Of a DNA stretch of 64,000 nt, positions 1-64,000 are shown piece after piece; positions within the stretch are counted from its first letter, which is position 1; the number at the start of each line of letters is the position of its first letter. The stretch covers positions 2,800,769-2,864,768 of the forward strand of contig OZ244713.1 in NCBI GenBank assembly GCA_965218885.1, read 5' to 3'. The position numbers were made by a program, and so were the translations under genes. This DNA comes from a bacterium (lineage in GTDB: Bacteria; UBA8248). The notes under the pieces are model-generated. The model worked only from the letters and a program-made list of their open reading frames with translations, was not told the DNA's origin and did not search any database.

Positions 1-38
1 TCTGGTCGAAGAGCAAACGCATTAGGGAAGGAATCGAT

Positions 39-716
39 ATGCCCAAGCCGGATATGGTGCCTGGGAAAATTCGGGTCGCGCCCTCTTTGCTCTCCTGTTC
101 TTTCGAGAAGATGGGCGAGGAAATAGCGGCGGTGCGCGAAGCCGGAGCGGACTGGCTGCATTTCGACGTGATGGACGGGCATTTCGTCCCCAACATTTCC
201 GTGGGGCCTTTGGTCGTTCAGGCGGCCAGGAGAGCCGCGCCCGACATGGTGCTTGACGTGCATTTGATGATCGCGGATCCGGATCGCTACATCGAGGCGT
301 TTGCGGATGCGGGCGCGGACATTTTGACGGTTCACGTGGAGGCGCCGACGCACATCCACCGGACCCTGCAGAGCATACGCGGGCTTGGTTTGGGCGTCGG
401 ACTGACGCTGAACCCCGGAACGCCGCTTTCGGCGATTGAGGCGCTGCTCCCGGAGGTGGATTTGGCCCTCGTCATGAGCGTCAATCCGGGTTTCGGCGGT
501 CAAAAATTCATCCCGGCCTCTTTGGATCGGATTCGGTGTCTGAGGGGGATGATTGAGGAGCAGGGGGCTTCGGTTCTGATAGAGATCGACGGCGGCGTAA
601 CGCCGCAAAATGCGGCGGAGGTGCGCGCAGCGGGCGCAGAGGCGCTGGTGGCCGGTTCCGCCGTGTTCGGGGCGAAAGACTATGCGGAGGCCATACGCGG
701 CATCAGGGGCGGTTGA
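39..716 (+). CDS. rpe: Ribulose-phosphate 3-epimerase
   Basis: APSLLS, HFDVMDGHFVPN, DVHLMI, VMSVNPGFGGQ and IDGG motifs. The stop TGA lies inside the left inverted repeat of the element at 706-1216. Confidence 0.97.
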   Translation: MPKPDMVPGKIRVAPSLLSCSFEKMGEEIAAVREAGADWLHFDVMDGHFVPNISVGPLVVQAARRAAPDMVLDVHLMIADPDRYIEAFADAGADILTVHVEAPTHIHRTLQSIRGLGLGVGLTLNPGTPLSAIEALLPEVDLALVMSVNPGFGGQKFIPASLDRIRCLRGMIEEQGASVLIEIDGGVTPQNAAEVRAAGAEALVAGSAVFGAKDYAEAIRGIRGG

Positions 717-1216
717 AAAACCCTGATTTCGTAATTCGGTGTATGAAGTCGACCAGGCGAGGGGGAAGGAAACTTCACTTCCCCCTTGAGGGGGTAGTTG
801 AAAAAGTCCCTTCGGGTCTGTTGGGATTCCACTGTAGGGGCCGCATACATGCGGCCCTTGTAGTGGGTGAAAAAAAACTAGGGTCGCATATATGCGACCC
901 CTACAATACCGCAAACCCTTTCAGACAGGTTGGATCAATTCCCCCCTTGGGGGTCTAACCCGAGCGAGTAGAGAAGAGATACACTCCCCCCTTGAGGGGG
1001 AGTCGATGAGGTGAGGGTGTAAACCCGAAACTGAATCGGTGGGGGGAGTTTTTCTGTGGCATGTCCCCCCACCGAGTCAGCCTTCACCTGTCGGTTCGGC
1101 TTCCTCGTCGCCCTTCCCGAGGAGGAAAGGCCGACGCTCAAGGGGGGAGTAATTCTTCTCTCTCCCCGGCAGGTTACATACGACGAATCACGAAATCGGG
1201 CTTTTTCAACAACCCC
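706..1216. mobile_element. MITE-like composite inverted-repeat element (copy 1), non-coding
   Basis: Left end GGGGCGGTTGAAAAACCCTGATTTCGTAATTCG (706) and the reverse complement of the right end GGGGTTGTTGAAAAAGCCCGATTTCGTGATTCG (ending 1216) are about 33-bp imperfect TIRs. Internal TIR copy at 791-806, REP pair at 834-904, nested ACTCCCCCCTTGAG/CTCAAGGGGGGAGT arms at 982-1150. Same architecture as 61743-62315. No target duplication evident here. Confidence 0.75.
834..904. repeat. Inverted pair of GTAG-type REP palindromes
   Basis: GTAGGGGCCGCATACATGCGGCCCT (834-858) and, on the minus strand, GTAGGGGTCGCATATATGCGACCCT (880-904). Confidence 0.8.
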
Positions 1217-1276
1217 CTATCGTGGCGGCTTTTTTCATTTGGTCTTGGGCGGAGTAGCCGGGCAATCCTTACGCGG

Positions 1277-1306
1277 TTGACACTTGAGGCATAAAATCCT
1301 TATAAG
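1277..1306 (+). promoter_or_regulatory. Sigma70-type promoter for the ffh operon
   Basis: TTGACA-N18-TATAAG upstream of ffh. Confidence 0.55.
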
Positions 1307-1378
1307 TTGGGTTTCCTCACTCGGCCTTGCGGGTGGAAATTCGAAAACATATTGAATATCAATTAGTTGGGGTGTTCG

Positions 1379-2713
1379 ATGTTTGATGGCTTGAAAGAAC
1401 GCCTGGGCGGAATCTTCAAGGATTTAAGAAGCCGGGGCGTTTTGGGAGAAAAACAGGTCGATTCCGCGCTTCGCGAGATTCGCCTGGCGCTGCTCGAAGC
1501 CGACGTGAACTTCCGGGTCGCCAAGGAATTGGTGGCGAAAATCCGAGAAGATTTGCTTGGGGTGGAGCGCGTTGCGCACCTCGATCCTTCCCAGCAGGTC
1601 ATCAAGACGGTTCAGAATCGTCTTACGGAACTCATGGGGACTAGGAGCGCTCCGCTCGAGCGCGCCACGAGCGGCGTCACCACCGTCATGCTCGTCGGCC
1701 TGCAGGGTTCGGGAAAAACGACGACGGCCGGCAAGATCGCACTAAGATTAAGAGGCAAGGGGTTGCGCGTTCTTCTCGTGCCTGCGGACGTCGCGCGGCC
1801 GGCGGCCATCGCCCAGCTCAAGAGGCTGGCCGAGCAGACGAGCGCCGACGCGTTCGATTCGGAAGGCATGTCGGATCCCGTGGAAATCGTCCGGCGAGCC
1901 GCCGAAAGAGCCCGGCTCGAGCATTTTGATTACTGCATCGTGGACAGCGCGGGCCGGCTGCACATCGATGATGCGTTGATGGACGAGTTGAAACAGATGA
2001 AAGAAGCGGCGCGGCCCGACGAGGTGCTCCTGGTCGCGGATGCGATGACGGGCCAGGAGGCGGTGAACTTAGGCCTGGCGTTTTCCGAGCGAATCGGCAT
2101 CACGGGCGTCGTGCTCACGAAGCTAGACGGAGACGCCAGAGGCGGCGGCGCCCTCTCGCTGCGCTCGGTGACGGGCGTGCCCGTCAAGATGGTCGGCGTA
2201 GGCGAGAAACTCGATGCGCTTGAGGAGTTTCATCCCGAGAGGATGGCCTCGCGCATTCTGGGCATGGGGGACGTCATGTCCCTCATCGAGAAGGCCGAGG
2301 CCGCCATCTCCCCCGATGACGCGAAGTCCATGGCGGAATCCCTCGGCAAGGGGACGTTCACCCTGGTGACGATGAAAGAGCAGATTCTCCAGATGCGGAA
2401 GATGGGTTCGATGGGCGAGGTCATGTCCATGATACCGGGTCTGGGAAACAAGATGCCCGACGTGGATATCGACGAGAAGGAACTCTCGCGCACGGTGGCC
2501 ATCATCGATTCGATGACGCCCACCGAGCGCATGAAGCCTGAAATCATCAAGGGCAGCCGCAGAAAGCGCATCGCCGGCGGGAGCGGAACCCGGGTGCAGG
2601 ATGTGAACCGGCTGCTCAAGCAATTCTCGCAAACGCAGAAACTGATGAAGCAATTTTCCAGGGGCGGCAAGAAAAAACAGATGCAGAGAATGCGTCAAAT
2701 GCTTAATTTTTAA
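1379..2713 (+). CDS. ffh: Signal recognition particle protein Ffh
   Basis: MFDGLKERL start, [24 protein letters not shown] GTPase motifs and Met-rich M domain. ATG 1379 preferred over TTG 1367. Confidence 0.98.
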
Positions 2714-2724
2714 GGAGAAAAACT

Positions 2725-2970
2725 TTGGCCGTAAAGATCAGACTTACCCGCGGGGGTATGAAAAAAGCGCCGCGCTACCGCGTCGTCGTGCAGGATGAGC
2801 GCATGCCGCGCGATGGTCGTTTCATCGAAAGTATCGGCCGCTACGATCCGTCGCAGGATCCCGCATTCGTTCATATCGATCTCGAGAAGGCGAAGGCCTG
2901 GATGGAGAAGGGCGCCATCCCGACCCGGACGGTCAAGAATCTGCTCGACAGGGCAGGCATCAACGATTAG
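2725..2970 (+). CDS. rpsP: 30S ribosomal protein S16
   Basis: [21 protein letters not shown]...PRDGRFIE; SD AAGGAG; TTG start. Confidence 0.98.
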
Positions 2971-2979
2971 GGACGCCCG

Positions 2980-3486
2980 ATGAGCGGCAAGGTAGCCGTG
3001 GGCGTCGCGCTCAAGCCGCACGGTCTCAAAGGAGCCGTCCGGGTGGAGCCCTGGCTCGATGACTTGGACGCCTACGGGCGAATCGAAGAAGTGTTCTCAC
3101 GTGGTGAGCCATCGAGGAGATTCGAGGTGGCGGCCTGCCACCGGGGCGGCAAGGGAGCCGTTGTCTGGAAGTTTGCGGGAATCGACGCCCCCGAAGACGC
3201 CGAGGCGCTGCGGGGGATTGTTTTTCTGGCGGACAGAAAATTCCTGGCCGGCCCCGATGAGGGGGTTCTCTATTTCGAGGATTTCGAAGGCTGCGACATC
3301 GCCGACGAAGAGGGCAGCCTGCTCGGGCGTGTGGTGGACATGTTCGGAGCCGGCGGAAACGACGTTATCGTCATCCGCGCGCCGGGGGGAGAAGAGTTGC
3401 TCGTGCCCGCAACGCGCGAGGTCGTATTGAGGCGCGAGGACGGGCGCTGGATTTTCCGTCCCCCAAAGCTCGATGTCGAGGATTGA
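2980..3486 (+). CDS. rimM: Ribosome maturation factor RimM
   Basis: VGVALKPHGLKGAVRV, GAGGNDVIVI; between rpsP and trmD. Confidence 0.95.
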   Translation: MSGKVAVGVALKPHGLKGAVRVEPWLDDLDAYGRIEEVFSRGEPSRRFEVAACHRGGKGAVVWKFAGIDAPEDAEALRGIVFLADRKFLAGPDEGVLYFEDFEGCDIADEEGSLLGRVVDMFGAGGNDVIVIRAPGGEELLVPATREVVLRREDGRWIFRPPKLDVED

Positions 3487-3495
3487 GGAGTTTCC

Positions 3496-4224
3496 ATGCG
3501 AATCGACATTCTTTCCGTGCTTCCCCGCATGGTGGAAGAGGCGTTCCGGGAGGGCGTCGTGGGACGCGCGGTCCAACAGGGCGTTCTGGAGCTCAAGGTC
3601 TGGAATTTGCGCGATTTCGCCGAGGGGAAATATCAACAGACCGACGACGCTCCCTTCGGCGGCGGAGCGGGCATGGTCATGAAGCCGGAACCCATCTTGA
3701 AGGGCGTTCGGGAGATTCGCGAAGACGGCGATGCCGAACCGCTCAAGGTCCTGCTCACGCCGCAGGGGCGGTTGTTCGATCAGGCGGCCGCGCACAGGTT
3801 CTCCAAGTCTCCCAGGCTGCTCCTCATCTGCGGGCGCTACGAGGGCGTGGACGAGAGGGTGAGCGAATTGTGCGTGGATGAAGAGATCTCCATCGGCGAC
3901 TACGTGCTCTCGGGAGGGGAGATTCCTGCCATGGCCGTCATCGACGCCGTCGGCAGGCTCATCCCCGGCGTTTTGGGCAACGATGATTCGGCGGCGCAGG
4001 ACAGCTTCACGGACGGCCTGCTCGATCATCCCCACTACACGCGGCCGGCGGAGTTCGAGGGAATCCGCGCGCCGGACGTGCTCTTGTCCGGCGACCACGA
4101 GGCGGTTCGCCTCTGGAGGAGACGCCAGGCGCTCGAAAGAACGCGCGAAAGGCGAAAGGATCTGTTCGAGCGGGCCGAATTGAGCGATGAAGATTTGCGC
4201 TTGCTGAAATCTTCGCGGACTTAA
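3496..4224 (+). CDS. trmD: tRNA (guanine-N1)-methyltransferase TrmD
   Basis: DDAPFGGGAGMVM, LICGRYEGVDER, SIGDYVLSGGE, PHYTRP. Confidence 0.98.
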   Translation: MRIDILSVLPRMVEEAFREGVVGRAVQQGVLELKVWNLRDFAEGKYQQTDDAPFGGGAGMVMKPEPILKGVREIREDGDAEPLKVLLTPQGRLFDQAAAHRFSKSPRLLLICGRYEGVDERVSELCVDEEISIGDYVLSGGEIPAMAVIDAVGRLIPGVLGNDDSAAQDSFTDGLLDHPHYTRPAEFEGIRAPDVLLSGDHEAVRLWRRRQALERTRERRKDLFERAELSDEDLRLLKSSRT

Positions 4225-4229
4225 AAGGA

Positions 4230-4811
4230 TTGGGAGTATTGGGCAACGTCTATCTCGCGCTGATCCACTACCCTGTGCTCAATCGCGAAGGCGACGTGGT
4301 GACTTCTTCGGTCACGAGCCTCGATTTGCACGATCTCGCCCGCGTAGGCCGCACCTATGGCGCCTCGGGCGTATTTGTGGTACATCCATCTGCTCCCCAG
4401 CGGGCGTTCGTCGAGCGGGTGATAGGGCATTTCACGGAGGGCCCCGGCCGCACGTTACACCCGCAAAGGAGCGAGACGCTCGAATTCCTGGAAGTTCTGC
4501 CGTCTCTGGATGTGCTCATCGAGGAGGTGGAACGCAAGGAATCAAAAAAGCCGCGATGCGTGGCCACGACGGCCAGGCGAGTCCCGGGCGCCGTGGGGTA
4601 TGAAGCGCTGCGCGGCGAGATGAAGGAGATGGACGCCCCGCTCATCATTTTGTTCGGCACGAGTTGGGGTCTGGCGGATGAGGTGTTGGAGATGTCCGAG
4701 GTGGTTTTGCTTCCCGTGGAGGCGCAAGCCCATACGGGTTTCAACCATCTGCCGGTTCGCGGTGCGGCGGCGATTGTGGTAGATCGTATTCTCGGCAAAA
4801 GAGAGGTATAG
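4230..4811 (+). CDS. SPOUT-class RNA methyltransferase (DUF2168-like)
   Basis: YLALIHYPVLNREGDVVTSSVTSLDLHDLAR, LFGTSWGL, FNHLPVRGAAAIVVDR; family commonly follows trmD. Confidence 0.85.
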   Translation: MGVLGNVYLALIHYPVLNREGDVVTSSVTSLDLHDLARVGRTYGASGVFVVHPSAPQRAFVERVIGHFTEGPGRTLHPQRSETLEFLEVLPSLDVLIEEVERKESKKPRCVATTARRVPGAVGYEALRGEMKEMDAPLIILFGTSWGLADEVLEMSEVVLLPVEAQAHTGFNHLPVRGAAAIVVDRILGKREV

Positions 4812-4841
4812 TGCCGATTTTCCAGAACAAGGAGCGGGCAG

Positions 4842-5189
4842 GTGAACATTATCGATAAAGTTGAGCGCCAGGGCATGCGCAAGGACGTTCCCGAATTCGA
4901 TTCGGGAGATACGGTGCGCGTTCACGTGAAAATCGTCGAGGGCGACAAGGAGCGCATCCAGGTGTTCGAGGGCGTCGTCATCGGAAGGCAGGGCGGCGGT
5001 CTTCGCGAAAGATTTCGCGTTCGCAAACTCTCTTACGGAATCGGCGTGGAACGCATCTTCCCGTTGCATTCCCCGAGAGTCGACAAGATAGAAGTCACCC
5101 GAAGAGGGCGCGTGCGCCGTGCGAAGCTCTACTACTTGAGAGATCGCAAGGGCAAGGCCGCCCAGGTGAAAGAGCGGCGCAGAAGGTAG
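4842..5189 (+). CDS. rplS: 50S ribosomal protein L19
   Basis: [43 protein letters not shown]. Confidence 0.99.
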
Positions 5190-5346
5190 TGGGAAACGGA
5201 ATGTCCCGGTATCAGGCCTCGACATTCTCTTTTTTTCTTCGCTGTTGATTCCACAACAATTCCGCCCATCACAGACCGAACTGGAAGGGAGCTGGCTGAA
5301 ACACACGCTGTTTCGGCATGAATCCTTACAGGAAGGGGGTTGTGAC

Positions 5347-6231
5347 ATGGGACGAATTCCAGCGTTACTCTTCACGGTAGTTCTTTTATTCGGATGCGGC
5401 GGCGAGGATAAAGTCTCACAAGCTCCCGCCACCATGCCTGAAACCGACTCCACCGAGGGCGTCGTGCTGAATGAGCGCGCGGCGTTGTCCATAAGCAACA
5501 GTTATCTTCGCGTTCAAGCTGCTCCGGGGCTGCCGCCCGTGGAATTGACTCTCGAATCGCAATGCGACGGGCAGTCCTGCACGATTACGGAACCGAATAC
5601 GGGTATCAGTGAATCCGTATCCCTGCAGGAACTCCAATCTACCGACACGGACAGCATAGAGAATCTAAGACAGGTAGTACATTTCAGCCTGACGAAGAGG
5701 GACGTCGCCGTCTATGGCGGTTCCGTCGGCTTCGAATTGGGGGAGGGCAGTTCCGTCCACGCCACGGCTTTTGGTGGCTGGATGGTCTACAACTATTTCC
5801 TCGCGGCTTGGGGAGACTATTCCGATACGACCTACCCGTCGGCCCAAGTCGGTGTGGGGCTTTCCATCGGCAACGCTACCGGAACGCATCCTGCCGTGGA
5901 TGCCATTTATAACGGCGTCATGCTCGGCGTAATCACGGCGGAAGGAGGTACTCAGGGGGACGGCGTGGAAGGAGATGCGACTCTTGAGTTCAGCATAGCG
6001 AATCCCAGAGGCGCTCAGATGGACGTTTCTTTCACCAATATAACGAATCGAGAAACGGGTGGTACGCTTTCCGACAACACATGGAGCGCTCTTCAGGTCC
6101 TGCCAGACGGGACTTTCGATACGGGCGACATTCACGGACTTTTCTACGGGCCGAATCACGAAGAGGTGGGCGGCACATTCAATCGGAGCGGCGTCGCCGG
6201 CGCTTTCGGCGCAAGCAAGGCAAGCGAATAG
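5347..6231 (+). CDS. Putative lipoprotein with C-terminal TbpB/transferrin-binding-like beta-barrel
   Basis: From ATG 5347: MGRIPALLFTVVLLFG-C lipobox. C-terminus GLFYGPNHEEVGGTF...AGAFGA resembles the TbpB-type barrel end. Confidence 0.65.
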   Translation: MGRIPALLFTVVLLFGCGGEDKVSQAPATMPETDSTEGVVLNERAALSISNSYLRVQAAPGLPPVELTLESQCDGQSCTITEPNTGISESVSLQELQSTDTDSIENLRQVVHFSLTKRDVAVYGGSVGFELGEGSSVHATAFGGWMVYNYFLAAWGDYSDTTYPSAQVGVGLSIGNATGTHPAVDAIYNGVMLGVITAEGGTQGDGVEGDATLEFSIANPRGAQMDVSFTNITNRETGGTLSDNTWSALQVLPDGTFDTGDIHGLFYGPNHEEVGGTFNRSGVAGAFGASKASE

Positions 6232-6318
6232 ATTATTCCTCTTGCGCTCAAGGATATCGGTTAACTTGACCTAGAAAATGCTCGCGGAAGGTAGGGCGGA
6301 ATAGCTTCAAAAATAGAG

Positions 6319-6348
6319 AAGACCCGGGGTTTTGCCCCGGGTCTTTTT
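6319..6348. terminator. Intrinsic terminator between convergent genes
   Basis: AAGACCCGGGG-ttttg-CCCCGGGTCTT followed by a T tract. Confidence 0.8.
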
Positions 6349-6370
6349 GTTGCCGTTGCTCCCTCTCCAT

Positions 6371-7360
6371 TCAACCCTCCAGAAAATTCTGCACCTCGTT
6401 GTATAAAGCCTCGCGGCGCCATTCGTACTGGGCGAAATGCGTGGCTTCTCCCAGGACGACCGAGCGCTTCCCGCGGCTTCCCGTGAGCGCGCGGTACACG
6501 GCGGCGAAAATGGGGTCGGTCGAACTCCTGTCGTGATCCCCCCGGATGGTCAGGACCGGACAGGTGATTCTGCTCGCGTCGTAAAGCGGCTTGTTGCGCG
6601 CGCGGTCATAGCCGTCCGCCATCGCGCCGTTGGGTACGCGGACGGCGGGGGTTTTTCTGCGCGCGCCCTCGGGGTCGAATTTGAGTTGTTCTCTCCAGAA
6701 GCGTTTGATCGCCGCCTCTGTCCGCCACTTCGCGTGCTGCCCCTTGGGGATGCTCCCGTCCCAACGCTCGCGCTGGTAGGCTTCCGTGACCCAGCGCCAC
6801 GCCCCTTTTCGAGGGTCCCAGCGTCCGGGGCGCGCGGGGTCTTCCGAGAGGGCCGCCGCCTGGGGATTGTCGTATGCGTAAAACGGAGCATAGAGAGCGA
6901 GGCGGCGGATGCGCGCCTGTTTTCCGGCCGTGAAGGCGGCCGTGGTCGTCGTGCCCCATGACCAGCCGAGGAGGTTCAGCTTGTTGATGGCGTTTTGCTC
7001 GCAGATGAATCGCACGGCGGCGTCGATGTCGCGCACCGCGGTGATTCCCCGCACGGCCGGGGGTTGACCGGCGGCGCTTCGGAGCATTTCCGGAGGCCTC
7101 GTGGAAGGGCCGTAGCCCCGGATACAAAGGGCGTAGACGTGAAAACCACGACTGGAGGCGAAGTCCATCCACGAGTAGCCGGGCAACGGAAGATCGAAGG
7201 CGACGGGCGCCGGGGTGCTTTGCCCGTGCACCATGAGCAGCGTGTTGGCCGTTTCCGACTTCTTCATTCCGCGCGGTTTTTTCTCTCTTAAATGCAGCTT
7301 GATGCCTTCGTCGTGTGAGTCGATGAGGTGGTCTTTTTGATAAATATCTTTCTTTGCCAA
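6371..7360 (-). CDS. Alpha/beta fold hydrolase
   Basis: LMVHG, GYGPS, nucleophile elbow GWSWG, RGDHD, C-terminal His (ATHFA); TTG start. Confidence 0.85.
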   Translation of the reverse strand: MAKKDIYQKDHLIDSHDEGIKLHLREKKPRGMKKSETANTLLMVHGQSTPAPVAFDLPLPGYSWMDFASSRGFHVYALCIRGYGPSTRPPEMLRSAAGQPPAVRGITAVRDIDAAVRFICEQNAINKLNLLGWSWGTTTTAAFTAGKQARIRRLALYAPFYAYDNPQAAALSEDPARPGRWDPRKGAWRWVTEAYQRERWDGSIPKGQHAKWRTEAAIKRFWREQLKFDPEGARRKTPAVRVPNGAMADGYDRARNKPLYDASRITCPVLTIRGDHDRSSTDPIFAAVYRALTGSRGKRSVVLGEATHFAQYEWRREALYNEVQNFLEG

Positions 7361-7499
7361 CGTATTTTCTCCAATTCGAGGGATATGCTCATCTTCTCAG
7401 ATTTCAGGCCATCCCCCAAGCCGGATGGCGGGTTTGCGCCTTGAGAACTCCCGGATTCATCGATATATTAGGGGGATCCACCGCCCTGTATGGTCTTTC

Positions 7500-8102
7500 A
7501 TGTATTCCATCGAGCTTGATCTCGCAAGAGAAGGCGTCTCGATCGTCGCAGGCGTGGACGAGGCCGGGCGCGGCCCCCTGGCGGGCCCGGTGGTGGCCGC
7601 CGCCGTGGTGCTCGACCCGGAAAATCGGATTGCCGGCCTTGACGATAGTAAGAAACTATCCCCGCGCCAGAGGGAGGCGTTGTTGCCCGAGATTCTGGCG
7701 AAAGCGCGCGCCGTCGCCCTGGCGGCGGCAGGGCCGCGCGAGATCGAGAGAATCAACATCCTGCAAGCATCGCTTCGCGCGATGGCGACCGCCGTGGAGG
7801 GGCTTGGACTTGCGCCCGCTCACATACTCATCGACGGAAACAAGAGGATTCCCGTCCCGTTGCCGCAAACCCCACTCGTGAAAGGAGATTCGCGGTGCGC
7901 CTGTATCGCCGCGGCGAGTGTTGTCGCCAAGGTGTATCGGGACCGGGTGATGGCCCGGATGGAGGGACGTTTCCCGGGCTATGGCTTCGGCAAGCACAAG
8001 GGCTATCCCACGCGGGAGCATCTCGCCGCTCTGGAGCGTCATGGTCCATGCCGCATTCATCGGCGGACTTTCCGGGGCGTGCCGGCCGTGGTCGGAGCGT
8101 GA
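7500..8102 (+). CDS. rnhB: Ribonuclease HII
   Basis: AGVDEAGRGPLAGPVVAAAV, DSKKL, IDGN, KGD, KHKGYPT. ATG 7500 preferred. Confidence 0.97.
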   Translation: MYSIELDLAREGVSIVAGVDEAGRGPLAGPVVAAAVVLDPENRIAGLDDSKKLSPRQREALLPEILAKARAVALAAAGPREIERINILQASLRAMATAVEGLGLAPAHILIDGNKRIPVPLPQTPLVKGDSRCACIAAASVVAKVYRDRVMARMEGRFPGYGFGKHKGYPTREHLAALERHGPCRIHRRTFRGVPAVVGA

Positions 8103-8109
8103 GGACGCG

Positions 8110-8469
8110 ATGAGCCGCGAGAGCGGAAAAATTGGAGAAGACGTGGCCGTGAAATTCCTGCGCAGACGCGGCTATCAAATCATCGAGCGAAACTACCGTG
8201 GCTCACGCTACGAGGTGGACATCATCGCGCGCGAAGGCGGGGTTCTCTCGTTCGTCGAGGTGAAGACCCGCGCGCCGGGCAAGTCCTTAAGCGGCGCGGA
8301 AGCCATCAATCGCGAGAAACAGCGGAGAATCGCCCAAGCCGCGCAGCACTACCTGCTGACGCACCCGGAAGAGCGCTCATCCGTCTGCCGTTTCGACGTG
8401 GTGTTGCTTGAAGCGGAGGCGGGGAAAAAACCAAAGGCGAAAGAACTTATCCGGAATGCGTTTCAGTAA
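8110..8469 (+). CDS. yraN: YraN (UPF0102) family protein
   Basis: GEDVAVKFLRRRGYQIIERNYR, EVDIIA, FVEVKTR, RFDVV; follows rnhB. Confidence 0.93.
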   Translation: MSRESGKIGEDVAVKFLRRRGYQIIERNYRGSRYEVDIIAREGGVLSFVEVKTRAPGKSLSGAEAINREKQRRIAQAAQHYLLTHPEERSSVCRFDVVLLEAEAGKKPKAKELIRNAFQ

Positions 8470-8522
8470 CGTAGGTTCCCGGGTTTTTATCTTTTTGATG
8501 GGAGAGTCGGCGGTCGTCTCTT

Positions 8523-9302
8523 TCATGGATTTCGCTCGGCGATCAGGCGCAGACCCAGAAGGGTCAAATCAGGGTTGATCAGGTCGAAAACCCCTTCTTC
8601 TTCACCCAAAGCCAGGCTCTGGCCGCCCGTTGCGACGACTTTCGTTTCGCGCCCCAGTTCGGTTTTCATGCGGTCGACGATTTCCCGGACAAGGCCTCGG
8701 TAGCCGTACGCGATGCCGGATTGAATGCTGTGGACCGTGTTTTTTCCGATGACCGAGGGTGGAACGGCGGTTTCGACCCGGGGAAGCCGGGCCGTTTTGT
8801 CGATGAGCGCTTCCAGGGCGATTCCCATGCCTGGCGAAATGGCGCCGCCCAGGTATTCTCCCGCGGCGGATATCGCATCGAAGGTGATGGCCGTTCCGAA
8901 ATCGACGATGACCAAAGGCCCGCCGTACAGATGGTGGCCGGCGACGGCGTTGACGATTCTGTCCGCTCCCACCTCACGGGGGTTGTCGTATTTGATGGAG
9001 ATTCCCGTCCGTATTCCCGGACCGACGACCAGTGGTTTGACGCCGAAATAGCGTATCGCCATCTCCTCCAGATTCGGCCCCAGGGGAGGGACGACGCTCG
9101 CCATCACCACACGGCCCACGTCCGACATCTGGTGTCCCCCGAGCCGGAACAAGCCTTCCATGAGAATGGCCAGTTCATCCGTCGTGCGGCGGGCCACGGA
9201 GCCGAGCCTCCAACTCGATACGATTTCTTCGCCGTCGAAAAGCCCGACGACGGTTTGCGTGTTGCCTACGTCGATGGCCAACAAATAGGAATTTTCGCTC
9301 AT
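8523..9302 (-). CDS. coaX: Type III pantothenate kinase
   Basis: LAIDVGNTQTVVG, VGADRIVN, VDFGTAITFD, GGAISPG. Confidence 0.96.
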   Translation of the reverse strand: MSENSYLLAIDVGNTQTVVGLFDGEEIVSSWRLGSVARRTTDELAILMEGLFRLGGHQMSDVGRVVMASVVPPLGPNLEEMAIRYFGVKPLVVGPGIRTGISIKYDNPREVGADRIVNAVAGHHLYGGPLVIVDFGTAITFDAISAAGEYLGGAISPGMGIALEALIDKTARLPRVETAVPPSVIGKNTVHSIQSGIAYGYRGLVREIVDRMKTELGRETKVVATGGQSLALGEEEGVFDLINPDLTLLGLRLIAERNP

Positions 9303-10066
9303 GGGAGTTCCACCTCGCCGGAGTTTATCCTCTCGATCGACCCGTCGGGCTTTTCGAGGAGCAGGCAGCCCGCCTCGTCAATCCCGTTGTTTTTTCCAAC
9401 AAACTTCTCATCCCCGACGCGAACGGACATCATCTCGCCTATATTATCGCATAAATGAAGCCACTGGCTCCGGATTCCACCGAAACCGCTTGTTTCATAT
9501 TCCTTGAGCCGGGAGGCGATGCGCCCTAGAAGAAGATGGAGAAGATGCTCCGCGTCAGGAACCCGTCCTCCCGAGAGAAGAACCGAGGATGCTGTTTCTC
9601 GCAGTTCGGGAGGAAAATCGCCCCGCTGCGTCGTGAGGTTGACGCCTAAGCCTGCGACGACGGCGGCGGGCTGATTCGGGAGGCTGATATATTCGCAGAG
9701 GATTCCGCCGATTTTTTTTCCGTCCACCCTCAAATCGTTCGGCCATTTGAGCCCGATGCGGAGGCCCGTCGCCTCTGCGAGTCCTTCCGCGACGGTGACG
9801 CCGAGTAAAAGCGTCAGGAGGGATGAAATTCCGGTTTCGCCATCCGGACGAAGCAGAGCCGAGAAGTAGAGTCCGCTCCCCGGCGGTGAAAACCAGGAGC
9901 GTCCCTGCCGTCCTCTTCCTTTGGTTTGGGATATCGCCCGTACGACGAGGCCGCTCGCTTCGCCTTCTCGCGCACGGGCCGAAACCAGATCGTTTGTGGA
10001 ACTCGCCTCGTCAATCGTTTCGATGCGCCAGTTCAGCGTCTTATCGTAGGCGCCGGTGGAGTGCAT
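9299..10066 (-). CDS. birA: Biotin-[acetyl-CoA carboxylase] ligase (no N-terminal HTH)
   Basis: SSTND, QTKGRGRQGRSW, KWPNDL, KKIGGIL. Confidence 0.95.
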   Translation of the reverse strand: MHSTGAYDKTLNWRIETIDEASSTNDLVSARAREGEASGLVVRAISQTKGRGRQGRSWFSPPGSGLYFSALLRPDGETGISSLLTLLLGVTVAEGLAEATGLRIGLKWPNDLRVDGKKIGGILCEYISLPNQPAAVVAGLGVNLTTQRGDFPPELRETASSVLLSGGRVPDAEHLLHLLLGRIASRLKEYETSGFGGIRSQWLHLCDNIGEMMSVRVGDEKFVGKNNGIDEAGCLLLEKPDGSIERINSGEVELP

Positions 10067-12688
10067 CTAGTTCTGAAACTCTGCGATGCGCTCTGCGCTC
10101 TCGCGGAGTTTTTGTGCGCGCTCCTGGGTCTCGCGCAAACGGGTTTTGTCCTTTTCCACGATTGCAGCGGGCGCGCGTTCGATGAAGGAGGGGTTGGTGA
10201 GCTTTTTCTCCAGACTCGCTATCGTATCGCTTGCGTCGGCGATTTGTTTGTCGAGACGCTTCAGTTCTTCTTCGATGTCGATGAGGCCGCCGATGGGGAC
10301 GAACGCCTGACCATAGCCGAAAACGGTGTGGGCCGACGCCTTGGGCCGCTCCACGTCGGGGCCGACCTTCCAGTCGGGCGAGAGCTTCGCCAGTCTCCGT
10401 ATCCATTCGGATTCGCGCATGATGATGTCGAGTTTCTTGGAGTCGTGCACCTGAATGTGCGCCTCCATCTGCTTGTTGGGGGAAATGTTCAACTCTCCCC
10501 GTATGTTCCTGATGCCGCCGATCATGTCCATCAGGGCCTCGAATTCCGCTTCCGCTTCGGGGTCGTCCCACCCATCTTGGGTTTTCGGCCATTCGGCCAT
10601 CATGATGCTCTCGCCCTTGCGGTTCGGAAGTTTCTGCCAGATCTCCTCGGTGATGAAGGGGATGATCGGGTGCAGGAGGCGAAGCGTGCGCTCTAGAACT
10701 TCGGCGAGCACCGCGCGGCTCTCGTCGCCGCGCTCATCCGAGGTGAGGGCGGGTTTGATGACTTCCAAGTACCAGTCGCACAATTCATGCCATGTGAAAT
10801 GGTACAGCGCCAGCGCGGCGTCGTTGAAGCGGTATTCCTCGAGCGCCTCCTCCACCTGGCGCGTCACGCCGTTTAAGCGGCTCAATATCCATCTGTCACC
10901 GAGAGAGAGCGCCTCTCTGGGCGGCATGGGTGGAACTTGCTCGCCCAGATTCATCAGGGTGAAGCGGGCCGCGTTCCAGATTTTGTTGCAGAAATTCCGG
11001 TATCCGGCGATTCGCTCCATGGACAGGCGTATGTCGCGCCCCTGGGCGGCCATGGCGGTGAGCGTGAACCGCAGCGAATCCGTGCCGTATTCCTCGATGA
11101 TCTCCAGCGGATCGATAATGTTTCCCCGCGTCTTGCTCATCTTTTGTCCCTGCTCATCCCGCACGAGGGCGTGAATGTAGACGTCGCGGAAGGGGACGTC
11201 GTCCATGAACTTGAGTCCCGTCATGATCATTCTGGCGACCCAGAAGAAGATGATGTCGAAGCCCGTGACCAGAACGGACGTGGGGTAGAAGTATTTCAGG
11301 TCGGGATTGTCGTCCGGCCAGCCGAACGTCGAAAAAGGCCACAGTGCGGAACTGAACCAGGTGTCGAGCACGTCGGTTTCGCGCCTTAGGTTCGGGTCGT
11401 CGGGCTCTTCGCGCGAGACGATGACCTCTCCGGTTTCGTCGTTGTACCAGGCGGGTATCTGGTGGCCCCACCAAATCTGGCGGCTGATGCACCAATCTCG
11501 AATGTTGCGCATCCACTCGAAATAGGTGGATTCCCACTGTTTGGGAATGATTTTGATGCGTCCGTCCTCGACGGCGCGAATCGATTCCTCCGCCAGCGGT
11601 TTCGCGCGCACGAACCATTGTTTCGAGAGATATGGCTCCACCACCGTGCCGCAGCGGTAGCATCCACCTATGGCGTGGCGATGGGCTTCCACCCCGCGCA
11701 TCAACCCTTGCGCTTCCATGTCCGAGAGGATGCGCTTCCGCGCCTCGAACCTGTCCAGTCCCTCATAAGGTCCTCCGTTTTCGTTGATCTTCGCATCCGG
11801 GGTGAGGATGTTGATTTGCGGCAGGTCGTTTCTGAGGCCCGCCTCGAAATCGTTCGGGTCGTGCGCGGGCGTGACCTTCACGGCGCCGGAGCCGAACGCG
11901 GCGTCCACGAAAGAATCCGCGATGACGGGGATTTTTCTGTCCAGAAGCGGTAGGCGGAGATGTTCGCCCACGAGGTCCTTGTATCTCTCGTCATCGGGAT
12001 GAACGGCCACGGCCGTGTCGCCCAGCATGGTCTCGGGGCGCGTCGTCGCGATGGTGACGCCATCCCCGCCGTCCCAGAGCGGATAATGGAATTCCCAGAG
12101 GTGGCCGTCCTGATCTTCGTGCTCGACTTCCAGGTCCGAGACGGCCGTCTCGCATCTCGGGCACCAGTTCACCAGATAATTGTCGCGGTAAATCAGCCCC
12201 TCCTCAAAGAGCCTCACGAAGGCTTCGCGCACGGCGCGGGAGAGTCCCTCGTCCATCGTGAATCGCTCGCGCTCCCAGTCGCACGAAGCACCCAGGCGGT
12301 GAAGCTGGCGAATGATGGTACCGCCGCTCTCGGCTTTCCACTTCCAGACTCGCTCGATGAATTTCTCACGCCCCAGGGATTCGCGGGAGAGGTTCTCCTC
12401 GGCGAGCTGGCGCTCCACCACGTTCTGGGTGGCGATGCCCGCATGGTCGGTGCCCGGCATCCAGCAGACGCTCAGGCCGCTCATGCGCTTCCAGCGAACC
12501 AGGATGTCCTGCAAGGCGTTGTTCAGGGCGTGGCCCATGTGCAGGGAGCCCGTCACGTTCGGTGGCGGGATGACGATGGAATACGGTTCTTGGCTCTCGC
12601 TGGGCGCGCCGTGAAAATATCCGCGCTTCAGCCATTCGGCATACCAGCGATCTTCGGCCCCTTTCGGGTCGTAACGAGGTTCCAGCAA
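10067..12688 (-). CDS. valS: Valine--tRNA ligase
   Basis: PPPNVTGSLHMGH (HIGH-like), DHAGIATQ, KMSKT, C-terminal coiled-coil arm. Confidence 0.99.
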   Translation of the reverse strand: MLEPRYDPKGAEDRWYAEWLKRGYFHGAPSESQEPYSIVIPPPNVTGSLHMGHALNNALQDILVRWKRMSGLSVCWMPGTDHAGIATQNVVERQLAEENLSRESLGREKFIERVWKWKAESGGTIIRQLHRLGASCDWERERFTMDEGLSRAVREAFVRLFEEGLIYRDNYLVNWCPRCETAVSDLEVEHEDQDGHLWEFHYPLWDGGDGVTIATTRPETMLGDTAVAVHPDDERYKDLVGEHLRLPLLDRKIPVIADSFVDAAFGSGAVKVTPAHDPNDFEAGLRNDLPQINILTPDAKINENGGPYEGLDRFEARKRILSDMEAQGLMRGVEAHRHAIGGCYRCGTVVEPYLSKQWFVRAKPLAEESIRAVEDGRIKIIPKQWESTYFEWMRNIRDWCISRQIWWGHQIPAWYNDETGEVIVSREEPDDPNLRRETDVLDTWFSSALWPFSTFGWPDDNPDLKYFYPTSVLVTGFDIIFFWVARMIMTGLKFMDDVPFRDVYIHALVRDEQGQKMSKTRGNIIDPLEIIEEYGTDSLRFTLTAMAAQGRDIRLSMERIAGYRNFCNKIWNAARFTLMNLGEQVPPMPPREALSLGDRWILSRLNGVTRQVEEALEEYRFNDAALALYHFTWHELCDWYLEVIKPALTSDERGDESRAVLAEVLERTLRLLHPIIPFITEEIWQKLPNRKGESIMMAEWPKTQDGWDDPEAEAEFEALMDMIGGIRNIRGELNISPNKQMEAHIQVHDSKKLDIIMRESEWIRRLAKLSPDWKVGPDVERPKASAHTVFGYGQAFVPIGGLIDIEEELKRLDKQIADASDTIASLEKKLTNPSFIERAPAAIVEKDKTRLRETQERAQKLRESAERIAEFQN

Positions 12689-12691
12689 AGG

Positions 12692-13477
12692 TTATTCTCC
12701 GCGTTTGATTTTTTCGATTTCTCTAAGAACGATTTGCTCTACGATATCAGGGAGTTGCGCCACCACGATGGATTCGATGCGGCGCAACAACGTGGGGGCG
12801 ATCTTTTCCGCGGCTTCTTCCAGGTATTTATGGATGATGGGCTCGAGTTTTTCGCTGTCCGGCCCGGGAGCGGAAAAGGGTGGTTGTTCTTCCTCCTCGC
12901 TCGCAGATGGCGCACTCTCTGCGTCGGCGAGAGCCTCTTCCGTTTCTTCGAGCGCTTCTTCCGCAACTGGAGCGGGAGGGGTTTCTTTGGACTCCTCTAC
13001 CCTGTCTTCTGGAGGCGGGGGAGCCTCGTCCGCAGCTTCTGTGTCCATTGTTTTTTCAGGAGAATGTGGTTGCGTCTGCTCCTGGGGTTCCGGGGCCGGC
13101 GCGCGGCCAAACGGGCCGATAATGCGTTCCACTTCCGTGGTGAATACCACCGGCTTGAACGGTTTTTCGATGCTACCTATCGCCTCCACTTCCTGGATTT
13201 CCTCATCACTGACGCTGTTGCGCGTGCTAGTCAAAACGAGAAGAGGAACCCGGGATAATTCCGGTTTTTCGCGCAGGCGTCGACAAAAGTCCAAGCCATC
13301 GGAATTCTCCATGTCCAGGCTGGCAACGACGATGTCCGGCGGCGCATTTCCCGCGATTTCGAGTGCTTCATCGGCATCCTCCGCCATATGTATATCGACT
13401 CTCGTGTTTCTGAAAGCCAATTCCACGACCCGCTGCACCAGAAGGCTTTCGTCGAGGAGAAGTAGGTTGGTCGCCAT
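12692..13477 (-). CDS. RomR-like response regulator (receiver + acidic Pro/Glu linker + conserved C-terminal helix)
   Basis: From ATG 13477: MATNLLLLDES receiver, KPF motif, low-complexity linker, C-terminal IESIVVAQLPDIVEQIVLREIEKIK; immediately upstream of valS. Confidence 0.75.
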   Translation of the reverse strand: MATNLLLLDESLLVQRVVELAFRNTRVDIHMAEDADEALEIAGNAPPDIVVASLDMENSDGLDFCRRLREKPELSRVPLLVLTSTRNSVSDEEIQEVEAIGSIEKPFKPVVFTTEVERIIGPFGRAPAPEPQEQTQPHSPEKTMDTEAADEAPPPPEDRVEESKETPPAPVAEEALEETEEALADAESAPSASEEEEQPPFSAPGPDSEKLEPIIHKYLEEAAEKIAPTLLRRIESIVVAQLPDIVEQIVLREIEKIKRGE

Positions 13478-13633
13478 GTGTTCGGTCCCCGTCCGGGCGT
13501 TCGCTGGATGAGCCGAATGGAGGATAAGAATCAGGAGTCTGCGCTTAAATATCTCTAGAACTTTTGCGCCTTCTTGCACCAGGCAACTAGTTGACAATCA
13601 TGCCACTACCATAATTCCGGGGTCAACCTGTAT

Positions 13634-14701
13634 CTATTTGCGTTGATATCGATTCACGGCGCGGCGATGTTCGCGGTAAGTGCGGGAAAACCGGTGGCCG
13701 CCGTTCTTGGTGGCCACGAAATACAGATATTTCACTTTGGCGGGGTTCAACGCCGATTTGATGGATTCCAGCCCCGGACTGGCGATAGGGCCCGGGGGGA
13801 GTCCCCGGTAGAGGTAGGTGTTGTAGGGTGAATCGTATCGCAAATCTTTCTTTGTGATGTTTCCATCGAAGTGAGGCAGTCCGTATATGACGGTGGGGTC
13901 GCTTTGAAGGCGCATTCTTCGCTTGAGCCGATTGATGAATACGGCTGCGATGAGCGGGCGCTCACTGCTCAGGGAAGTTTCTTTTTCGATAATCGAGGCC
14001 AGCGTGAGCGTCTGGTGGATGGTGAATCCCATCGTTTTCGCCTGTTTTTTGAGAGCGGGCGAGAATTTTTTCCGCATCGTGCGAACCATGAAGCGCAGGA
14101 TTTTTTTGGCCGAAGCGCCCACCGGGAAATGATAGGTGTCGGGGAACAGATATCCCTCCAGAGAAGCCGCGGTAATGTTCAGTTCTCGAAGAAAAGAAGG
14201 GTCGCGCGAAATTCTGAGAATTTCCCCTGCACTGGCGAGTTTGGCGCGCTGGATCGTTCGGGCGATTTCCCGGGTGTTGTAGCCCTCGGGAATAGTGAGC
14301 GTGCGCCGGGCGACTCTGCCCTCCGATAAATCTCGGTATATCTCTCGTGGCGACTTGGATGCTTTGAGCGCATAGACGCCGGCTTGAATGCTATTGGCGC
14401 CGCCCCTGAGTCTGGCCTGGAGGTGGAACAACCCCGGGTTTCGAATTAAACCGCTTTTATCCAGCAATTCCAGAATCTGGGCGAAGGACATTCCCGAGCG
14501 GACGTGAATGAGCTTCGTTTCATTAGCCTGCGGGTTGGCGGGCCGGTTGAATTCGTCGTCGAGATATTGATAGCCGACAAAAGTGCTCAGGATCATGAGG
14601 GAGAAAAGCGCGACGAGTAATTTCCCGAGCCGCCGCTTTTCGGCGGGAGGCTTTGTTTCCGGCGCATCGCTTTCTTCTGAAAGATTTTCGTTTTCAGCCA
14701 T
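13634..14701 (-). CDS. mltG: Endolytic transglycosylase MltG
   Basis: N-terminal TM, TIPEG, LEGYLFPDTY, LASIIEKET, LQSDPT, SPYNTY, GLPPGPIASPG. Confidence 0.97.
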   Translation of the reverse strand: MAENENLSEESDAPETKPPAEKRRLGKLLVALFSLMILSTFVGYQYLDDEFNRPANPQANETKLIHVRSGMSFAQILELLDKSGLIRNPGLFHLQARLRGGANSIQAGVYALKASKSPREIYRDLSEGRVARRTLTIPEGYNTREIARTIQRAKLASAGEILRISRDPSFLRELNITAASLEGYLFPDTYHFPVGASAKKILRFMVRTMRKKFSPALKKQAKTMGFTIHQTLTLASIIEKETSLSSERPLIAAVFINRLKRRMRLQSDPTVIYGLPHFDGNITKKDLRYDSPYNTYLYRGLPPGPIASPGLESIKSALNPAKVKYLYFVATKNGGHRFSRTYREHRRAVNRYQRK

Positions 14702-15137
14702 GGGAGGTCGGGCGCTTCATGTTCTGATGATCCAGGTACGCCTGTAGAATGAGTTGCGCCGCGATGACGTCGCGCTTTTTTATCTTCCGGCTCGGTTTGG
14801 TTTCCATTTCGTTCAAGATCCGGTCCGCCTGCGTCGTGCTGAGTCGCTCGTCCCATTTTTCGACGGGAATATCGAGATTTTCCCGGAAGAATTTCACGAG
14901 CCTTCTGGTGCGCTTCGCCCTGGACGTATCCCGGTTCGATAGGCCGACGGGGTGTCCCACGACCAGCAGATGAACATCACGCTCACGGATGATGCCGCCC
15001 AACTCGTCGAGCAGTTGCTGATCACTTTGTCTTTCAATGAGGGCGAGCGGTTGGGATGTCAGACCCAGAGAATCGCTGATGGCGAGGCCTACCCGCTTTT
15101 CGCCGAAGTCCATTCCCAAAATTCGGGGATGACTCAT
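14694..15137 (-). CDS. ruvX: Holliday junction resolvase-like RuvX/YqgF
   Basis: ILGMDFGEKRVGLAISD, VVGHP, WDERLST, DVIAAQLILQAYL. Confidence 0.94.
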   Translation of the reverse strand: MSHPRILGMDFGEKRVGLAISDSLGLTSQPLALIERQSDQQLLDELGGIIRERDVHLLVVGHPVGLSNRDTSRAKRTRRLVKFFRENLDIPVEKWDERLSTTQADRILNEMETKPSRKIKKRDVIAAQLILQAYLDHQNMKRPTSHG

Positions 15138-16768
15138 TTTTGGGTTGTTTTCGTTTTGGTTGGTTTTGTCTTGGCCTCGCCGGGATAGAACATTTCGACC
15201 TGGAATCGCTCGAGAGTGGAATGCGTCGCCCTATCCAATGAAGCGAGGGATTTGCGGTAGTCGATGAGCGCCCGGGTTTCTTGCGTCAGGGCGTTGGCCA
15301 GCCTTTCCTGGTCTTCGAGAATGTCTCTGCTCGTCGAGAGGCCGACCTTGAATTTTTTCTCCTGGGCGTCCAGGCGCTCTTCCGCCAGCCTTCTGGCGAC
15401 GCGCGTGGCTTCGATTCTTTTGACGCCCAGGCGAATCCGGCGCGCGCTTCGGTGAACTTTTTCCATGATGGATTGCCGCGTTTGGTGGTAGGAGGCCACC
15501 GTTTTAGCGTAACTGAGTTGCGCCTGGCGGTAGTCCGCCTTCGCTCTCCTGTTTCCGAGGGGAATACGGAACGAGATTCCACCGGAGAAGCTGTATCTCT
15601 TGTTTTTGAATTGCTCCTCGAAGGCCTCCCCCTGGCTTTCCGCGAGAGCGTTGTTGGATGCCGATGCGTTCAGATTGACTTCGGGCAATAGATTTTGTTT
15701 TTTTACTTTCAGGTCGATTTGCCTTTTGTCGACTTCGATGCGGGCTTTTTCCAGTTCCGCGTGCTTGCGCAAGGCATCGAGTATGAGTTGCATCTCATCT
15801 ACATTGACGGCCTGAAACTTCGGCTTTTCGGTCGGTAGAATCTCGATGCCCCAGGAAGAGGGCGTATCCGTGACGTTCAGGAGCATTTTCAGGGTGTCTT
15901 CCCGGTCCTTGACTTGTTGCTGCGTCACGAGAAGGGCTTCTTCCCGGGAGGCGACGGTGGCTTGCGCTTCCGTTATCTCTATCGGGGCGAGAGTGCCGAC
16001 CTCGACTTGAATCTTGTTTCGTCGCAAGAGGTCCTTGGCAAGATCGAGAGATTTTCGCCTGAACTGGAGATTTTCAATGGAGAAGACGAGGTCCCAGTAG
16101 GCTTGTTCAACGGCGTCTATTGTCTCGATGACCCTGGTTCGGTATGTGTGGAGCGTTTGTTCTTTCGTGGCCATGGCCACCTTGATTCTGGCTTGATGGA
16201 GATCGATGCCGAAATTTTTGAGCAAGGGCTGTTCGATGGTGAAAGTGAGACTGGTTTGAAAGTTCGGATCGAAAACATTTTGCGGAGAATTAGACGATTC
16301 TCTAATGCTTCGCAGGATAAGTGAATACTCTGCTCCCGTGATGAGCCTTTGGCGAATGCCGGCCGCTACCCCCAGGGTGTCGGTTTCCCGTATTCCCCCT
16401 GTCCTGTTGAATACGCTGTTCGCCGAGCCGAGCTTGGATTTGCTGATATTCGTGTCCACGACGGCTTGGGGATCGAAGGCGGAGCGTTCTCTGATGACGT
16501 TGCCTTCCGCGATGTCGGGGTCGAACCCGGCGATGGTGATGTCGAAATTGCGCGCAAGGGCGATGCTCACGGCCTCTCGTATGGACAGTGCGAGGCGAGG
16601 ACCCTTGATCGTTGGCGTCGCCACATCGCTGCGCGGACGCTCGAAAGAAGTTTCCGCAGACATAGTGGATTCTGCGGCGGAGGCTACGTCCGCGAGAGGA
16701 GGTGAGGATAAGGAAATGAGAATTGAAAGCGCAATACAATGGCAAGCTAATAATTTGGGCGGTTTCAT
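15134..16768 (-). CDS. TolC family outer-membrane channel
   Basis: Signal peptide, LSIREAVSIALARN, duplicated OEP repeats, [29 protein letters not shown]. Confidence 0.88.
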   Translation of the reverse strand: MKPPKLLACHCIALSILISLSSPPLADVASAAESTMSAETSFERPRSDVATPTIKGPRLALSIREAVSIALARNFDITIAGFDPDIAEGNVIRERSAFDPQAVVDTNISKSKLGSANSVFNRTGGIRETDTLGVAAGIRQRLITGAEYSLILRSIRESSNSPQNVFDPNFQTSLTFTIEQPLLKNFGIDLHQARIKVAMATKEQTLHTYRTRVIETIDAVEQAYWDLVFSIENLQFRRKSLDLAKDLLRRNKIQVEVGTLAPIEITEAQATVASREEALLVTQQQVKDREDTLKMLLNVTDTPSSWGIEILPTEKPKFQAVNVDEMQLILDALRKHAELEKARIEVDKRQIDLKVKKQNLLPEVNLNASASNNALAESQGEAFEEQFKNKRYSFSGGISFRIPLGNRRAKADYRQAQLSYAKTVASYHQTRQSIMEKVHRSARRIRLGVKRIEATRVARRLAEERLDAQEKKFKVGLSTSRDILEDQERLANALTQETRALIDYRKSLASLDRATHSTLERFQVEMFYPGEAKTKPTKTKTTQK

Positions 16769-17067
16769 GAAAAAAATTGCTCCACGTTACTGGCGGCGCA
16801 AAACGCAAATCGCTTTTACCGTGAATCTGCACATCATTCTCGTGGTCCAGTTTTCCGGTTTCTTGAAAAATATACTACTCGTATCGGGGTAAAAAGGGAA
16901 ATGAGTTTTGCTTTCCCATCGATTACCCTTTGTAAATACGGGAGATAGAGCGTCGCCCTTTCTTTTCTTGCGCAAGTGCGTGGCGCTCTGCTAGAAAGAT
17001 TTCTGCAAGTAATCTTCGGTCCGTAGTGGCTTCGTGTAAGGCGAAATTCTTTTGAGGTGAGCGAGCG

Positions 17068-18000
17068 GTGGAAGTTTTTGAGGGAGTAGACGCCTATGAT
17101 TGTGAAGATTCTCCCTCGGTATTGAGCATTGGGAATTTTGACGGTGTTCATCTCGCTCACAGAGAGATTTGCCGATTCATCAAGGAAGAGGCCGCCCGAC
17201 GAGGCGGCCGGAGCGTCATATTGACGTTCGAGCCGCACCCGCTCTCCGTGGTTGCTCCCGAAAGACGCCCCCCCCTGATGACGACCCTCGAAGAGAAGCT
17301 GGCCCGCTTGGAAGCCCAGGATATTGACGCCGTGGTGATTGAGAAATTCACGCCCCGTCTGGCGCAAACCGAGGCGAGGGATTTCGTGGGGCAGATTATC
17401 GGCGAAGGCCTAAAAGCTTCGCTCGTGGCGATCGGCTTCAACTTCCGTTTCGGAAAAGGGCGTGCGGGAAACGTCGAACTCCTGCAGGAAGAGGGAGCGA
17501 ACGCCGGCTTCGAAACACACGTACTGGAACCTTATATGTTCGAGGGGAGACGGGTCAGCAGTACGGAAATACGAAAGCTGTTGTTGGGCGGGGCGGTGGA
17601 GGAGGCCGCTCGCCTGCTGGGGCAGCACCATATGATAGGAGGAAGAGTGGTTCGTGGCGACGGGCGGGGCCGGCAAATCGGCATACCGACGGCCAACGTG
17701 GATTACCCGCCCATCCTGATTCCCGAAAACGGGGTGTACGCCTGTCGGGTGCAGCTCGATGGAAGAGAGGGACTCCGGCATCCCGCCGTGACGAACATCG
17801 GGAATCGACCCACGTTCGATAAAAAAGAAGTGACTCTCGAAACACACTTGCTGGATTGGGAAGAGGATATTTATGGAAAATCCATTCGGGTGGAATTCGT
17901 TTCCCGCTTGCGCGAAGAGAAAAAGTTTTCAGGCCCCCAAGAACTCGTCAAGCAGATTCATTTGGATATGGAAAACGGGCGGAAAAAATTGCTCGGCTAG
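17068..18000 (+). CDS. ribF: Bifunctional riboflavin kinase/FAD synthetase
   Basis: IGNFDGVHLAH, SSTEIR, GRQIGIPTAN, NIGNRPTF, LETHLLD. Confidence 0.97.
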   Translation: MEVFEGVDAYDCEDSPSVLSIGNFDGVHLAHREICRFIKEEAARRGGRSVILTFEPHPLSVVAPERRPPLMTTLEEKLARLEAQDIDAVVIEKFTPRLAQTEARDFVGQIIGEGLKASLVAIGFNFRFGKGRAGNVELLQEEGANAGFETHVLEPYMFEGRRVSSTEIRKLLLGGAVEEAARLLGQHHMIGGRVVRGDGRGRQIGIPTANVDYPPILIPENGVYACRVQLDGREGLRHPAVTNIGNRPTFDKKEVTLETHLLDWEEDIYGKSIRVEFVSRLREEKKFSGPQELVKQIHLDMENGRKKLLG

Positions 18001-18623
18001 ACCAGAATACCCATCAGGCCATCCCATATAAAGAAAACCCCGAAGCCCAGCATCACCCACGCGCAGCCCTGCTCGATTCTCGTCCACCCGGTTTCACCGA
18101 TCATGCGGCTCCCCTGGTTCGATGACCAAGTGATGAAAACGGCCCATATCCCATCCGCCAGCAAGTGAACGACGATCATTCCCGCCAAACCGGCCAACCA
18201 CCCGAATTCGCTCGTTCGCGCGATGAGGTTCGCGCCAATGGTGAGCCACCACAAAACCCAGTAGGGGTTCAGGACCGTGAGCAGGACGCCGCCGGTGAGG
18301 GCGTTGCACCGAAGAACGCTCTTTTGCTCGGGGGCGGCGGTCCTGAAATTTCTGAACACGCCGCTTCCTAGATAAACGAGGACGCCGCCGCCAAGCAAAG
18401 AGACGCCCTCGCGTATCCCCTGGATTTCAAAAAACGGCTGCAATCCGGCGTACAGGGCGATGATGAGCGGGACTTCGGCCAGGGCGTGTCCGAGGGTAAC
18501 CCAGATTCCGGCCCATGGGCTTTGTTTGCCGCGCGCGATGAGAAATGCCGTAAGAGGACCCGGCGACATGACGCCGCTCAGGGAAATGACGGTGATGAAT
18601 CCGTAAAACGCGAGCAGGTTCAT
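17997..18623 (-). CDS. LysE family transporter
   Basis: SPGPL, GHALAEVP, LTVLNPYWVLWW; multiple TM segments. Confidence 0.88.
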   Translation of the reverse strand: MNLLAFYGFITVISLSGVMSPGPLTAFLIARGKQSPWAGIWVTLGHALAEVPLIIALYAGLQPFFEIQGIREGVSLLGGGVLVYLGSGVFRNFRTAAPEQKSVLRCNALTGGVLLTVLNPYWVLWWLTIGANLIARTSEFGWLAGLAGMIVVHLLADGIWAVFITWSSNQGSRMIGETGWTRIEQGCAWVMLGFGVFFIWDGLMGILV

Positions 18624-18865
18624 TTCTTTGGTTCTGGTTCATCGAGCAGGCGGCGCAGTCGCTTGACGTCTAAATGAAATTTGAAAACCTTTGTTTCCCC
18701 TAGATAGCCGACGGGCACTTGCTCACCATACAGGCGCTTTAGTTCCGGGTCTCTATCCACGTCGACCTCATTGATGATGAGGTCCGGAAAATGGCGCATT
18801 ATCGCCGCTTTCGCCTCATGGCATAGATGGCACTCGCTTCGCGTATAGAATGTGATTTTCCGCAT
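18620..18865 (-). CDS. Glutaredoxin-like protein (DUF836 type)
   Basis: FYTRSECHLCHEAK (CxxC), VDVDRDPELKRLYGEQVPV. Confidence 0.85.
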   Translation of the reverse strand: MRKITFYTRSECHLCHEAKAAIMRHFPDLIINEVDVDRDPELKRLYGEQVPVGYLGETKVFKFHLDVKRLRRLLDEPEPKK

Positions 18866-18955
18866 ATCTTCCCAAAGTCTTGTCGGATTCGAGGTTGTTC
18901 TTTCCTCTCGCCACTATATCAAAGACGGGATAGTTTTATTCATCGACTCGAATCC

Positions 18956-18984
18956 TTGACAACGCATCCGCCCCCCGATATAGG
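18956..18984 (+). promoter_or_regulatory. Sigma70 promoter of tRNA-Leu
   Basis: TTGACA-N17-TATAGG about 20 nt before the tRNA. Confidence 0.65.
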
Positions 18985-19004
18985 GGATGACTACCAATCT
19001 TCTC

Positions 19005-19091
19005 GCCGGAGTGGCGGAACTGGTAGACGCGCTAGATTCAGGTTCTAGTGGGCTTCGGCCCGTGGAGGTTCAAGTCCTCTCTCCGGCACCA
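19005..19091 (+). tRNA. tRNA-Leu (anticodon CAG)
   Basis: GCCGGAG acceptor stem pairing with CTCCGGC-ACCA; D loop GGAACTGGTAGAC; anticodon arm CTAGA-TTCAGGT-TCTAG; long variable arm; GGTTCAAGTCC T loop. Confidence 0.97.
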
Positions 19092-19146
19092 TTAAAATAA
19101 TTCTCATTCAGGCGAAGGTTCGCGCTTTCTCAATCCAGGAGGCCTC

Positions 19147-20400
19147 ATGAAGATTGTCGAGGACAAATTTTCCAACGGGATTCGCGTGGTGACGGCGGAA
19201 CGCTCCGAGTCGGCGGCGGTGGCGTTCCATATTTATTTCGGCTGTGGTGGTCGCCATGAGCGCGATGAAGTAGTGGGTGTATCCCATGCGCTCGAGCATA
19301 TGGTTTTTAAGGGCACGCCTTCGAGAACAACGCTCGACATCGCTCGTGAGATGGAAGGCAACGGCGCATCCATCAACGCGAATACGGCGTCCGAGCGCAC
19401 TTGCTATCACTTCACGGCGCCGGCCGATGCGTTCGCCACCGTGCTCGAAGTCTATGCGGATGCGGTGAATAACTGCCTGTTAGATAAAGACGAATGGGCT
19501 CGGGAGCGGATGGTCATCCTCGAGGAGTTGAAGATGTATGAGGACATGCCGCGCATCTGGGTGTCGGATATGCTGGAGACCACTGTCTACAATCTGCAGA
19601 TGGGCGTCATCGGGAACCGGGAGACCATCAAAGCGATTGAGCCCGAACACATGCGCGAGTTGATAGAGAAATGGTACGTCCCCGGCAACACGGTGATCTC
19701 CGTTGCGGGCGGCGTGAGGCACGAGGAGGTGATGGCGCTGTCCGAGAAACACTTTGGTGCTCGGAGCGGCAGCGAGGAGAAGCCTCTCTCACCCGGCTTG
19801 CCAGAGGAGAGCAAGGCCAAGATCATAGATCAGGCTCGCCAGACGGATCAGGTGAATCTCGCGCTCGGTTTCCGCGCCTTCGGCCTCAATCACGAAGACG
19901 CCGCCCCGCTCCGGGTGATGTGCAACATCCTGGGCGGGAAGATGAGCAGCAGATTATTCACCGAAGTGCGCGAGAAGCGGGGTCTTGCGTACAGCGTGGG
20001 TGCCGTGCCGCATCGCTACACCGACACGGGGATGGTTGAAATGAAGGCGGGCGTAGCCCTCGAAAAAGCGGTAGAGGCGACCGAGGTGATATTGTCTGAA
20101 ACAGGAAAGTTCAAGACCGAACACGTAACGAGTCAGGAACTGGCCGAAGCGAAGCGGTACATCAAGGGAAATCTCCAGATACATGAGAGTTCGGAATATC
20201 ATGCGGGGCGAAACGGCTCGAATCTCATGCTCAGAGGGAAGGTGTATTCCGTGGAGGAGGAGTTGGCGGATATCGACTCCGTGGGCGAGGAAGACATTCA
20301 GCGTGTAGCCAAAGAGGTGTTTCAGGAAGATAGGCTTACGGGCGCCGTGATTGCCGAAAAACCACTCGGTTCCGAAATCGAGGCGGTGCTCAAGATCTAA
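19147..20400 (+). CDS. M16 family (pitrilysin-like) zinc peptidase
   Basis: HALEHMVFKGT (HxxEH), NANTASERTCY, SSRLFTEVREKRGLAY. Confidence 0.93.
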   Translation: MKIVEDKFSNGIRVVTAERSESAAVAFHIYFGCGGRHERDEVVGVSHALEHMVFKGTPSRTTLDIAREMEGNGASINANTASERTCYHFTAPADAFATVLEVYADAVNNCLLDKDEWARERMVILEELKMYEDMPRIWVSDMLETTVYNLQMGVIGNRETIKAIEPEHMRELIEKWYVPGNTVISVAGGVRHEEVMALSEKHFGARSGSEEKPLSPGLPEESKAKIIDQARQTDQVNLALGFRAFGLNHEDAAPLRVMCNILGGKMSSRLFTEVREKRGLAYSVGAVPHRYTDTGMVEMKAGVALEKAVEATEVILSETGKFKTEHVTSQELAEAKRYIKGNLQIHESSEYHAGRNGSNLMLRGKVYSVEEELADIDSVGEEDIQRVAKEVFQEDRLTGAVIAEKPLGSEIEAVLKI

Positions 20401-20423
20401 GCCCCCGGAAAACGGAAAAGATG

Positions 20424-23372
20424 CTAGGGGGTTGCTGCCGCAGTGTTTGGCGGAGGATTGCTCAGAAGTATGTCGGTTCGACGATTCTTGGCGCGCCCCT
20501 CTTCTGTGTCGTTACTCGCCACCGGGCGGTAAAAAGAGTAGCCGGTCGCCGACATGCGTTTAGGCGATATGTTTTTCGATTCCAGGAATTTGACGACGGC
20601 AACGGCGCGTGCGACGGAGAGTTCCCAATTCGTGGGATAGCGACCGAGCAGATTGCCTTTAATCGGCTGATTATCCGTATGTCCTTCTATCCGTATTATT
20701 TTGTCTTTTTGTTTTTGGAGAAATTCCGCAACTGTTGAGAGCGCCTCGATACCTTTTTTTCTGATCTCGGCGCTTCCCAGATCAAACAAAAAATTGTTCA
20801 CGAAGGTGACGCGGAGCAAATCCTTGGTCCGTTCCAGCGTGATGGATTGTTTCTTTAACCTGCTGTTCATCTCGTTCAGATCTGATGCGAGCTTTTGGGA
20901 GCGTTCGGCTTCTTCTTGCGCTTTTTTCTCGAGTATTTTTGAGCGCGCAATCGCCAGCGTGTGTTTTTTGATCGTTTCCGACAGGCTCAAGTTTGTCTGG
21001 TCCAGCTTGTTTTTGATGAGTTCGGCCACGGAGGTTTTCTCCGAGATGAGTTGGCTCATCTCTTGAACCTGGGCCCGCAGAAGCTCTCCGGCTTTTACCA
21101 GACTCCCTATCTTTTGAGTTTTGTTTCTCGCGAGTTCGGCATTTCGCGCGTTTGATTCTTCGGCCTTGGCTCGCGTCTTGCGTTCACTCTCGAGGGTTTT
21201 CTGGATTTGTTCGAGCGCGAGTTCGAGGTTTCGGGCTTTCGTTTTTTCCTGCTCGATATCGGTATTTTTCTCTGCGATGAGTCGGCTCATCTCCTGAACC
21301 TGGGTGTTGAGGATTTCCCTGGTTTGTTCGAGGCGCTTCATTTCTTCGGCTCGATTTTTAGCGAGCATGGCGTCTTGCGCATTTGATTTTTTAGCTTTCG
21401 CCGATGACTTGCGCTTATCGGCGATATTGCGCTTATCTGCTTTTTTCTGCTCGGTCGTGATGAGTTGATCCATCTTACGGACTTGCGCCTCGATGATTTC
21501 CCTGTTTTTTTCGAGACGCTTCATTTCTTCGGCTCGATTTTTAGCGAGCATGGCGTCTTGCGCATTCGATTTTTTAGCTTTCGCCGGTGACTTGCGCTTA
21601 TCGGCGATATTGCGCTTTTTCATTTTTTCCTTCTCGGTCGCGATGAGTTGATCCATCTTACGGACTTGCGCCTCGAGGATTTCCCTGTTTTTTTCGAGAC
21701 GCTTCATTTCTTCGGCTCGATTTTTAGCGAGCATGGCGTCTTGCGCATTCGATTTTTCTGGCTTCGCAGACACCTTGCGCTGATCGGCGAGATTGCGCTT
21801 ATCTGCTTTTTTCTGCTCGGCCGCGATGAGTTGATCCATCTTTCGAACTTGGTTCTCGAGAATTCCCCGAACTTTTTCGAGACGCTTTAACTCTTCAGCC
21901 TGGCTTCTGGCCAGTTCGAGGTTTCGTTTATTTGATTTTTCAATCTCCACTCGGGTCTTGCGCTCGGTTTCAAGGGTGGCCTGGATTTGTTGGAGCGCGT
22001 GTTCGAGACTTTGGGTTTTCGCTTTTTCCTGTTCGATGTCGGCAGTTTTCTCGGCGATGAGTTGCCGCATATTGCTCACTTGGGCCTCGAGACGCTCTCT
22101 CGCTTTTTCGAGGCGCTGTATTTCTTGGGCCCGTTTACCGGCGATTGCGAGGTTTTGTTTGCTTGATTTTTCCGCCTCGGCGCGCATCTTGCGCTCAGTT
22201 TCAAGGGTTGTCTGTATACGTTTGAGGGCGATTTCGAGGTTCTGGGTTTTTGTTTTTTCCTGCTCGATGTCGGTGCTTTTCATCGCGATGAGTTGGCGCA
22301 TCTTTGCGACTTGAGCTTGGAGAAGCGCTCGGACTTTTTCGAGACGCTTGGTCTCTTCGGCCAGGCTGGCGGCGATTTCGAGGTTCTGCTTGTTTGATTT
22401 TTCCATATCGGCGCGCATTTTGCGCTCAGTTTCAAGGGTTGCCTGGATTTGTTTGAGCGCGCGTTCGAGATTCTGGGTTTTCTTTTTCTCCTGTTCGATG
22501 TCGGTGCTTTTCATCGCGACGATTTGGCTCATCTTTTGGACCTGGGTCTCTAGTCGCTTTATCTCTTCGCCCCTGTCGCCGGCGATTTCGATGTTTTGTT
22601 TATTCGCTTTTTCCGCCTCGGCTCGCGCTTTGCGTTCGTTATCGAGGGAGCTGTTGATTATGTCGAGTGTGGATTTGAGGTTTCGGATTTCGGTTTTTTC
22701 CTGCTTGATATCAGCGCTTTTTTCGTTGATGAGTCGGCTCATCTCTTCAGCCCGTTTGCTTGCGATTTCGATGTTTTGTTTATTCGCTTTTTCCGCCTCG
22801 GCTCGCGCTTTGCGTTCGTTATCGAGGGAGCTATTGATTATGTCGAGTGTGGATTTGAGGTTTCGGATTTTGGCTTTTTCCTGCTCGATGCCGGTGGTTT
22901 TCTCGGCGACGAGTCGGCTCATCTCTTTGGCCTGGGTCTCGAGGCGCTGTATCTCTTCGGCCCGCTTGGCCGCGAGCCCGGTGTTTTGTTGGTTTGCCTT
23001 CTCCGCCTCGGCGCGCATCTTGCGTTCGTCATCGAGGGCCGTCTGGATTTGCTTGAGCGTCATTTCGAGGCCTTGGATTTTGGCTTTTTCCTGCTCGATG
23101 CCGGTGGTTTTCTCCGCGATGAGTCGGCTCATCTCCTGAATCTCGGTTTTGGCGGAGGTCCCCTCTTTTTCGAGTCGGGACTGCAAACCCTTCATCTGCT
23201 GCTCTATTGTTTTGAAACGAAGGTTCAGCTTGGCGGTATTGTCTTTTTCCGCTGAAAGATCGATCTCTCGTTTTTGCAGCTGATTTTTCGTTGAATGGGA
23301 TTGCTGAGCGAAATATCCTGTTCCACCAAGGAGTACAGCGATAATCGCCCCTATGGTGATGCGAATGCCCAA
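20424..23372 (-). CDS. Giant coiled-coil protein with N-terminal membrane anchor and C-terminal MotB/OmpA-like peptidoglycan-binding domain
   Basis: Hydrophobic ITIGAIIAVLLGGTGY; about 820 aa of heptad-rich repeats; LFDLGSAEI, IEGHTDN, NWELSVARA, GYSFYRPVASNDTEEGRAKNRR. Confidence 0.85.
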   Translation of the reverse strand: MGIRITIGAIIAVLLGGTGYFAQQSHSTKNQLQKREIDLSAEKDNTAKLNLRFKTIEQQMKGLQSRLEKEGTSAKTEIQEMSRLIAEKTTGIEQEKAKIQGLEMTLKQIQTALDDERKMRAEAEKANQQNTGLAAKRAEEIQRLETQAKEMSRLVAEKTTGIEQEKAKIRNLKSTLDIINSSLDNERKARAEAEKANKQNIEIASKRAEEMSRLINEKSADIKQEKTEIRNLKSTLDIINSSLDNERKARAEAEKANKQNIEIAGDRGEEIKRLETQVQKMSQIVAMKSTDIEQEKKKTQNLERALKQIQATLETERKMRADMEKSNKQNLEIAASLAEETKRLEKVRALLQAQVAKMRQLIAMKSTDIEQEKTKTQNLEIALKRIQTTLETERKMRAEAEKSSKQNLAIAGKRAQEIQRLEKARERLEAQVSNMRQLIAEKTADIEQEKAKTQSLEHALQQIQATLETERKTRVEIEKSNKRNLELARSQAEELKRLEKVRGILENQVRKMDQLIAAEQKKADKRNLADQRKVSAKPEKSNAQDAMLAKNRAEEMKRLEKNREILEAQVRKMDQLIATEKEKMKKRNIADKRKSPAKAKKSNAQDAMLAKNRAEEMKRLEKNREIIEAQVRKMDQLITTEQKKADKRNIADKRKSSAKAKKSNAQDAMLAKNRAEEMKRLEQTREILNTQVQEMSRLIAEKNTDIEQEKTKARNLELALEQIQKTLESERKTRAKAEESNARNAELARNKTQKIGSLVKAGELLRAQVQEMSQLISEKTSVAELIKNKLDQTNLSLSETIKKHTLAIARSKILEKKAQEEAERSQKLASDLNEMNSRLKKQSITLERTKDLLRVTFVNNFLFDLGSAEIRKKGIEALSTVAEFLQKQKDKIIRIEGHTDNQPIKGNLLGRYPTNWELSVARAVAVVKFLESKNISPKRMSATGYSFYRPVASNDTEEGRAKNRRTDILLSNPPPNTAAATP
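21300..21850 (-). repeat. Three intragenic 183-bp tandem units (61 aa)
   Basis: TCGGCTCGATTTTTAGCGAGCATGGCGTCTTGCGCA recurs at 21346, 21529 and 21712. Confidence 0.9.
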
Positions 23373-23493
23373 GACTATTCTCCTACCAGGGCGATAATGG
23401 GCGTTTGGTCTTTCTGAATTCTAATTATAACACTCATTTTCGGGAAATTAAACAGGCGGGTTATAGATTCGCAGTAAAGCTTTCACTATAGCG

Positions 23494-23520
23494 AAACCGG
23501 GGCCGAAGCCCCGGCTTTTT
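23494..23520. terminator. Hairpin/terminator downstream of the BI-1 gene
   Basis: CCGGGGC-CGAA-GCCCCGG (cUUCGg tetraloop on the minus strand), flanked by A and T tracts. Confidence 0.65.
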
Positions 23521-23536
23521 GAGCGGGACACTTTTT

Positions 23537-24247
23537 TCAATCGCGCGAGGCGCCCAGAAGATGCGTCAGGTAAATGAACATCATGATGAAATCAAGGTAG
23601 AGTTCGAGCGCCGCCATGATGGAGGCGCGCCTGCCCGTTTCATTGTCCGTGTCCTGGGCGTAGGCGTATTCCTTCATCTTCTGGGTGTCATAGGCCGTAA
23701 GCCCCGCAAAAATGAGAACGCCCAGAACGCTGATGGCGAAATGAACGGCGGAACTGGCTACGAAGATGTTAACGACGCTGGCGAGGATGATGCCGATAAG
23801 GCCCACCATGCAGAAATTGCCCACGCCCGACAAGTCTTTTTTTGTGACGAAAGCAAAAAGGGTCAATCCGCCGAACGCGCCGCCGGTGACGAAAAACGCC
23901 TGAGCCACGGAAGTGAGCGTGTAGCGCAAGAGCAGGGTGGAAACGGTAACGCCCAGCGTCGCGCTGTAGAGCAGGAACAAAACCGCGCCCGCTTGCCAGC
24001 CTTTGCTGCGCATCACCGGCCTGATGGAGAAAACCAGGGCGAGTTGAACGCCGATGACCAGAAATACCGAGATGGAGCTTCCAAAAATGAATTGAATGGC
24101 GGCGGGGCTGGACGCGACGTAGAGCGCGCTGAAGCCGGTGACAAAGAGCCCCAGCGTCATCCATCCATAGACGCGCTGCATGAACGCGGCGGCGTCTTGT
24201 GCGATGACTCGTTGCCCGGTCGAGCGAGTGAAGTCTTGAGAGCGCAT
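23537..24247 (-). CDS. Bax inhibitor-1/YccA family membrane protein
   Basis: FMQRVYGWMTLGL, KKDLSGVG, LTAYDTQKMK, ALELYLDFI. ATG 24247 preferred. Confidence 0.93.
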   Translation of the reverse strand: MRSQDFTRSTGQRVIAQDAAAFMQRVYGWMTLGLFVTGFSALYVASSPAAIQFIFGSSISVFLVIGVQLALVFSIRPVMRSKGWQAGAVLFLLYSATLGVTVSTLLLRYTLTSVAQAFFVTGGAFGGLTLFAFVTKKDLSGVGNFCMVGLIGIILASVVNIFVASSAVHFAISVLGVLIFAGLTAYDTQKMKEYAYAQDTDNETGRRASIMAALELYLDFIMMFIYLTHLLGASRD

Positions 24248-24459
24248 TTCAGAAATCCTCCTGGATATCCAATCATTCAGTATCTTAGGCGAAGCGGCCA
24301 AAGTTTATACACTAATCTCTGATATCCTTTCTCTTTCAGGATATCAACATCCCCACGATAGTATATCTCATTCCGTTGAAATTCCAGTACCTCGAAAAAA
24401 GAGTTTCGTTCGGCGTTGTTATATTCTGTGGCTGTGGAACGTCAGCGGGTAACTGCTGG

Positions 24460-24488
24460 TTGACTTGGATTGTAAGGCGCCATATAAT
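24460..24488 (+). promoter_or_regulatory. Sigma70 promoter of marR
   Basis: TTGACT-N17-TATAAT. An imperfect AATTAG-N12-CTAATT inverted repeat overlaps the -10/+1 region (possible operator). Confidence 0.7.
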
Positions 24489-24523
24489 TAGGCCCCATAG
24501 CATCTAATTCTCGGAGCAAAGCC

Positions 24524-25066
24524 ATGTTCTACATGAAAGAACTGCCTAACGAGGAAGATTTCAGGCCCCTCGTGCCGGAGTATTCCTCTCTGGATACTTC
24601 CTCGGTCATGCTTTTTTATCTTTTTTTGCAGGTCGGCAGCGATATGCTCACCGTTTTTGAAACGTACCTGGCCGATCATGGCGTATCGCAGGGCAGGTTT
24701 ATCGTTTTATTGTTGTTGCTGCGCTCCCAGGTGAGGAACAACGGCTCGGGCCTCAGCCCATCGGAGTTGGCCAGACAAGCGGGTGTGACGCGCGCGACGA
24801 TGACCGGGTTGATGAAGGGACTTCAGCGCGATGGGCTCATCGAGCGTTTCAGCCACGATGGCGATAGAAGGAAAGTCATCGTTCGTCTCACATCAAAAGG
24901 AAAAAAGAGCCTGAATTCCATTTTTCCAGACTATTATTCGCGCATCGCGGAACTCATGAATGATTTGGAGGACGAGGAAAGAGAGAAATTATCCATGCTC
25001 CTCCATAAAGTGAAAAATAAAATGTATTCATCAAAACAAGCGCCGGCCGCCGGCGCCCAAGGATGA
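24524..25066 (+). CDS. MarR family transcriptional regulator
   Basis: LSPSELARQAGVTRATMTGLMKGLQRDGLIER, DRRKVIVRLT. Confidence 0.92.
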   Translation: MFYMKELPNEEDFRPLVPEYSSLDTSSVMLFYLFLQVGSDMLTVFETYLADHGVSQGRFIVLLLLLRSQVRNNGSGLSPSELARQAGVTRATMTGLMKGLQRDGLIERFSHDGDRRKVIVRLTSKGKKSLNSIFPDYYSRIAELMNDLEDEEREKLSMLLHKVKNKMYSSKQAPAAGAQG

Positions 25067-25127
25067 AGAATATCTTTGCTCGGATGCTTGAAGGAGCAAA
25101 TCCCTGTCGAGGAAGGAGAATACGGCG

Positions 25128-26372
25128 ATGGCGAAACCCAAAGTAATTATCCAGCTATACCCCATGCTGCCTGCGGAAAACCGGGAGGAGCGCGAGCAGA
25201 AAAGGCCTTTGGCCAGGGACAAGGATTTGTACCATCACGTGCTTCACGAATGGGTCGACATCGTGAAGGCCGCCGATGAGATGGGCGTATGGGGCATCAG
25301 CACAATCGAGCACCATCTGCATTCGGAGGGCTATGAAGTGGGGCCCAATCCGGGCGTTCTCAACGCATGGTGGGCCGCTCAGGTGAAAAACGCGAGAGTG
25401 GGCGCGCTCGGTTACGTTATGGCGACGCAGGATCCGATTCGCGTGGCCGAGGAAACGGCCATACTCGACCACATCACCAAGGGGAAGTTCTTCTGCGGCG
25501 TGGCGCGGGGGTATCAGTCCAGGTGGGCGAACATCCTGGGTCAATTCAGCGACACCCGGGCCACCGTCTCCACCGACTTGGGCGGGGCCGATGACGTGAA
25601 GAACCGCGACATCTTCGAAGAGCGCGTCGAGATGCTTCTTAAATTCTGGCAAGAAGATTCGGTGGAGGTGAAAGGAGCGCATTACGAGATTCCCTATCCC
25701 TATGAGGATGGAATCGATTATCCGGCCTGGAGGAGCGCCCGGGACGCCGGCGCAATCGGCGAGGTCGGCGATGACAATCGGGTGCGAAGGGTGAGCGTTG
25801 TTCCCAAGCCTTACCAAGAGCCTTATCCACCCATGTTTCAAGCCGTGAGCGCGAGCCCTGATTCCATAAAATTCGCCGCGAGAAATGGGTTCCGGCCCGT
25901 GTATTTCACCAAGCTGGAAAAGATGGAGGAATTCTCCCACCTCTACGTGGAGGAAGCGGCCAAGGCGGGCCACAACTTCGCCCATGGTGAGCGGCAATGC
26001 GTTTGCCGGTGGATTCATGTAACGGAAACCGAAGAAGAGTACGACGAGAAACTCAGGAAATACGATCAGGATATCTACCAGAACTTCTACGTGCCCTTCT
26101 TCCCCCAGTTCCCGGACGACACGGAAAGCATCGACTGGATCCAGAACATCAAGGAAAGCGGAATTTTCCTGGGAGGTACGGTAGATACGCTCAAGCGGGA
26201 GTGGGAGGAAACGTACGAAAAAGTGCCTTCGGAGTTCATCACCCTGATCTGGCACTACGCGCAATGCCCCAAGGAAGAAGTCATTTATGAGCTGGAAACG
26301 TTTATGACGAAAGTGTGGCCCGACCTGGAGTGCCCGGTGTCGAACGGCGTTACGGTCGGCGGCGTCGCCTGA
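25128..26372 (+). CDS. LLM-class flavin-dependent oxidoreductase (luciferase-like monooxygenase)
   Basis: AADEMG..STIEHHLHSEG, DPIRVAEETAILDHITKGK, GVARGYQ, PKPYQEPYPP. Confidence 0.9.
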   Translation: MAKPKVIIQLYPMLPAENREEREQKRPLARDKDLYHHVLHEWVDIVKAADEMGVWGISTIEHHLHSEGYEVGPNPGVLNAWWAAQVKNARVGALGYVMATQDPIRVAEETAILDHITKGKFFCGVARGYQSRWANILGQFSDTRATVSTDLGGADDVKNRDIFEERVEMLLKFWQEDSVEVKGAHYEIPYPYEDGIDYPAWRSARDAGAIGEVGDDNRVRRVSVVPKPYQEPYPPMFQAVSASPDSIKFAARNGFRPVYFTKLEKMEEFSHLYVEEAAKAGHNFAHGERQCVCRWIHVTETEEEYDEKLRKYDQDIYQNFYVPFFPQFPDDTESIDWIQNIKESGIFLGGTVDTLKREWEETYEKVPSEFITLIWHYAQCPKEEVIYELETFMTKVWPDLECPVSNGVTVGGVA

Positions 26373-26389
26373 CCTTTTTCTTGATGAGG

Positions 26390-26420
26390 AAGCCCCCGCA
26401 TCGGTATACCGGGGGCTTTC
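26390..26420 (+). terminator. Intrinsic terminator-like hairpin after the LLM gene
   Basis: AAGCCCCCG...CGGGGGCTT followed by TC. Confidence 0.55.
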
Positions 26421-26444
26421 TGAATCGTTTTCGAGGAGATAAGC

Positions 26445-27158
26445 ATGTATGAAATCATCGATCTGAGCCAGGAGATTTATACCGGCGCGCCCAGGTTTCC
26501 CGGGCATCCGGCGACGACGATCGAGTACGTCGCCAGGCACGAAGACGCGGCCAACGCGCCGATCAGACCGAAGGACATCACGTACGCGGCCATGATGCTC
26601 CACATGTGCGACCACGGGCCGACGCATACCGATTCAGTGAGCCACATCGATGAACGCGAAACGGCACCGAACATCGATCAGGCGCCGCTCGAGTGGTTCA
26701 TCACCCGGGCGATTGCGCTGGACTTCACGGGCAAGGTGGAGCCGATGGAGGAGATATCCTTGCAGTTGCTGCAGGATGAGCTTTCGGCGGCGAACCTCAC
26801 ACCCCCCAGGGACGGCACGCTTCTCTTCACGGGCGGGCATTTCAAGCGCACCTATCCGGCGGACGACTACCTCACGACCTACCCGGGCCTGGGGTATGAC
26901 GCCGCGGATTTCCTCTATCGTGAATGCGGCGTGGTGAACATCGGACAGGATGCGCCCAGCATCGACGCCGGCGTGAACACCACGGAACTGACGTTTCCCT
27001 GTCATGTGCTTTGCCGGGAACTCCAGCGCCACAACACGGAAAATCTGGCGAATATCGAAGCGGTGGCGGGGAAGGAATTTCTCTACGTGGGGCTCCCCCT
27101 CAAGATTCGCGCAGGCACGGGCTCTCCCGTGCGCGCCGTCGCCGTGATGAACCTTTGA
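26445..27158 (+). CDS. Cyclase family metallohydrolase (kynurenine formamidase-like)
   Basis: IIDLSQEI, HGPTHTDSVSH (HxGTHxD-like), GQDAPSID, ENLANI, PLKIRAGTGSPVRAVA. Confidence 0.88.
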   Translation: MYEIIDLSQEIYTGAPRFPGHPATTIEYVARHEDAANAPIRPKDITYAAMMLHMCDHGPTHTDSVSHIDERETAPNIDQAPLEWFITRAIALDFTGKVEPMEEISLQLLQDELSAANLTPPRDGTLLFTGGHFKRTYPADDYLTTYPGLGYDAADFLYRECGVVNIGQDAPSIDAGVNTTELTFPCHVLCRELQRHNTENLANIEAVAGKEFLYVGLPLKIRAGTGSPVRAVAVMNL

Positions 27159-27282
27159 GCAAACGGTGGCATTCTCGCCTTCATCATGAGTCTGTTGAGG
27201 GCGAGAAACTCTCGAATCATTTTGCCGCCATCATGGTTGTTCCAACGAGAGGGATTCTCGTTTCGTGAGGAGATTCAGGATT

Positions 27283-27633
27283 ATGCCGAAGACAGTGGAT
27301 TGGTATTATCATCGCTCCGGCTGAAAGACTTGCGCTAAAACGCAAGCGTTTCTTGCGGAGAACGGTATCGGGGTGTCCGAGCAGGCCAGCTCCAAAAAAG
27401 ACGTGGTGGATGAAGGCAACGTCGATTCTGTTCTGGATGGCGTGGCGGATGTGTATTCGACCAGGGGCAGAAAGGTGATCCACCTGAACATCGAAGAAGA
27501 AAAACCTGCGCGAGAAGACGTGCTGGCTCTTTTGATGGGTCGTTCAGGCACGCTCAGAGCCCCTGTCATCAAATATCAAAGCACCCTCATCGTCGGCTTC
27601 GATGAAGAAACATACGCACAGGTTTTGAAATAA
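27283..27633 (+). CDS. ArsC/Spx-like thioredoxin-fold selenoprotein (UxxC), 116 aa
   Basis: ATG 27283 with SD GAGGAG/AGGA gives MPKTVDWYYHRSG-[TGA 27322-27324]-KTC-AKTQAFLAE, in frame with the 27373..27633 fragment (GRSGTLRAP..LIVGF, ArsC-like). Hairpins follow the UGA. Confidence 0.85.
27325..27364 (+). promoter_or_regulatory. Putative bacterial SECIS for the ArsC-like gene
   Basis: After the UGA: CTTGCG-CTAAAA-CGCAAG, or alternatively CGTT(T)CT-TGCGG-AGAACG with a bulged U and G in the loop about 30-34 nt downstream. Confidence 0.5.
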
Positions 27634-27648
27634 ATCGTATCCGGTGAC

Positions 27649-29103
27649 TTAGAGGGCCAACTGGCCCTGGGTGGGTTCCGCTCAGCAAAACCACGATTCG
27701 GTCAAACGAGGCGGGCGGATTCGATCGGGCGCGAAGGCGGCCTTTGCCTGCGCCTGATCGGGACGCTCCAGAATATCGGCCGCCAATTCGCGAATCCTCA
27801 TGAATGTTGTGGCGGCATCCTCGAGGCGCGTTGCTGCATCCTCGGCGAGGAGGAGCGCTTCTTCGTGCAGTTTGTCCATTCTCGCGTCCGGATGCTCCCA
27901 GCGGTAGATGAAATTCTCGGCGTCGAGTTCCTTGATGTATCTCGTCATGTGGGGGGAGTCGAGCAAATGGGAACCCGGCGGCGCCAGAAGCCGGATGGCC
28001 ATCTGAATGGGGTCCACCTCGTCGATCAATGTGTATTCTTCAATGAAATCCAGTAGATAGAAATAATCCTGCGCGCTTGTCCAAGGCGTGAATGCGACCA
28101 GAGATGGTCTGATGGAAACATTCGCCTCCCGGGCGGCTTTCACCACACGAAAGACATCTTCTTTGGTGTGTCCCTTATCCAGATGAGCGAGCACGAGGTC
28201 GCTCAAGGACTCCATCGCTGTGACGAAAAACGCGCACCCGTTTTCCCGGAATTCAGGCAGAAGAGCCTCATGTTTGATCAGGTGCTCTACTTTGGCCGTA
28301 AAATCGAAGGAAAGGGCGGGGAATCTCTCGTGTAAGGCGCGAGCGACTCGAATCGCATGAGACGGGCCATTCAGAAAATCCGGGTCCGCAAAGGTGATGT
28401 GGCGCGCGCCTTGCGCGGCCAGATCTTCGATATCCTCCAGAACCTTCTCTTGGGGCACGATGAAGAAACGGCCTTCATACACTGGCGGAATGGGGCAATG
28501 CAGGCACAAGTGTTTGCAGCCCCGGCTCGCCTCGACGGCCCCGGCGGGATAGTGGTTCTCCCCGCTTATGAGATGCGCGTATGCCTGAAGCGCAGGCAAT
28601 CCCTCTCGCTCGGGCTTGAGCAAGGGAATTTTTTCGAGATACGGGCCCGATGTGTGCTCTCTCGTGGCTGCGCCGGGAACCTCAAGGATGCCGGAGGGTC
28701 GGGACAGCTCTTGAACGAGCTTCACGAGCGGCCATTCGAACTCGCCACCTATGGCCGAATCCGCGCCGTTTTCGAGAAGATAGTCCTTGTTGAGCAGACC
28801 ATAGAGGCCATAAAAGCAAATATGGCACTTCGGATTCGTCTCACGTATTTTCGCCGCCACTTCTACGCCGAGCCTGAGCGCCGTGTGCATCGGCACGCTG
28901 ATGCCGACGAATTTCGCATTCGCTATTTTCTCTTGGGAGAAATCCTCCGCCGCCACGTCCATCGCCCAGGGCTGAAAGCCCGCTTCGCGCAGAAAAGCCA
29001 GGGGCGAGGCGACGGCGAGGGGCTGGTGTCCCAACTCGTAGCAGGAGATGAGAACGACGGCGCCGGGTGATTGCCACTTGGATGTCTTATCGTTTCGACT
29101 CAC
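27649..29103 (-). CDS. CUAEP-tail radical SAM selenoprotein with N-terminal B12-binding-like domain, 484 aa
   Basis: EASRGCKHLCLHC (CxxxCxxC). The frame continues past TGA 27684-27682 as ESWFC-U-AEPTQGQLAL-TAA (27651-27649). SECIS-like hairpin downstream of the UGA. Confidence 0.88.
27653..27668 (-). promoter_or_regulatory. Putative bacterial SECIS for the radical SAM gene
   Basis: AGGGCC-AGTT-GGCCCT starts 14 nt after the UGA; loop GU at +21/+22, comparable to the E. coli fdhF-type SECIS geometry. Confidence 0.7.
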
Positions 29104-29125
29104 GGCGAATTCTCTCGGTAGCCAT

Positions 29126-29158
29126 AAAAAAAGCCCCGGACTTATGACGCCCGGGGCT
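29126..29158 (-). terminator. Intrinsic terminator after iscA
   Basis: Minus strand AGCCCCGG-N11-CCGGGGCT followed by a T tract. Confidence 0.75.
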
Positions 29159-29175
29159 CGTAAGGCATTGTTTCA

Positions 29176-29559
29176 TCAAGTGGTGAAAGATTTGCCGCAA
29201 CCGCACATGCTCATGGCGTTGGGGTTGTTGATCTTGAAGCCCGAGCCCTGCAGGCCATCGACGAAATCGATTTCCGTTCCCGCGATGACGGGATAGCTCT
29301 GGGGGTCCACGAACACGTCGAACCCATTGGCGGAGAATACCTTATCCTCCGGATTGGCGGATTCCTCGAAATAAAGACCATAGTTGTAACCGGAGCATCC
29401 ACCGGCGGTGACGGCCAGGCGCAGGCCGTAGCCGGTTTTTCCTTCCGACTCGAGAATCTCGGCCACCTTGCCGTTGGCTGTCGGCGTAACCGTAATGCCT
29501 TTAAGTGCTTGCGGTTTCTTTTGAGATTGATCGAATAAATTGATCGTTCCATCCGTCAT
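29176..29559 (-). CDS. A-type Fe-S cluster carrier (IscA/HesB/ErpA family)
   Basis: LRLAVTAGGCSGYNY, IDFVDGLQGSGFKINNPN, CGCGKSF. Confidence 0.95.
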   Translation of the reverse strand: MTDGTINLFDQSQKKPQALKGITVTPTANGKVAEILESEGKTGYGLRLAVTAGGCSGYNYGLYFEESANPEDKVFSANGFDVFVDPQSYPVIAGTEIDFVDGLQGSGFKINNPNAMSMCGCGKSFTT

Positions 29560-29778
29560 CTGTTGTTTCTCCTTGGCCTTGATGATGGCGATTGAAATTT
29601 GTTTTTGTCTCTACAGTTTTGAATATTACTCTTTTTTTGTTTTTTTGCAAAGGCCTGATTCACATATATCCTTGAAATGTGGGCTTGTTGACGGAGGAAA
29701 CCGCCTTTTCCCCGCCGAGTGAGCGGGGGACTTCCTGTACAAGGGTTGAAAATTCTATATATTTTGTTGTTAAAAAAC

Positions 29779-29807
29779 TTGACAATAACAGACTAAGATA
29801 TTATATT
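29779..29807 (+). promoter_or_regulatory. Sigma70 promoter upstream of clpB
   Basis: TTGACA-N17-TATATT in an AT-rich intergenic region. Confidence 0.65.
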
Positions 29808-29955
29808 TTCCTTGCGTCGAGAGCTTCGGCCGCCTCCGCCATGCGGAATTGACGAGGTTTTCGGCGCCGAGAAATTTATCGAAATAGAGTGGAAATTTAT
29901 CGGAATTTATCGAATTTTTCATGAATTTTCACAAAAAAATTCGGAGCACACGTTC

Positions 29956-32586
<2,631 letters not shown>

Positions 32587-32653
32587 ATACTTCAGGGCGG
32601 CGGTGGAGCTTTGATTCGTGTCCATAAAACATGAAAGCAAGCGAATGTAAAAA

Positions 32654-32892
32654 ATAGTTGAAAAATTCGGGAGTTGTATACATGACTCGGCCTTGGGATT
32701 CCGGGTTTTACATTCGAAAGGGAACGATGTAATCACTCCCCCCTTGAGCAGCCGTAGAGACAGGTCTCGACCTGTCCCTACCAAAGACGGTCCATGCGCT
32801 TTCTGGTTCGTCATTCCGGCTTTCGCCGGAATGACGGTGAACATTCTCGATTGGGGGAGCAACAACCCCTTGGGGGATTTTTCAAAAACTCA
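32654..32892. repeat. Degenerate third copy of the composite repeat family
   Basis: TAGTTGAAAAA (32654), ATCACTCCCCCCTTGAG, GTAGAGACAGGTCTCGACCTGTCCCTAC (32754-32781), GTCATTCCGGCTTTCGCCGGAATGAC (32810-32835), CAACAACCCC and TTTTTCAAAAACTC. Confidence 0.7.
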
Positions 32893-32938
32893 ACACCATT
32901 GGATCCGGCTGGAAAATTAAGAACTATATAAAGGAGAG

Positions 32939-33226
32939 TTGGCAATGCTTTCGATGAATATATCAGCAGCTACGGCGTTAAGTCAGTTGAAAAGTATTCT
33001 ACACCAGACTTTGCAGAACGGTAGGGCAAAATATTGGAATACTAACAATAACAATGAAGCAGAAGAGCAGAGTTTCTATTGGTTGTTTTGTTGGGCTAAA
33101 ACTACAAGAAGGGGTTGTGGCCCTTATGCCGCCCAAGCAATGGAAGCGCTAAGAGAGATTTTTGATGACGCCCTAATTCAACAGACGTCATTACAATATG
33201 CTAGGGATTCACGCGACTATCGATAA
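32939..33226 (+). CDS. Hypothetical AT-rich orphan protein (about 95 aa)
   Basis: SD AAAGGAG before TTG 32939/ATG 32945; open frame in an AT-rich island; no recognisable motif. Confidence 0.5.
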   Translation: MAMLSMNISAATALSQLKSILHQTLQNGRAKYWNTNNNNEAEEQSFYWLFCWAKTTRRGCGPYAAQAMEALREIFDDALIQQTSLQYARDSRDYR

Positions 33227-33262
33227 AACTTTAATTTTGTATCCCGATAAGGAGAAAGATTG

Positions 33263-35176
33263 ATGTCGAAAGTAATCGGAATCGATTTGGGCACCACCAA
33301 CTCGGTCGTCTCGGTCATGGAGGGTGGGCAGCCTACGGTCATCGCCAACCAGGAGGGCAACCGCACGACGCCCAGCGTCGTGGCGTTCACCGACGATGGG
33401 GAGAAGCTCGTCGGCCTCGTGGCCAAACGCCAGGCGGTGACGAACCCGACCAGGACCATCTATTCCGTCAAGCGCTTCATGGGCAGGCGATTCGCCGAGG
33501 TGCCCGAGGAAGTCACCATCGTGCCCTACGAGGTCGTGAAATCGGACAACGGCGACGCGCGCATCAAAATCGACGGCAAGGAACACGCCCCGCCCGAGAT
33601 ATCTGCGAGCGTTCTGCAAAAGCTCAAGCAGGCCGCGGAGGATTATCTGGGCGAGAAGGTGAACGAGGCGGTCGTCACGGCGCCTGCGTATTTCAACGAC
33701 AGCCAGCGCCAGGCGACGAAGGACGCCGGAAAAATCGCCGGTCTCGACGTGAAGCGCATCATCAACGAGCCGACGGCGGCCGCTCTCGCCTACGGACTCG
33801 ACAAGAAGGCGGATCAGACCATCGCGGTGTATGACTTCGGCGGCGGCACGTTCGACATCTCCATCCTGGAGGTGGGGGACAACGTGGTCGAGGTGAAGGC
33901 CACGAACGGCGATACGCATCTGGGCGGCGACAACATCGACCACCGGATCATCGAGTGGATGGCGGAGGAGTTCAAGAAGGATCAGGGAATCGACGTCTCG
34001 GGCGATCCCATGGCGCTTCAGCGACTGCGCGAGGAATCCGAAAAGGCGAAGATCGAACTGTCGAGTTCGATGGAGACGACCATCAACCTGCCGTTCATCA
34101 CGGCGGACGCCTCGGGTCCCAAGCACCTGAACTTGAAGCTCACGCGCGCGAAACTCGAGCAGTTGACGGGCGATCTGGTGGAGAAGACGCTGGCTCCCTG
34201 TCGGCGCGCGCTCGATGACGCCAAGCTCCAGCCCGGAGACATCGACGAGGTGGTGCTGGTGGGCGGCTCGACGCGGATGCCGCTGGTGCAGGATGCGGTG
34301 GAGAAATTTTTCGGAAAAGAACCCCACAAGGGCGTGAATCCCGATGAGGTGGTGGCGGTCGGCGCGGGCGTTCAGGGCGGCGTGCTCGCCGGAGACGTGA
34401 AGGACGTGTTGCTGCTGGACGTCACCCCGCTTTCCTTGGGGATCGAGACGCTGGGCGGCGTGTCCACCAAGCTCATCGAGCGCAACACGACGATACCGGT
34501 CAAGAAGAGCGAAACCTTCTCCACCGCGGCGGACAACCAGCCCTCCGTCGAGGTGCACGTCCTCCAGGGAGAGCGCGAGATGGCCACGGGCAACCGCTCG
34601 CTGGGCAAGTTCCATCTTGTCGGCATTCCTCCCGCGCCCCGGGGCGTTCCCCAGATCGAGGTGACGTTCGACATCGACGCCAACGGCATCGTGAACGTCT
34701 CCGCCAAGGACCTGGGCACCAGCAAGGAGCAGGCGATCACCATCACGAGTTCGAGCGGCCTCTCCGAAGATGAGATCAACAACATGGTGTCCGAGGCGGA
34801 TGAGCACGCCGAGGAGGACAAGAAGCGGCGCGAGGCCGTCGAGGCGAGAAACATGGCCGACAGCATGGCGTACAACACGGAGAAGATGCTCAAGGAGAAT
34901 GAGGGCAAGGTTTCGGCCGAGGACAAGAAAGAGATAGAAGACGCCATCGCCGCGCTCCGGGCGGTTCTGGAGAAAGAGGACGCGACGGTGGATGAAATCA
35001 CAGAAGCGCAAGCAAAACTCGAGGCGGCCTCGCACAAGCTCGCGCAGGCGATGTACGAGCAGGCGAGTCAGGCGGACGCCGCCGACGCCCCGGAGTCCGG
35101 CGGCGGGGAGAACGGCGCGCCCGCGGGCGACGTCGTGGATGCGGAGTTCGAGGAAGTGGATAAGGACAAGCCCTAA
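33263..35176 (+). CDS. dnaK: Chaperone DnaK
   Basis: [53 protein letters not shown] tail. Confidence 0.99.
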
Positions 35177-35200
35177 AAGTCTTGCCCGCATGAGGATGGT

Positions 35201-36139
35201 ATGCCCAAGCGTGATTATTACGAGGTGCTGGGGATCGACCGAAGCGCTTCGGAGGTGGAACTGAAACGCGTCTTCAAGAAGCTGGCGCGCAAGTATCACC
35301 CCGACGTCAACCCGGGGGATGCGAATGCGGAGGAGCGCTTCAAGGAGATCAGCGAGGCGTACGCCGTTATCTCGGACCCGGAGAAGCGCAGAAAATATGA
35401 CGCCATGGGGCATGCCGCCTTCGGCGGGGGCAGCCCCTGGGGCGAGGGAGCCCCGCCCGGAATGGAAGACATCCTGCGCGAAATTTTCGGCGGAGTTTTC
35501 GGAGGAGCGCGCGGCGGCGCGGGACGTGGCGGCTTCCACGCGCAGCCCCAGGCCCCCCGGCGGGGTCAGGATGTGAATTACTCGATGGAGATCGGTTTTG
35601 ACGATTCCCTCAAAGGACTCAACACCACCATCACCGTGCCCAAGACCACGCAAGAGAACGGGAAAATCCAGCACACGACAGAGCGCATTCAGGTGAAAAT
35701 ACCGCCCGGCGTCTCGAACGGCTCGCGCATTCGCCTGGCGGGCAAGGGAGAAGCCTCCCTGAACGGGGGGCCGCAGGGGGACCTCTTCATCGTCACGAAG
35801 GTGCGGGAGCATCCTTTCTTCGAGCGAAAAGGGGATAATCTGTATCTCGAGCTTCCCGTCAGTCTCGGCGAGGCGCTGCTCGGCGCGCGCGTGGAAATCA
35901 ACACCTTCGAGGGGGCCACGAAGATGACGATTCCTCCCTCGACCCAGAACGACCAGGTTTTCAGGCTTCCGGGAAAGGGCGCTCCGAAGCTCAAGGGTTC
36001 GGGCAAGGGCGATTTGTTCGTCAGGGTCCAGGTACTGCTGCCGGAGAAGATGGATGAGGAAAGCAAGGAGATCGTCCGCGAACTAGAGAGGCGCAACCCC
36101 ACGTCGCCGCGAGCGAACATGACGGGCGTGAGCATATAG
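35201..36139 (+). CDS. DnaJ-class co-chaperone without zinc finger (CbpA-like)
   Basis: J domain with HPD, G/F region, DnaJ C-terminal domains, no CxxCxGxG repeats. Confidence 0.92.
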   Translation: MPKRDYYEVLGIDRSASEVELKRVFKKLARKYHPDVNPGDANAEERFKEISEAYAVISDPEKRRKYDAMGHAAFGGGSPWGEGAPPGMEDILREIFGGVFGGARGGAGRGGFHAQPQAPRRGQDVNYSMEIGFDDSLKGLNTTITVPKTTQENGKIQHTTERIQVKIPPGVSNGSRIRLAGKGEASLNGGPQGDLFIVTKVREHPFFERKGDNLYLELPVSLGEALLGARVEINTFEGATKMTIPPSTQNDQVFRLPGKGAPKLKGSGKGDLFVRVQVLLPEKMDEESKEIVRELERRNPTSPRANMTGVSI

Positions 36140-36199
36140 TGAAGGACGCAGGCATGACGGGAGCAGGCGATCTGATGACGAGAGGCCCAGGAGAAGGCA

Positions 36200-36607
36200 A
36201 TGGCGCGTAGAAGCGTGAGAAACGGGCGCTACACCATCAGCGCGGTGGCCGAGATGTTCGGGGTTCACCAGCAGACGCTCAGGTTGTATGAGCGCCAGGG
36301 CCTCATCGACCCGGCCCGCAGCGAGGGCAGGACGCGCTATTACTCCGAAGATGATCTGGAGCGGCTCGAAATTATCATGGCGCTCACGCGGGACATGGGC
36401 GTGAATCTGGCGGGCGTGCAGGTCATCATCGAGCTTCGCGAGAAGCTCATGCGTGCGCTCGAGCGCCTGGGCGAACTCGAGGAATTGATCGAGAGCCGGG
36501 CGTTCGAGGATTTTCGCGAGCAGATGAGCAACGCGACGCCCGATATGCAGGCCATGATCCCCGCGTTCTCCGCCAAGCTCGTGCGTTTCAGGAGGAGAGG
36601 GAAGTGA
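36200..36607 (+). CDS. hspR: MerR-family heat-shock repressor HspR-like
   Basis: [51 protein letters not shown]; inside the dnaK-dnaJ operon. Confidence 0.85.
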
Positions 36608-37464
36608 ACACGAATTCCATCAAATCCTTTTTGCTGCTCGGATTGTTGACGGGGCTGATTCTGCTCATCGGCAATCTCCTCGGCGGCACGACCGGGCTGG
36701 TCATCGCCCTGGTGCTCGCGGTGGGCATCAACGGATACAGCTATTGGTATTCGGACAAAATCGTTCTCGCCAGCACGGGCGCGAGCGAGGTGCTCCCCGA
36801 ACACGCGCCGGAACTCTACGGCATGGTGGCGGACCTGGCGCGGCGCGCGAACCTGCCCATGCCGCGTGTATACGTCATTCCCGAGGATGCGCCGAACGCC
36901 TTCGCCACGGGCAGAAACCCCGAGAACGCCGCCGTCGCCTTCACCGAGGGGATTTTGCAGGATCTGAACAGAGAAGAACTCGAAGGCGTGGCCGCGCACG
37001 AACTCGCCCACATCAAGAATCGGGACATCCTGCTGAGCACCATCGCCGCCTCCCTGGCGGGCGCCATCATGTATCTCGCGCAGATGGCGCAGTTCGCCGC
37101 GTTTTTCGGCGCCTACGGCAGGGGCGACGATGAGGAGGGCGGTGGCGGAGGCTTGCTGGGAATCATCGTCGCCGCGATAGTGGCCCCCATTGCGGCGACG
37201 CTGCTTCAGATGGCGGTGAGCCGCTCGCGCGAGTATCTTGCCGACGCCACGGGCGCGCAAATCGCGGGCACGCCGGTCGGGCTGGCGAACGCCCTGCATC
37301 GCCTGGATGAGGCCGCCCATCGCGAGGAACTCCACTGCGCGAGCGAGGCGACGGCCCACATGTATATCGTCAACCCGCTCTCGGGCGGGGGGATGGCGAG
37401 ACTTTTCAGTACGCACCCGCCGATGGAGGAGAGGATTCGGCGGTTGATGGAGATGAGATACTAG
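36604..37464 (+). CDS. htpX: Zinc metalloprotease HtpX
   Basis: [17 protein letters not shown] (HExxH), [21 protein letters not shown]; GTG overlaps the hspR stop. Confidence 0.96.
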
Positions 37465-37486
37465 GTTCTGGGGAGGAAGTCGTTTC

Positions 37487-38179
37487 ATGAAAGCGAAGGA
37501 TGTGAAAGTCGATACGGAGGGCGGCGATGGCGTGAAGGCCGAAGCCGCAGAGCCGGTGGACGCAGGCCGCGCGGAAGAAGAAGTCAAGGAGAAGCCGCGC
37601 GTCGTGGACAGGCGGCGCGTCCGCGAAGACGGCGAGATGAGCGAGGAGGGGGCCGGGGAGGCCGAAGAAACCCCGCGCGTGCCCGCCTACGTGGAGCAGC
37701 TCCAGGCGAAGGTAGCCGCCGCCGAGGAGAAGCTCAGAGAGCACATCGAGAAAATCGACAAGGATACGGCCGATTTCAGGGCCCGGCAGGAGCGCGAGAT
37801 GGAGCGCAGGACCCGGGAGGTGAAAAAACAGGCCGTATCGGGCTTTTTGAGCATCGCCGATGATCTGGCGCGCGCCACGGCGGCCGTGGACGGCGGAGCC
37901 TCCCAGGGGGAGGAGGGCGGAGTTCTCGAAACCCTGGTGCAGGGGGTGCGGATGATTCAGGGCCGGTTCTTTCAGGAACTCTCCAACCTGGGGGTGGAGC
38001 CTCTCTCTGCGATGGGCGTCGCCTTCAATCCCGAAGAACACGAGGCGGTGCGCATGGTCGAGGTGAGCGATGAGGCGCTGGACGGCATGGTGGTGGAGGA
38101 ACTGGCTTGCGGCTATAGGCTGGGCGACGCGGTTCTAAGACCCGCGCGCGTCTCGGTGGGCAAGTATGCGGGCGAATAG
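37487..38179 (+). CDS. grpE: Nucleotide exchange factor GrpE
   Basis: ADFRARQERE, FNPEEHEAV, GYRLGDAVLRPARVSV. Confidence 0.93.
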   Translation: MKAKDVKVDTEGGDGVKAEAAEPVDAGRAEEEVKEKPRVVDRRRVREDGEMSEEGAGEAEETPRVPAYVEQLQAKVAAAEEKLREHIEKIDKDTADFRARQEREMERRTREVKKQAVSGFLSIADDLARATAAVDGGASQGEEGGVLETLVQGVRMIQGRFFQELSNLGVEPLSAMGVAFNPEEHEAVRMVEVSDEALDGMVVEELACGYRLGDAVLRPARVSVGKYAGE

Positions 38180-38257
38180 CCGGTCTCGCGCCCTTGAACC
38201 AGATTCGTGCTCATAGTATCGTCGCGTGTTTTTCGATTTTCGGGGTGAAGGGAAAGC

Positions 38258-39406
38258 ATGAGCAAGCGTGATTACTACGAAGTGCTGAGCGTAGGCCGCG
38301 ACGCGGGCGACGCCGAGATCAAGAAGGCGTATCGCACGCTGGCGATGAAGCATCATCCGGATCGCAACCCGGGCGATGCGAAGGCCGAGGAATTGTTCAA
38401 GGAAGCATCCGAGGCCTACCAGGTGTTGAGCGAGTCCGAGAAGAGGAGCGCGTATGATCGCTTCGGCCACGAGGGGCTCCGGGGAATGGGGCATCAGGGT
38501 TTTTCGAGTTTCGACGATATCGTCTCCTCGTTCGGGGATGTTTTCGGGGATTTGTTCGGCGGCGTTTTCTCCGGCGGGCGCGCGCGCCGCGACGGTCCGC
38601 GCAAGGGCCGGGACCTTGCCTATCAACTGGAGATGACGTTCGAGGAAGCGGCGACGGGCATCGAGCGCGAGCTCGAGTTCGAGCGGCCCACGGAATGCGT
38701 CTATTGCGGCGGCAGCGGGGCCAAGTCGCCCGATGCGGTTCGCGAATGCCCATCCTGCGGCGGCAGCGGCCAGAGGTCCTACCGCCAGGGTTTCATGACT
38801 TATTCCACCACCTGCTCGGATTGTGGCGGCGCAGGCAGGCAAATCCTCGAGCACTGCGCGGAATGCGATGGGGCCGGACGCCGTCTGGAGCAGAGGAAGG
38901 TGAAGGTCAAGATTCCCCCCGGCGTGGACGAGGACGCCAGACTGCGTCTTCGCGAAGAGGGAGAAGGAGGCGCCAAGGGTGGGCCGGCGGGCGATTTGTT
39001 CGTCGTCGTCTCCTTGCTCGCGCATGAGGAATTCGAACGCAATGGGGCGGATGTGGCGAGCCAGGTGTATGTTTCGTTCTCACAGGCGGCGCTGGGCGAC
39101 ACGGTGAAGGTGAGGACGCTCTATGGAGAATCCGAACTCGAGATTCCCAAGGGAGTGCAGTCCTCGGATGTTCTCAGGCTGAGGGGCGAGGGATTCCAGC
39201 GCCTCGGCAGGAAAGGGCGCGGCGATCATATGTTTTTGGTTCACGTCCAGACGCCGACGAAATTGACGGCGGACGAGGAAAGACTCTTTGGCGAATTGTC
39301 GGAGATCGAACGTGAAAAGGCGGAAAAAAATGGGGCTGGAAGAGCCGAGGAAAATGGCGCCGGGAAAAAGGGTATTCTCGGCAAGTTGAGTTCTCTTTGG
39401 GGATAG
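38258..39406 (+). CDS. dnaJ: Chaperone DnaJ (zinc-finger type)
   Basis: HPD, four CxxCxGxG repeats, C-terminal domains. Confidence 0.97.
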   Translation: MSKRDYYEVLSVGRDAGDAEIKKAYRTLAMKHHPDRNPGDAKAEELFKEASEAYQVLSESEKRSAYDRFGHEGLRGMGHQGFSSFDDIVSSFGDVFGDLFGGVFSGGRARRDGPRKGRDLAYQLEMTFEEAATGIERELEFERPTECVYCGGSGAKSPDAVRECPSCGGSGQRSYRQGFMTYSTTCSDCGGAGRQILEHCAECDGAGRRLEQRKVKVKIPPGVDEDARLRLREEGEGGAKGGPAGDLFVVVSLLAHEEFERNGADVASQVYVSFSQAALGDTVKVRTLYGESELEIPKGVQSSDVLRLRGEGFQRLGRKGRGDHMFLVHVQTPTKLTADEERLFGELSEIEREKAEKNGAGRAEENGAGKKGILGKLSSLWG

Positions 39407-39476
39407 GCGCGCATTCAGGCGAAATGAAAAGAGGCGGGGTCCGATAGTCCCGGCATCCGGCGCCGGAGGGTAAGCG

Positions 39477-40001
39477 ATGGAAGAAGAAAACGTAGAAAAT
39501 AAGGGATTCAAGGTTTCCGACCGAAGATTCTCCGTGAGGGGATATGAGGATGAAGAGCCGCCTGCTTCGGGTGGTGAGGGGCGCATTCTCTCCCCGGATG
39601 AGGCTGATGAAGAAATAGGTCCACAATCCGGCGCGTTTTCGTCCGGGCCGGAGGCGATGGAAACAGAGCCGGCTCCATCCCGGGAGGTTCCGCAGCCACT
39701 GGCCGAGGAACAAGCGCAGCCTCCGGTCGAGGAGGCGGACGATGACGAGGAGGGAGACAGGAGTTTCGAGATGCTCGTCGCTATCGTGCAGCAAAACGCT
39801 TTGGCGGCGATGGGCATTCATCCCCAGACGGGTGAGCGCATCGGGACGGCGGACCCGAGAAGTTCAAAAATTTTCGTCGATGTATTCGCCGCCCTCAAGG
39901 AGAAGACGAAAGGCAATCTTTCTCCGGAAGAGGAGCAACTCCTGAATCAGGTTCACTCCGATTTGCAAATGGTATATGTTCGGGAATTAGGGTTCGGTTA
40001 G
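39477..40001 (+). CDS. DUF1844 domain-containing protein
   Basis: GFKVSDRRFS N-terminus; C-terminal ALAAMG..IFVDVFAALKEKTKGNLSPEEEQLL..DLQMVYV. Confidence 0.85.
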   Translation: MEEENVENKGFKVSDRRFSVRGYEDEEPPASGGEGRILSPDEADEEIGPQSGAFSSGPEAMETEPAPSREVPQPLAEEQAQPPVEEADDDEEGDRSFEMLVAIVQQNALAAMGIHPQTGERIGTADPRSSKIFVDVFAALKEKTKGNLSPEEEQLLNQVHSDLQMVYVRELGFG

Positions 40002-40081
40002 GTCCGAGTGATCGTCGAGGCGCGGGTTAGATGCGCGTCATCCCCGATCATCCTTTTTGTTTACCTCATGCGGGGGATTAT

Positions 40082-40357
40082 ATGGCCGTGTCAACGTCCT
40101 ATGACGAGATGTTCGAAGAAGCGCTCGGTATCGTCAAGAATCGCTTTTTGCTTTCGGTGCTGCTCGCCAAGCGGGTGGCCCAACTCAGGCGGGGTGCGGA
40201 GCCTTTGGTAGCCTCACAGCCCCATGAGACGCCCGAGCAGATCGTGTTTCGCGAAATTATCGAAGAAAAACTGGAATGGCGAAAGTCCGCGTCGGCGATC
40301 GATATGACTGATATGGACCAGGGATTCATGGACGGCGGATTCGACGACGAAGAATAG
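40082..40357 (+). CDS. rpoZ: RNA polymerase omega subunit
   Basis: NRFLLSVLLAKRVAQLRRGAEPLV, IVFREIIEEKL. Confidence 0.85.
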   Translation: MAVSTSYDEMFEEALGIVKNRFLLSVLLAKRVAQLRRGAEPLVASQPHETPEQIVFREIIEEKLEWRKSASAIDMTDMDQGFMDGGFDDEE

Positions 40358-40380
40358 TTTCGCTTGAAATCGCACGCCGG

Positions 40381-40412
40381 CCGCTGCCCGATCCACCGGG
40401 CAGCGGTTTTTT
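40381..40412 (+). terminator. Intrinsic terminator after rpoZ
   Basis: CCGCTGCCCG-atccac-CGGGCAGCGG-TTTTTT. Confidence 0.85.
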
Positions 40413-41562
40413 ATCGCTCCCTCAAAAACGTCCCTACTTTTTCGAGGCCGGCTTCGATGTTTTCGATGGAGTTGCAGTAGGAGAACCGGAGGAATCCTTC
40501 TCCTCCGGGCCCGAAATCGGCCCCTGGCGCTACGGCCACGCCGGTGGCTTCCAGAATTTCCCTGGCCAGTTCCAGGCTGTCCGCGCCATAGGCGCGCGCA
40601 TCGGCGAAGGCGTAGAACGCGCCCGTTGGCTCGTGGAGCATTTTGAGGCCGATATCCTTGAGGCGCGCGAGCATGATTTTGCGTCTTTCGTCATAAATGC
40701 CGCGCATGCGCTCCGCTTCCGGCAGGCCTTCTTTCAGAGCGGCGATCGCCGCGTGCTGGACAAAAGAATTGGGCGAGACGAAATAGTTTTGCTGCAGTAT
40801 CTCCAGCGGGCGGACATATTCGGGGGGCACGATGAGATAGCCGATGCGCCAGCCCGTCATCGCGAAATACTTGGAAAAACCGTTGATGACGAAACAATCC
40901 TCCGCAAAGTGAAGCGCCGTGTATTCGGCATCCACGTAGCTGAGTCCGTGGTATATCTCATCCGAGATAATGGGCTTTCCCAGTTCGGCGAGCGCCGCCA
41001 TATCCTGGCGCGAGAGCGATGCGCCCGTGGGGTTTGACGGCGAGTTGATGAGGATGCCCCTGGTTTTCGGGTTGAGGAAGTCGCGAACAGCCTCGGCTTT
41101 CAGTGCGAAGCCATGCTCCGCGCGGGTGGGCGCCCGTATGGGTATTCCGCAGGCGGACTGAATGAAAGCCGGGTAGCAGGCGTAGTGGGGGTCTGAAATG
41201 ATGACTTCATCGCCCTCATTGACGAGGACGGAGAAGAGCATCAGCAGGCCCGGGCTCGTGCCGTTCGTCACCACCACGCGCTCGGGCGATACGGATACTC
41301 CATATTTATGCTCATAAAAATCCGCTATCGCCTCGCGCAGTTCGGGAATTCCCAGTGCCGCCGTGTAGTGGGTGTGGCCGGCGCGAAGGGCATCCTCGGC
41401 GGCGCGGGTGACGACCTCGGGCGTGTCGAAATCTGGTTCCCCCACTTCTAGGTGGATCACCTCGCGGCCTTGCGCCTCCAGTTGATGGGCGCGCTCCATG
41501 ATATCCATCACCAAGAAGGGCTTTATGCCAGAGATTCGCGCCGGTACGGAGAGTTCTTTCAT
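40411..41562 (-). CDS. PLP-dependent aminotransferase class I/II
   Basis: LEVGEPDF, INSPSNPTG, ISDEIY, GFSKYFAMTGWRIG. Confidence 0.95.
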   Translation of the reverse strand: MKELSVPARISGIKPFLVMDIMERAHQLEAQGREVIHLEVGEPDFDTPEVVTRAAEDALRAGHTHYTAALGIPELREAIADFYEHKYGVSVSPERVVVTNGTSPGLLMLFSVLVNEGDEVIISDPHYACYPAFIQSACGIPIRAPTRAEHGFALKAEAVRDFLNPKTRGILINSPSNPTGASLSRQDMAALAELGKPIISDEIYHGLSYVDAEYTALHFAEDCFVINGFSKYFAMTGWRIGYLIVPPEYVRPLEILQQNYFVSPNSFVQHAAIAALKEGLPEAERMRGIYDERRKIMLARLKDIGLKMLHEPTGAFYAFADARAYGADSLELAREILEATGVAVAPGADFGPGGEGFLRFSYCNSIENIEAGLEKVGTFLRER

Positions 41563-41750
41563 CTTGGTTGACCCTTTAATTTCGATATTTTAAAGTGGTT
41601 GCTCACCTGCAAGGCTAGTGGTAAACTTCATTGAACTCAAGGTGTTACCGATATCTTTGATAAGAAGGCAGCCAAAGAGTTGGATAATTTTTAGCCCCGG
41701 ATTGTTCATCTTGAACGAGGTTCGAGGCTCCGAGGATGGGGAGGAGTCCT

Positions 41751-42044
41751 TTGACTAAAATCGATATCATCAATCTCGTGTCGGACGATACGGGCCTCAG
41801 TAAAGTTAAGGCGGAAGAAGCAGTCGAGATGATTATCCAGACCATCAAGGAATCCCTCCAGAGCGGTGAGTCCGTCATTTTAAGGCGCTTCGGCTCCTTC
41901 CAGGTGAGAGAGAAGAACGCTCGCGTGGGACGCAACCCGAAGACGGGTCAGGAAGCGCCCATCAGCGCGCGCCGGGTCGTGCGCTTCAAGGCGGGAAAAC
42001 ACTTCAAGGAAGCGGTGAACGGCGCCGAGGTGAAATTTCATTAA
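41751..42044 (+). CDS. HU/IHF family DNA-binding protein
   Basis: TTG start after SD GGAGGAG; FGSFQVREKNARVGRNPKTG, RVVRFKAGK. Confidence 0.93.
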   Translation: MTKIDIINLVSDDTGLSKVKAEEAVEMIIQTIKESLQSGESVILRRFGSFQVREKNARVGRNPKTGQEAPISARRVVRFKAGKHFKEAVNGAEVKFH

Positions 42045-42068
42045 ACTTTTTTGTTCACCGCCTTTCAG

Positions 42069-43100
42069 CTAGCCTATCAGCATGGCGTCTCCGTAGCTGT
42101 AGAATCGATAGCCCTTTTCAATCGCCCGCGTGTATGCGCTCAGGATTTTCTCCTTGCCCGCGAACGCCGCCACGAGCATGAGCAGGGTCGAGCGCGGCAG
42201 GTGAAAGTTGGTCAGCATCATGTCCACCACCTGAAATCGAAAACCCGGCCTGATGAACAGGCGGGTGCTGAACTCCCCCGCCTGTAGCGTCTGGCCGCGC
42301 GCGGCCGCCTCGATATAAGCGGATTCCAAGGCCCGAACCACCGTCGTTCCCACGGCCAGGATGCGGCCGCCGCCCGCTTTCGTATCGTGGAGCGAGGCGA
42401 CGGCGTCTTCCGTCAAAATGTAGTTTTCCGCGTCCATCTCGTGGTCTTCGATGTGTTCCGTTTGAACGGGCCGGAACGTTCCGGCTCCCACGTGGAGGGT
42501 AAGCTTGGCGATGCGCGCGCCGGCGGCCGAAATGTCTTCGAGCATCCTTGCGCTCAGGTGCAGACCCGCCGTAGGTGCGGCGACGGCCCCCGGGTTTCGG
42601 GCGAAAATGGTTTGGTAGCGCTCTTTGTCGACCGTCTCGGCGATTCTGCCCAGATATGGCGGGATCGGCATTTCCCCGAAAGATTCCAGCCAATCATCAA
42701 GATCATCGGGAGAGGAGAATTCGAGTTCTCTCTCCCGGCCCTGCGGCCCGAGCGTGGCGTGGCGCCCCTCGTCGAAAACGATGGTTTCTCCCTCCGCCAG
42801 CGGGCGGTTGGCGCGCACCATGGCGCGAAATTTTCCGGGAGAGAATTGTTTGAGCAAGAGGGCTTCCACCCGGCCTCCGCTCTCGCGCCTGCCGTGAATT
42901 CTCCACGGGTTGACCTTCGTGTCGTTGAGAACAAGCAGATCCCCCGGACGCAGATGGCGCGGCAGATCGGTGATCTTGAGATGCGCAAGCGCTTCGCCCG
43001 CTTTGGGGATGTGGAGGAGCCTCGCGTCCTCGCGGTTCGGCGGCGGGTATCGGGCGATGAGATTCCGGGGCAGGTGATAGTCGAAGTCATCGAGTTTCAT
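42069..43100 (-). CDS. queA: tRNA preQ1 S-adenosylmethionine ribosyltransferase-isomerase QueA
   Basis: DFDYHLP, LNDTKV, IPPY, AAPTAGLH, TLHVGAGTF, NFHLPRSTL, YRFYSYGDAM. Confidence 0.98.
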   Translation of the reverse strand: MKLDDFDYHLPRNLIARYPPPNREDARLLHIPKAGEALAHLKITDLPRHLRPGDLLVLNDTKVNPWRIHGRRESGGRVEALLLKQFSPGKFRAMVRANRPLAEGETIVFDEGRHATLGPQGRERELEFSSPDDLDDWLESFGEMPIPPYLGRIAETVDKERYQTIFARNPGAVAAPTAGLHLSARMLEDISAAGARIAKLTLHVGAGTFRPVQTEHIEDHEMDAENYILTEDAVASLHDTKAGGGRILAVGTTVVRALESAYIEAAARGQTLQAGEFSTRLFIRPGFRFQVVDMMLTNFHLPRSTLLMLVAAFAGKEKILSAYTRAIEKGYRFYSYGDAMLIG

Positions 43101-43145
43101 ACGGCTCACTTCCTGACCAGGTTTCCTTCGGGACGGTGCGCGAAG

Positions 43146-43982
43146 CTAGCTTTCTTCATCCGCTTGATCGAGGCGAGACGAAACGATGGGTTCTTGCGAC
43201 ACGTCTTTTTCCCCAGGATGAAAAAGTTTCCAAATCGCTTGTCGCAGCACGCCCCGCAATACCCGAACCTCCCTCTCGTCGGGCCCCAGCCTGTCGAGCA
43301 TCCTCCTGAAGGTCCGGGCCACGCGATCCGGGTCGTTGTGGGGCACGAAGCCTATCTGCTCCATGGATTCGAGCAGATGATCCACCAGCCCTTCGATTTC
43401 CTCGCGCGATGCGGGTTCGTACTCGTTCGCGCGCTCCGGCTTCGCGTCGCTCTCTCGGGCGGGAGGGGTCACCTGGTTTTGGCTGAAAAGCTCCCAAAGG
43501 ACGATCAGGACGGCTTGGGAGAGGTTGAACGATTCACCGCTTGGCAGCGCCGGGATGAGCAGTTTCTCCTGGCATAGGCTCAACTCCTCGGTGAACAGGC
43601 CCTTGTCCTCCTGTCCGAACACCAGGCCGACTTTCATGGTCGATGCGCGTCCCAGCAGAGCGCCCGCATCCTCTCTCGGGCGCATGGTGGGCTGTCGCTT
43701 TCTGCCCAGACGCCTCGACGTGCCCACCAGCCAGCCGCAATCGTGCGAGGCCTCGCGAAGGCTCGCGAAATGCTCCGCTCCCGCCAGCAAGGGTTGCGCG
43801 TTCATGGCCATCGAGCGGGCCTCCACGCTTTTGACGTCGCATTGGGGTGAGACGAGGCGCAAGTCCGACACGCCGAAGTGCGACATGACGCGCGCGATGG
43901 CGCCCACGTTGCCCGCGCCCCTCGGGCGTACGAGGATGATGGCGAAATCGGTGTTTTCTTCCAAAGAAACTGGCTCGTCCAT
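43146..43982 (-). CDS. trmJ: TrmJ/TrmH family RNA methyltransferase
   Basis: ILVRPRGAGNVGAIARVMSHFG, VFGQEDKGL, SFNLSQAV. Confidence 0.88.
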   Translation of the reverse strand: MDEPVSLEENTDFAIILVRPRGAGNVGAIARVMSHFGVSDLRLVSPQCDVKSVEARSMAMNAQPLLAGAEHFASLREASHDCGWLVGTSRRLGRKRQPTMRPREDAGALLGRASTMKVGLVFGQEDKGLFTEELSLCQEKLLIPALPSGESFNLSQAVLIVLWELFSQNQVTPPARESDAKPERANEYEPASREEIEGLVDHLLESMEQIGFVPHNDPDRVARTFRRMLDRLGPDEREVRVLRGVLRQAIWKLFHPGEKDVSQEPIVSSRLDQADEES

Positions 43983-44263
43983 AAAATGAAGTCAGAGTGT
44001 GAGGGGAATAGGGTCTTTGCATTTTCCTGCGCCGGAAGCCTTATTCGTCATGCCGCCCCGGTGCGGGATGCGTTCTTCTCTTCTCATAGCACGAAGGGGG
44101 GCGACCTGTCATAACGAATCGGGTTTTCGCGCCGATATTCTCCTGTATGGGCGGCGAATGGGCATTTTCCCCCTGGAAATCACCAGGCCCCGGCGCGACG
44201 GATTCGCTCCGAAGCCCGCGCGGCGGTGTCATCTGCTCCATTTTGGCGTAATATGTACGCGCT

Positions 44264-44656
44264 ATGAGTTCCGACATCACACGAACATTCGAAGGCGGGA
44301 ACCTGCACGAGTTGTCCGCTTTTCTCGTGACGCCCGCTCGCTCGGGCATATTCCTCACGCGAAGCCGCATCCGCGCCCTGGCCTTGGAGATGGGACTGCG
44401 CGCGGGCGTCCAGAACCGCGCCAGAATGCTGGAGAATCTGTTCCGCGAGGCGGGTTCGGACGGTCGGGTTCAGGAACTGCTCGGGCGAATCGATGACATC
44501 GCGGGCGAAAACCTCGCCCGGTACCGCGCCTGGGCGAAGGCGTGCCCGCCATCGAAGGCCGCGTGGCGCGATTGGTCCAGGAAGACGCGCGCGCTCAGAC
44601 GCCACCTCGCGCAAGCCCGGAAATGGGCGCGCGCCATGAAAGAAGATGCCCCATAG
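44264..44656 (+). CDS. Hypothetical helical protein (130 aa)
   Basis: Clean ORF with genome-like codon usage, convergent on the TorD-like gene; no motif recognised. Confidence 0.7.
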   Translation: MSSDITRTFEGGNLHELSAFLVTPARSGIFLTRSRIRALALEMGLRAGVQNRARMLENLFREAGSDGRVQELLGRIDDIAGENLARYRAWAKACPPSKAAWRDWSRKTRALRRHLAQARKWARAMKEDAP

Positions 44657-44710
44657 GCGGATTTTGATGCGAGGTGAAAAAGCCGCGTGGCGGAATCGCC
44701 GTCCCCTCTC

Positions 44711-45349
44711 CTAAAGTATCCTGGCGATGTATTTTCTGTCCGAGAAGGCGAATTCGCGTATCCATTTGGCGAGTTCACGGTACAGATGCGTTTCCGCGTC
44801 CTCTTCCATGCTCGCCGTGTAGATGGGCATCCAGCCCATGAGGTGCTCATCCATGAACCGCGCGCTTAAAGATAGTTTCTCCCGCGCGAGGTCGGCGCTT
44901 CCATCTTCCCAGGCGTCGGCTTCTTCCGTGGCGAGCCGGGCCAGGAATTCGAGCTCTACGCTTAAATGATCCATCGCCAGGACGCTGGGGTGGGCGAGAG
45001 CGGCGCTGCCGCGTCCGGGGTTGTAGCCGCAGGCCCGGTAGAAATCGGCCACCTCGTCCGTCCTCTTCGAATTCAGATGTCCGCTTTCATCCATCAGGGC
45101 GGCTTCGTAGGGAGGAGAGGAGAGCACGAACAGGTTTGTGAAATCGACCCTGAGCTTTTGGAGGGCTTCTTCGGTGATATCGAATTTTTCCGGGAACAAG
45201 AACGGGTAGTTCTCTTGTAGGAACGCCGCGAGTTCCGAATCGAGCGGGTCGAGCATCGCCCGGGCCTGCACCCGGTAGAGTTGCGCGCGGAGCCTCGCCT
45301 GTTCGGCGTTTTCAGAGTGTGAGGCGCGGCGCTTCCAGCGAAGACTCAT
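44711..45349 (-). CDS. TorD/DmsD family redox-enzyme maturation chaperone
   Basis: ATG 45349 overlaps the oxidoreductase stop; PPYEAA, VADFYRACG, DHLSVELEFL, FMDEHLMGW. Confidence 0.9.
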   Translation of the reverse strand: MSLRWKRRASHSENAEQARLRAQLYRVQARAMLDPLDSELAAFLQENYPFLFPEKFDITEEALQKLRVDFTNLFVLSSPPYEAALMDESGHLNSKRTDEVADFYRACGYNPGRGSAALAHPSVLAMDHLSVELEFLARLATEEADAWEDGSADLAREKLSLSARFMDEHLMGWMPIYTASMEEDAETHLYRELAKWIREFAFSDRKYIARIL

Positions 45350-48222
45350 TCGGAGATGGTGTAGGCCTCGGCCTGGGGCTTGTTGGGCCGGGCGAACCAC
45401 AGCGGGCGCCTGAGGTTGTCGGGGCCGGGCGCGGGCTTCGTCATCTCGAGCCATTGCTTGTAGTGCTCGAAACTCTTCTTCGTATCGACGCTGATGTCGC
45501 CGTAGCGATCCGCCGCCCCCGCCTTCGTGACCCGCACCTTCTGGTGCCAGCAGTGCATCCCGCTCACCGGATCGGGGTTGACCGGGAAGGTGAGGTTCTG
45601 GTTCACGCCCACCTCGCGCCACCAGATGCGCTCCGTGTCGGGGTCGTCGCTCTTGAAGGGCTGGACGCCGTGGACTTGGCGCATGGTGTATTCCCCATCG
45701 CCCTTCTCATCGAGGCGAACGACGGCGGAGGCGATCTTGGGCGCTCCCTGGTCTTCGCTCAGACGCCAGCGGCCCAGGTGATGCGCCATGGCGACGATGC
45801 CGGGCCTCAGGCCCTCCGTCACCCAGCATCTCGTGACGAAATGGCCTATCCCGGTCTCGACTTTCGCGAGGTCGCCCGTGTTCAATCCGAGGCGTTTGGC
45901 GTCGTCGGTGTGGAGCCACAGCGGGTTGTTGTGGGTGATCTCGTAGAGCCACTTCACGGCCGAGCGCGTGTGGATGAGGGTGGCGAGGCGATAGTTCGGC
46001 AACAGGTCGAACTCGTTGTTCCCCCGTTCCATGTCGCGCCAGTAGACGTGGGTCTTCATGTATTTGGGTATCGCCTCATCGCCCCAGTTCCAGGCCGCCA
46101 TGGTCGGGCTGTAGAATTCGAGTTTTTTAGACGGCGTGTGGAAGCCCTCCCTCGCCTTGCCGCGGCTCATGTTGCCGATGAGCGCGCCGTCTTTCCAGAC
46201 CGAGCCCGTCGCCTCATCCACGTGGGCGTCGTGCATCGCCTCATCCGGTATCTCGTGCATGTGAGGCTCGTATACGTTTTCCTCTACGGCGAAAACACCG
46301 TATTTGCGCATGTATTCGAGAGGCGTCAAGCCTTCTTTCTCGGCGGCTTCGGGCAATCCCGGAACGCCGTTTTCGAACATCCACTGGTAGTATTCGTTCA
46401 CCGTGATCTTCGCGCCCGGCCTGTAGGGACTCTCGAAATATTGCCGGATGCCGAGCGAGCCGTCGGGGTCGATGCGCCAGGAGAGTTCGATGTGGAGCTC
46501 GTCCTCCTCCCACACTTCGCCGGGGTTCGTCTCCCGCGTAGTTTCGAACGTCTCGCCCATCTTCTCGCGCAGCGCCCGCAGGACGGGCTGGCGGAAGCCC
46601 ACCCATTTCGTGGGGTGCGTCTCCTGGCTCTGGTTGTCGTGGCGTTCCGTCGCGTTGCCCATGGGCAGAATGTAGTCCGCGAACCAAGCCGTCTCGCTCC
46701 AGGTGGGGGTGAGCGCCACGTGGCAGCCTATCTTGTCGTGGTCTTTGAGCATATCCACCCACATGAAGCCGTCGGGGTTCGTCCACACCGGGTTATAGAC
46801 CCGCGTGAAATAGACGTCGACGCTGTGGCCCTTGTCCTTCACGAGGTGGGGCATCAGGAAACTCATCTCGAAGAAGGCGAGAGGGTATTCCCGGGGAAAG
46901 AGAAGCTCGTTCCAGTCTTTGGGCCCCGGAGCGGGGTTGGGGTGTTTGGGCACGAATTTGTGCGTGCTCGCCAGGTGGGTTCCGCCCACCGTGCCCACCG
47001 CGCCCGTCAGGGACGGCAGAAAGTGCAGACACCGCGCCACCTGCCAGCCGTGCAGGTTGCCGGTGGCGGCCGCGCGCCAGACGTGGATGCAGAGGCGGCT
47101 TCCGGCGCGGGCGACGACCTGGGCGACTTCGGCGATCAAGTCGACGGAAACGCCCGTCTCCTCCGCCGCGTACTCGAAGGTGAACTCCGCGTATTCTTGT
47201 TTAAGTTTCTCGATGAAGTTATCGAAACTCGCCTCATCGTCGGGGTGAACTGTCCGCATGTATTCGGTCCAGTTCATCCACTCCTCGACGAACTGCGCGT
47301 CGAACTGCTCCGTATCGAGCAGGTAGCGCGCGATGGCGAGCAGAATCGCGCTCTCGGTTCCGCTGTAGGCGGGCAGCCAGTAGTCGGCCTTCGCCGCCGT
47401 GTTGGAGAGCCTGGGGTCTATCACGATGAGCTTCGCCCCGCTGGTTTGCGCCTCGATGATGCGCTGGGCCGAGGGGTTGTAGTAGTGGCCCGTGTCGAGG
47501 TGGCTGCTGATCAGCAAAATGGCGTCGGCGTTGGTGAAATCGGGCGAAGGCCTGTCCGATCCGTTCCAGAGGAACTGGCCGATGCGGGCCGAGGAGCTGC
47601 ACACGTTGGTGTGGCTGTTGTGGCCGTCCACGCCCCAGCCGGCGAGCGTCTTGAACATGTAGCCGTCCTCGCCGGGGCGTCCCACGTGGTAGATGACGCC
47701 GTTTCGCCGCTCCGCCTGAATCGCCTCGCGAATACGCCCGGCGATGTCGTCGAGCGCCTCGTCCCAACTCACGCGCTCCCACTTGCCCTCGCCGCGCTCT
47801 CCCACGCGCTTCAGGGGATAGAAGATGCGGTCGGGGTCGTACACCTGGTTGAGCGTCACCCATCCCTTGGCGCAGTTTCGCCCGCGCGAGGCGGGGTGGA
47901 GGGGATTCCCCTCGATTTTTCTGATCTTCATGTCGTCCTTGTCGACGTAGGCCAGAAGCCCGCATCCCGCCTCGCAGTTGAAGCAAAGCGTCGGAACCAG
48001 CGCGTAGTTTCTCGCTACTTTCTGCGGCCACTTGGTGCTTTCGTATTCCGTCCAGTTGTCCCATTTGTCGGGACTCGGGTAGGAGGTGAGAGCGCCGTTC
48101 GTGTTCGTGTAGTTGAGTTGGCCCGCCGGGGCTGCGGGCGGGGCTTTGGCCAGCAGGTCGGGACGGCCCAAAGAGGCGATGTCTCGCGCGCCCTTGCCGA
48201 CTTGAAGATGACTTGTGCTCAT
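45346..48222 (-). CDS. Molybdopterin (DMSO reductase family) oxidoreductase catalytic subunit, no Tat signal
   Basis: CFNCEAGC...NCAKG Fe-S motif, DPDRIFYPLKRVGERGEGKWERVSWDEALDDIA, HTNVCSSSAR, VIDPRLSNTA, C-terminal binding domain. Confidence 0.93.
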   Translation of the reverse strand: MSTSHLQVGKGARDIASLGRPDLLAKAPPAAPAGQLNYTNTNGALTSYPSPDKWDNWTEYESTKWPQKVARNYALVPTLCFNCEAGCGLLAYVDKDDMKIRKIEGNPLHPASRGRNCAKGWVTLNQVYDPDRIFYPLKRVGERGEGKWERVSWDEALDDIAGRIREAIQAERRNGVIYHVGRPGEDGYMFKTLAGWGVDGHNSHTNVCSSSARIGQFLWNGSDRPSPDFTNADAILLISSHLDTGHYYNPSAQRIIEAQTSGAKLIVIDPRLSNTAAKADYWLPAYSGTESAILLAIARYLLDTEQFDAQFVEEWMNWTEYMRTVHPDDEASFDNFIEKLKQEYAEFTFEYAAEETGVSVDLIAEVAQVVARAGSRLCIHVWRAAATGNLHGWQVARCLHFLPSLTGAVGTVGGTHLASTHKFVPKHPNPAPGPKDWNELLFPREYPLAFFEMSFLMPHLVKDKGHSVDVYFTRVYNPVWTNPDGFMWVDMLKDHDKIGCHVALTPTWSETAWFADYILPMGNATERHDNQSQETHPTKWVGFRQPVLRALREKMGETFETTRETNPGEVWEEDELHIELSWRIDPDGSLGIRQYFESPYRPGAKITVNEYYQWMFENGVPGLPEAAEKEGLTPLEYMRKYGVFAVEENVYEPHMHEIPDEAMHDAHVDEATGSVWKDGALIGNMSRGKAREGFHTPSKKLEFYSPTMAAWNWGDEAIPKYMKTHVYWRDMERGNNEFDLLPNYRLATLIHTRSAVKWLYEITHNNPLWLHTDDAKRLGLNTGDLAKVETGIGHFVTRCWVTEGLRPGIVAMAHHLGRWRLSEDQGAPKIASAVVRLDEKGDGEYTMRQVHGVQPFKSDDPDTERIWWREVGVNQNLTFPVNPDPVSGMHCWHQKVRVTKAGAADRYGDISVDTKKSFEHYKQWLEMTKPAPGPDNLRRPLWFARPNKPQAEAYTISE

Positions 48223-48240
48223 AATCTTGAAACTCCCGGA

Positions 48241-49761
48241 TTACGAAAGGGGAACGGCCTGTCCGGCCTTCACCCAGATTTTATCCCAAAGATACGCGCC
48301 CGCCATGGCCATGATGCCGGCCAGCACCGCGCCAAAACCGCCGAAGCCGCCCGCCCAAAGCAGGAGCAGTGGAACGAGGCATCCCACGATGACGGCGCCT
48401 CCCCAGAAATCGTTCTTGAACGGTCCGCTCGTCAGCAGGTGGATCGCCCGCTCATGCGCCACGGAGCCGAAGCGATGCACGAGAATCGAGAACACGAGGA
48501 TGCACAGGTGCAGCAGGATGAGAATGGCGAGCAGCCCGCCCAGGATGTTCAGGACGGACGCTTGATTCGCGATGGGGAAGAGCGTGGCGAAGAGAAGCAG
48601 GATCGCCGCGCCCTTCAAGCCCGATTGTACGCCGATGTCGATAGTGTTCTCGCTTCCTTTCCACAAATCGCGCGCCGAGGCCTGGGCGAAGAAAAAGCCG
48701 GTATATATCGATGCGAGTACGCCCATGACGATGGTGGGCCACAGGATGAGGCCCATGAAGCCCGACGCGCCGAACATGGCGCCAAGCACCCAGAGTAGGG
48801 TGAGGGCGCCGTCGAGCGCGATGAACCACGTGCCCCACGCCATCCAACTGCCCCAGTTCGAGCGGAGCATGATGTAGTAGAACCGCTCGGGCCGCTTGAG
48901 GTCGGTGACGAGCACCGCTCCCGTGGCGGCCAGAAGGATTCCGCTCAGCGCGGGCATCCAGAAGGAGAACAGCGAACTTTTGAAGCCGAACGCCCACAGA
49001 AACAGGCTGATGACCAAAAGACCCGTGCTCGCGCCCTTGGTCAGCAGATAGGTGATGATCTTCGTCTCCCAGGGAACCTCGTGGAAGGTGTCGTAAACGG
49101 TGCGGCTATCGCCTGGCTTGTTCTCCCACTCGGGCACGACGTCTTCTCTTTCCATGTCCATCTCGCCCTGCTTGTAGATGCCCGACTGGCCCGCTTCCGT
49201 GGGATCCAGGAGTTGGCGGCTGCCCTCGAGATAATAGATGTTGGGCGCCGTGTTGTATTCGGGCTTTCTCACCTGGTAGGGGCGCTGCGTGGTGAGTTTC
49301 GATATCTTCGAATCCGCATCCTCCACGTCGCCGAACACGCGGCACTGCGTGGGGCAGACCACCACGCAGGCGGGCTCCAGGCCCACTTCGAGGCGGTTCG
49401 CGCAGAAATTGCATTTCTCCGCCGTCATCGTGTTGGGGTCGATGAAGAGTTGATCGTACGGACACGCCGCGATGCAGGATTTACACCCGATGCACCAATT
49501 CGGGTCCAGGTCCACGATTCCGTCGCTGCGTCTGAAAAGCGCCTTCGTCGGGCAAATGTTCTGACAGGGCGCATCGTCGCATTGATTGCACAGGACGGGC
49601 AGAAATTCCCTTCTGGTGCTCGGGAAGGCGCCTTTTTCAACCTCTTTCACCCAGCATCGCCAGACGCCGATGGGAATATCGTGTTCAGATTTACACGCGA
49701 TTGTGCAAGCATGACATCCGATGCAGGATTCGAGGTCGATCGCCATTGCATACTTGGGCAT
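48241..49761 (-). CDS. Fused 4x[4Fe-4S] ferredoxin and NrfD/PsrC-type membrane anchor
   Basis: CIGCHACTIAC, CNQCDDAPC..CP, CIGCKSCIAACP, CNFC..PAC..CP; then LVTDLKRPERF and SWMAWG TM region. Confidence 0.92.
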   Translation of the reverse strand: MPKYAMAIDLESCIGCHACTIACKSEHDIPIGVWRCWVKEVEKGAFPSTRREFLPVLCNQCDDAPCQNICPTKALFRRSDGIVDLDPNWCIGCKSCIAACPYDQLFIDPNTMTAEKCNFCANRLEVGLEPACVVVCPTQCRVFGDVEDADSKISKLTTQRPYQVRKPEYNTAPNIYYLEGSRQLLDPTEAGQSGIYKQGEMDMEREDVVPEWENKPGDSRTVYDTFHEVPWETKIITYLLTKGASTGLLVISLFLWAFGFKSSLFSFWMPALSGILLAATGAVLVTDLKRPERFYYIMLRSNWGSWMAWGTWFIALDGALTLLWVLGAMFGASGFMGLILWPTIVMGVLASIYTGFFFAQASARDLWKGSENTIDIGVQSGLKGAAILLLFATLFPIANQASVLNILGGLLAILILLHLCILVFSILVHRFGSVAHERAIHLLTSGPFKNDFWGGAVIVGCLVPLLLLWAGGFGGFGAVLAGIMAMAGAYLWDKIWVKAGQAVPLS

Positions 49762-49909
49762 GAAGAATCCTCACTTCTTATGAAACACGTTTCTCGTAAC
49801 GTGGCTTTGATAGTCCATTACTAGAACTTTGTGGCGGACGTGTCAATTGAGGCAGGGTGGTCCGGATATTTCACGTTCTGGGGCGGCTGGAGGCTTGGGA
49901 GGAGGCCGG

Positions 49910-50488
49910 ATGATGGCAGGAGCGAGCATCAGGCCGAAACTCGCGTGCCTGGCAAGAGGCCTCACACTCGCCCGTATACTGGCGATTCCTGCATTCTTAT
50001 GGGTTTTCTTCCGCTTGGAGTCCGCTCCCGACCTCAGGTGGCGGATGTTGCTCATCGCCGTTTACGCCTACGCGGTCTTGAGCGACTTGACTGACGGCCC
50101 CTTGGCGAGGCGCGCAGGCGCTGCGAGTTATTTCTGGGGCCGGGTGGACGCCTTCTCGGACGTCGCCTTCAACGCGGCGGCGCTCTCGGCCGCCGCATGG
50201 ACGGGGCGGGTCGGCCCCTGGGCGCCCCTTGGAGTCTTGGCGCTGGGCGCTCAGTTCCTGTGGCGCTGCCGGAGGGAGCTCGGGAGCGAGGGCGATTCCC
50301 TGCCCGAGGATGTGGCGGGCAAGTGGGCGGGGGTGCTTTTCTATGCGCTGGTGGGCGGCGTCGTCTTCGAGATTAGCTTTTCGTGGGACTGGCTGAAGCC
50401 TGTCCTCCTCTGGCTCGACCGCCTGGTTTTTCTCTACGCTTTATATTTACTCATCCGAAACGGCCTCTTGCCTCATCGACGCCTTTAG
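49910..50488 (+). CDS. CDP-alcohol phosphatidyltransferase family protein
   Basis: LTLARI, SDLTDGPLARR, GRVDAFSD (DxxDGxxAR...G..D..D). Confidence 0.85.
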   Translation: MMAGASIRPKLACLARGLTLARILAIPAFLWVFFRLESAPDLRWRMLLIAVYAYAVLSDLTDGPLARRAGAASYFWGRVDAFSDVAFNAAALSAAAWTGRVGPWAPLGVLALGAQFLWRCRRELGSEGDSLPEDVAGKWAGVLFYALVGGVVFEISFSWDWLKPVLLWLDRLVFLYALYLLIRNGLLPHRRL

Positions 50489-51429
50489 ATGTTCTGCTTC
50501 TTTTTTCCGAACAGATCCGCATACGCTTTCGGCATGAACAATAGGCCGATCGTCCCGTTCGCCAGCATGAAGGTCAGGTGGGAGACGAGGCTGTAGGCGA
50601 GCAGGTCCGCTTCCGCCGCATAGTCCTTGAAGAAGAATATCCATGCGGCCTGGGAGGTGCCCAGATGCGCCACCGTCACCGGAAGCGCCCCTATCATGAA
50701 AACGAGCGGCAGGAACGTCAGAAGCCGCAGCAGCGGTATGTCCATCCCGAAGAGCGTCAGGGCGTATTTGTGGACGAACAAGGAGAGGAGAAAAACGGAG
50801 CCCTTGAGCGCGAGGACCAGGAGACCCTGCCTGAAGCGGACCGCCCGGAAAGTGTTGAGCAGGGTGTGGCCGCCGATTTTCTCGCCGATAACGCCCAGAC
50901 CGCCTCGCGCCACCTGGGTGATGAGAAGCCAGAAACACCCAAGTCCCAGGGGCAGAGTGATGAGAATGATCGGCGCGCCGCCCGGAAAGGCGATGACACC
51001 GATTGTGGCGAACGAAATCAGGTTCGTGACTTCCAGAAGAATGAGCATGGCGACCGTGCTTGTGATCTCGGCGAGCGGGGTCTGGAACCTGCGGTGAAAA
51101 TAAAGCGCCAGCGCCACCTGTGCGAGTTGGGTGTTGATGATGGAGACGACGTAGGTGACGGCGCGCACGGGCAGCAGCGTCCGGAAGTCGAGCGGGCCGT
51201 GGAACCAGCGGATCATTTTGCTCAGGACGAAGGTGTCCATCAGGAAAAAACAGATGGAAAAACACGCCATCAGCACGAGGAAGGGCGCAAGCCTCGCCTT
51301 CGATATGGCGAGGACGAACTCGTTGAAGGGGATTCGCCAGAAAATGATGAGGAATATCACCACCGTCAGGCCGATGGGGATGAGTTGCCCGGCTTTGCCT
51401 GATGGATGAGAATCCTGGTTTTGCTCCAA
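50485..51429 (-). CDS. Lysylphosphatidylglycerol synthase TM-domain (flippase-like) protein
   Basis: Multi-TM; LPVTVAHLGTSQAAWIFFF resembles the LPG_synthase_TM C-terminal motif. Confidence 0.7.
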   Translation of the reverse strand: MEQNQDSHPSGKAGQLIPIGLTVVIFLIIFWRIPFNEFVLAISKARLAPFLVLMACFSICFFLMDTFVLSKMIRWFHGPLDFRTLLPVRAVTYVVSIINTQLAQVALALYFHRRFQTPLAEITSTVAMLILLEVTNLISFATIGVIAFPGGAPIILITLPLGLGCFWLLITQVARGGLGVIGEKIGGHTLLNTFRAVRFRQGLLVLALKGSVFLLSLFVHKYALTLFGMDIPLLRLLTFLPLVFMIGALPVTVAHLGTSQAAWIFFFKDYAAEADLLAYSLVSHLTFMLANGTIGLLFMPKAYADLFGKKKQNI

Positions 51430-51455
51430 AGCGAAACTCCTTGAAGGCGCAGAGG

Positions 51456-52400
51456 CTATTCGCGGTGCGGCAGTGAGAGGTCCAGAATTTCATCGACGCC
51501 GGTGGAGGTGATGGGCATGGCGTTTCTGGTTTCCTCATCACTGCACAGATGTTCGTAGAATATAATGTCGAATACGGTGCGGCTCATGGGGGAAGAGGGG
51601 GAGAGGCGGCTGATGATGCTCGACGCGGCCCGGGCCGGCCTTCTGGGAATCGTCAGAATTCGGGGCCGTTTCCCGAGCCTTTGCCCGGCGCGCATGAGCA
51701 GTTCGCGGTAGAGGAGGGTGTCCGGCCCCACGAGGTTCATGCGCGTGAGCGGCGCCTCGGGATGAAGGAGCGCCCATTCAACCGCGCTCAGTACGTCGCC
51801 CAGGTATATCGGCTGGACGCGCACCGCGCCTCCCGCCACGAGGGGGACTACCGAGGAGGCGAGCAGTCTTTTTATCTGATTCGTGGCCTGTGTGTCGGGC
51901 CCCAGAATCATGGGCACGCGGAAAATGGCGCCCGACCCGAAATTCCCTTCAATCAAATCCTCGGCCTGGCCTTTCGTTCGTAGATATTCATTTTCCGCCC
52001 GGGAGTCCGCGCCCGGAAAACTCAGGTATACGAAGGATTTCACGCCACAGCTTTTACTCGCTTCCACGATGTTTTTCGTGGTGATCAGATTCGCTTGAAG
52101 GAGGGAGTCGCCCGCTCTCGGAACCAGCGAACCCGCCAGGTGCGCCACGCAGTCAGCACCTTCCACGGCGCGCGCGAGGCTTTCGGGGTCGTCGTAGTCC
52201 ACTTCTATCACTTCGGCGGGTAGATCGCGCAGGTTCTCGCTTCGCCCCATGTCCCGGACGAGCGCCCGCAGGCGCATCTGTTCGATGGCCGTATTGGAAC
52301 CTAGGCGTTCGATGAGCGCGTTGCCGACGGCGCCGTTCGCGCCCGTGATGGCGATGTCGATGGGTTTTCTCCCGTGCTGTGGAAGGCGGCCATGCGCAAT
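51456..52400 (-). CDS. NAD-dependent epimerase/dehydratase (SDR-like); start uncertain
   Basis: Rossmann motif IAITGANGAVG lies in frame upstream of ATG 52277; AHLAG, YLRTK (YxxxK). No ATG/GTG/TTG in frame before the upstream stop at 52478. Confidence 0.75.
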   Translation of the reverse strand: MAHGRLPQHGRKPIDIAITGANGAVGNALIERLGSNTAIEQMRLRALVRDMGRSENLRDLPAEVIEVDYDDPESLARAVEGADCVAHLAGSLVPRAGDSLLQANLITTKNIVEASKSCGVKSFVYLSFPGADSRAENEYLRTKGQAEDLIEGNFGSGAIFRVPMILGPDTQATNQIKRLLASSVVPLVAGGAVRVQPIYLGDVLSAVEWALLHPEAPLTRMNLVGPDTLLYRELLMRAGQRLGKRPRILTIPRRPARAASSIISRLSPSSPMSRTVFDIIFYEHLCSDEETRNAMPITSTGVDEILDLSLPHRE

Positions 52401-52443
52401 GAGGCCCCGGGCGGTTTCCGCGAGGTCAGCGCCTCGATCCGGT

Positions 52444-53682
52444 CTAGGTCGTGAGAAGTTTGTGCGTCGGTGCGGTCATCTTCTCGATGGGCAGTCCGTG
52501 CGTGCAGGCGCCCGCGCAGCTTTGGTGGCTGCATGTGAGACATGCCGAAGCGCCCGCGCCCAGGAGGGAGTACTCGGCTTTGGCGAATCGCACGTCTTCA
52601 TAGTCCGTTGCATACATGCGGGTGCGGAGCACGTCCGCGATGGGGACGTTCTCGGGACACGCGCCCTCGCAGTCGTTGCACGCATGGCGGCAGTAAGACG
52701 TTCCGTTGAGCCGCGCGTATTTTTTGAGAATCGGCATCTCAAGGCGCGATATCTTCTTCCAGCCCGAACCGCCCACGAACTCGGTGATGTTATCCTTGCT
52801 CGTCATCGAGATGATGAGGGAATCCACGTTGGGGTTCGAGAGCACCCAGCGGAAGGCGGCTTGCGAGTAAGTGGCGCCCCCTTTTTCATAGGGCCGCATG
52901 TCGTTCAAGCGCGCGCCCATGAGCGTTTTCATGGTGACGACGCCGATGCCCTTGGCCTTCGCCCTTGCGAGGACTCCGGGCAGTTTCGGGAACCTGGCGA
53001 TGAAATCGAAACCGCGCGTGAACCTCTGGTAGAAGGCCGGGTCCTGGCCGAAATTGTACGCCACCAGGAATACGTCCACCGCACTGTTGTCGATGCAGTA
53101 ATCGAGGCACTCGATCAGGTTGCCCGCATGGCCGGACATGCCGGAATACCGGATTTTCCCCTGTTTTTTCGCAAGCGCCACGAACTCGCCCCATTCGGGG
53201 TTCTTCATCCTGTCCACGTCGTTCACCGCGTGGTTGAAATAGATGTCCACGTAGTCGGTCTGGAGTTTTTGCAGGCTCGCCTCGAGCGAGCGCATCATCG
53301 ACTCTTTTTTGTCCGTGGAACTCGTATGCGTCTTGGAGGTGAGGTAGACCTTGTGGCGTTTTCCCTTGAGCGCGCGGCCGATGGTGGTCTCGGATTCTCC
53401 CCAGGAGTAGCTCTCGGCGGTGTCGAAATAGTTGATCCCCAGGTCGAGGGCGTGAAGAACGAGTTCTTCCTCGCCTGCGCCCAGGCGGCTGCCGCCGAAT
53501 GAAATGTCCGACATCTTGATGTCCGTTTTTCCCAGGGTGACGTAGCGGCGAACCCGGTTCTGCGCGGCGTCCGATTCCATGGCGCGCGCGAGGGGCAGGA
53601 GTCCTGCGCCGAGGCCGGCGAAGGCGCTTTTTCGGATAAAATCGCGTCTTGGTAAAAAGTCGGTATGATCGGGCATCGGCAT
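52444..53682 (-). CDS. Aldo/keto reductase with Tat-like signal and C-terminal Fe-S motif
   Basis: RRDFIRK + hydrophobic stretch; GINYFDTAESY, YLTSK, LQTDYVD; C-terminal CRHACNDCEGACP...CLTC..SC..AC. Confidence 0.88.
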   Translation of the reverse strand: MPMPDHTDFLPRRDFIRKSAFAGLGAGLLPLARAMESDAAQNRVRRYVTLGKTDIKMSDISFGGSRLGAGEEELVLHALDLGINYFDTAESYSWGESETTIGRALKGKRHKVYLTSKTHTSSTDKKESMMRSLEASLQKLQTDYVDIYFNHAVNDVDRMKNPEWGEFVALAKKQGKIRYSGMSGHAGNLIECLDYCIDNSAVDVFLVAYNFGQDPAFYQRFTRGFDFIARFPKLPGVLARAKAKGIGVVTMKTLMGARLNDMRPYEKGGATYSQAAFRWVLSNPNVDSLIISMTSKDNITEFVGGSGWKKISRLEMPILKKYARLNGTSYCRHACNDCEGACPENVPIADVLRTRMYATDYEDVRFAKAEYSLLGAGASACLTCSHQSCAGACTHGLPIEKMTAPTHKLLTT

Positions 53683-53858
53683 TCTCCACGAAAGAGAGAA
53701 ATATGGCGACCCGCCTATCTCACCCTATTTTTCCGTTTTGGTCAATTCGCGGAATTTCGCTCGTTTTTCAATATCTCTGCTTGCATCCTAGCTAGGGTGG
53801 GAACGTGGAGTCACGTTAGTGGGGCGGATTATGGTATCGGCGTGAGGGTTGAGTATAG

Positions 53859-54413
53859 TCAAGAGGACTGAAGAGTTCTCAGAATGAACAGCAACAAGTA
53901 GATAATAGCTGCTATCCATATAATGCTCCGCAATCCACATCCAGAACCTCTGGACTGAGCCCGAACTCGCTGGAGTGGGACGGGTTCGTGACCGGTTATT
54001 TCATGGAAACGTTCCGCCGACTGATCTCTTAAGGACTTAAGCGCCGCTTCGAATCCTGCGGCATCCTCGCGTGTAGAGAAAGGACTGGACGTCCAAAGCA
54101 GCTTCGGATTGCCACCGGCAGTAGATTCGACTTTGTTGGCTACATGAGCATTCAACCTCGCCCGAACATTGGCGGAGTGCCCCACGTAGTGGCCGTAGTC
54201 GGTATCCAACAGGTACACATAGAACTTGTTGCGACCCAGCTTCGCATCGCGCTCGGACTGGCCGGCCAGATGCTCCGGGTCGCGCCACTTGCTTCGGCGG
54301 CGACGCATCTGACAGGTGTAGCAGCGCGTGTAGCGAAGGCGTATTCTCCGCCCGCAGTCGGCACAGATGTTTAAGCGCATCATAGTTGCTACCTGACTCA
54401 CATGCCTGCGCAA
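53859..54413 (-). CDS. GIY-YIG nuclease-like protein with N-terminal CxxC/CxxC and C-terminal TM helix
   Basis: FYVYLL...HYVGHSANVRARLNAH...EDAAGFE; CADC..CYTC; IIWIAAIIYLLLFIL. Start may be 54383. Confidence 0.7.
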   Translation of the reverse strand: MRRHVSQVATMMRLNICADCGRRIRLRYTRCYTCQMRRRRSKWRDPEHLAGQSERDAKLGRNKFYVYLLDTDYGHYVGHSANVRARLNAHVANKVESTAGGNPKLLWTSSPFSTREDAAGFEAALKSLRDQSAERFHEITGHEPVPLQRVRAQSRGSGCGLRSIIWIAAIIYLLLFILRTLQSS

Positions 54414-54589
54414 TGGCTAGAAAGATCTCGGCGCAGCTTTTTTGCTTTCACTGAACCGATGACGTTCTAGTTACATTGGATCGGCATCCTCGTGTGTTCG
54501 CAGGTTCTTGGGGCGAAAACTGGTACTTTCTCTCTCTCGTGTGGTTGCCTCTAGGCTCTTGGCAGTGAAGCAAGCCCCGCGTACTCAAA

Positions 54590-55822
54590 TCATGCGTCGA
54601 TGACCCGGAAGCTCCTGTCCTGGGGAATGAGCATCTCCCAGCCGTTTTCCTTCACGATCACCGAGTATTCGATCTGGTATCCCCCGACGCCGAACGTGCC
54701 GATGGGCGCCTCGATGTTGATTACCGAATGGACGGGAAAGGGAATCTCGGAGGTTTTTGGGTAGAAAGGCTGGTTGTGCTTTGATTCAGGACCCAGGATG
54801 AACGGGAATTCTCTCGCTTCGAGGCCTATCGTGTGCCCGGCGAAGGGGGCGTCGAACTCGGGGAAGCGCGACTGGATTCCCTTTACCAGGGCCTGATATA
54901 TCTGGTTGCCCGTGCAGCCGGCCTTTATCGCCTCCAGGCATTCGTGGAATCCCTCCTCGACCCCCTTCCATTCGCGCTGCGTCCGCGCGCTCGGCTCGCC
55001 GATGGAGCCGCAGCTTCCCGTGTCGGCGTTGTAGTTTTTGTAAAAAAGCCCTGCGTCGAACATGAAGCCGTCGCCCTTTTGGAGTTTTCTGTCGGTGGGG
55101 GGAAAGATGAAGACGCCCCTCGGGCCGCTGTTGAAGTGGAACCAGTGCCACATGCCGCCGGGCCGGGCCACCTCCTGACGCCAGACCTCGGCCACCTCGC
55201 GCTCGCTCACGCCCTCGCGCACGAAGTCGAAAACCTTGGTGATGGCGTCTTCGTTCACCTGGGCCGCCTCGCGCAGGCGGTCGAGTTCATCCGCCGTCTT
55301 GACGAGGCGCGTCATGAGGAACAGGCCCGAACCCGGGATGAATTCACAATCGGGGAGTTTTTCCTTCAAGGTGGCGAACAGGCTGTCCGGGCAGCCCTCC
55401 TCGTCCAGGGCGATTCTGCCGGAAGTGATGCCCCGATCCTGAAGCGCGGCGAGAAGCCCGTCGAGAAGGGTCGCGTGTTTACCCCCGCTTGCGTGAAGCT
55501 CCCGGTAGCGCCTCATCTCGTCGTCATGCGGCACATAGCCTTCCGGTTCGATGTGATTCGCCTGTCCTCCCCAGACGTAGACGTTCTCTGCGTGTCCGCC
55601 ATAGGCGGCGTAATAGGTGTTGTCCGCGCGGTTCATGATGAGGTCGGTGCCGGCGTCTGGGTTGTTGGTGATCACGCCATAGCTTTTGCGCGCGCGGTAG
55701 ACCCGCTGCGCCCAGCCGATGTGGCCCGTCAGATAGGTGACGTTCTCGAGCGTCGTGCCGATCATGGCGACCACGTCGTGTTCTTTCATCAGTTCCAGCG
55801 CGCGTTCCCTGTTGTAAAGCAT
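54590..55822 (-). CDS. Xaa-Pro peptidase family (M24) protein
   Basis: RLVKTADEL, FDAG..YNAD, GHTIGLEARE, NIEAP, IEYSVIV metal ligands. Confidence 0.88.
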   Translation of the reverse strand: MLYNRERALELMKEHDVVAMIGTTLENVTYLTGHIGWAQRVYRARKSYGVITNNPDAGTDLIMNRADNTYYAAYGGHAENVYVWGGQANHIEPEGYVPHDDEMRRYRELHASGGKHATLLDGLLAALQDRGITSGRIALDEEGCPDSLFATLKEKLPDCEFIPGSGLFLMTRLVKTADELDRLREAAQVNEDAITKVFDFVREGVSEREVAEVWRQEVARPGGMWHWFHFNSGPRGVFIFPPTDRKLQKGDGFMFDAGLFYKNYNADTGSCGSIGEPSARTQREWKGVEEGFHECLEAIKAGCTGNQIYQALVKGIQSRFPEFDAPFAGHTIGLEAREFPFILGPESKHNQPFYPKTSEIPFPVHSVINIEAPIGTFGVGGYQIEYSVIVKENGWEMLIPQDRSFRVIDA

Positions 55823-55971
55823 GTTTTTCTCCCTGAAATTTTTTTTTCTTCATGAAATTTTGTTGGAAAGTGTCTTGGGGGGAATATGTATCACAACCAA
55901 AGCGTTTCAGGCGAGGCGAGACGCTTGACAGAAACGCTCCGAAGCGCAAGGTTTAATAACAGCGGGAGCAG

Positions 55972-56592
55972 TTGGCTCGTCATCTGATTCGTCATCCTGA
56001 GGAGAAGAAGTTGAGTGTGGAACTGGATCGCCCGAGCGCCGAGGCGCTTTTATTCGAATGGACGAAAAGCCCGGGCTTGAGAGCGCACGCCCGGGCGGTG
56101 GAGGCCGCGCTGCGCGCCTACGCGAAAAAATACGGAGAAGACGAGGCGCTTTGGGGAGTCACAGGCCTGCTGCACGACATGGATTACGAGAAACATCCAT
56201 CGCCCGAAGAGCACCCCGAGACCGGCTGCGCGGTGTTGCGCGAGGCGGGCTATCCCGAAGAGATGATACAAGCCATCCTGGGACACGCGCAGTATCTCGA
56301 CGTTCCCCGGGAGACGCGCCTGGCTCAAGCGCTTTTCGCCGTGGATGAACTGGTGGGCCTCATCACCGCCGTAGCCCTGGTGAATCCGGCGAAAGATGTT
56401 CGCCAGGTAAAGCCGAGAAGCATACGGAAAAAGTGGAAGGACAAGGCTTTCGCCAAGGGCGTGAACCGCGAGGACGTGGAGACGGGAGCCTCCGAACTGG
56501 GTGTGCCTTTAGAGGAACATATCGCCTTCACGCTCGAAGCCATGCAGGGCGCGGCTGCGGATTTGGGCCTCGATGGCTCGCGTGCGGGCTGA
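55972..56592 (+). CDS. HD/HDIG domain phosphohydrolase
   Basis: HARAVE, GLLHDMDYE, ILGH, LFAVDELVGL, FAKGVNR; start may be a downstream GTG. Confidence 0.85.
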   Translation: MARHLIRHPEEKKLSVELDRPSAEALLFEWTKSPGLRAHARAVEAALRAYAKKYGEDEALWGVTGLLHDMDYEKHPSPEEHPETGCAVLREAGYPEEMIQAILGHAQYLDVPRETRLAQALFAVDELVGLITAVALVNPAKDVRQVKPRSIRKKWKDKAFAKGVNREDVETGASELGVPLEEHIAFTLEAMQGAAADLGLDGSRAG

Positions 56593-56629
56593 TGTGTTTG
56601 TTTTTTTTGTGAAAAAGGTTGATTTTACG

Positions 56630-56658
56630 TTGACGGCTTTGATGGATTTAAGCATAAT
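56630..56658 (+). promoter_or_regulatory. Sigma70 promoter of korAB
   Basis: TTGACG-N17-CATAAT. Confidence 0.55.
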
Positions 56659-56810
56659 TCGCGCTCAACTGGTTGGTGATGAAACGCCATTCAGACTCGC
56701 AATGGACATACTCAAAAAAGATATGCACAACATACGGTTTCCAGCACTCAATAAAACCCTCCACGTATTTTCCGACACCAGGTCAATCCAACTAAAGGAC
56801 ATCCAAAACG

Positions 56811-58667
56811 ATGGCTGAGTCTTCAGGTAAAAACGGGGCTGAGAAGCAGCTTGTTGAACTCGAAACGGTGGCGATTCGCTTTGCGGGCGACTCCGGCGAC
56901 GGAATGCAGCTCACGGGAGATCGCTTTACGAACGCAGCGGCCATTGCCGGGAATGATTTGAGCACGTTTCCGGACTTTCCCGCCGAGATTCGCGCGCCTG
57001 TCGGAACCCTCGCCGGAGTGAGCGGGTTCCAGATCAATTTCTCGAGCAGGGACATTCACACCCCGGGCGACGCCGTGGACGTTCTGGTGGCGATGAACCC
57101 CGCCGCGCTCAAGACGAGCATCGGCGATTTGAAGAGCGGGGGCATCATCATCGCCAACGTGGACAACTTCGGCCCGAAGAATCTGGACAAGGCCGGCTAT
57201 GCGTCGAACCCCCTCGAGGATGAGGAGTTCAAGAGCAACTATGATGTCCACGAGGTGAAGATCACCTCCATGACGCGCCGGGCTCTGGAAGACATGGAGC
57301 TTCAGTCCAACCTGGCGGATCGGTGCAAGAACTTCTTCGCGCTGGGTCTGATGTACTGGATGTATTCGCGCCCCCTCGATCCGACCAAGCAGTGGATCGA
57401 GGAGAAATTCGGAAAACGCCCCGAGTTCGTGCAAGCCAACACGCGCGCCCTCGAGGCGGGTTTTTTCTTCGGTGAGAACACCGAGGTCTTCACCAGCAAC
57501 TACATCGTGCGCGAAGCGACCTATCCGCCCGGCAAATACAGGAACATCTCGGGCAACGTCGCCCTGGCCTTCGGCTTCATCGCGGCGACGAAGAAGATGG
57601 GGATCAACCTTTTCTGGGGCGCCTATCCGATAACGCCCGCCAGCGACGTTCTCCACGAACTCTCCCGCCACAAGAATTTCGGTGTGCAGACCTTCCAGGC
57701 GGAAGATGAAATCGCGGCCGTCTCCGCCGCTCTGGGCGCCTCGTTCACCGGCTCGCTCGGCGTGAGTTGCTCGAGTGGTCCCGGAATCGCCTTAAAGGCC
57801 GAAGCCATGGGGCTGGGCGTGATGACGGAGCTTCCCATGGTCATCGCCAACATCCAGCGCGGCGGCCCGAGCACGGGCCTTCCCACGAAGACCGAGCAGG
57901 CCGACCTTCTTCAGGTGATGTTCGGGCGCAACAGCGAGAGCCCGCTGCCGGTCGTGGCGGCGGCCACGCCGGGGGATTGCTTCTGGACGGCGATAGAAGC
58001 GTGCCGCCTGGCGGTGAAATACATGACGCCCGTGGTGGTTTTGAGCGATGGTTATCTGGCCAACGGCTCAGAACCCTGGCTCCTGCCCAAGGCCTCCGAC
58101 ATTCCCGAGATGCCGGTGACCTTCCGGACGGACCCGGAGGACTTCCTGCCCTATCTTCGGGACCCGGAAACGCTGGCCCGTCCGTGGGCGATTCCCGGTA
58201 CGCCGGGGCTCGAGCACAGGATCGGCGGAATCGAAAAAGAGGACGGGACCGGCAACGTCAACTACGAGCCCGAGAACCACGAGTTCATGGTGCGCACGCG
58301 CGACGCGAAGATTGCGGGCATCGCGAAGGACATCCCGCCCGTGGAGGTCATCGGCGAGAAGAGCGGCAAGGTTCTCGTCATCGGCTGGGGTGGAACCTTC
58401 GGCGCCATCACGGCGGCGATGGAGGCTCTACAAGCTCGCGGCGCCTCCGTATCCCAGGTTCACCTCCGGCACCTCAACCCCTTCCCGGCGAACCTCGAAG
58501 AAGTGATGAGCGGTTTCGAAAAAATTCTCATCCCCGAGCTGAACCTCGGGCAACTCTCCAAAATGCTCCGCTACCAGTATCTGGTCGACACGATCAGCTT
58601 CAATAAAATACAAGGAAAGCCCTTCAAGGTCGGCGAACTGATTACCAAGATTGAGGAGTTACTCTAA
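56811..58667 (+). CDS. korA: 2-oxoacid:ferredoxin oxidoreductase alpha subunit (gamma-alpha fusion)
   Basis: IRFAGDSGDGMQ, YPITPASD, QAEDEIAA, SSGPG, QRGGPSTGLPTK. Confidence 0.95.
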   Translation: MAESSGKNGAEKQLVELETVAIRFAGDSGDGMQLTGDRFTNAAAIAGNDLSTFPDFPAEIRAPVGTLAGVSGFQINFSSRDIHTPGDAVDVLVAMNPAALKTSIGDLKSGGIIIANVDNFGPKNLDKAGYASNPLEDEEFKSNYDVHEVKITSMTRRALEDMELQSNLADRCKNFFALGLMYWMYSRPLDPTKQWIEEKFGKRPEFVQANTRALEAGFFFGENTEVFTSNYIVREATYPPGKYRNISGNVALAFGFIAATKKMGINLFWGAYPITPASDVLHELSRHKNFGVQTFQAEDEIAAVSAALGASFTGSLGVSCSSGPGIALKAEAMGLGVMTELPMVIANIQRGGPSTGLPTKTEQADLLQVMFGRNSESPLPVVAAATPGDCFWTAIEACRLAVKYMTPVVVLSDGYLANGSEPWLLPKASDIPEMPVTFRTDPEDFLPYLRDPETLARPWAIPGTPGLEHRIGGIEKEDGTGNVNYEPENHEFMVRTRDAKIAGIAKDIPPVEVIGEKSGKVLVIGWGGTFGAITAAMEALQARGASVSQVHLRHLNPFPANLEEVMSGFEKILIPELNLGQLSKMLRYQYLVDTISFNKIQGKPFKVGELITKIEELL

Positions 58668-59690
58668 ATGTCTACAACGACAGCCAAGAACGGCGGTGGG
58701 TTGGGCCTCACCCGCAAGGATTTTCAGTCCGACCAAGTCGTACGCTGGTGCCCGGGTTGCGGAGACTACGCGATTCTCGCCCAGATGCAGAAGGTGCTGC
58801 CGAACCTCGAAATTCCGCGCGAGAAATTCGTTTTCGTCTCCGGCATCGGCTGCGCGGCGCGCTTTCCGTATTACATGGATACCTTCGGTTTCCACACCAT
58901 TCACGGGCGGGCGCCTGCGTTCGCCACCGGCGTGAAGGTGAGCAATCCGGACCTCTCCGTCTGGGTCATCAGCGGCGACGGCGACGCGCTGAGCATCGGC
59001 GGAAACCACCTGATTCACTCCATGCGCCGCAACGTGGGCGTCAAGATTATTCTCTTCAACAACCGCGTTTACGGATTGACCAAAGGCCAGTATTCGCCCA
59101 CCTCGCTTATGGGCTCGCGCACGAAATCCACGCCCATCGGCTCGGTGGACTATCCGCTTCACCCGCTGACGCTGGCCCTGGGGGCGGAGTGCAGCTTCGT
59201 CGCCCGCACGACGGACAGGGATCAGAGGCACATGGCCTCGATGTTCGAGGAGATGGCGAACCACGAGGGAACCTCTCTGCTCGAGGTGCTGCAGAACTGC
59301 ATCGTGTTCAACGACGGCGCGTGGCACAAATTCACCGAGAAAGGTATGAAAGAGCAAAACGTGATGTATCTCGAAGACGGACAGCCCCTCGTCTATGGCC
59401 CGGCGGATGATCGCAAGGGAATTTCCCTGGAGGATTACAAGGTCCGCATCGTCGAGGCCGATTCTCCCGACGTCACCGTCCACCGCGTGGATGATGAGGC
59501 GGGCGGCTACGCCCACATCCTGAGCCGGGTCGAACTCGAAGGCGGCCCCGTGCCCCTGGGCGTTCTGAGAAAAGTGGAGCGTCCGCCGTTTGAGGGATTG
59601 ATGGGCGAGCAGGTCGCCGCGGCCCAGGCGAAAGGCGAGGGCGATATCGACTCGCTCTTGAATTCGGGAGATACCTGGGAGCACCACTAG
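58668..59690 (+). CDS. korB: 2-oxoacid:ferredoxin oxidoreductase beta subunit
   Basis: WCPGCGDY, SGIGC, HTIHGRA, SGDGDALSIGGNH, NNRVYGLTKGQYSPT. Confidence 0.95.
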   Translation: MSTTTAKNGGGLGLTRKDFQSDQVVRWCPGCGDYAILAQMQKVLPNLEIPREKFVFVSGIGCAARFPYYMDTFGFHTIHGRAPAFATGVKVSNPDLSVWVISGDGDALSIGGNHLIHSMRRNVGVKIILFNNRVYGLTKGQYSPTSLMGSRTKSTPIGSVDYPLHPLTLALGAECSFVARTTDRDQRHMASMFEEMANHEGTSLLEVLQNCIVFNDGAWHKFTEKGMKEQNVMYLEDGQPLVYGPADDRKGISLEDYKVRIVEADSPDVTVHRVDDEAGGYAHILSRVELEGGPVPLGVLRKVERPPFEGLMGEQVAAAQAKGEGDIDSLLNSGDTWEHH

Positions 59691-59709
59691 TTTTCGTCGC
59701 CTCCAAAGG

Positions 59710-59739
59710 GCCGTCGGGATTCGCGCCGGCGGCTTTTTT
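59710..59739 (+). terminator. Intrinsic terminator after korB
   Basis: GCCGTCGG-N8-CCGGCGGC-TTTTTT. Confidence 0.75.
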
Positions 59740-59763
59740 CGCGCCTCCGAGCGTCTGGAACCC

Positions 59764-60633
59764 ATGTCCAAAACCTTCACCCTTCTTATCGTTCACGCGC
59801 ACCCCGACGATGAGTGCAGCAGCACGGGCGGTCTGATTCTCAAGAGCGCGCGGGAAGGCCACCGCGTCATACTCATCACCTGCACCAACGGCGAGATGGG
59901 CGAGATGAAGCATCTGGGCATGAATCTCGACCCCGATTCCGAGACGGACAGGCAAAGGCTCGGGGAAATCAGAAGAGAAGAACTCACCCGGGCGGCGCAG
60001 ATCTTGAACGTCTCGCAGGTTCACACCCTGGGCTATCGCGACTCCGGCATGGACGGCTGGGAGGGCAACGGGCATCCCGAGGCGTTCAAAAACGCCGATG
60101 AGGAAGAAGTCGTCGGCAAGATAGTGGGCTACATACGCCGCTATCGCCCGGACGTGGTCGTCACCTACAACGAGCAGGGCGGATACGGCCACCCCGATCA
60201 CGTGATGGCCAACAAGGTCACGACGGAGGCGATAGAGGCGGCCGCGGACCCCGACAGATTCCCCGAGGCCGGGCGAGAGGTCTGGCGGGTCCCCAAGCTC
60301 TACCACACGGCGTGGGCGCGCTCGAAGATGCTGCGCGCCTGGCGCTGGATGAGGTTTCTCGGTCAAAAAACGCCGCTCGATGATCCGGATTTCAGAGAAG
60401 ATAAATACGGGACGCCGGATGAACTCATCACCACCCGCGTGAACATCAGCAGGCACCTTCGCCGCAAATGGCGCGCGCTCATTGCGCACAAGAGTCAAAT
60501 CAACGGAAATTTCTTCTGGTGGTTCGTCCGCATGACGGGGCGCTGGCTCTACAACGAGGAATCCTTCGTTTGCGCCCACTCGCAGATTGAGGTGCGGAAG
60601 AACGAGCGGTCGGTGTTCGAGGGCCTATCCTGA
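59764..60633 (+). CDS. PIG-L family deacetylase (MshB/Mca-like)
   Basis: HAHPDDE, TCTNGEMG, GYRDSGM, GGYGHPDH, AHKSQ. Confidence 0.9.
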   Translation: MSKTFTLLIVHAHPDDECSSTGGLILKSAREGHRVILITCTNGEMGEMKHLGMNLDPDSETDRQRLGEIRREELTRAAQILNVSQVHTLGYRDSGMDGWEGNGHPEAFKNADEEEVVGKIVGYIRRYRPDVVVTYNEQGGYGHPDHVMANKVTTEAIEAAADPDRFPEAGREVWRVPKLYHTAWARSKMLRAWRWMRFLGQKTPLDDPDFREDKYGTPDELITTRVNISRHLRRKWRALIAHKSQINGNFFWWFVRMTGRWLYNEESFVCAHSQIEVRKNERSVFEGLS

Positions 60634-61023
60634 GCCCTCTGAGAGGGGCCTGCTGACCTCGATCAAAAAACCGTTCGGGTCCTTCAGCATGAACATGCGC
60701 ACGCCCCACGGGGCGTTGCGGGGAGGGAACACGACCTCCGCTCCCTTTTCGGTGAGCGCGTCATAGGCGCGGTCCACGTCCTCGGGCGTGAGCGTCACCA
60801 CGACGCCGGAGCCTCTGGGTTCCCGGAGGGGTTCGAGATTCCATTTCCTCATCTCCTCATCCGGGATCGGCGCGTGGATGATGAGCGAGGTTCCTCCCAG
60901 TTCATAGCGAACGTGGTCTTTCGCCCGGCTCGCTTCTTTCAATCCCAGCGTTTCGGTATAAAAACGACAAGACGCCTCGTAGTCTTTGGTGATGAGAAAA
61001 ACGGCGGGCAGCGATTCGAACAA
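60625..61023 (-). CDS. VOC/glyoxalase family protein
   Basis: TTG 61023 after SD AAGGAG; FYTETLGL, DVDRAY, PWGVRMFMLKDPNGFLIE. Confidence 0.88.
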   Translation of the reverse strand: MFESLPAVFLITKDYEASCRFYTETLGLKEASRAKDHVRYELGGTSLIIHAPIPDEEMRKWNLEPLREPRGSGVVVTLTPEDVDRAYDALTEKGAEVVFPPRNAPWGVRMFMLKDPNGFLIEVSRPLSEGSG

Positions 61024-61069
61024 GATGAAGACTCCTTGATTTTCGGATGTATTCGTTTGGAGAAACGGT

Positions 61070-61753
61070 ATGCCCCATCCTCTGGTCGAGTTGAAAGAGG
61101 TCTCCAAAACCTACGTCGCGGGCGACGCGCTCGTCCACGCGCTCAAAGACGTGAGCTTCCGGGCGGAACCAGGCGAGTTTATCACGGTTTCGGGCCCGAG
61201 CGGGTCGGGCAAGAGCACGCTTCTGCACTTGATGGGCGCGGTCGACGCCCCCTCGAGCGGCGAGGTCTTTTTCGACGGACGGGACATATCTGGCCTCAAC
61301 GATGAAGGTTTGAGCGAAATTCGCCTGAAAGAGGTGGGTTTCATCCATCAGTTTTTCCATCTCATGCCGACGATGACCGCGTATGAAAACGTCGCCCTGC
61401 CCCTCGTGCTCCAAGGCCAGAAACGGGCGGAGACCAATGAAGTGGTCGAAAACGCACTGGCGCGTGTGGGGCTTGAGAACCGGATGCGCAGCTTCCCGAG
61501 GCAACTCTCGGGCGGTGAGATGCAAAGGGTGGCCGTCGCGCGCGCCATCATCCACAAGCCCCGCCTCATCCTCGCCGATGAGCCGACGGGGAATCTCGAT
61601 TCCGAGAATTCGCAGAAAGTCCTGGAACTCATTTCGGAACTCCACAAAGAAGATGGTTTTACGGTCGTCATGGCCACGCACGACAAGATGCCCTTGCGCT
61701 ACGCCACGCGGAGTGTCGGGATAACCGATGGCCGCCTGGAGGGGGGGTGTTGA
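61070..61753 (+). CDS. ABC transporter ATP-binding protein (LolD/MacB-like)
   Basis: GPSGSGKST, LSGGEMQRVAVARA, LADEPTGNLD, H-loop ATHD. The last codons and stop come from the inserted element. Confidence 0.95.
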   Translation: MPHPLVELKEVSKTYVAGDALVHALKDVSFRAEPGEFITVSGPSGSGKSTLLHLMGAVDAPSSGEVFFDGRDISGLNDEGLSEIRLKEVGFIHQFFHLMPTMTAYENVALPLVLQGQKRAETNEVVENALARVGLENRMRSFPRQLSGGEMQRVAVARAIIHKPRLILADEPTGNLDSENSQKVLELISELHKEDGFTVVMATHDKMPLRYATRSVGITDGRLEGGC

Positions 61754-62315
61754 AAAAGACCTGGTTTCGTAATTCGGCGTATGGAACCAACCGACGAGAA
61801 CGCCTAACAAAAACTCCCTTTAAAGGGGTTGTTGAAAAAGCCCCTCGATGCGGGAAAACCACCGTCATTCCGGCGAAAGCTGGAATCCATTTTATGATTT
61901 TTGCTTTCGTTTTCGCATTTGATTCCGACTCGCGGGAGGGAGCGTCGCGCCCGAATCCGGAACGGATGAGGTGGATATATATGGCGGAGTCCGTATCTTT
62001 CCCGGCCGGGAGCGAGGACGTCCGGGCGAAAGGCCAAAAACAAAGGCGAAAATGGATTCCGGCTTTCGCCGGAATGACGAACAAAACCACATCGCCTCTT
62101 GTAGTGACAGCCCCTCCACGGGGCTGTCCCACAGGTCGCGACCTGTCCCTACGGCGAACGATCTTGAAAGTCGGACAAGGGTTTTTTCAACAACCCCCTC
62201 AAGGGGGGAGTGATTCTCTTCTCTCTCGTCTGTTGGCAATGCTGTTCATAAGCGAAGTTCGCAGCCGCGCCGGTGGGGGTGAATTCCGAGCGAGTAGAGG
62301 TTTTTCCACAACCCC
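61743..62315. mobile_element. MITE-like composite element (copy 2) with 5-bp GGAGG target-site duplication
   Basis: Outer TIRs GGGGGTGTTGAAAAA (61743) and TTTTTCCACAACCCC (ending 62315), flanked by GGAGG at 61738-61742 and 62316-62320. Inner TIR pair 61825-62197; ATTCC-N8-GGAAT pair 61864-61889 and 62053-62078; GTAG REPs 62101-62152. Confidence 0.8.
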
Positions 62316-62330
62316 GGAGGAGGCGGGCTG

Positions 62331-64000
62331 ATGGGCGTCTTGGGCGCGCTCTTGCGTCTTCTCGCCTGGCGGCGCCTGAAGGAAGAGCCGTTTCGCCTGC
62401 TGCTCACGCTGGTGGGCGTGGCGCTTGGCGTCGCCGTGTTCATCGCCATCAAGCTCGCGAACGGGGCGTCCACCCAGGCGTTTGAGAACAGCTTGGTGGC
62501 CATTTCCGGAAAGACGCAACTGGAAGTTTCCGCAGGCGGTCTGGGCGTGAATGAAGAGTTGATTCTGCGGCTCCGGGCGATGCGGGAGGTGAAAAGAGCG
62601 GCGCCTGTCATCCAGCAACACGCCTGGGTGAGGAGGGCGGACGGCTCAGGCGCCAGGTGGCGGCGCGGCGCGCCATCGCAAGGACGCGCCGTCCTGGCTT
62701 TGGGGCTCGACTTGCTGGGGGATAATGATTTCAGGGGCTATGCGTTCGAGAATAAATACTCGCGCGAGCAAATTCTCTCGCGCATCGCCGACCCACGGGG
62801 TCTGTTCATCGCCCGGGGCGTAGCCGATGCGCTGGGCGTCGGTGTAGGCGATTTCGTCGAAATCGAGGCCGCGCGCAGAATGCGCTTTCGCGTGCGGGGC
62901 GTCCTTAGACCTGAGGGCATGGCGAAATCCATGGACGGCCGCCTCCTCATCATGGATATCGGCGTCGCGCAAGAAGTTTTTGAGCGTTTCGGCTGTTTGG
63001 ACCGGATCGATCTGATTCTAGAAGATAAGGGCGAAATCGGGTCGGTCAGTAAAAAGATTCAAAATCTCCTGCCGTCCGGCGCGGTGGCCGCGCGGCCTGC
63101 GCGGCGCGGAAGCGACGTGGAGAAAATGCTGGCGTCGTTTCAGTTGAACCTCACGGTGCTGAGCGTCATCGCGCTGCTGGTGGGCTGTTTTCTGATCTAC
63201 AACACGATGTCGGCATCGGTATTGCGGCGCAGGGGTGAAATCGCCACCCTGCGCTCGCTGGGCATGACGGCCAAGGCGATCATCTTTCTCTACGGAGCGG
63301 AGGCGTTTTGCATCGGCTTGGCGGGCTCGTGTCTGGGCGTTGCGATGGGGGTGTTCATGGCCCAGGGCGCGCTTTCGTTCATCACCCAGACGATCCGCAA
63401 CCTGTACGCATTTCTGGAAGTGCGTCATGTCCCCCTGGGTCCCGAGGCGCTCCTTTGGGGATTCGGCGTAGGGCTGGGCGTTTCTCTCGTGTCCGGTCTT
63501 TTTCCGGCGGTGGCGGCGTCGCGTCAGACTCCGCGCCAGGGCGTCGTGGACAGGCGGGGAAAAGTGGAGGTGCGGCCTGCGGTCACCGCCGCCCTGGTTG
63601 TAAGCGCCCTGCTCGTCGCCTTCATCGCCTATTGGCTGAATATACAGGCGCTGGCGCGAGGAACTCCTCTGCCCGGCTATCTATCGGCGGCGGCGGTCAT
63701 TCTGGCCACCGCGCTCGCGAGCCTGCCGGTCGTCTTGTTCGGCTCTTTCGTCGTCCGGCGCATGCTGGGCGGAAGCGCCAACGGTTGGCTCGCCGCGCAC
63801 GGTTTGGGTAGGCATCCGCATCGCAACGGCGTCACGCTGTCTTCATTGGCGATCGCCGTGGCCATGCTGGTGAGCCTCATCATCATGATCGAGAGTTTCA
63901 GGGCCACGGTGGAAATCTGGACGCATCAGACGCTCAAGGCGGATTTCTACGCAGCACCCGCGGCGCGCTTCATCAAGGGCTCACGGGCGAGCATCTCGGA
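62331..64000 (+). CDS. ABC transporter permease, FtsX/MacB-like (runs off the window end)
   Basis: ATG 62331; LLTLVGVALGVAVFIAIKLAN; MLASFQLNLTVLSVIALLVGCFLIYNTM..RRRGEIATLRSLG. Absent from the ORF track because it has no stop in the window. Confidence 0.92.
   Translation, partial: MGVLGALLRLLAWRRLKEEPFRLLLTLVGVALGVAVFIAIKLANGASTQAFENSLVAISGKTQLEVSAGGLGVNEELILRLRAMREVKRAAPVIQQHAWVRRADGSGARWRRGAPSQGRAVLALGLDLLGDNDFRGYAFENKYSREQILSRIADPRGLFIARGVADALGVGVGDFVEIEAARRMRFRVRGVLRPEGMAKSMDGRLLIMDIGVAQEVFERFGCLDRIDLILEDKGEIGSVSKKIQNLLPSGAVAARPARRGSDVEKMLASFQLNLTVLSVIALLVGCFLIYNTMSASVLRRRGEIATLRSLGMTAKAIIFLYGAEAFCIGLAGSCLGVAMGVFMAQGALSFITQTIRNLYAFLEVRHVPLGPEALLWGFGVGLGVSLVSGLFPAVAASRQTPRQGVVDRRGKVEVRPAVTAALVVSALLVAFIAYWLNIQALARGTPLPGYLSAAAVILATALASLPVVLFGSFVVRRMLGGSANGWLAAHGLGRHPHRNGVTLSSLAIAVAMLVSLIIMIESFRATVEIWTHQTLKADFYAAPAARFIKGSRASIS

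Follow-up and report, generated by a model that had tools for sequence, protein, structure and literature searches.

Correia elements of Neisseria, the ERIC/IRU elements of enterobacteria and the RUP elements of pneumococci are short, multicopy, non-coding repeats with terminal inverted repeats, and resident insertion sequences (ISs) mobilise them in trans; they are often found between genes of one transcript, where they form long hairpins in the RNA. Palindromes can also serve as insertion targets, and IS1397, ISKpn1 and ISPpu9/10 were reportedly described by Tobes and Pareja in 2006 as inserting into the loop or centre of REP palindromes. In the IS1182 family, IS1272 and TnSha1 of staphylococci integrate into DNA hairpins for which no consensus exists at the level of primary sequence, and single hairpins have been hit independently more than once (PMC4923244, PMC5678879).

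Here we describe an ABC transporter operon from a Nitrospinota genome, located near the end of the 64,000-nucleotide stretch of DNA that was analysed (the window), in which the ATPase and permease genes are separated by a block of nested repeats. Comparison with related genomes indicates that a MITE with IS1182-type ends very probably inserted into a GC-rich hairpin where the ATPase gene ends and its stop codon overlapped the permease start codon (TGATG).

Structure of the insert

The two genes and the features between them are as follows (window coordinates, strand in brackets).

61070–61753 (+): ABC transporter ATP-binding protein (LolD/MacB/FtsE-like), 227 aa; open reading frame, Pfam ABC_tran 1.3e-32
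61731–61742 (+): left half of the target hairpin (GCCGCCT) with the left duplication copy, from folding of the empty site
61738–61742 (+): 5-bp target-site duplication GGAGG, left copy; single copy in empty alleles
61743–61758 (+): left terminal inverted repeat of the outer MITE, GGGGGTGTTGAAAAAG; 15 of 16 positions match the left end of a 1527-bp IS (GGGGCTGTTGAAAAAG)
61743–61824 (+): left arm of the outer MITE, 82 bp, ending in the left half of its central hairpin (ACTCCCTTTAAA)
61825–62197 (+): inner nested MITE, 373 bp, with well-preserved ends of the same type (GGGGTTGTTGAAAAAG ... TTTTTTCAACAACCCC)
61863–62079 (+): third-level element within the inner MITE, with 54-nt inverted arms starting CGTCATTCCGGCGAAAGC; inverted repeat, 78% complementary
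62198–62315 (+): right arm of the outer MITE, 118 bp, opening with the right half of the central hairpin (CTCAAGGGGGGAGT)
62300–62315 (+): right terminal inverted repeat, GTTTTTCCACAACCCC
62316–62320 (+): 5-bp duplication GGAGG, right copy; now the permease Shine-Dalgarno sequence, 10 nt before the ATG
62321–62331 (+): relic of the former ATPase tail (..AG GCG GGC TGA), now non-coding spacer, its TGA overlapping the permease ATG; from comparison with empty alleles
62331–63998 (+): MacB/FtsX-type permease, running past the window edge; Pfam MacB_PCD and FtsX
Hairpin target sequence: GCCGCCTGGAGGCGGC

A first-pass annotation of this DNA had proposed that GGAGG flanks a 573-bp insert and that removal of the insert with one copy recovers a coupled operon. 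Both copies are present and enclose the block 61743–62315, whose ends are imperfect inverted repeats (left, GGGGGTGTTGAAAAAG; right, as the reverse complement, GGGGTTGTGGAAAAAC). In-silico deletion of 61743–62320 restores CTG GAG GAG GCG GGC TGA, and the A of this TGA (62331) opens the permease ATG, giving the predicted TGATG overlap. The ATPase reading frame now ends CTG GAG GGG GGG TGT TGA, and its three terminal codons (GGG GGG TGT) and stop therefore lie inside the left repeat, in agreement with the proposal that the insert replaced the last codons and supplied a new stop. Because the left terminal repeat supplies Gly-Gly-Cys-stop, the ATPase has been kept at 227 aa, the length also found in empty-site orthologues. 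The ribosome-binding site of the permease, as had likewise been anticipated, survives as the right GGAGG copy. LolD and FtsE are the top NCBIfam matches of the ATPase, both under cut-off, and orthologues of the permease measure 865 aa (P0002 and P0009 being full-length). The gap between the two genes is now 577 nt of nested palindromes.

The reading of these 573 bp as an insertion stands, but not their reading as a single element, since at least three repeat elements are nested in the block. An outer MITE of ~195 bp holds in its central hairpin a MITE of the same family, inside which lies an unrelated inverted-repeat element. The terminal repeats of the insert are 16 nt long and differ from the family consensus by one change on the left and two on the right. 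The repeat flanking the inner MITE is degenerate (TTAAA / CTCAA, matching at 3 of 5 positions), and the arms of the third-level element belong to a different dispersed repeat family with many partial paralogues. Two long open reading frames across the insert had no Pfam match, and neither an Rfam family nor a sigma-70-like promoter was found within it. The scanned region contains three terminator-like hairpins against 2.4 expected, with just one weak example inside the insert. The stretch separating the ABC genes should be annotated as repeat DNA and not as a gene; the 194-aa open reading frame there is spurious, and three residues and the stop codon of the ATPase are encoded by the MITE.

Empty and occupied alleles in relatives

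Six same-genus genomes have an empty site, comprising a single GGAGG-type sequence, no insert and a TGATG overlap. They include the sister genome G022 (CTGGAGGCGGCGGTATGATG, tail LEAAV*), whose flanking genes share 94% nucleotide identity with those described here, and G006 (tail LEAAR*). Beyond these six, four additional assemblies yielded empty alleles with the TGATG overlap (GCGGCGGGATGATG, tail LEAAG*); relatives without the element thus show the junction that the first-pass annotation predicted. The same site is filled in 13 other species by inserts of 236–805 bp, and all 14 occupied genomes share site, duplication and orientation. The event is therefore not a unique recent one, and is either recurrent or old. 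The phylum Nitrospinota is represented here by metagenome assemblies alone, some with titles that name them as sponge bins. Two metagenome pattern scans for an empty allele of this genome's own lineage, whose flank variants are GGAGGAGGCGGGCTGATGGGC, returned no matches in the first and 29 in the second, none related to this operon. The 90% protein cluster contains one other close relative only, on a 5x-coverage contig resembling a consensus of mixed alleles.

The long form is found in 14 of the 20 genomes and the compact form in six, a majority that would favour a history without insertion, in which the long spacer came first and the compact TGATG junctions arose later by deletion. We give this scarcely any credence: the most distant same-genus genomes (G008 and G019) are compact and entirely without the repeat family, the ATPase of the compact alleles is full-length and equal in size, and the long form consists of dispersed repeats enclosed by inverted repeats and by a direct repeat of 5 bp. 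The locus gives a clean pair of occupied and empty alleles for an IS1182-type MITE in Nitrospinota. It also provides a natural series for gene expression, one operon in 20 related genomes that is compact in six and split by 236–805 nt of structured RNA in 14, which could allow the cost of lost translational coupling to be measured. In the genome described here the two genes would still share a transcript but have lost translational coupling, and the ATPase:permease stoichiometry may have shifted, as the first-pass annotation suggested.

Repeat family and putative mobiliser

The end motif GGGTTGTTGAAAAA (at most two mismatches) occurs nine times in the window against 0.33 expected, and 185 times genome-wide against 29 in a reversed-sequence control (~6-fold). 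Because of this enrichment, and because six same-genus genomes have a single GGAGG-type site without the insert, the structure of the insert is not due to chance. Most same-genus genomes contain 33–47 matches to the outer arms, and copies of the right arm at 80–85% identity occupy many loci across 17 same-genus genomes. The same ends delimit a 1527-bp IS with seven copies in the genome, six of them identical, which encodes a 474-aa protein scoring 356.7 bits on NCBIfam NF033551, the IS1182-family transposase model (cut-off 270), and also matching Pfam DUF772, DDE_Tnp_1_6 and DDE_Tnp_1. Judged by these shared sequences, the IS1182-family IS is likely the mobiliser of the MITE.

It is conceivable that another enzyme was the mover, either a REP-associated Y1 transposase or an IS110-type recombinase, and that the shared ends are a coincidental target or structural motif. 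The genome contains a Y1_Tnp homologue (34.6 bits, with an internal TAG) and, by sequence reading, an IS110-type gene between IS1182-type ends; in addition, many modules in the composites are REP-like palindromes, and matching duplications are absent at several IS copies. We nevertheless consider such a mover improbable, given that the MITE and IS ends agree at 15 of 16 positions with similarity extending into the subterminal ~45 nt (TTCGGYGTAWGGA), that only the 1527-bp IS, among elements with these ends, encodes a full-length transposase above the family cut-off, and that its six identical copies mark it as clearly active. Moreover, a duplication arising from a staggered cut is characteristic of DDE transposases and is not expected from enzymes of the Y1 or IS110 type.

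Three further candidates were rejected. The first was a REP/BIME moved by a RAYT (Y1); such units consist of one 20–40-nt palindrome each, lack terminal inverted repeats and duplications, and are accompanied by a RAYT gene. Terminal repeats and a duplication in the outer and inner elements speak against this class, although some of the innermost modules may be REP-like. A presumed second IS1182-type element, at C1:2679912, carries an open reading frame that is IS110-like, as judged by reading its sequence only. The stop codon of an epimerase gene (window position ~705) was considered as MITE-supplied, and G022 shows it to be native; relative to G022, this genome has lost 34 nt between GGTTGA and the TGTTGA of the repeat.

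Hairpin target and duplication

The target is a hairpin, GCCGCC-TGGA-GGCGGC, which in the G022 empty site folds at –14.6 kcal/mol; the reconstructed empty site of this genome folds at –13.8 kcal/mol with GGAGG in the loop. Of the whole hairpin, the duplication takes in no more than this loop-proximal GGAGG. Across 11 reconstructed empty sites the mean folding energy was –11.5 kcal/mol, compared with –5.8 kcal/mol (sd 3.4) for random 31-mers, and the duplicated bases lay in the loop for most of them.

The expectation that other copies would also be flanked by 5-bp duplications was borne out in part. With element ends fixed as GGGG...CCCC, exact direct repeats of 5 bp flank 8 of 34 other end pairs, repeats of 4 bp flank 3 of 34, and longer ones none. 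Direct repeats of at least 4 bp thus occur at 32% of true pairs versus 7% of mismatched pairs, with a mode of exactly 5 bp, but the exact 5-bp duplication is confined to the 8 of 34. Whole-region MAFFT alignments of other occupied and empty loci were readable at 1340667 and 1426329 only, the rest being disturbed by divergent intergenic DNA; at these two loci, junctions read by eye against G022 empty sites show the same pattern (AGTT and ATAG). An exact 5-bp repeat flanks only one of the seven full-length IS copies and a near one flanks three; three copies share the same left loop half (TTGTCG) at unrelated places. Since two thirds of the end pairs and most IS copies are without a clean duplication, the family may also move without simple duplication. 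Where present, the duplication measures 5 bp and sometimes 4 bp; its length is variable in the IS1182 family.

Taken together, these features indicate that a MITE bearing the 16-bp ends of the resident IS1182-family IS very probably entered the short hairpin of high GC content in which the ATPase gene ends, and the IS1182-type transposase is likely to have moved it in trans. Integration duplicated the loop-proximal GGAGG; the transposase may recognise extruded hairpins and make a 5-nt staggered cut around the loop. The left terminal repeat took over the end of the ATPase as Gly-Gly-Cys-stop, and the second GGAGG copy stayed as the ribosome-binding site of the permease.

One old insertion or independent hits

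Insofar as sequence relationships can be read as history, we lean slightly towards the copy in this genome having arisen by its own insertion into the hairpin, independently of the one common to the 13 other species. The gene tree places this genome with the empty-site genomes (98/96), outside a 100/100 clade of the 13 occupied genomes. Its outer arms are 85–88% identical to the same-site inserts of that clade, no closer than to unrelated paralogues in other genomes (e.g. G022:755493, at 85%), and similarity of the arms is consequently undiscriminating as a guide to orthology of the insert. Four-fold sites of the flanking genes are 26–33% diverged, so that arm identity exceeds what orthologous neutral DNA should retain. 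The best paralogues in this genome reach 78% for the right arm and 88–89% over the first ~50 nt for the left arm; with no close source copy, the insertion is not recent and could predate the split from G022.

Almost as plausible, at a little under even chances, is a single insertion that took place long ago, before this genome and the 13-species clade diverged. The empty sites of G022, G006, G004 and G009 would then be secondary, produced by precise excision between the GGAGG copies, by sorting of a presence/absence polymorphism inherited from the ancestor, or by homologous recombination that replaced the allele. Long palindromes with short flanking direct repeats are prone to precise deletion, as in Tn5/Tn10 excision, which counts in favour of a single old event, as do the identical site, duplication and orientation in all 14 occupied genomes and the want of a close donor copy. 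Further in its favour, the left arm matches the G011 insert at 86% over 115 nt (88% over positions 1–72, of which 52–72 match the G011 copy only), the right arm matches the G010 insert at 87% over 152 nt, and the G010 and G011 inserts agree with the present one in orientation, in arm types and in having another element nested at the same central hairpin. On the other side, the local tree would demand at least three to four footprint-free losses versus two gains, the arms are just as similar to non-orthologous copies and more similar than the neutral expectation allows, and repeated hits on one hairpin are documented for the IS1182 family (PMC4923244).

A bolder version of separate insertion, which we hold to be rather unlikely, is that the junction hairpin is a landing pad repeatedly hit by IS1182-type MITEs, with resident copies replaced or remodelled. 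The 13-species clade has the same duplication and ends, yet at least six unrelated sequences directly inside the left end; both this variety and the common left loop half of the IS copies would follow if an incoming element replaces the stem-loop already in place. Alongside this, the outermost 11 nt of the MITE end may have been recruited as ATPase coding sequence and stop codon in 14 species.

Comparison with known systems

As in IS1272 and TnSha1, the transposase that we associate with the present element belongs to the IS1182 family, here by a match to NF033551 above its cut-off. The outcome differs: IS1272 deletes part or all of its hairpin without duplication, whereas here the hairpin is kept and ~5 bp at the loop are duplicated, an outcome drawn as the hypothetical 'pathway c' (PMC5678879). 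Hairpin-loop targeting with a 5-bp duplication, as seen at this locus, complements the hairpin-deleting behaviour of IS1272, and, should the junction indeed be a landing pad, the locus would be the first natural record of loop-duplicating IS1182-family transposition, so far only a hypothetical pathway beside hairpin deletion. IS1272 is also an autonomous IS, whereas the element here is a non-coding derivative found in Nitrospinota.

Correia, ERIC/IRU and RUP elements differ from the present family in their parent ISs (e.g. IS630-like for RUP) and in their duplications (TA for Correia). To our knowledge, no MITE of these types targets hairpin loops or provides, in a wide range of species, the stop codon for the gene upstream of it. 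The REP-targeting ISs offer a closer likeness in target, in that most members of the family described here sit in CCCCCC-TTGA-GGGGGG hairpins of other repeats; those ISs belong to the IS3 and IS110 families, whereas here the same type of enzyme would also hit a unique hairpin in coding sequence.

Junction of the ABC genes and structure of the insert

In this genome, an ABC_tran ATPase gene and a MacB_PCD/FtsX permease gene (profile matches) are separated by a 573-bp block flanked by two copies of GGAGG. The first-pass annotation had read this block as an insertion that split an operon, and this reconstruction holds up. Three points can be added: the inserted block is a nest, a hairpin was its target, and many species carry an insert at this site. 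Specifically, in-silico deletion of 61743–62320 yields CTG GAG GAG GCG GGC TGA, in frame with the ATPase, and the A of this TGA is the start of the permease ATG (62331), in full agreement with that reading.

61070–61753 (+): ATPase ORF, 3′ end ...GGC CGC CTG GAG GGG GGG TGT TGA
61738–61742 and 62316–62320: left and second copies of GGAGG
61743–62315: insert, 573 bp, first bases GGGGGTGTTGAAAAAG, last bases GTTTTTCCACAACCCC
61743–61824 plus 62198–62315: outer MITE (non-autonomous element with IS1182-type ends), ~195 bp without the nested part, central hairpin ACTCCC...GGGGGGAGT
61825–62197: inner MITE, 373 bp, with well-preserved ends of the outer-MITE kind, sitting in the central hairpin of the outer MITE
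61863–62079: third element, 217 bp, inside the inner MITE, with 54-nt inverted arms of a different family
61747–62331 (+): 194-aa ORF, open across the entire insert and stopping at the old ATPase TGA

The block is an insertion, as proposed, but a nest of elements at three levels and not the single 573-bp element first described. GGGGGTGTTGAAAAAG and GTTTTTCCACAACCCC form imperfect terminal inverted repeats, and by every testable criterion the element in the insert is a MITE; REP-like palindromes follow the third element within the inner MITE. The RNA fold of the entire insert reaches –272.9 kcal/mol (z = –6.4). An Rfam search of the insert returned no family matches, no sigma-70-like promoter was found in it, and its only terminator-like hairpin is weak. 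The 194-aa ORF has no match in Pfam and reads like translated repeats; within it occur VIPAKAGIH and IPAFAGMT, typical motifs of database entries that derive from translated repeats, and gene callers may label the ORF a hypothetical protein.

At the operon, the native ATPase tail (E/A)AG* becomes GGC* at unchanged length, the TGATG overlap is lost in the occupied allele here, and the permease Shine–Dalgarno GGAGG is kept 10 nt 5′ of the ATG. The C-terminal ATPase residues are free to vary among relatives. Both genes are intact in 14/14 occupied genomes, so the split arrangement is tolerated over long times.

Empty alleles in relatives

ATPase orthologues were located in 19 other genomes of the genus, which are Nitrospinota metagenome assemblies (some titled as sponge bins); both genes were placed at each locus and the junctions read. 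The insert is absent from six.

G022 (sister genome): empty junction ctggaggcggcggtaTGATGagc, ATPase tail LEAAV*
G006: empty, tail LEAAR*
G004: empty, tail LGTTG*
G009: empty, tail LDEADS*
G008: empty, tail LRAADR*
G019: empty, stop and start overlap

Four more assemblies near G022 carry ctggaggcggcgggaTGATG (tail LEAAG*) at the junction. The predicted empty allele therefore exists in relatives, with a single GGAGG, and the ATPase has 227 aa with or without the insert. Comparison of empty and occupied alleles sets the element ends as GGGG...CCCC and the duplication as exactly 5 bp (T-GGAGG-GGGG on the left, CCCC-GGAGG-C on the right).

History of the site

Thirteen other species also have this site filled, by inserts of 236–805 bp with varied internal content, and their duplication is again the one seen here (GGAGG ... 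GGAGG or GGAAG). In a maximum-likelihood tree of ATPase plus permease (1389 nt), this genome is sister to the empty G022 (support 98/96; four-fold divergence 11.6%). G006 and G004, likewise empty, fall in its group, and it stands outside the 100/100 clade that unites the 13 occupied genomes. One empty genome on a long branch is also placed in that clade, but is weakly supported there. The tree calls for three or more changes of state.

We lean towards the insert here being an independent hit on the hairpin, a reading favoured by parsimony and by the precedent of IS1272, in which one hairpin is hit repeatedly by independent insertions (PMC4923244). The outer arms also argue for it: their identity with the inserts that G010 and G011 carry at this site is 85–88%, which does not exceed that with unrelated paralogues (e.g. 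G022:755493, 85%), and four-fold sites of the flanking genes are 26–33% diverged, such that neutral orthologous DNA should keep less identity than the arms show. The alternative, one old insertion, would account for the orientation and architecture shared with the same-site inserts, and for a 20-nt stretch of the left arm that matches only the same-site copy of G011. It is also consistent with the want of a close donor in this genome (best 78% for the right arm, 88–89% over ~50 nt of the left), which also means that the insertion is not recent. On balance we slightly favour an independent, if not recent, hit.

Most of the right terminal repeat is gone from the orthologous junction of the sister species G020 and G013 (L025, L028; ...GGGGTTTCC|TGGAGGAAGCGG...), so that transposase excision of that MITE would no longer be possible. 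In L143 (5x-coverage contig, ENA ERZ25067264; 2240–2340), a left flank 97.7% identical to this genome, with the opening 11 nt of the MITE end included, is followed at once by an empty right flank like that of G022 (94.2%); its permease gene has two short pieces of insert interior embedded. The contig resembles a consensus drawn from a mixture of the two alleles, occupied and empty, and hints that both coexist in one sample.

Repeat family, probable mobiliser and duplications

The 3.92-Mb genome has 185 occurrences of the end motif, versus 29 in a reversed-sequence control. Seven end pairs spaced exactly 1513 bp enclose a 1527-bp element (C1:1531969–1533495; also 1904091, 2006093, 2377051, 2689465, 2707794 and 3852075); six copies are identical and one has six differing positions, so this IS is probably active now. 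The 474-aa ORF it carries encodes a transposase of the IS1182 family (NF033551, 356.7 bits, cut-off 270), also matching Pfam DUF772, DDE_Tnp_1_6 and DDE_Tnp_1. The likeness of the MITE left arm to the IS left end extends past the terminal repeat (TTCGGYGTAWGGA), and we infer that this transposase moves the MITEs in trans.

Two further loci carry transposase-like sequences. A 1646-bp unit between IS1182-type ends (C1:2679912–2681557) contains an ORF (MEGVYIIGIDLAKQNF...) that, judged by eye, reads like an IS110-type transposase, and the unit is probably a MITE with an IS110 element inside it. A Y1_Tnp (IS200/RAYT-type) homologue with an internal TAG (C1:3074687–3075025 (–), 34.6 bits) may be related to the REP-like palindromes (GTAGGGACAGGTCGCGACCTGTCCCTAC) spread over repeat arrays.

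The proposal that the family generates 5-bp duplications holds in part. With ends set as GGGG...CCCC, 8 of 34 plus/minus end pairs show an exact direct repeat of 5 bp, the longest seen, and three show one of 4 bp. A repeat of 4 bp or more flanks 32% of true pairs, versus 7% when left and right ends are mismatched. GGAGG, ATGA(G), AGTT and GAAGA provide non-hairpin examples. Queries made of flanks alone, run against G022, G006 and G004, found sites that are empty there; at two of these the junction is readable, with AGTT and ATAG duplicated. About two-thirds of pairs lack a clean repeat, likely through nesting, decay or mis-paired ends in composite arrays. Among full-length IS copies, only 1/7 has an exact repeat (CTCAA) and 3/7 have near-matches. 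The left loop half TTGTCG is common to three other full-length copies at unrelated sites, perhaps through recombination among identical copies or through replacement of the kind proposed for IS1272.

Other differences from G022

A second composite MITE of the family (705–1217), 3′ of a ribulose-phosphate epimerase-like gene, is also present in G022 with different inner modules. There, 24 nt lie between the native stop GGTTGA and the terminal repeat. Here, a microhomology deletion has removed 34 nt between GGTTGA and the TGTTGA of the repeat and has thus fused the gene end to the repeat. Three other differences are:

53771–54587: ~720 bp missing from collinear G022, with a 184-aa ORF (53859–54413, –) bearing a GIY-YIG nuclease domain (25.6 bits, cut-off 22.6) behind a Cys-rich N-terminus, possibly a small mobile endonuclease gene
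32591–33225: ~570 bp missing from G022, with a MITE fragment having CGTCATTCCGGC arms and an orphan 95-aa ORF (32939–33226; no Pfam match) directly upstream of dnaK
6214–6371: ~1.6 kb extra in G022 (L101:18475 to L102:76), missing here

Hairpin target and comparison with IS1272

Predicted folds point to a hairpin as the insertion target. The empty site of G022, GCCGCC-TGGA-GGCGGC, folds at –14.6 kcal/mol, and the reconstructed empty sites of 11 pairs with duplications average –11.5 kcal/mol, compared to –5.8 kcal/mol (sd 3.4) for random genome 31-mers; the duplicated bases lie within the predicted loop in most of the 11. CCCCCC-TTGA-GGGGGG hairpins of other repeats are the seat of most family members, and all seven IS copies sit between a hairpin C-run and G-run, the loop halves being direct repeats in one only.

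The presumed parent IS matches the IS1182 family model, and its choice of hairpins resembles that of IS1272, a member of the same family that integrates into hairpins without sequence consensus (PMC4923244). The outcome differs: IS1272 removes the hairpin with zero duplication, whereas here the loop is duplicated, a pathway drawn only as hypothetical in PMC5678879.
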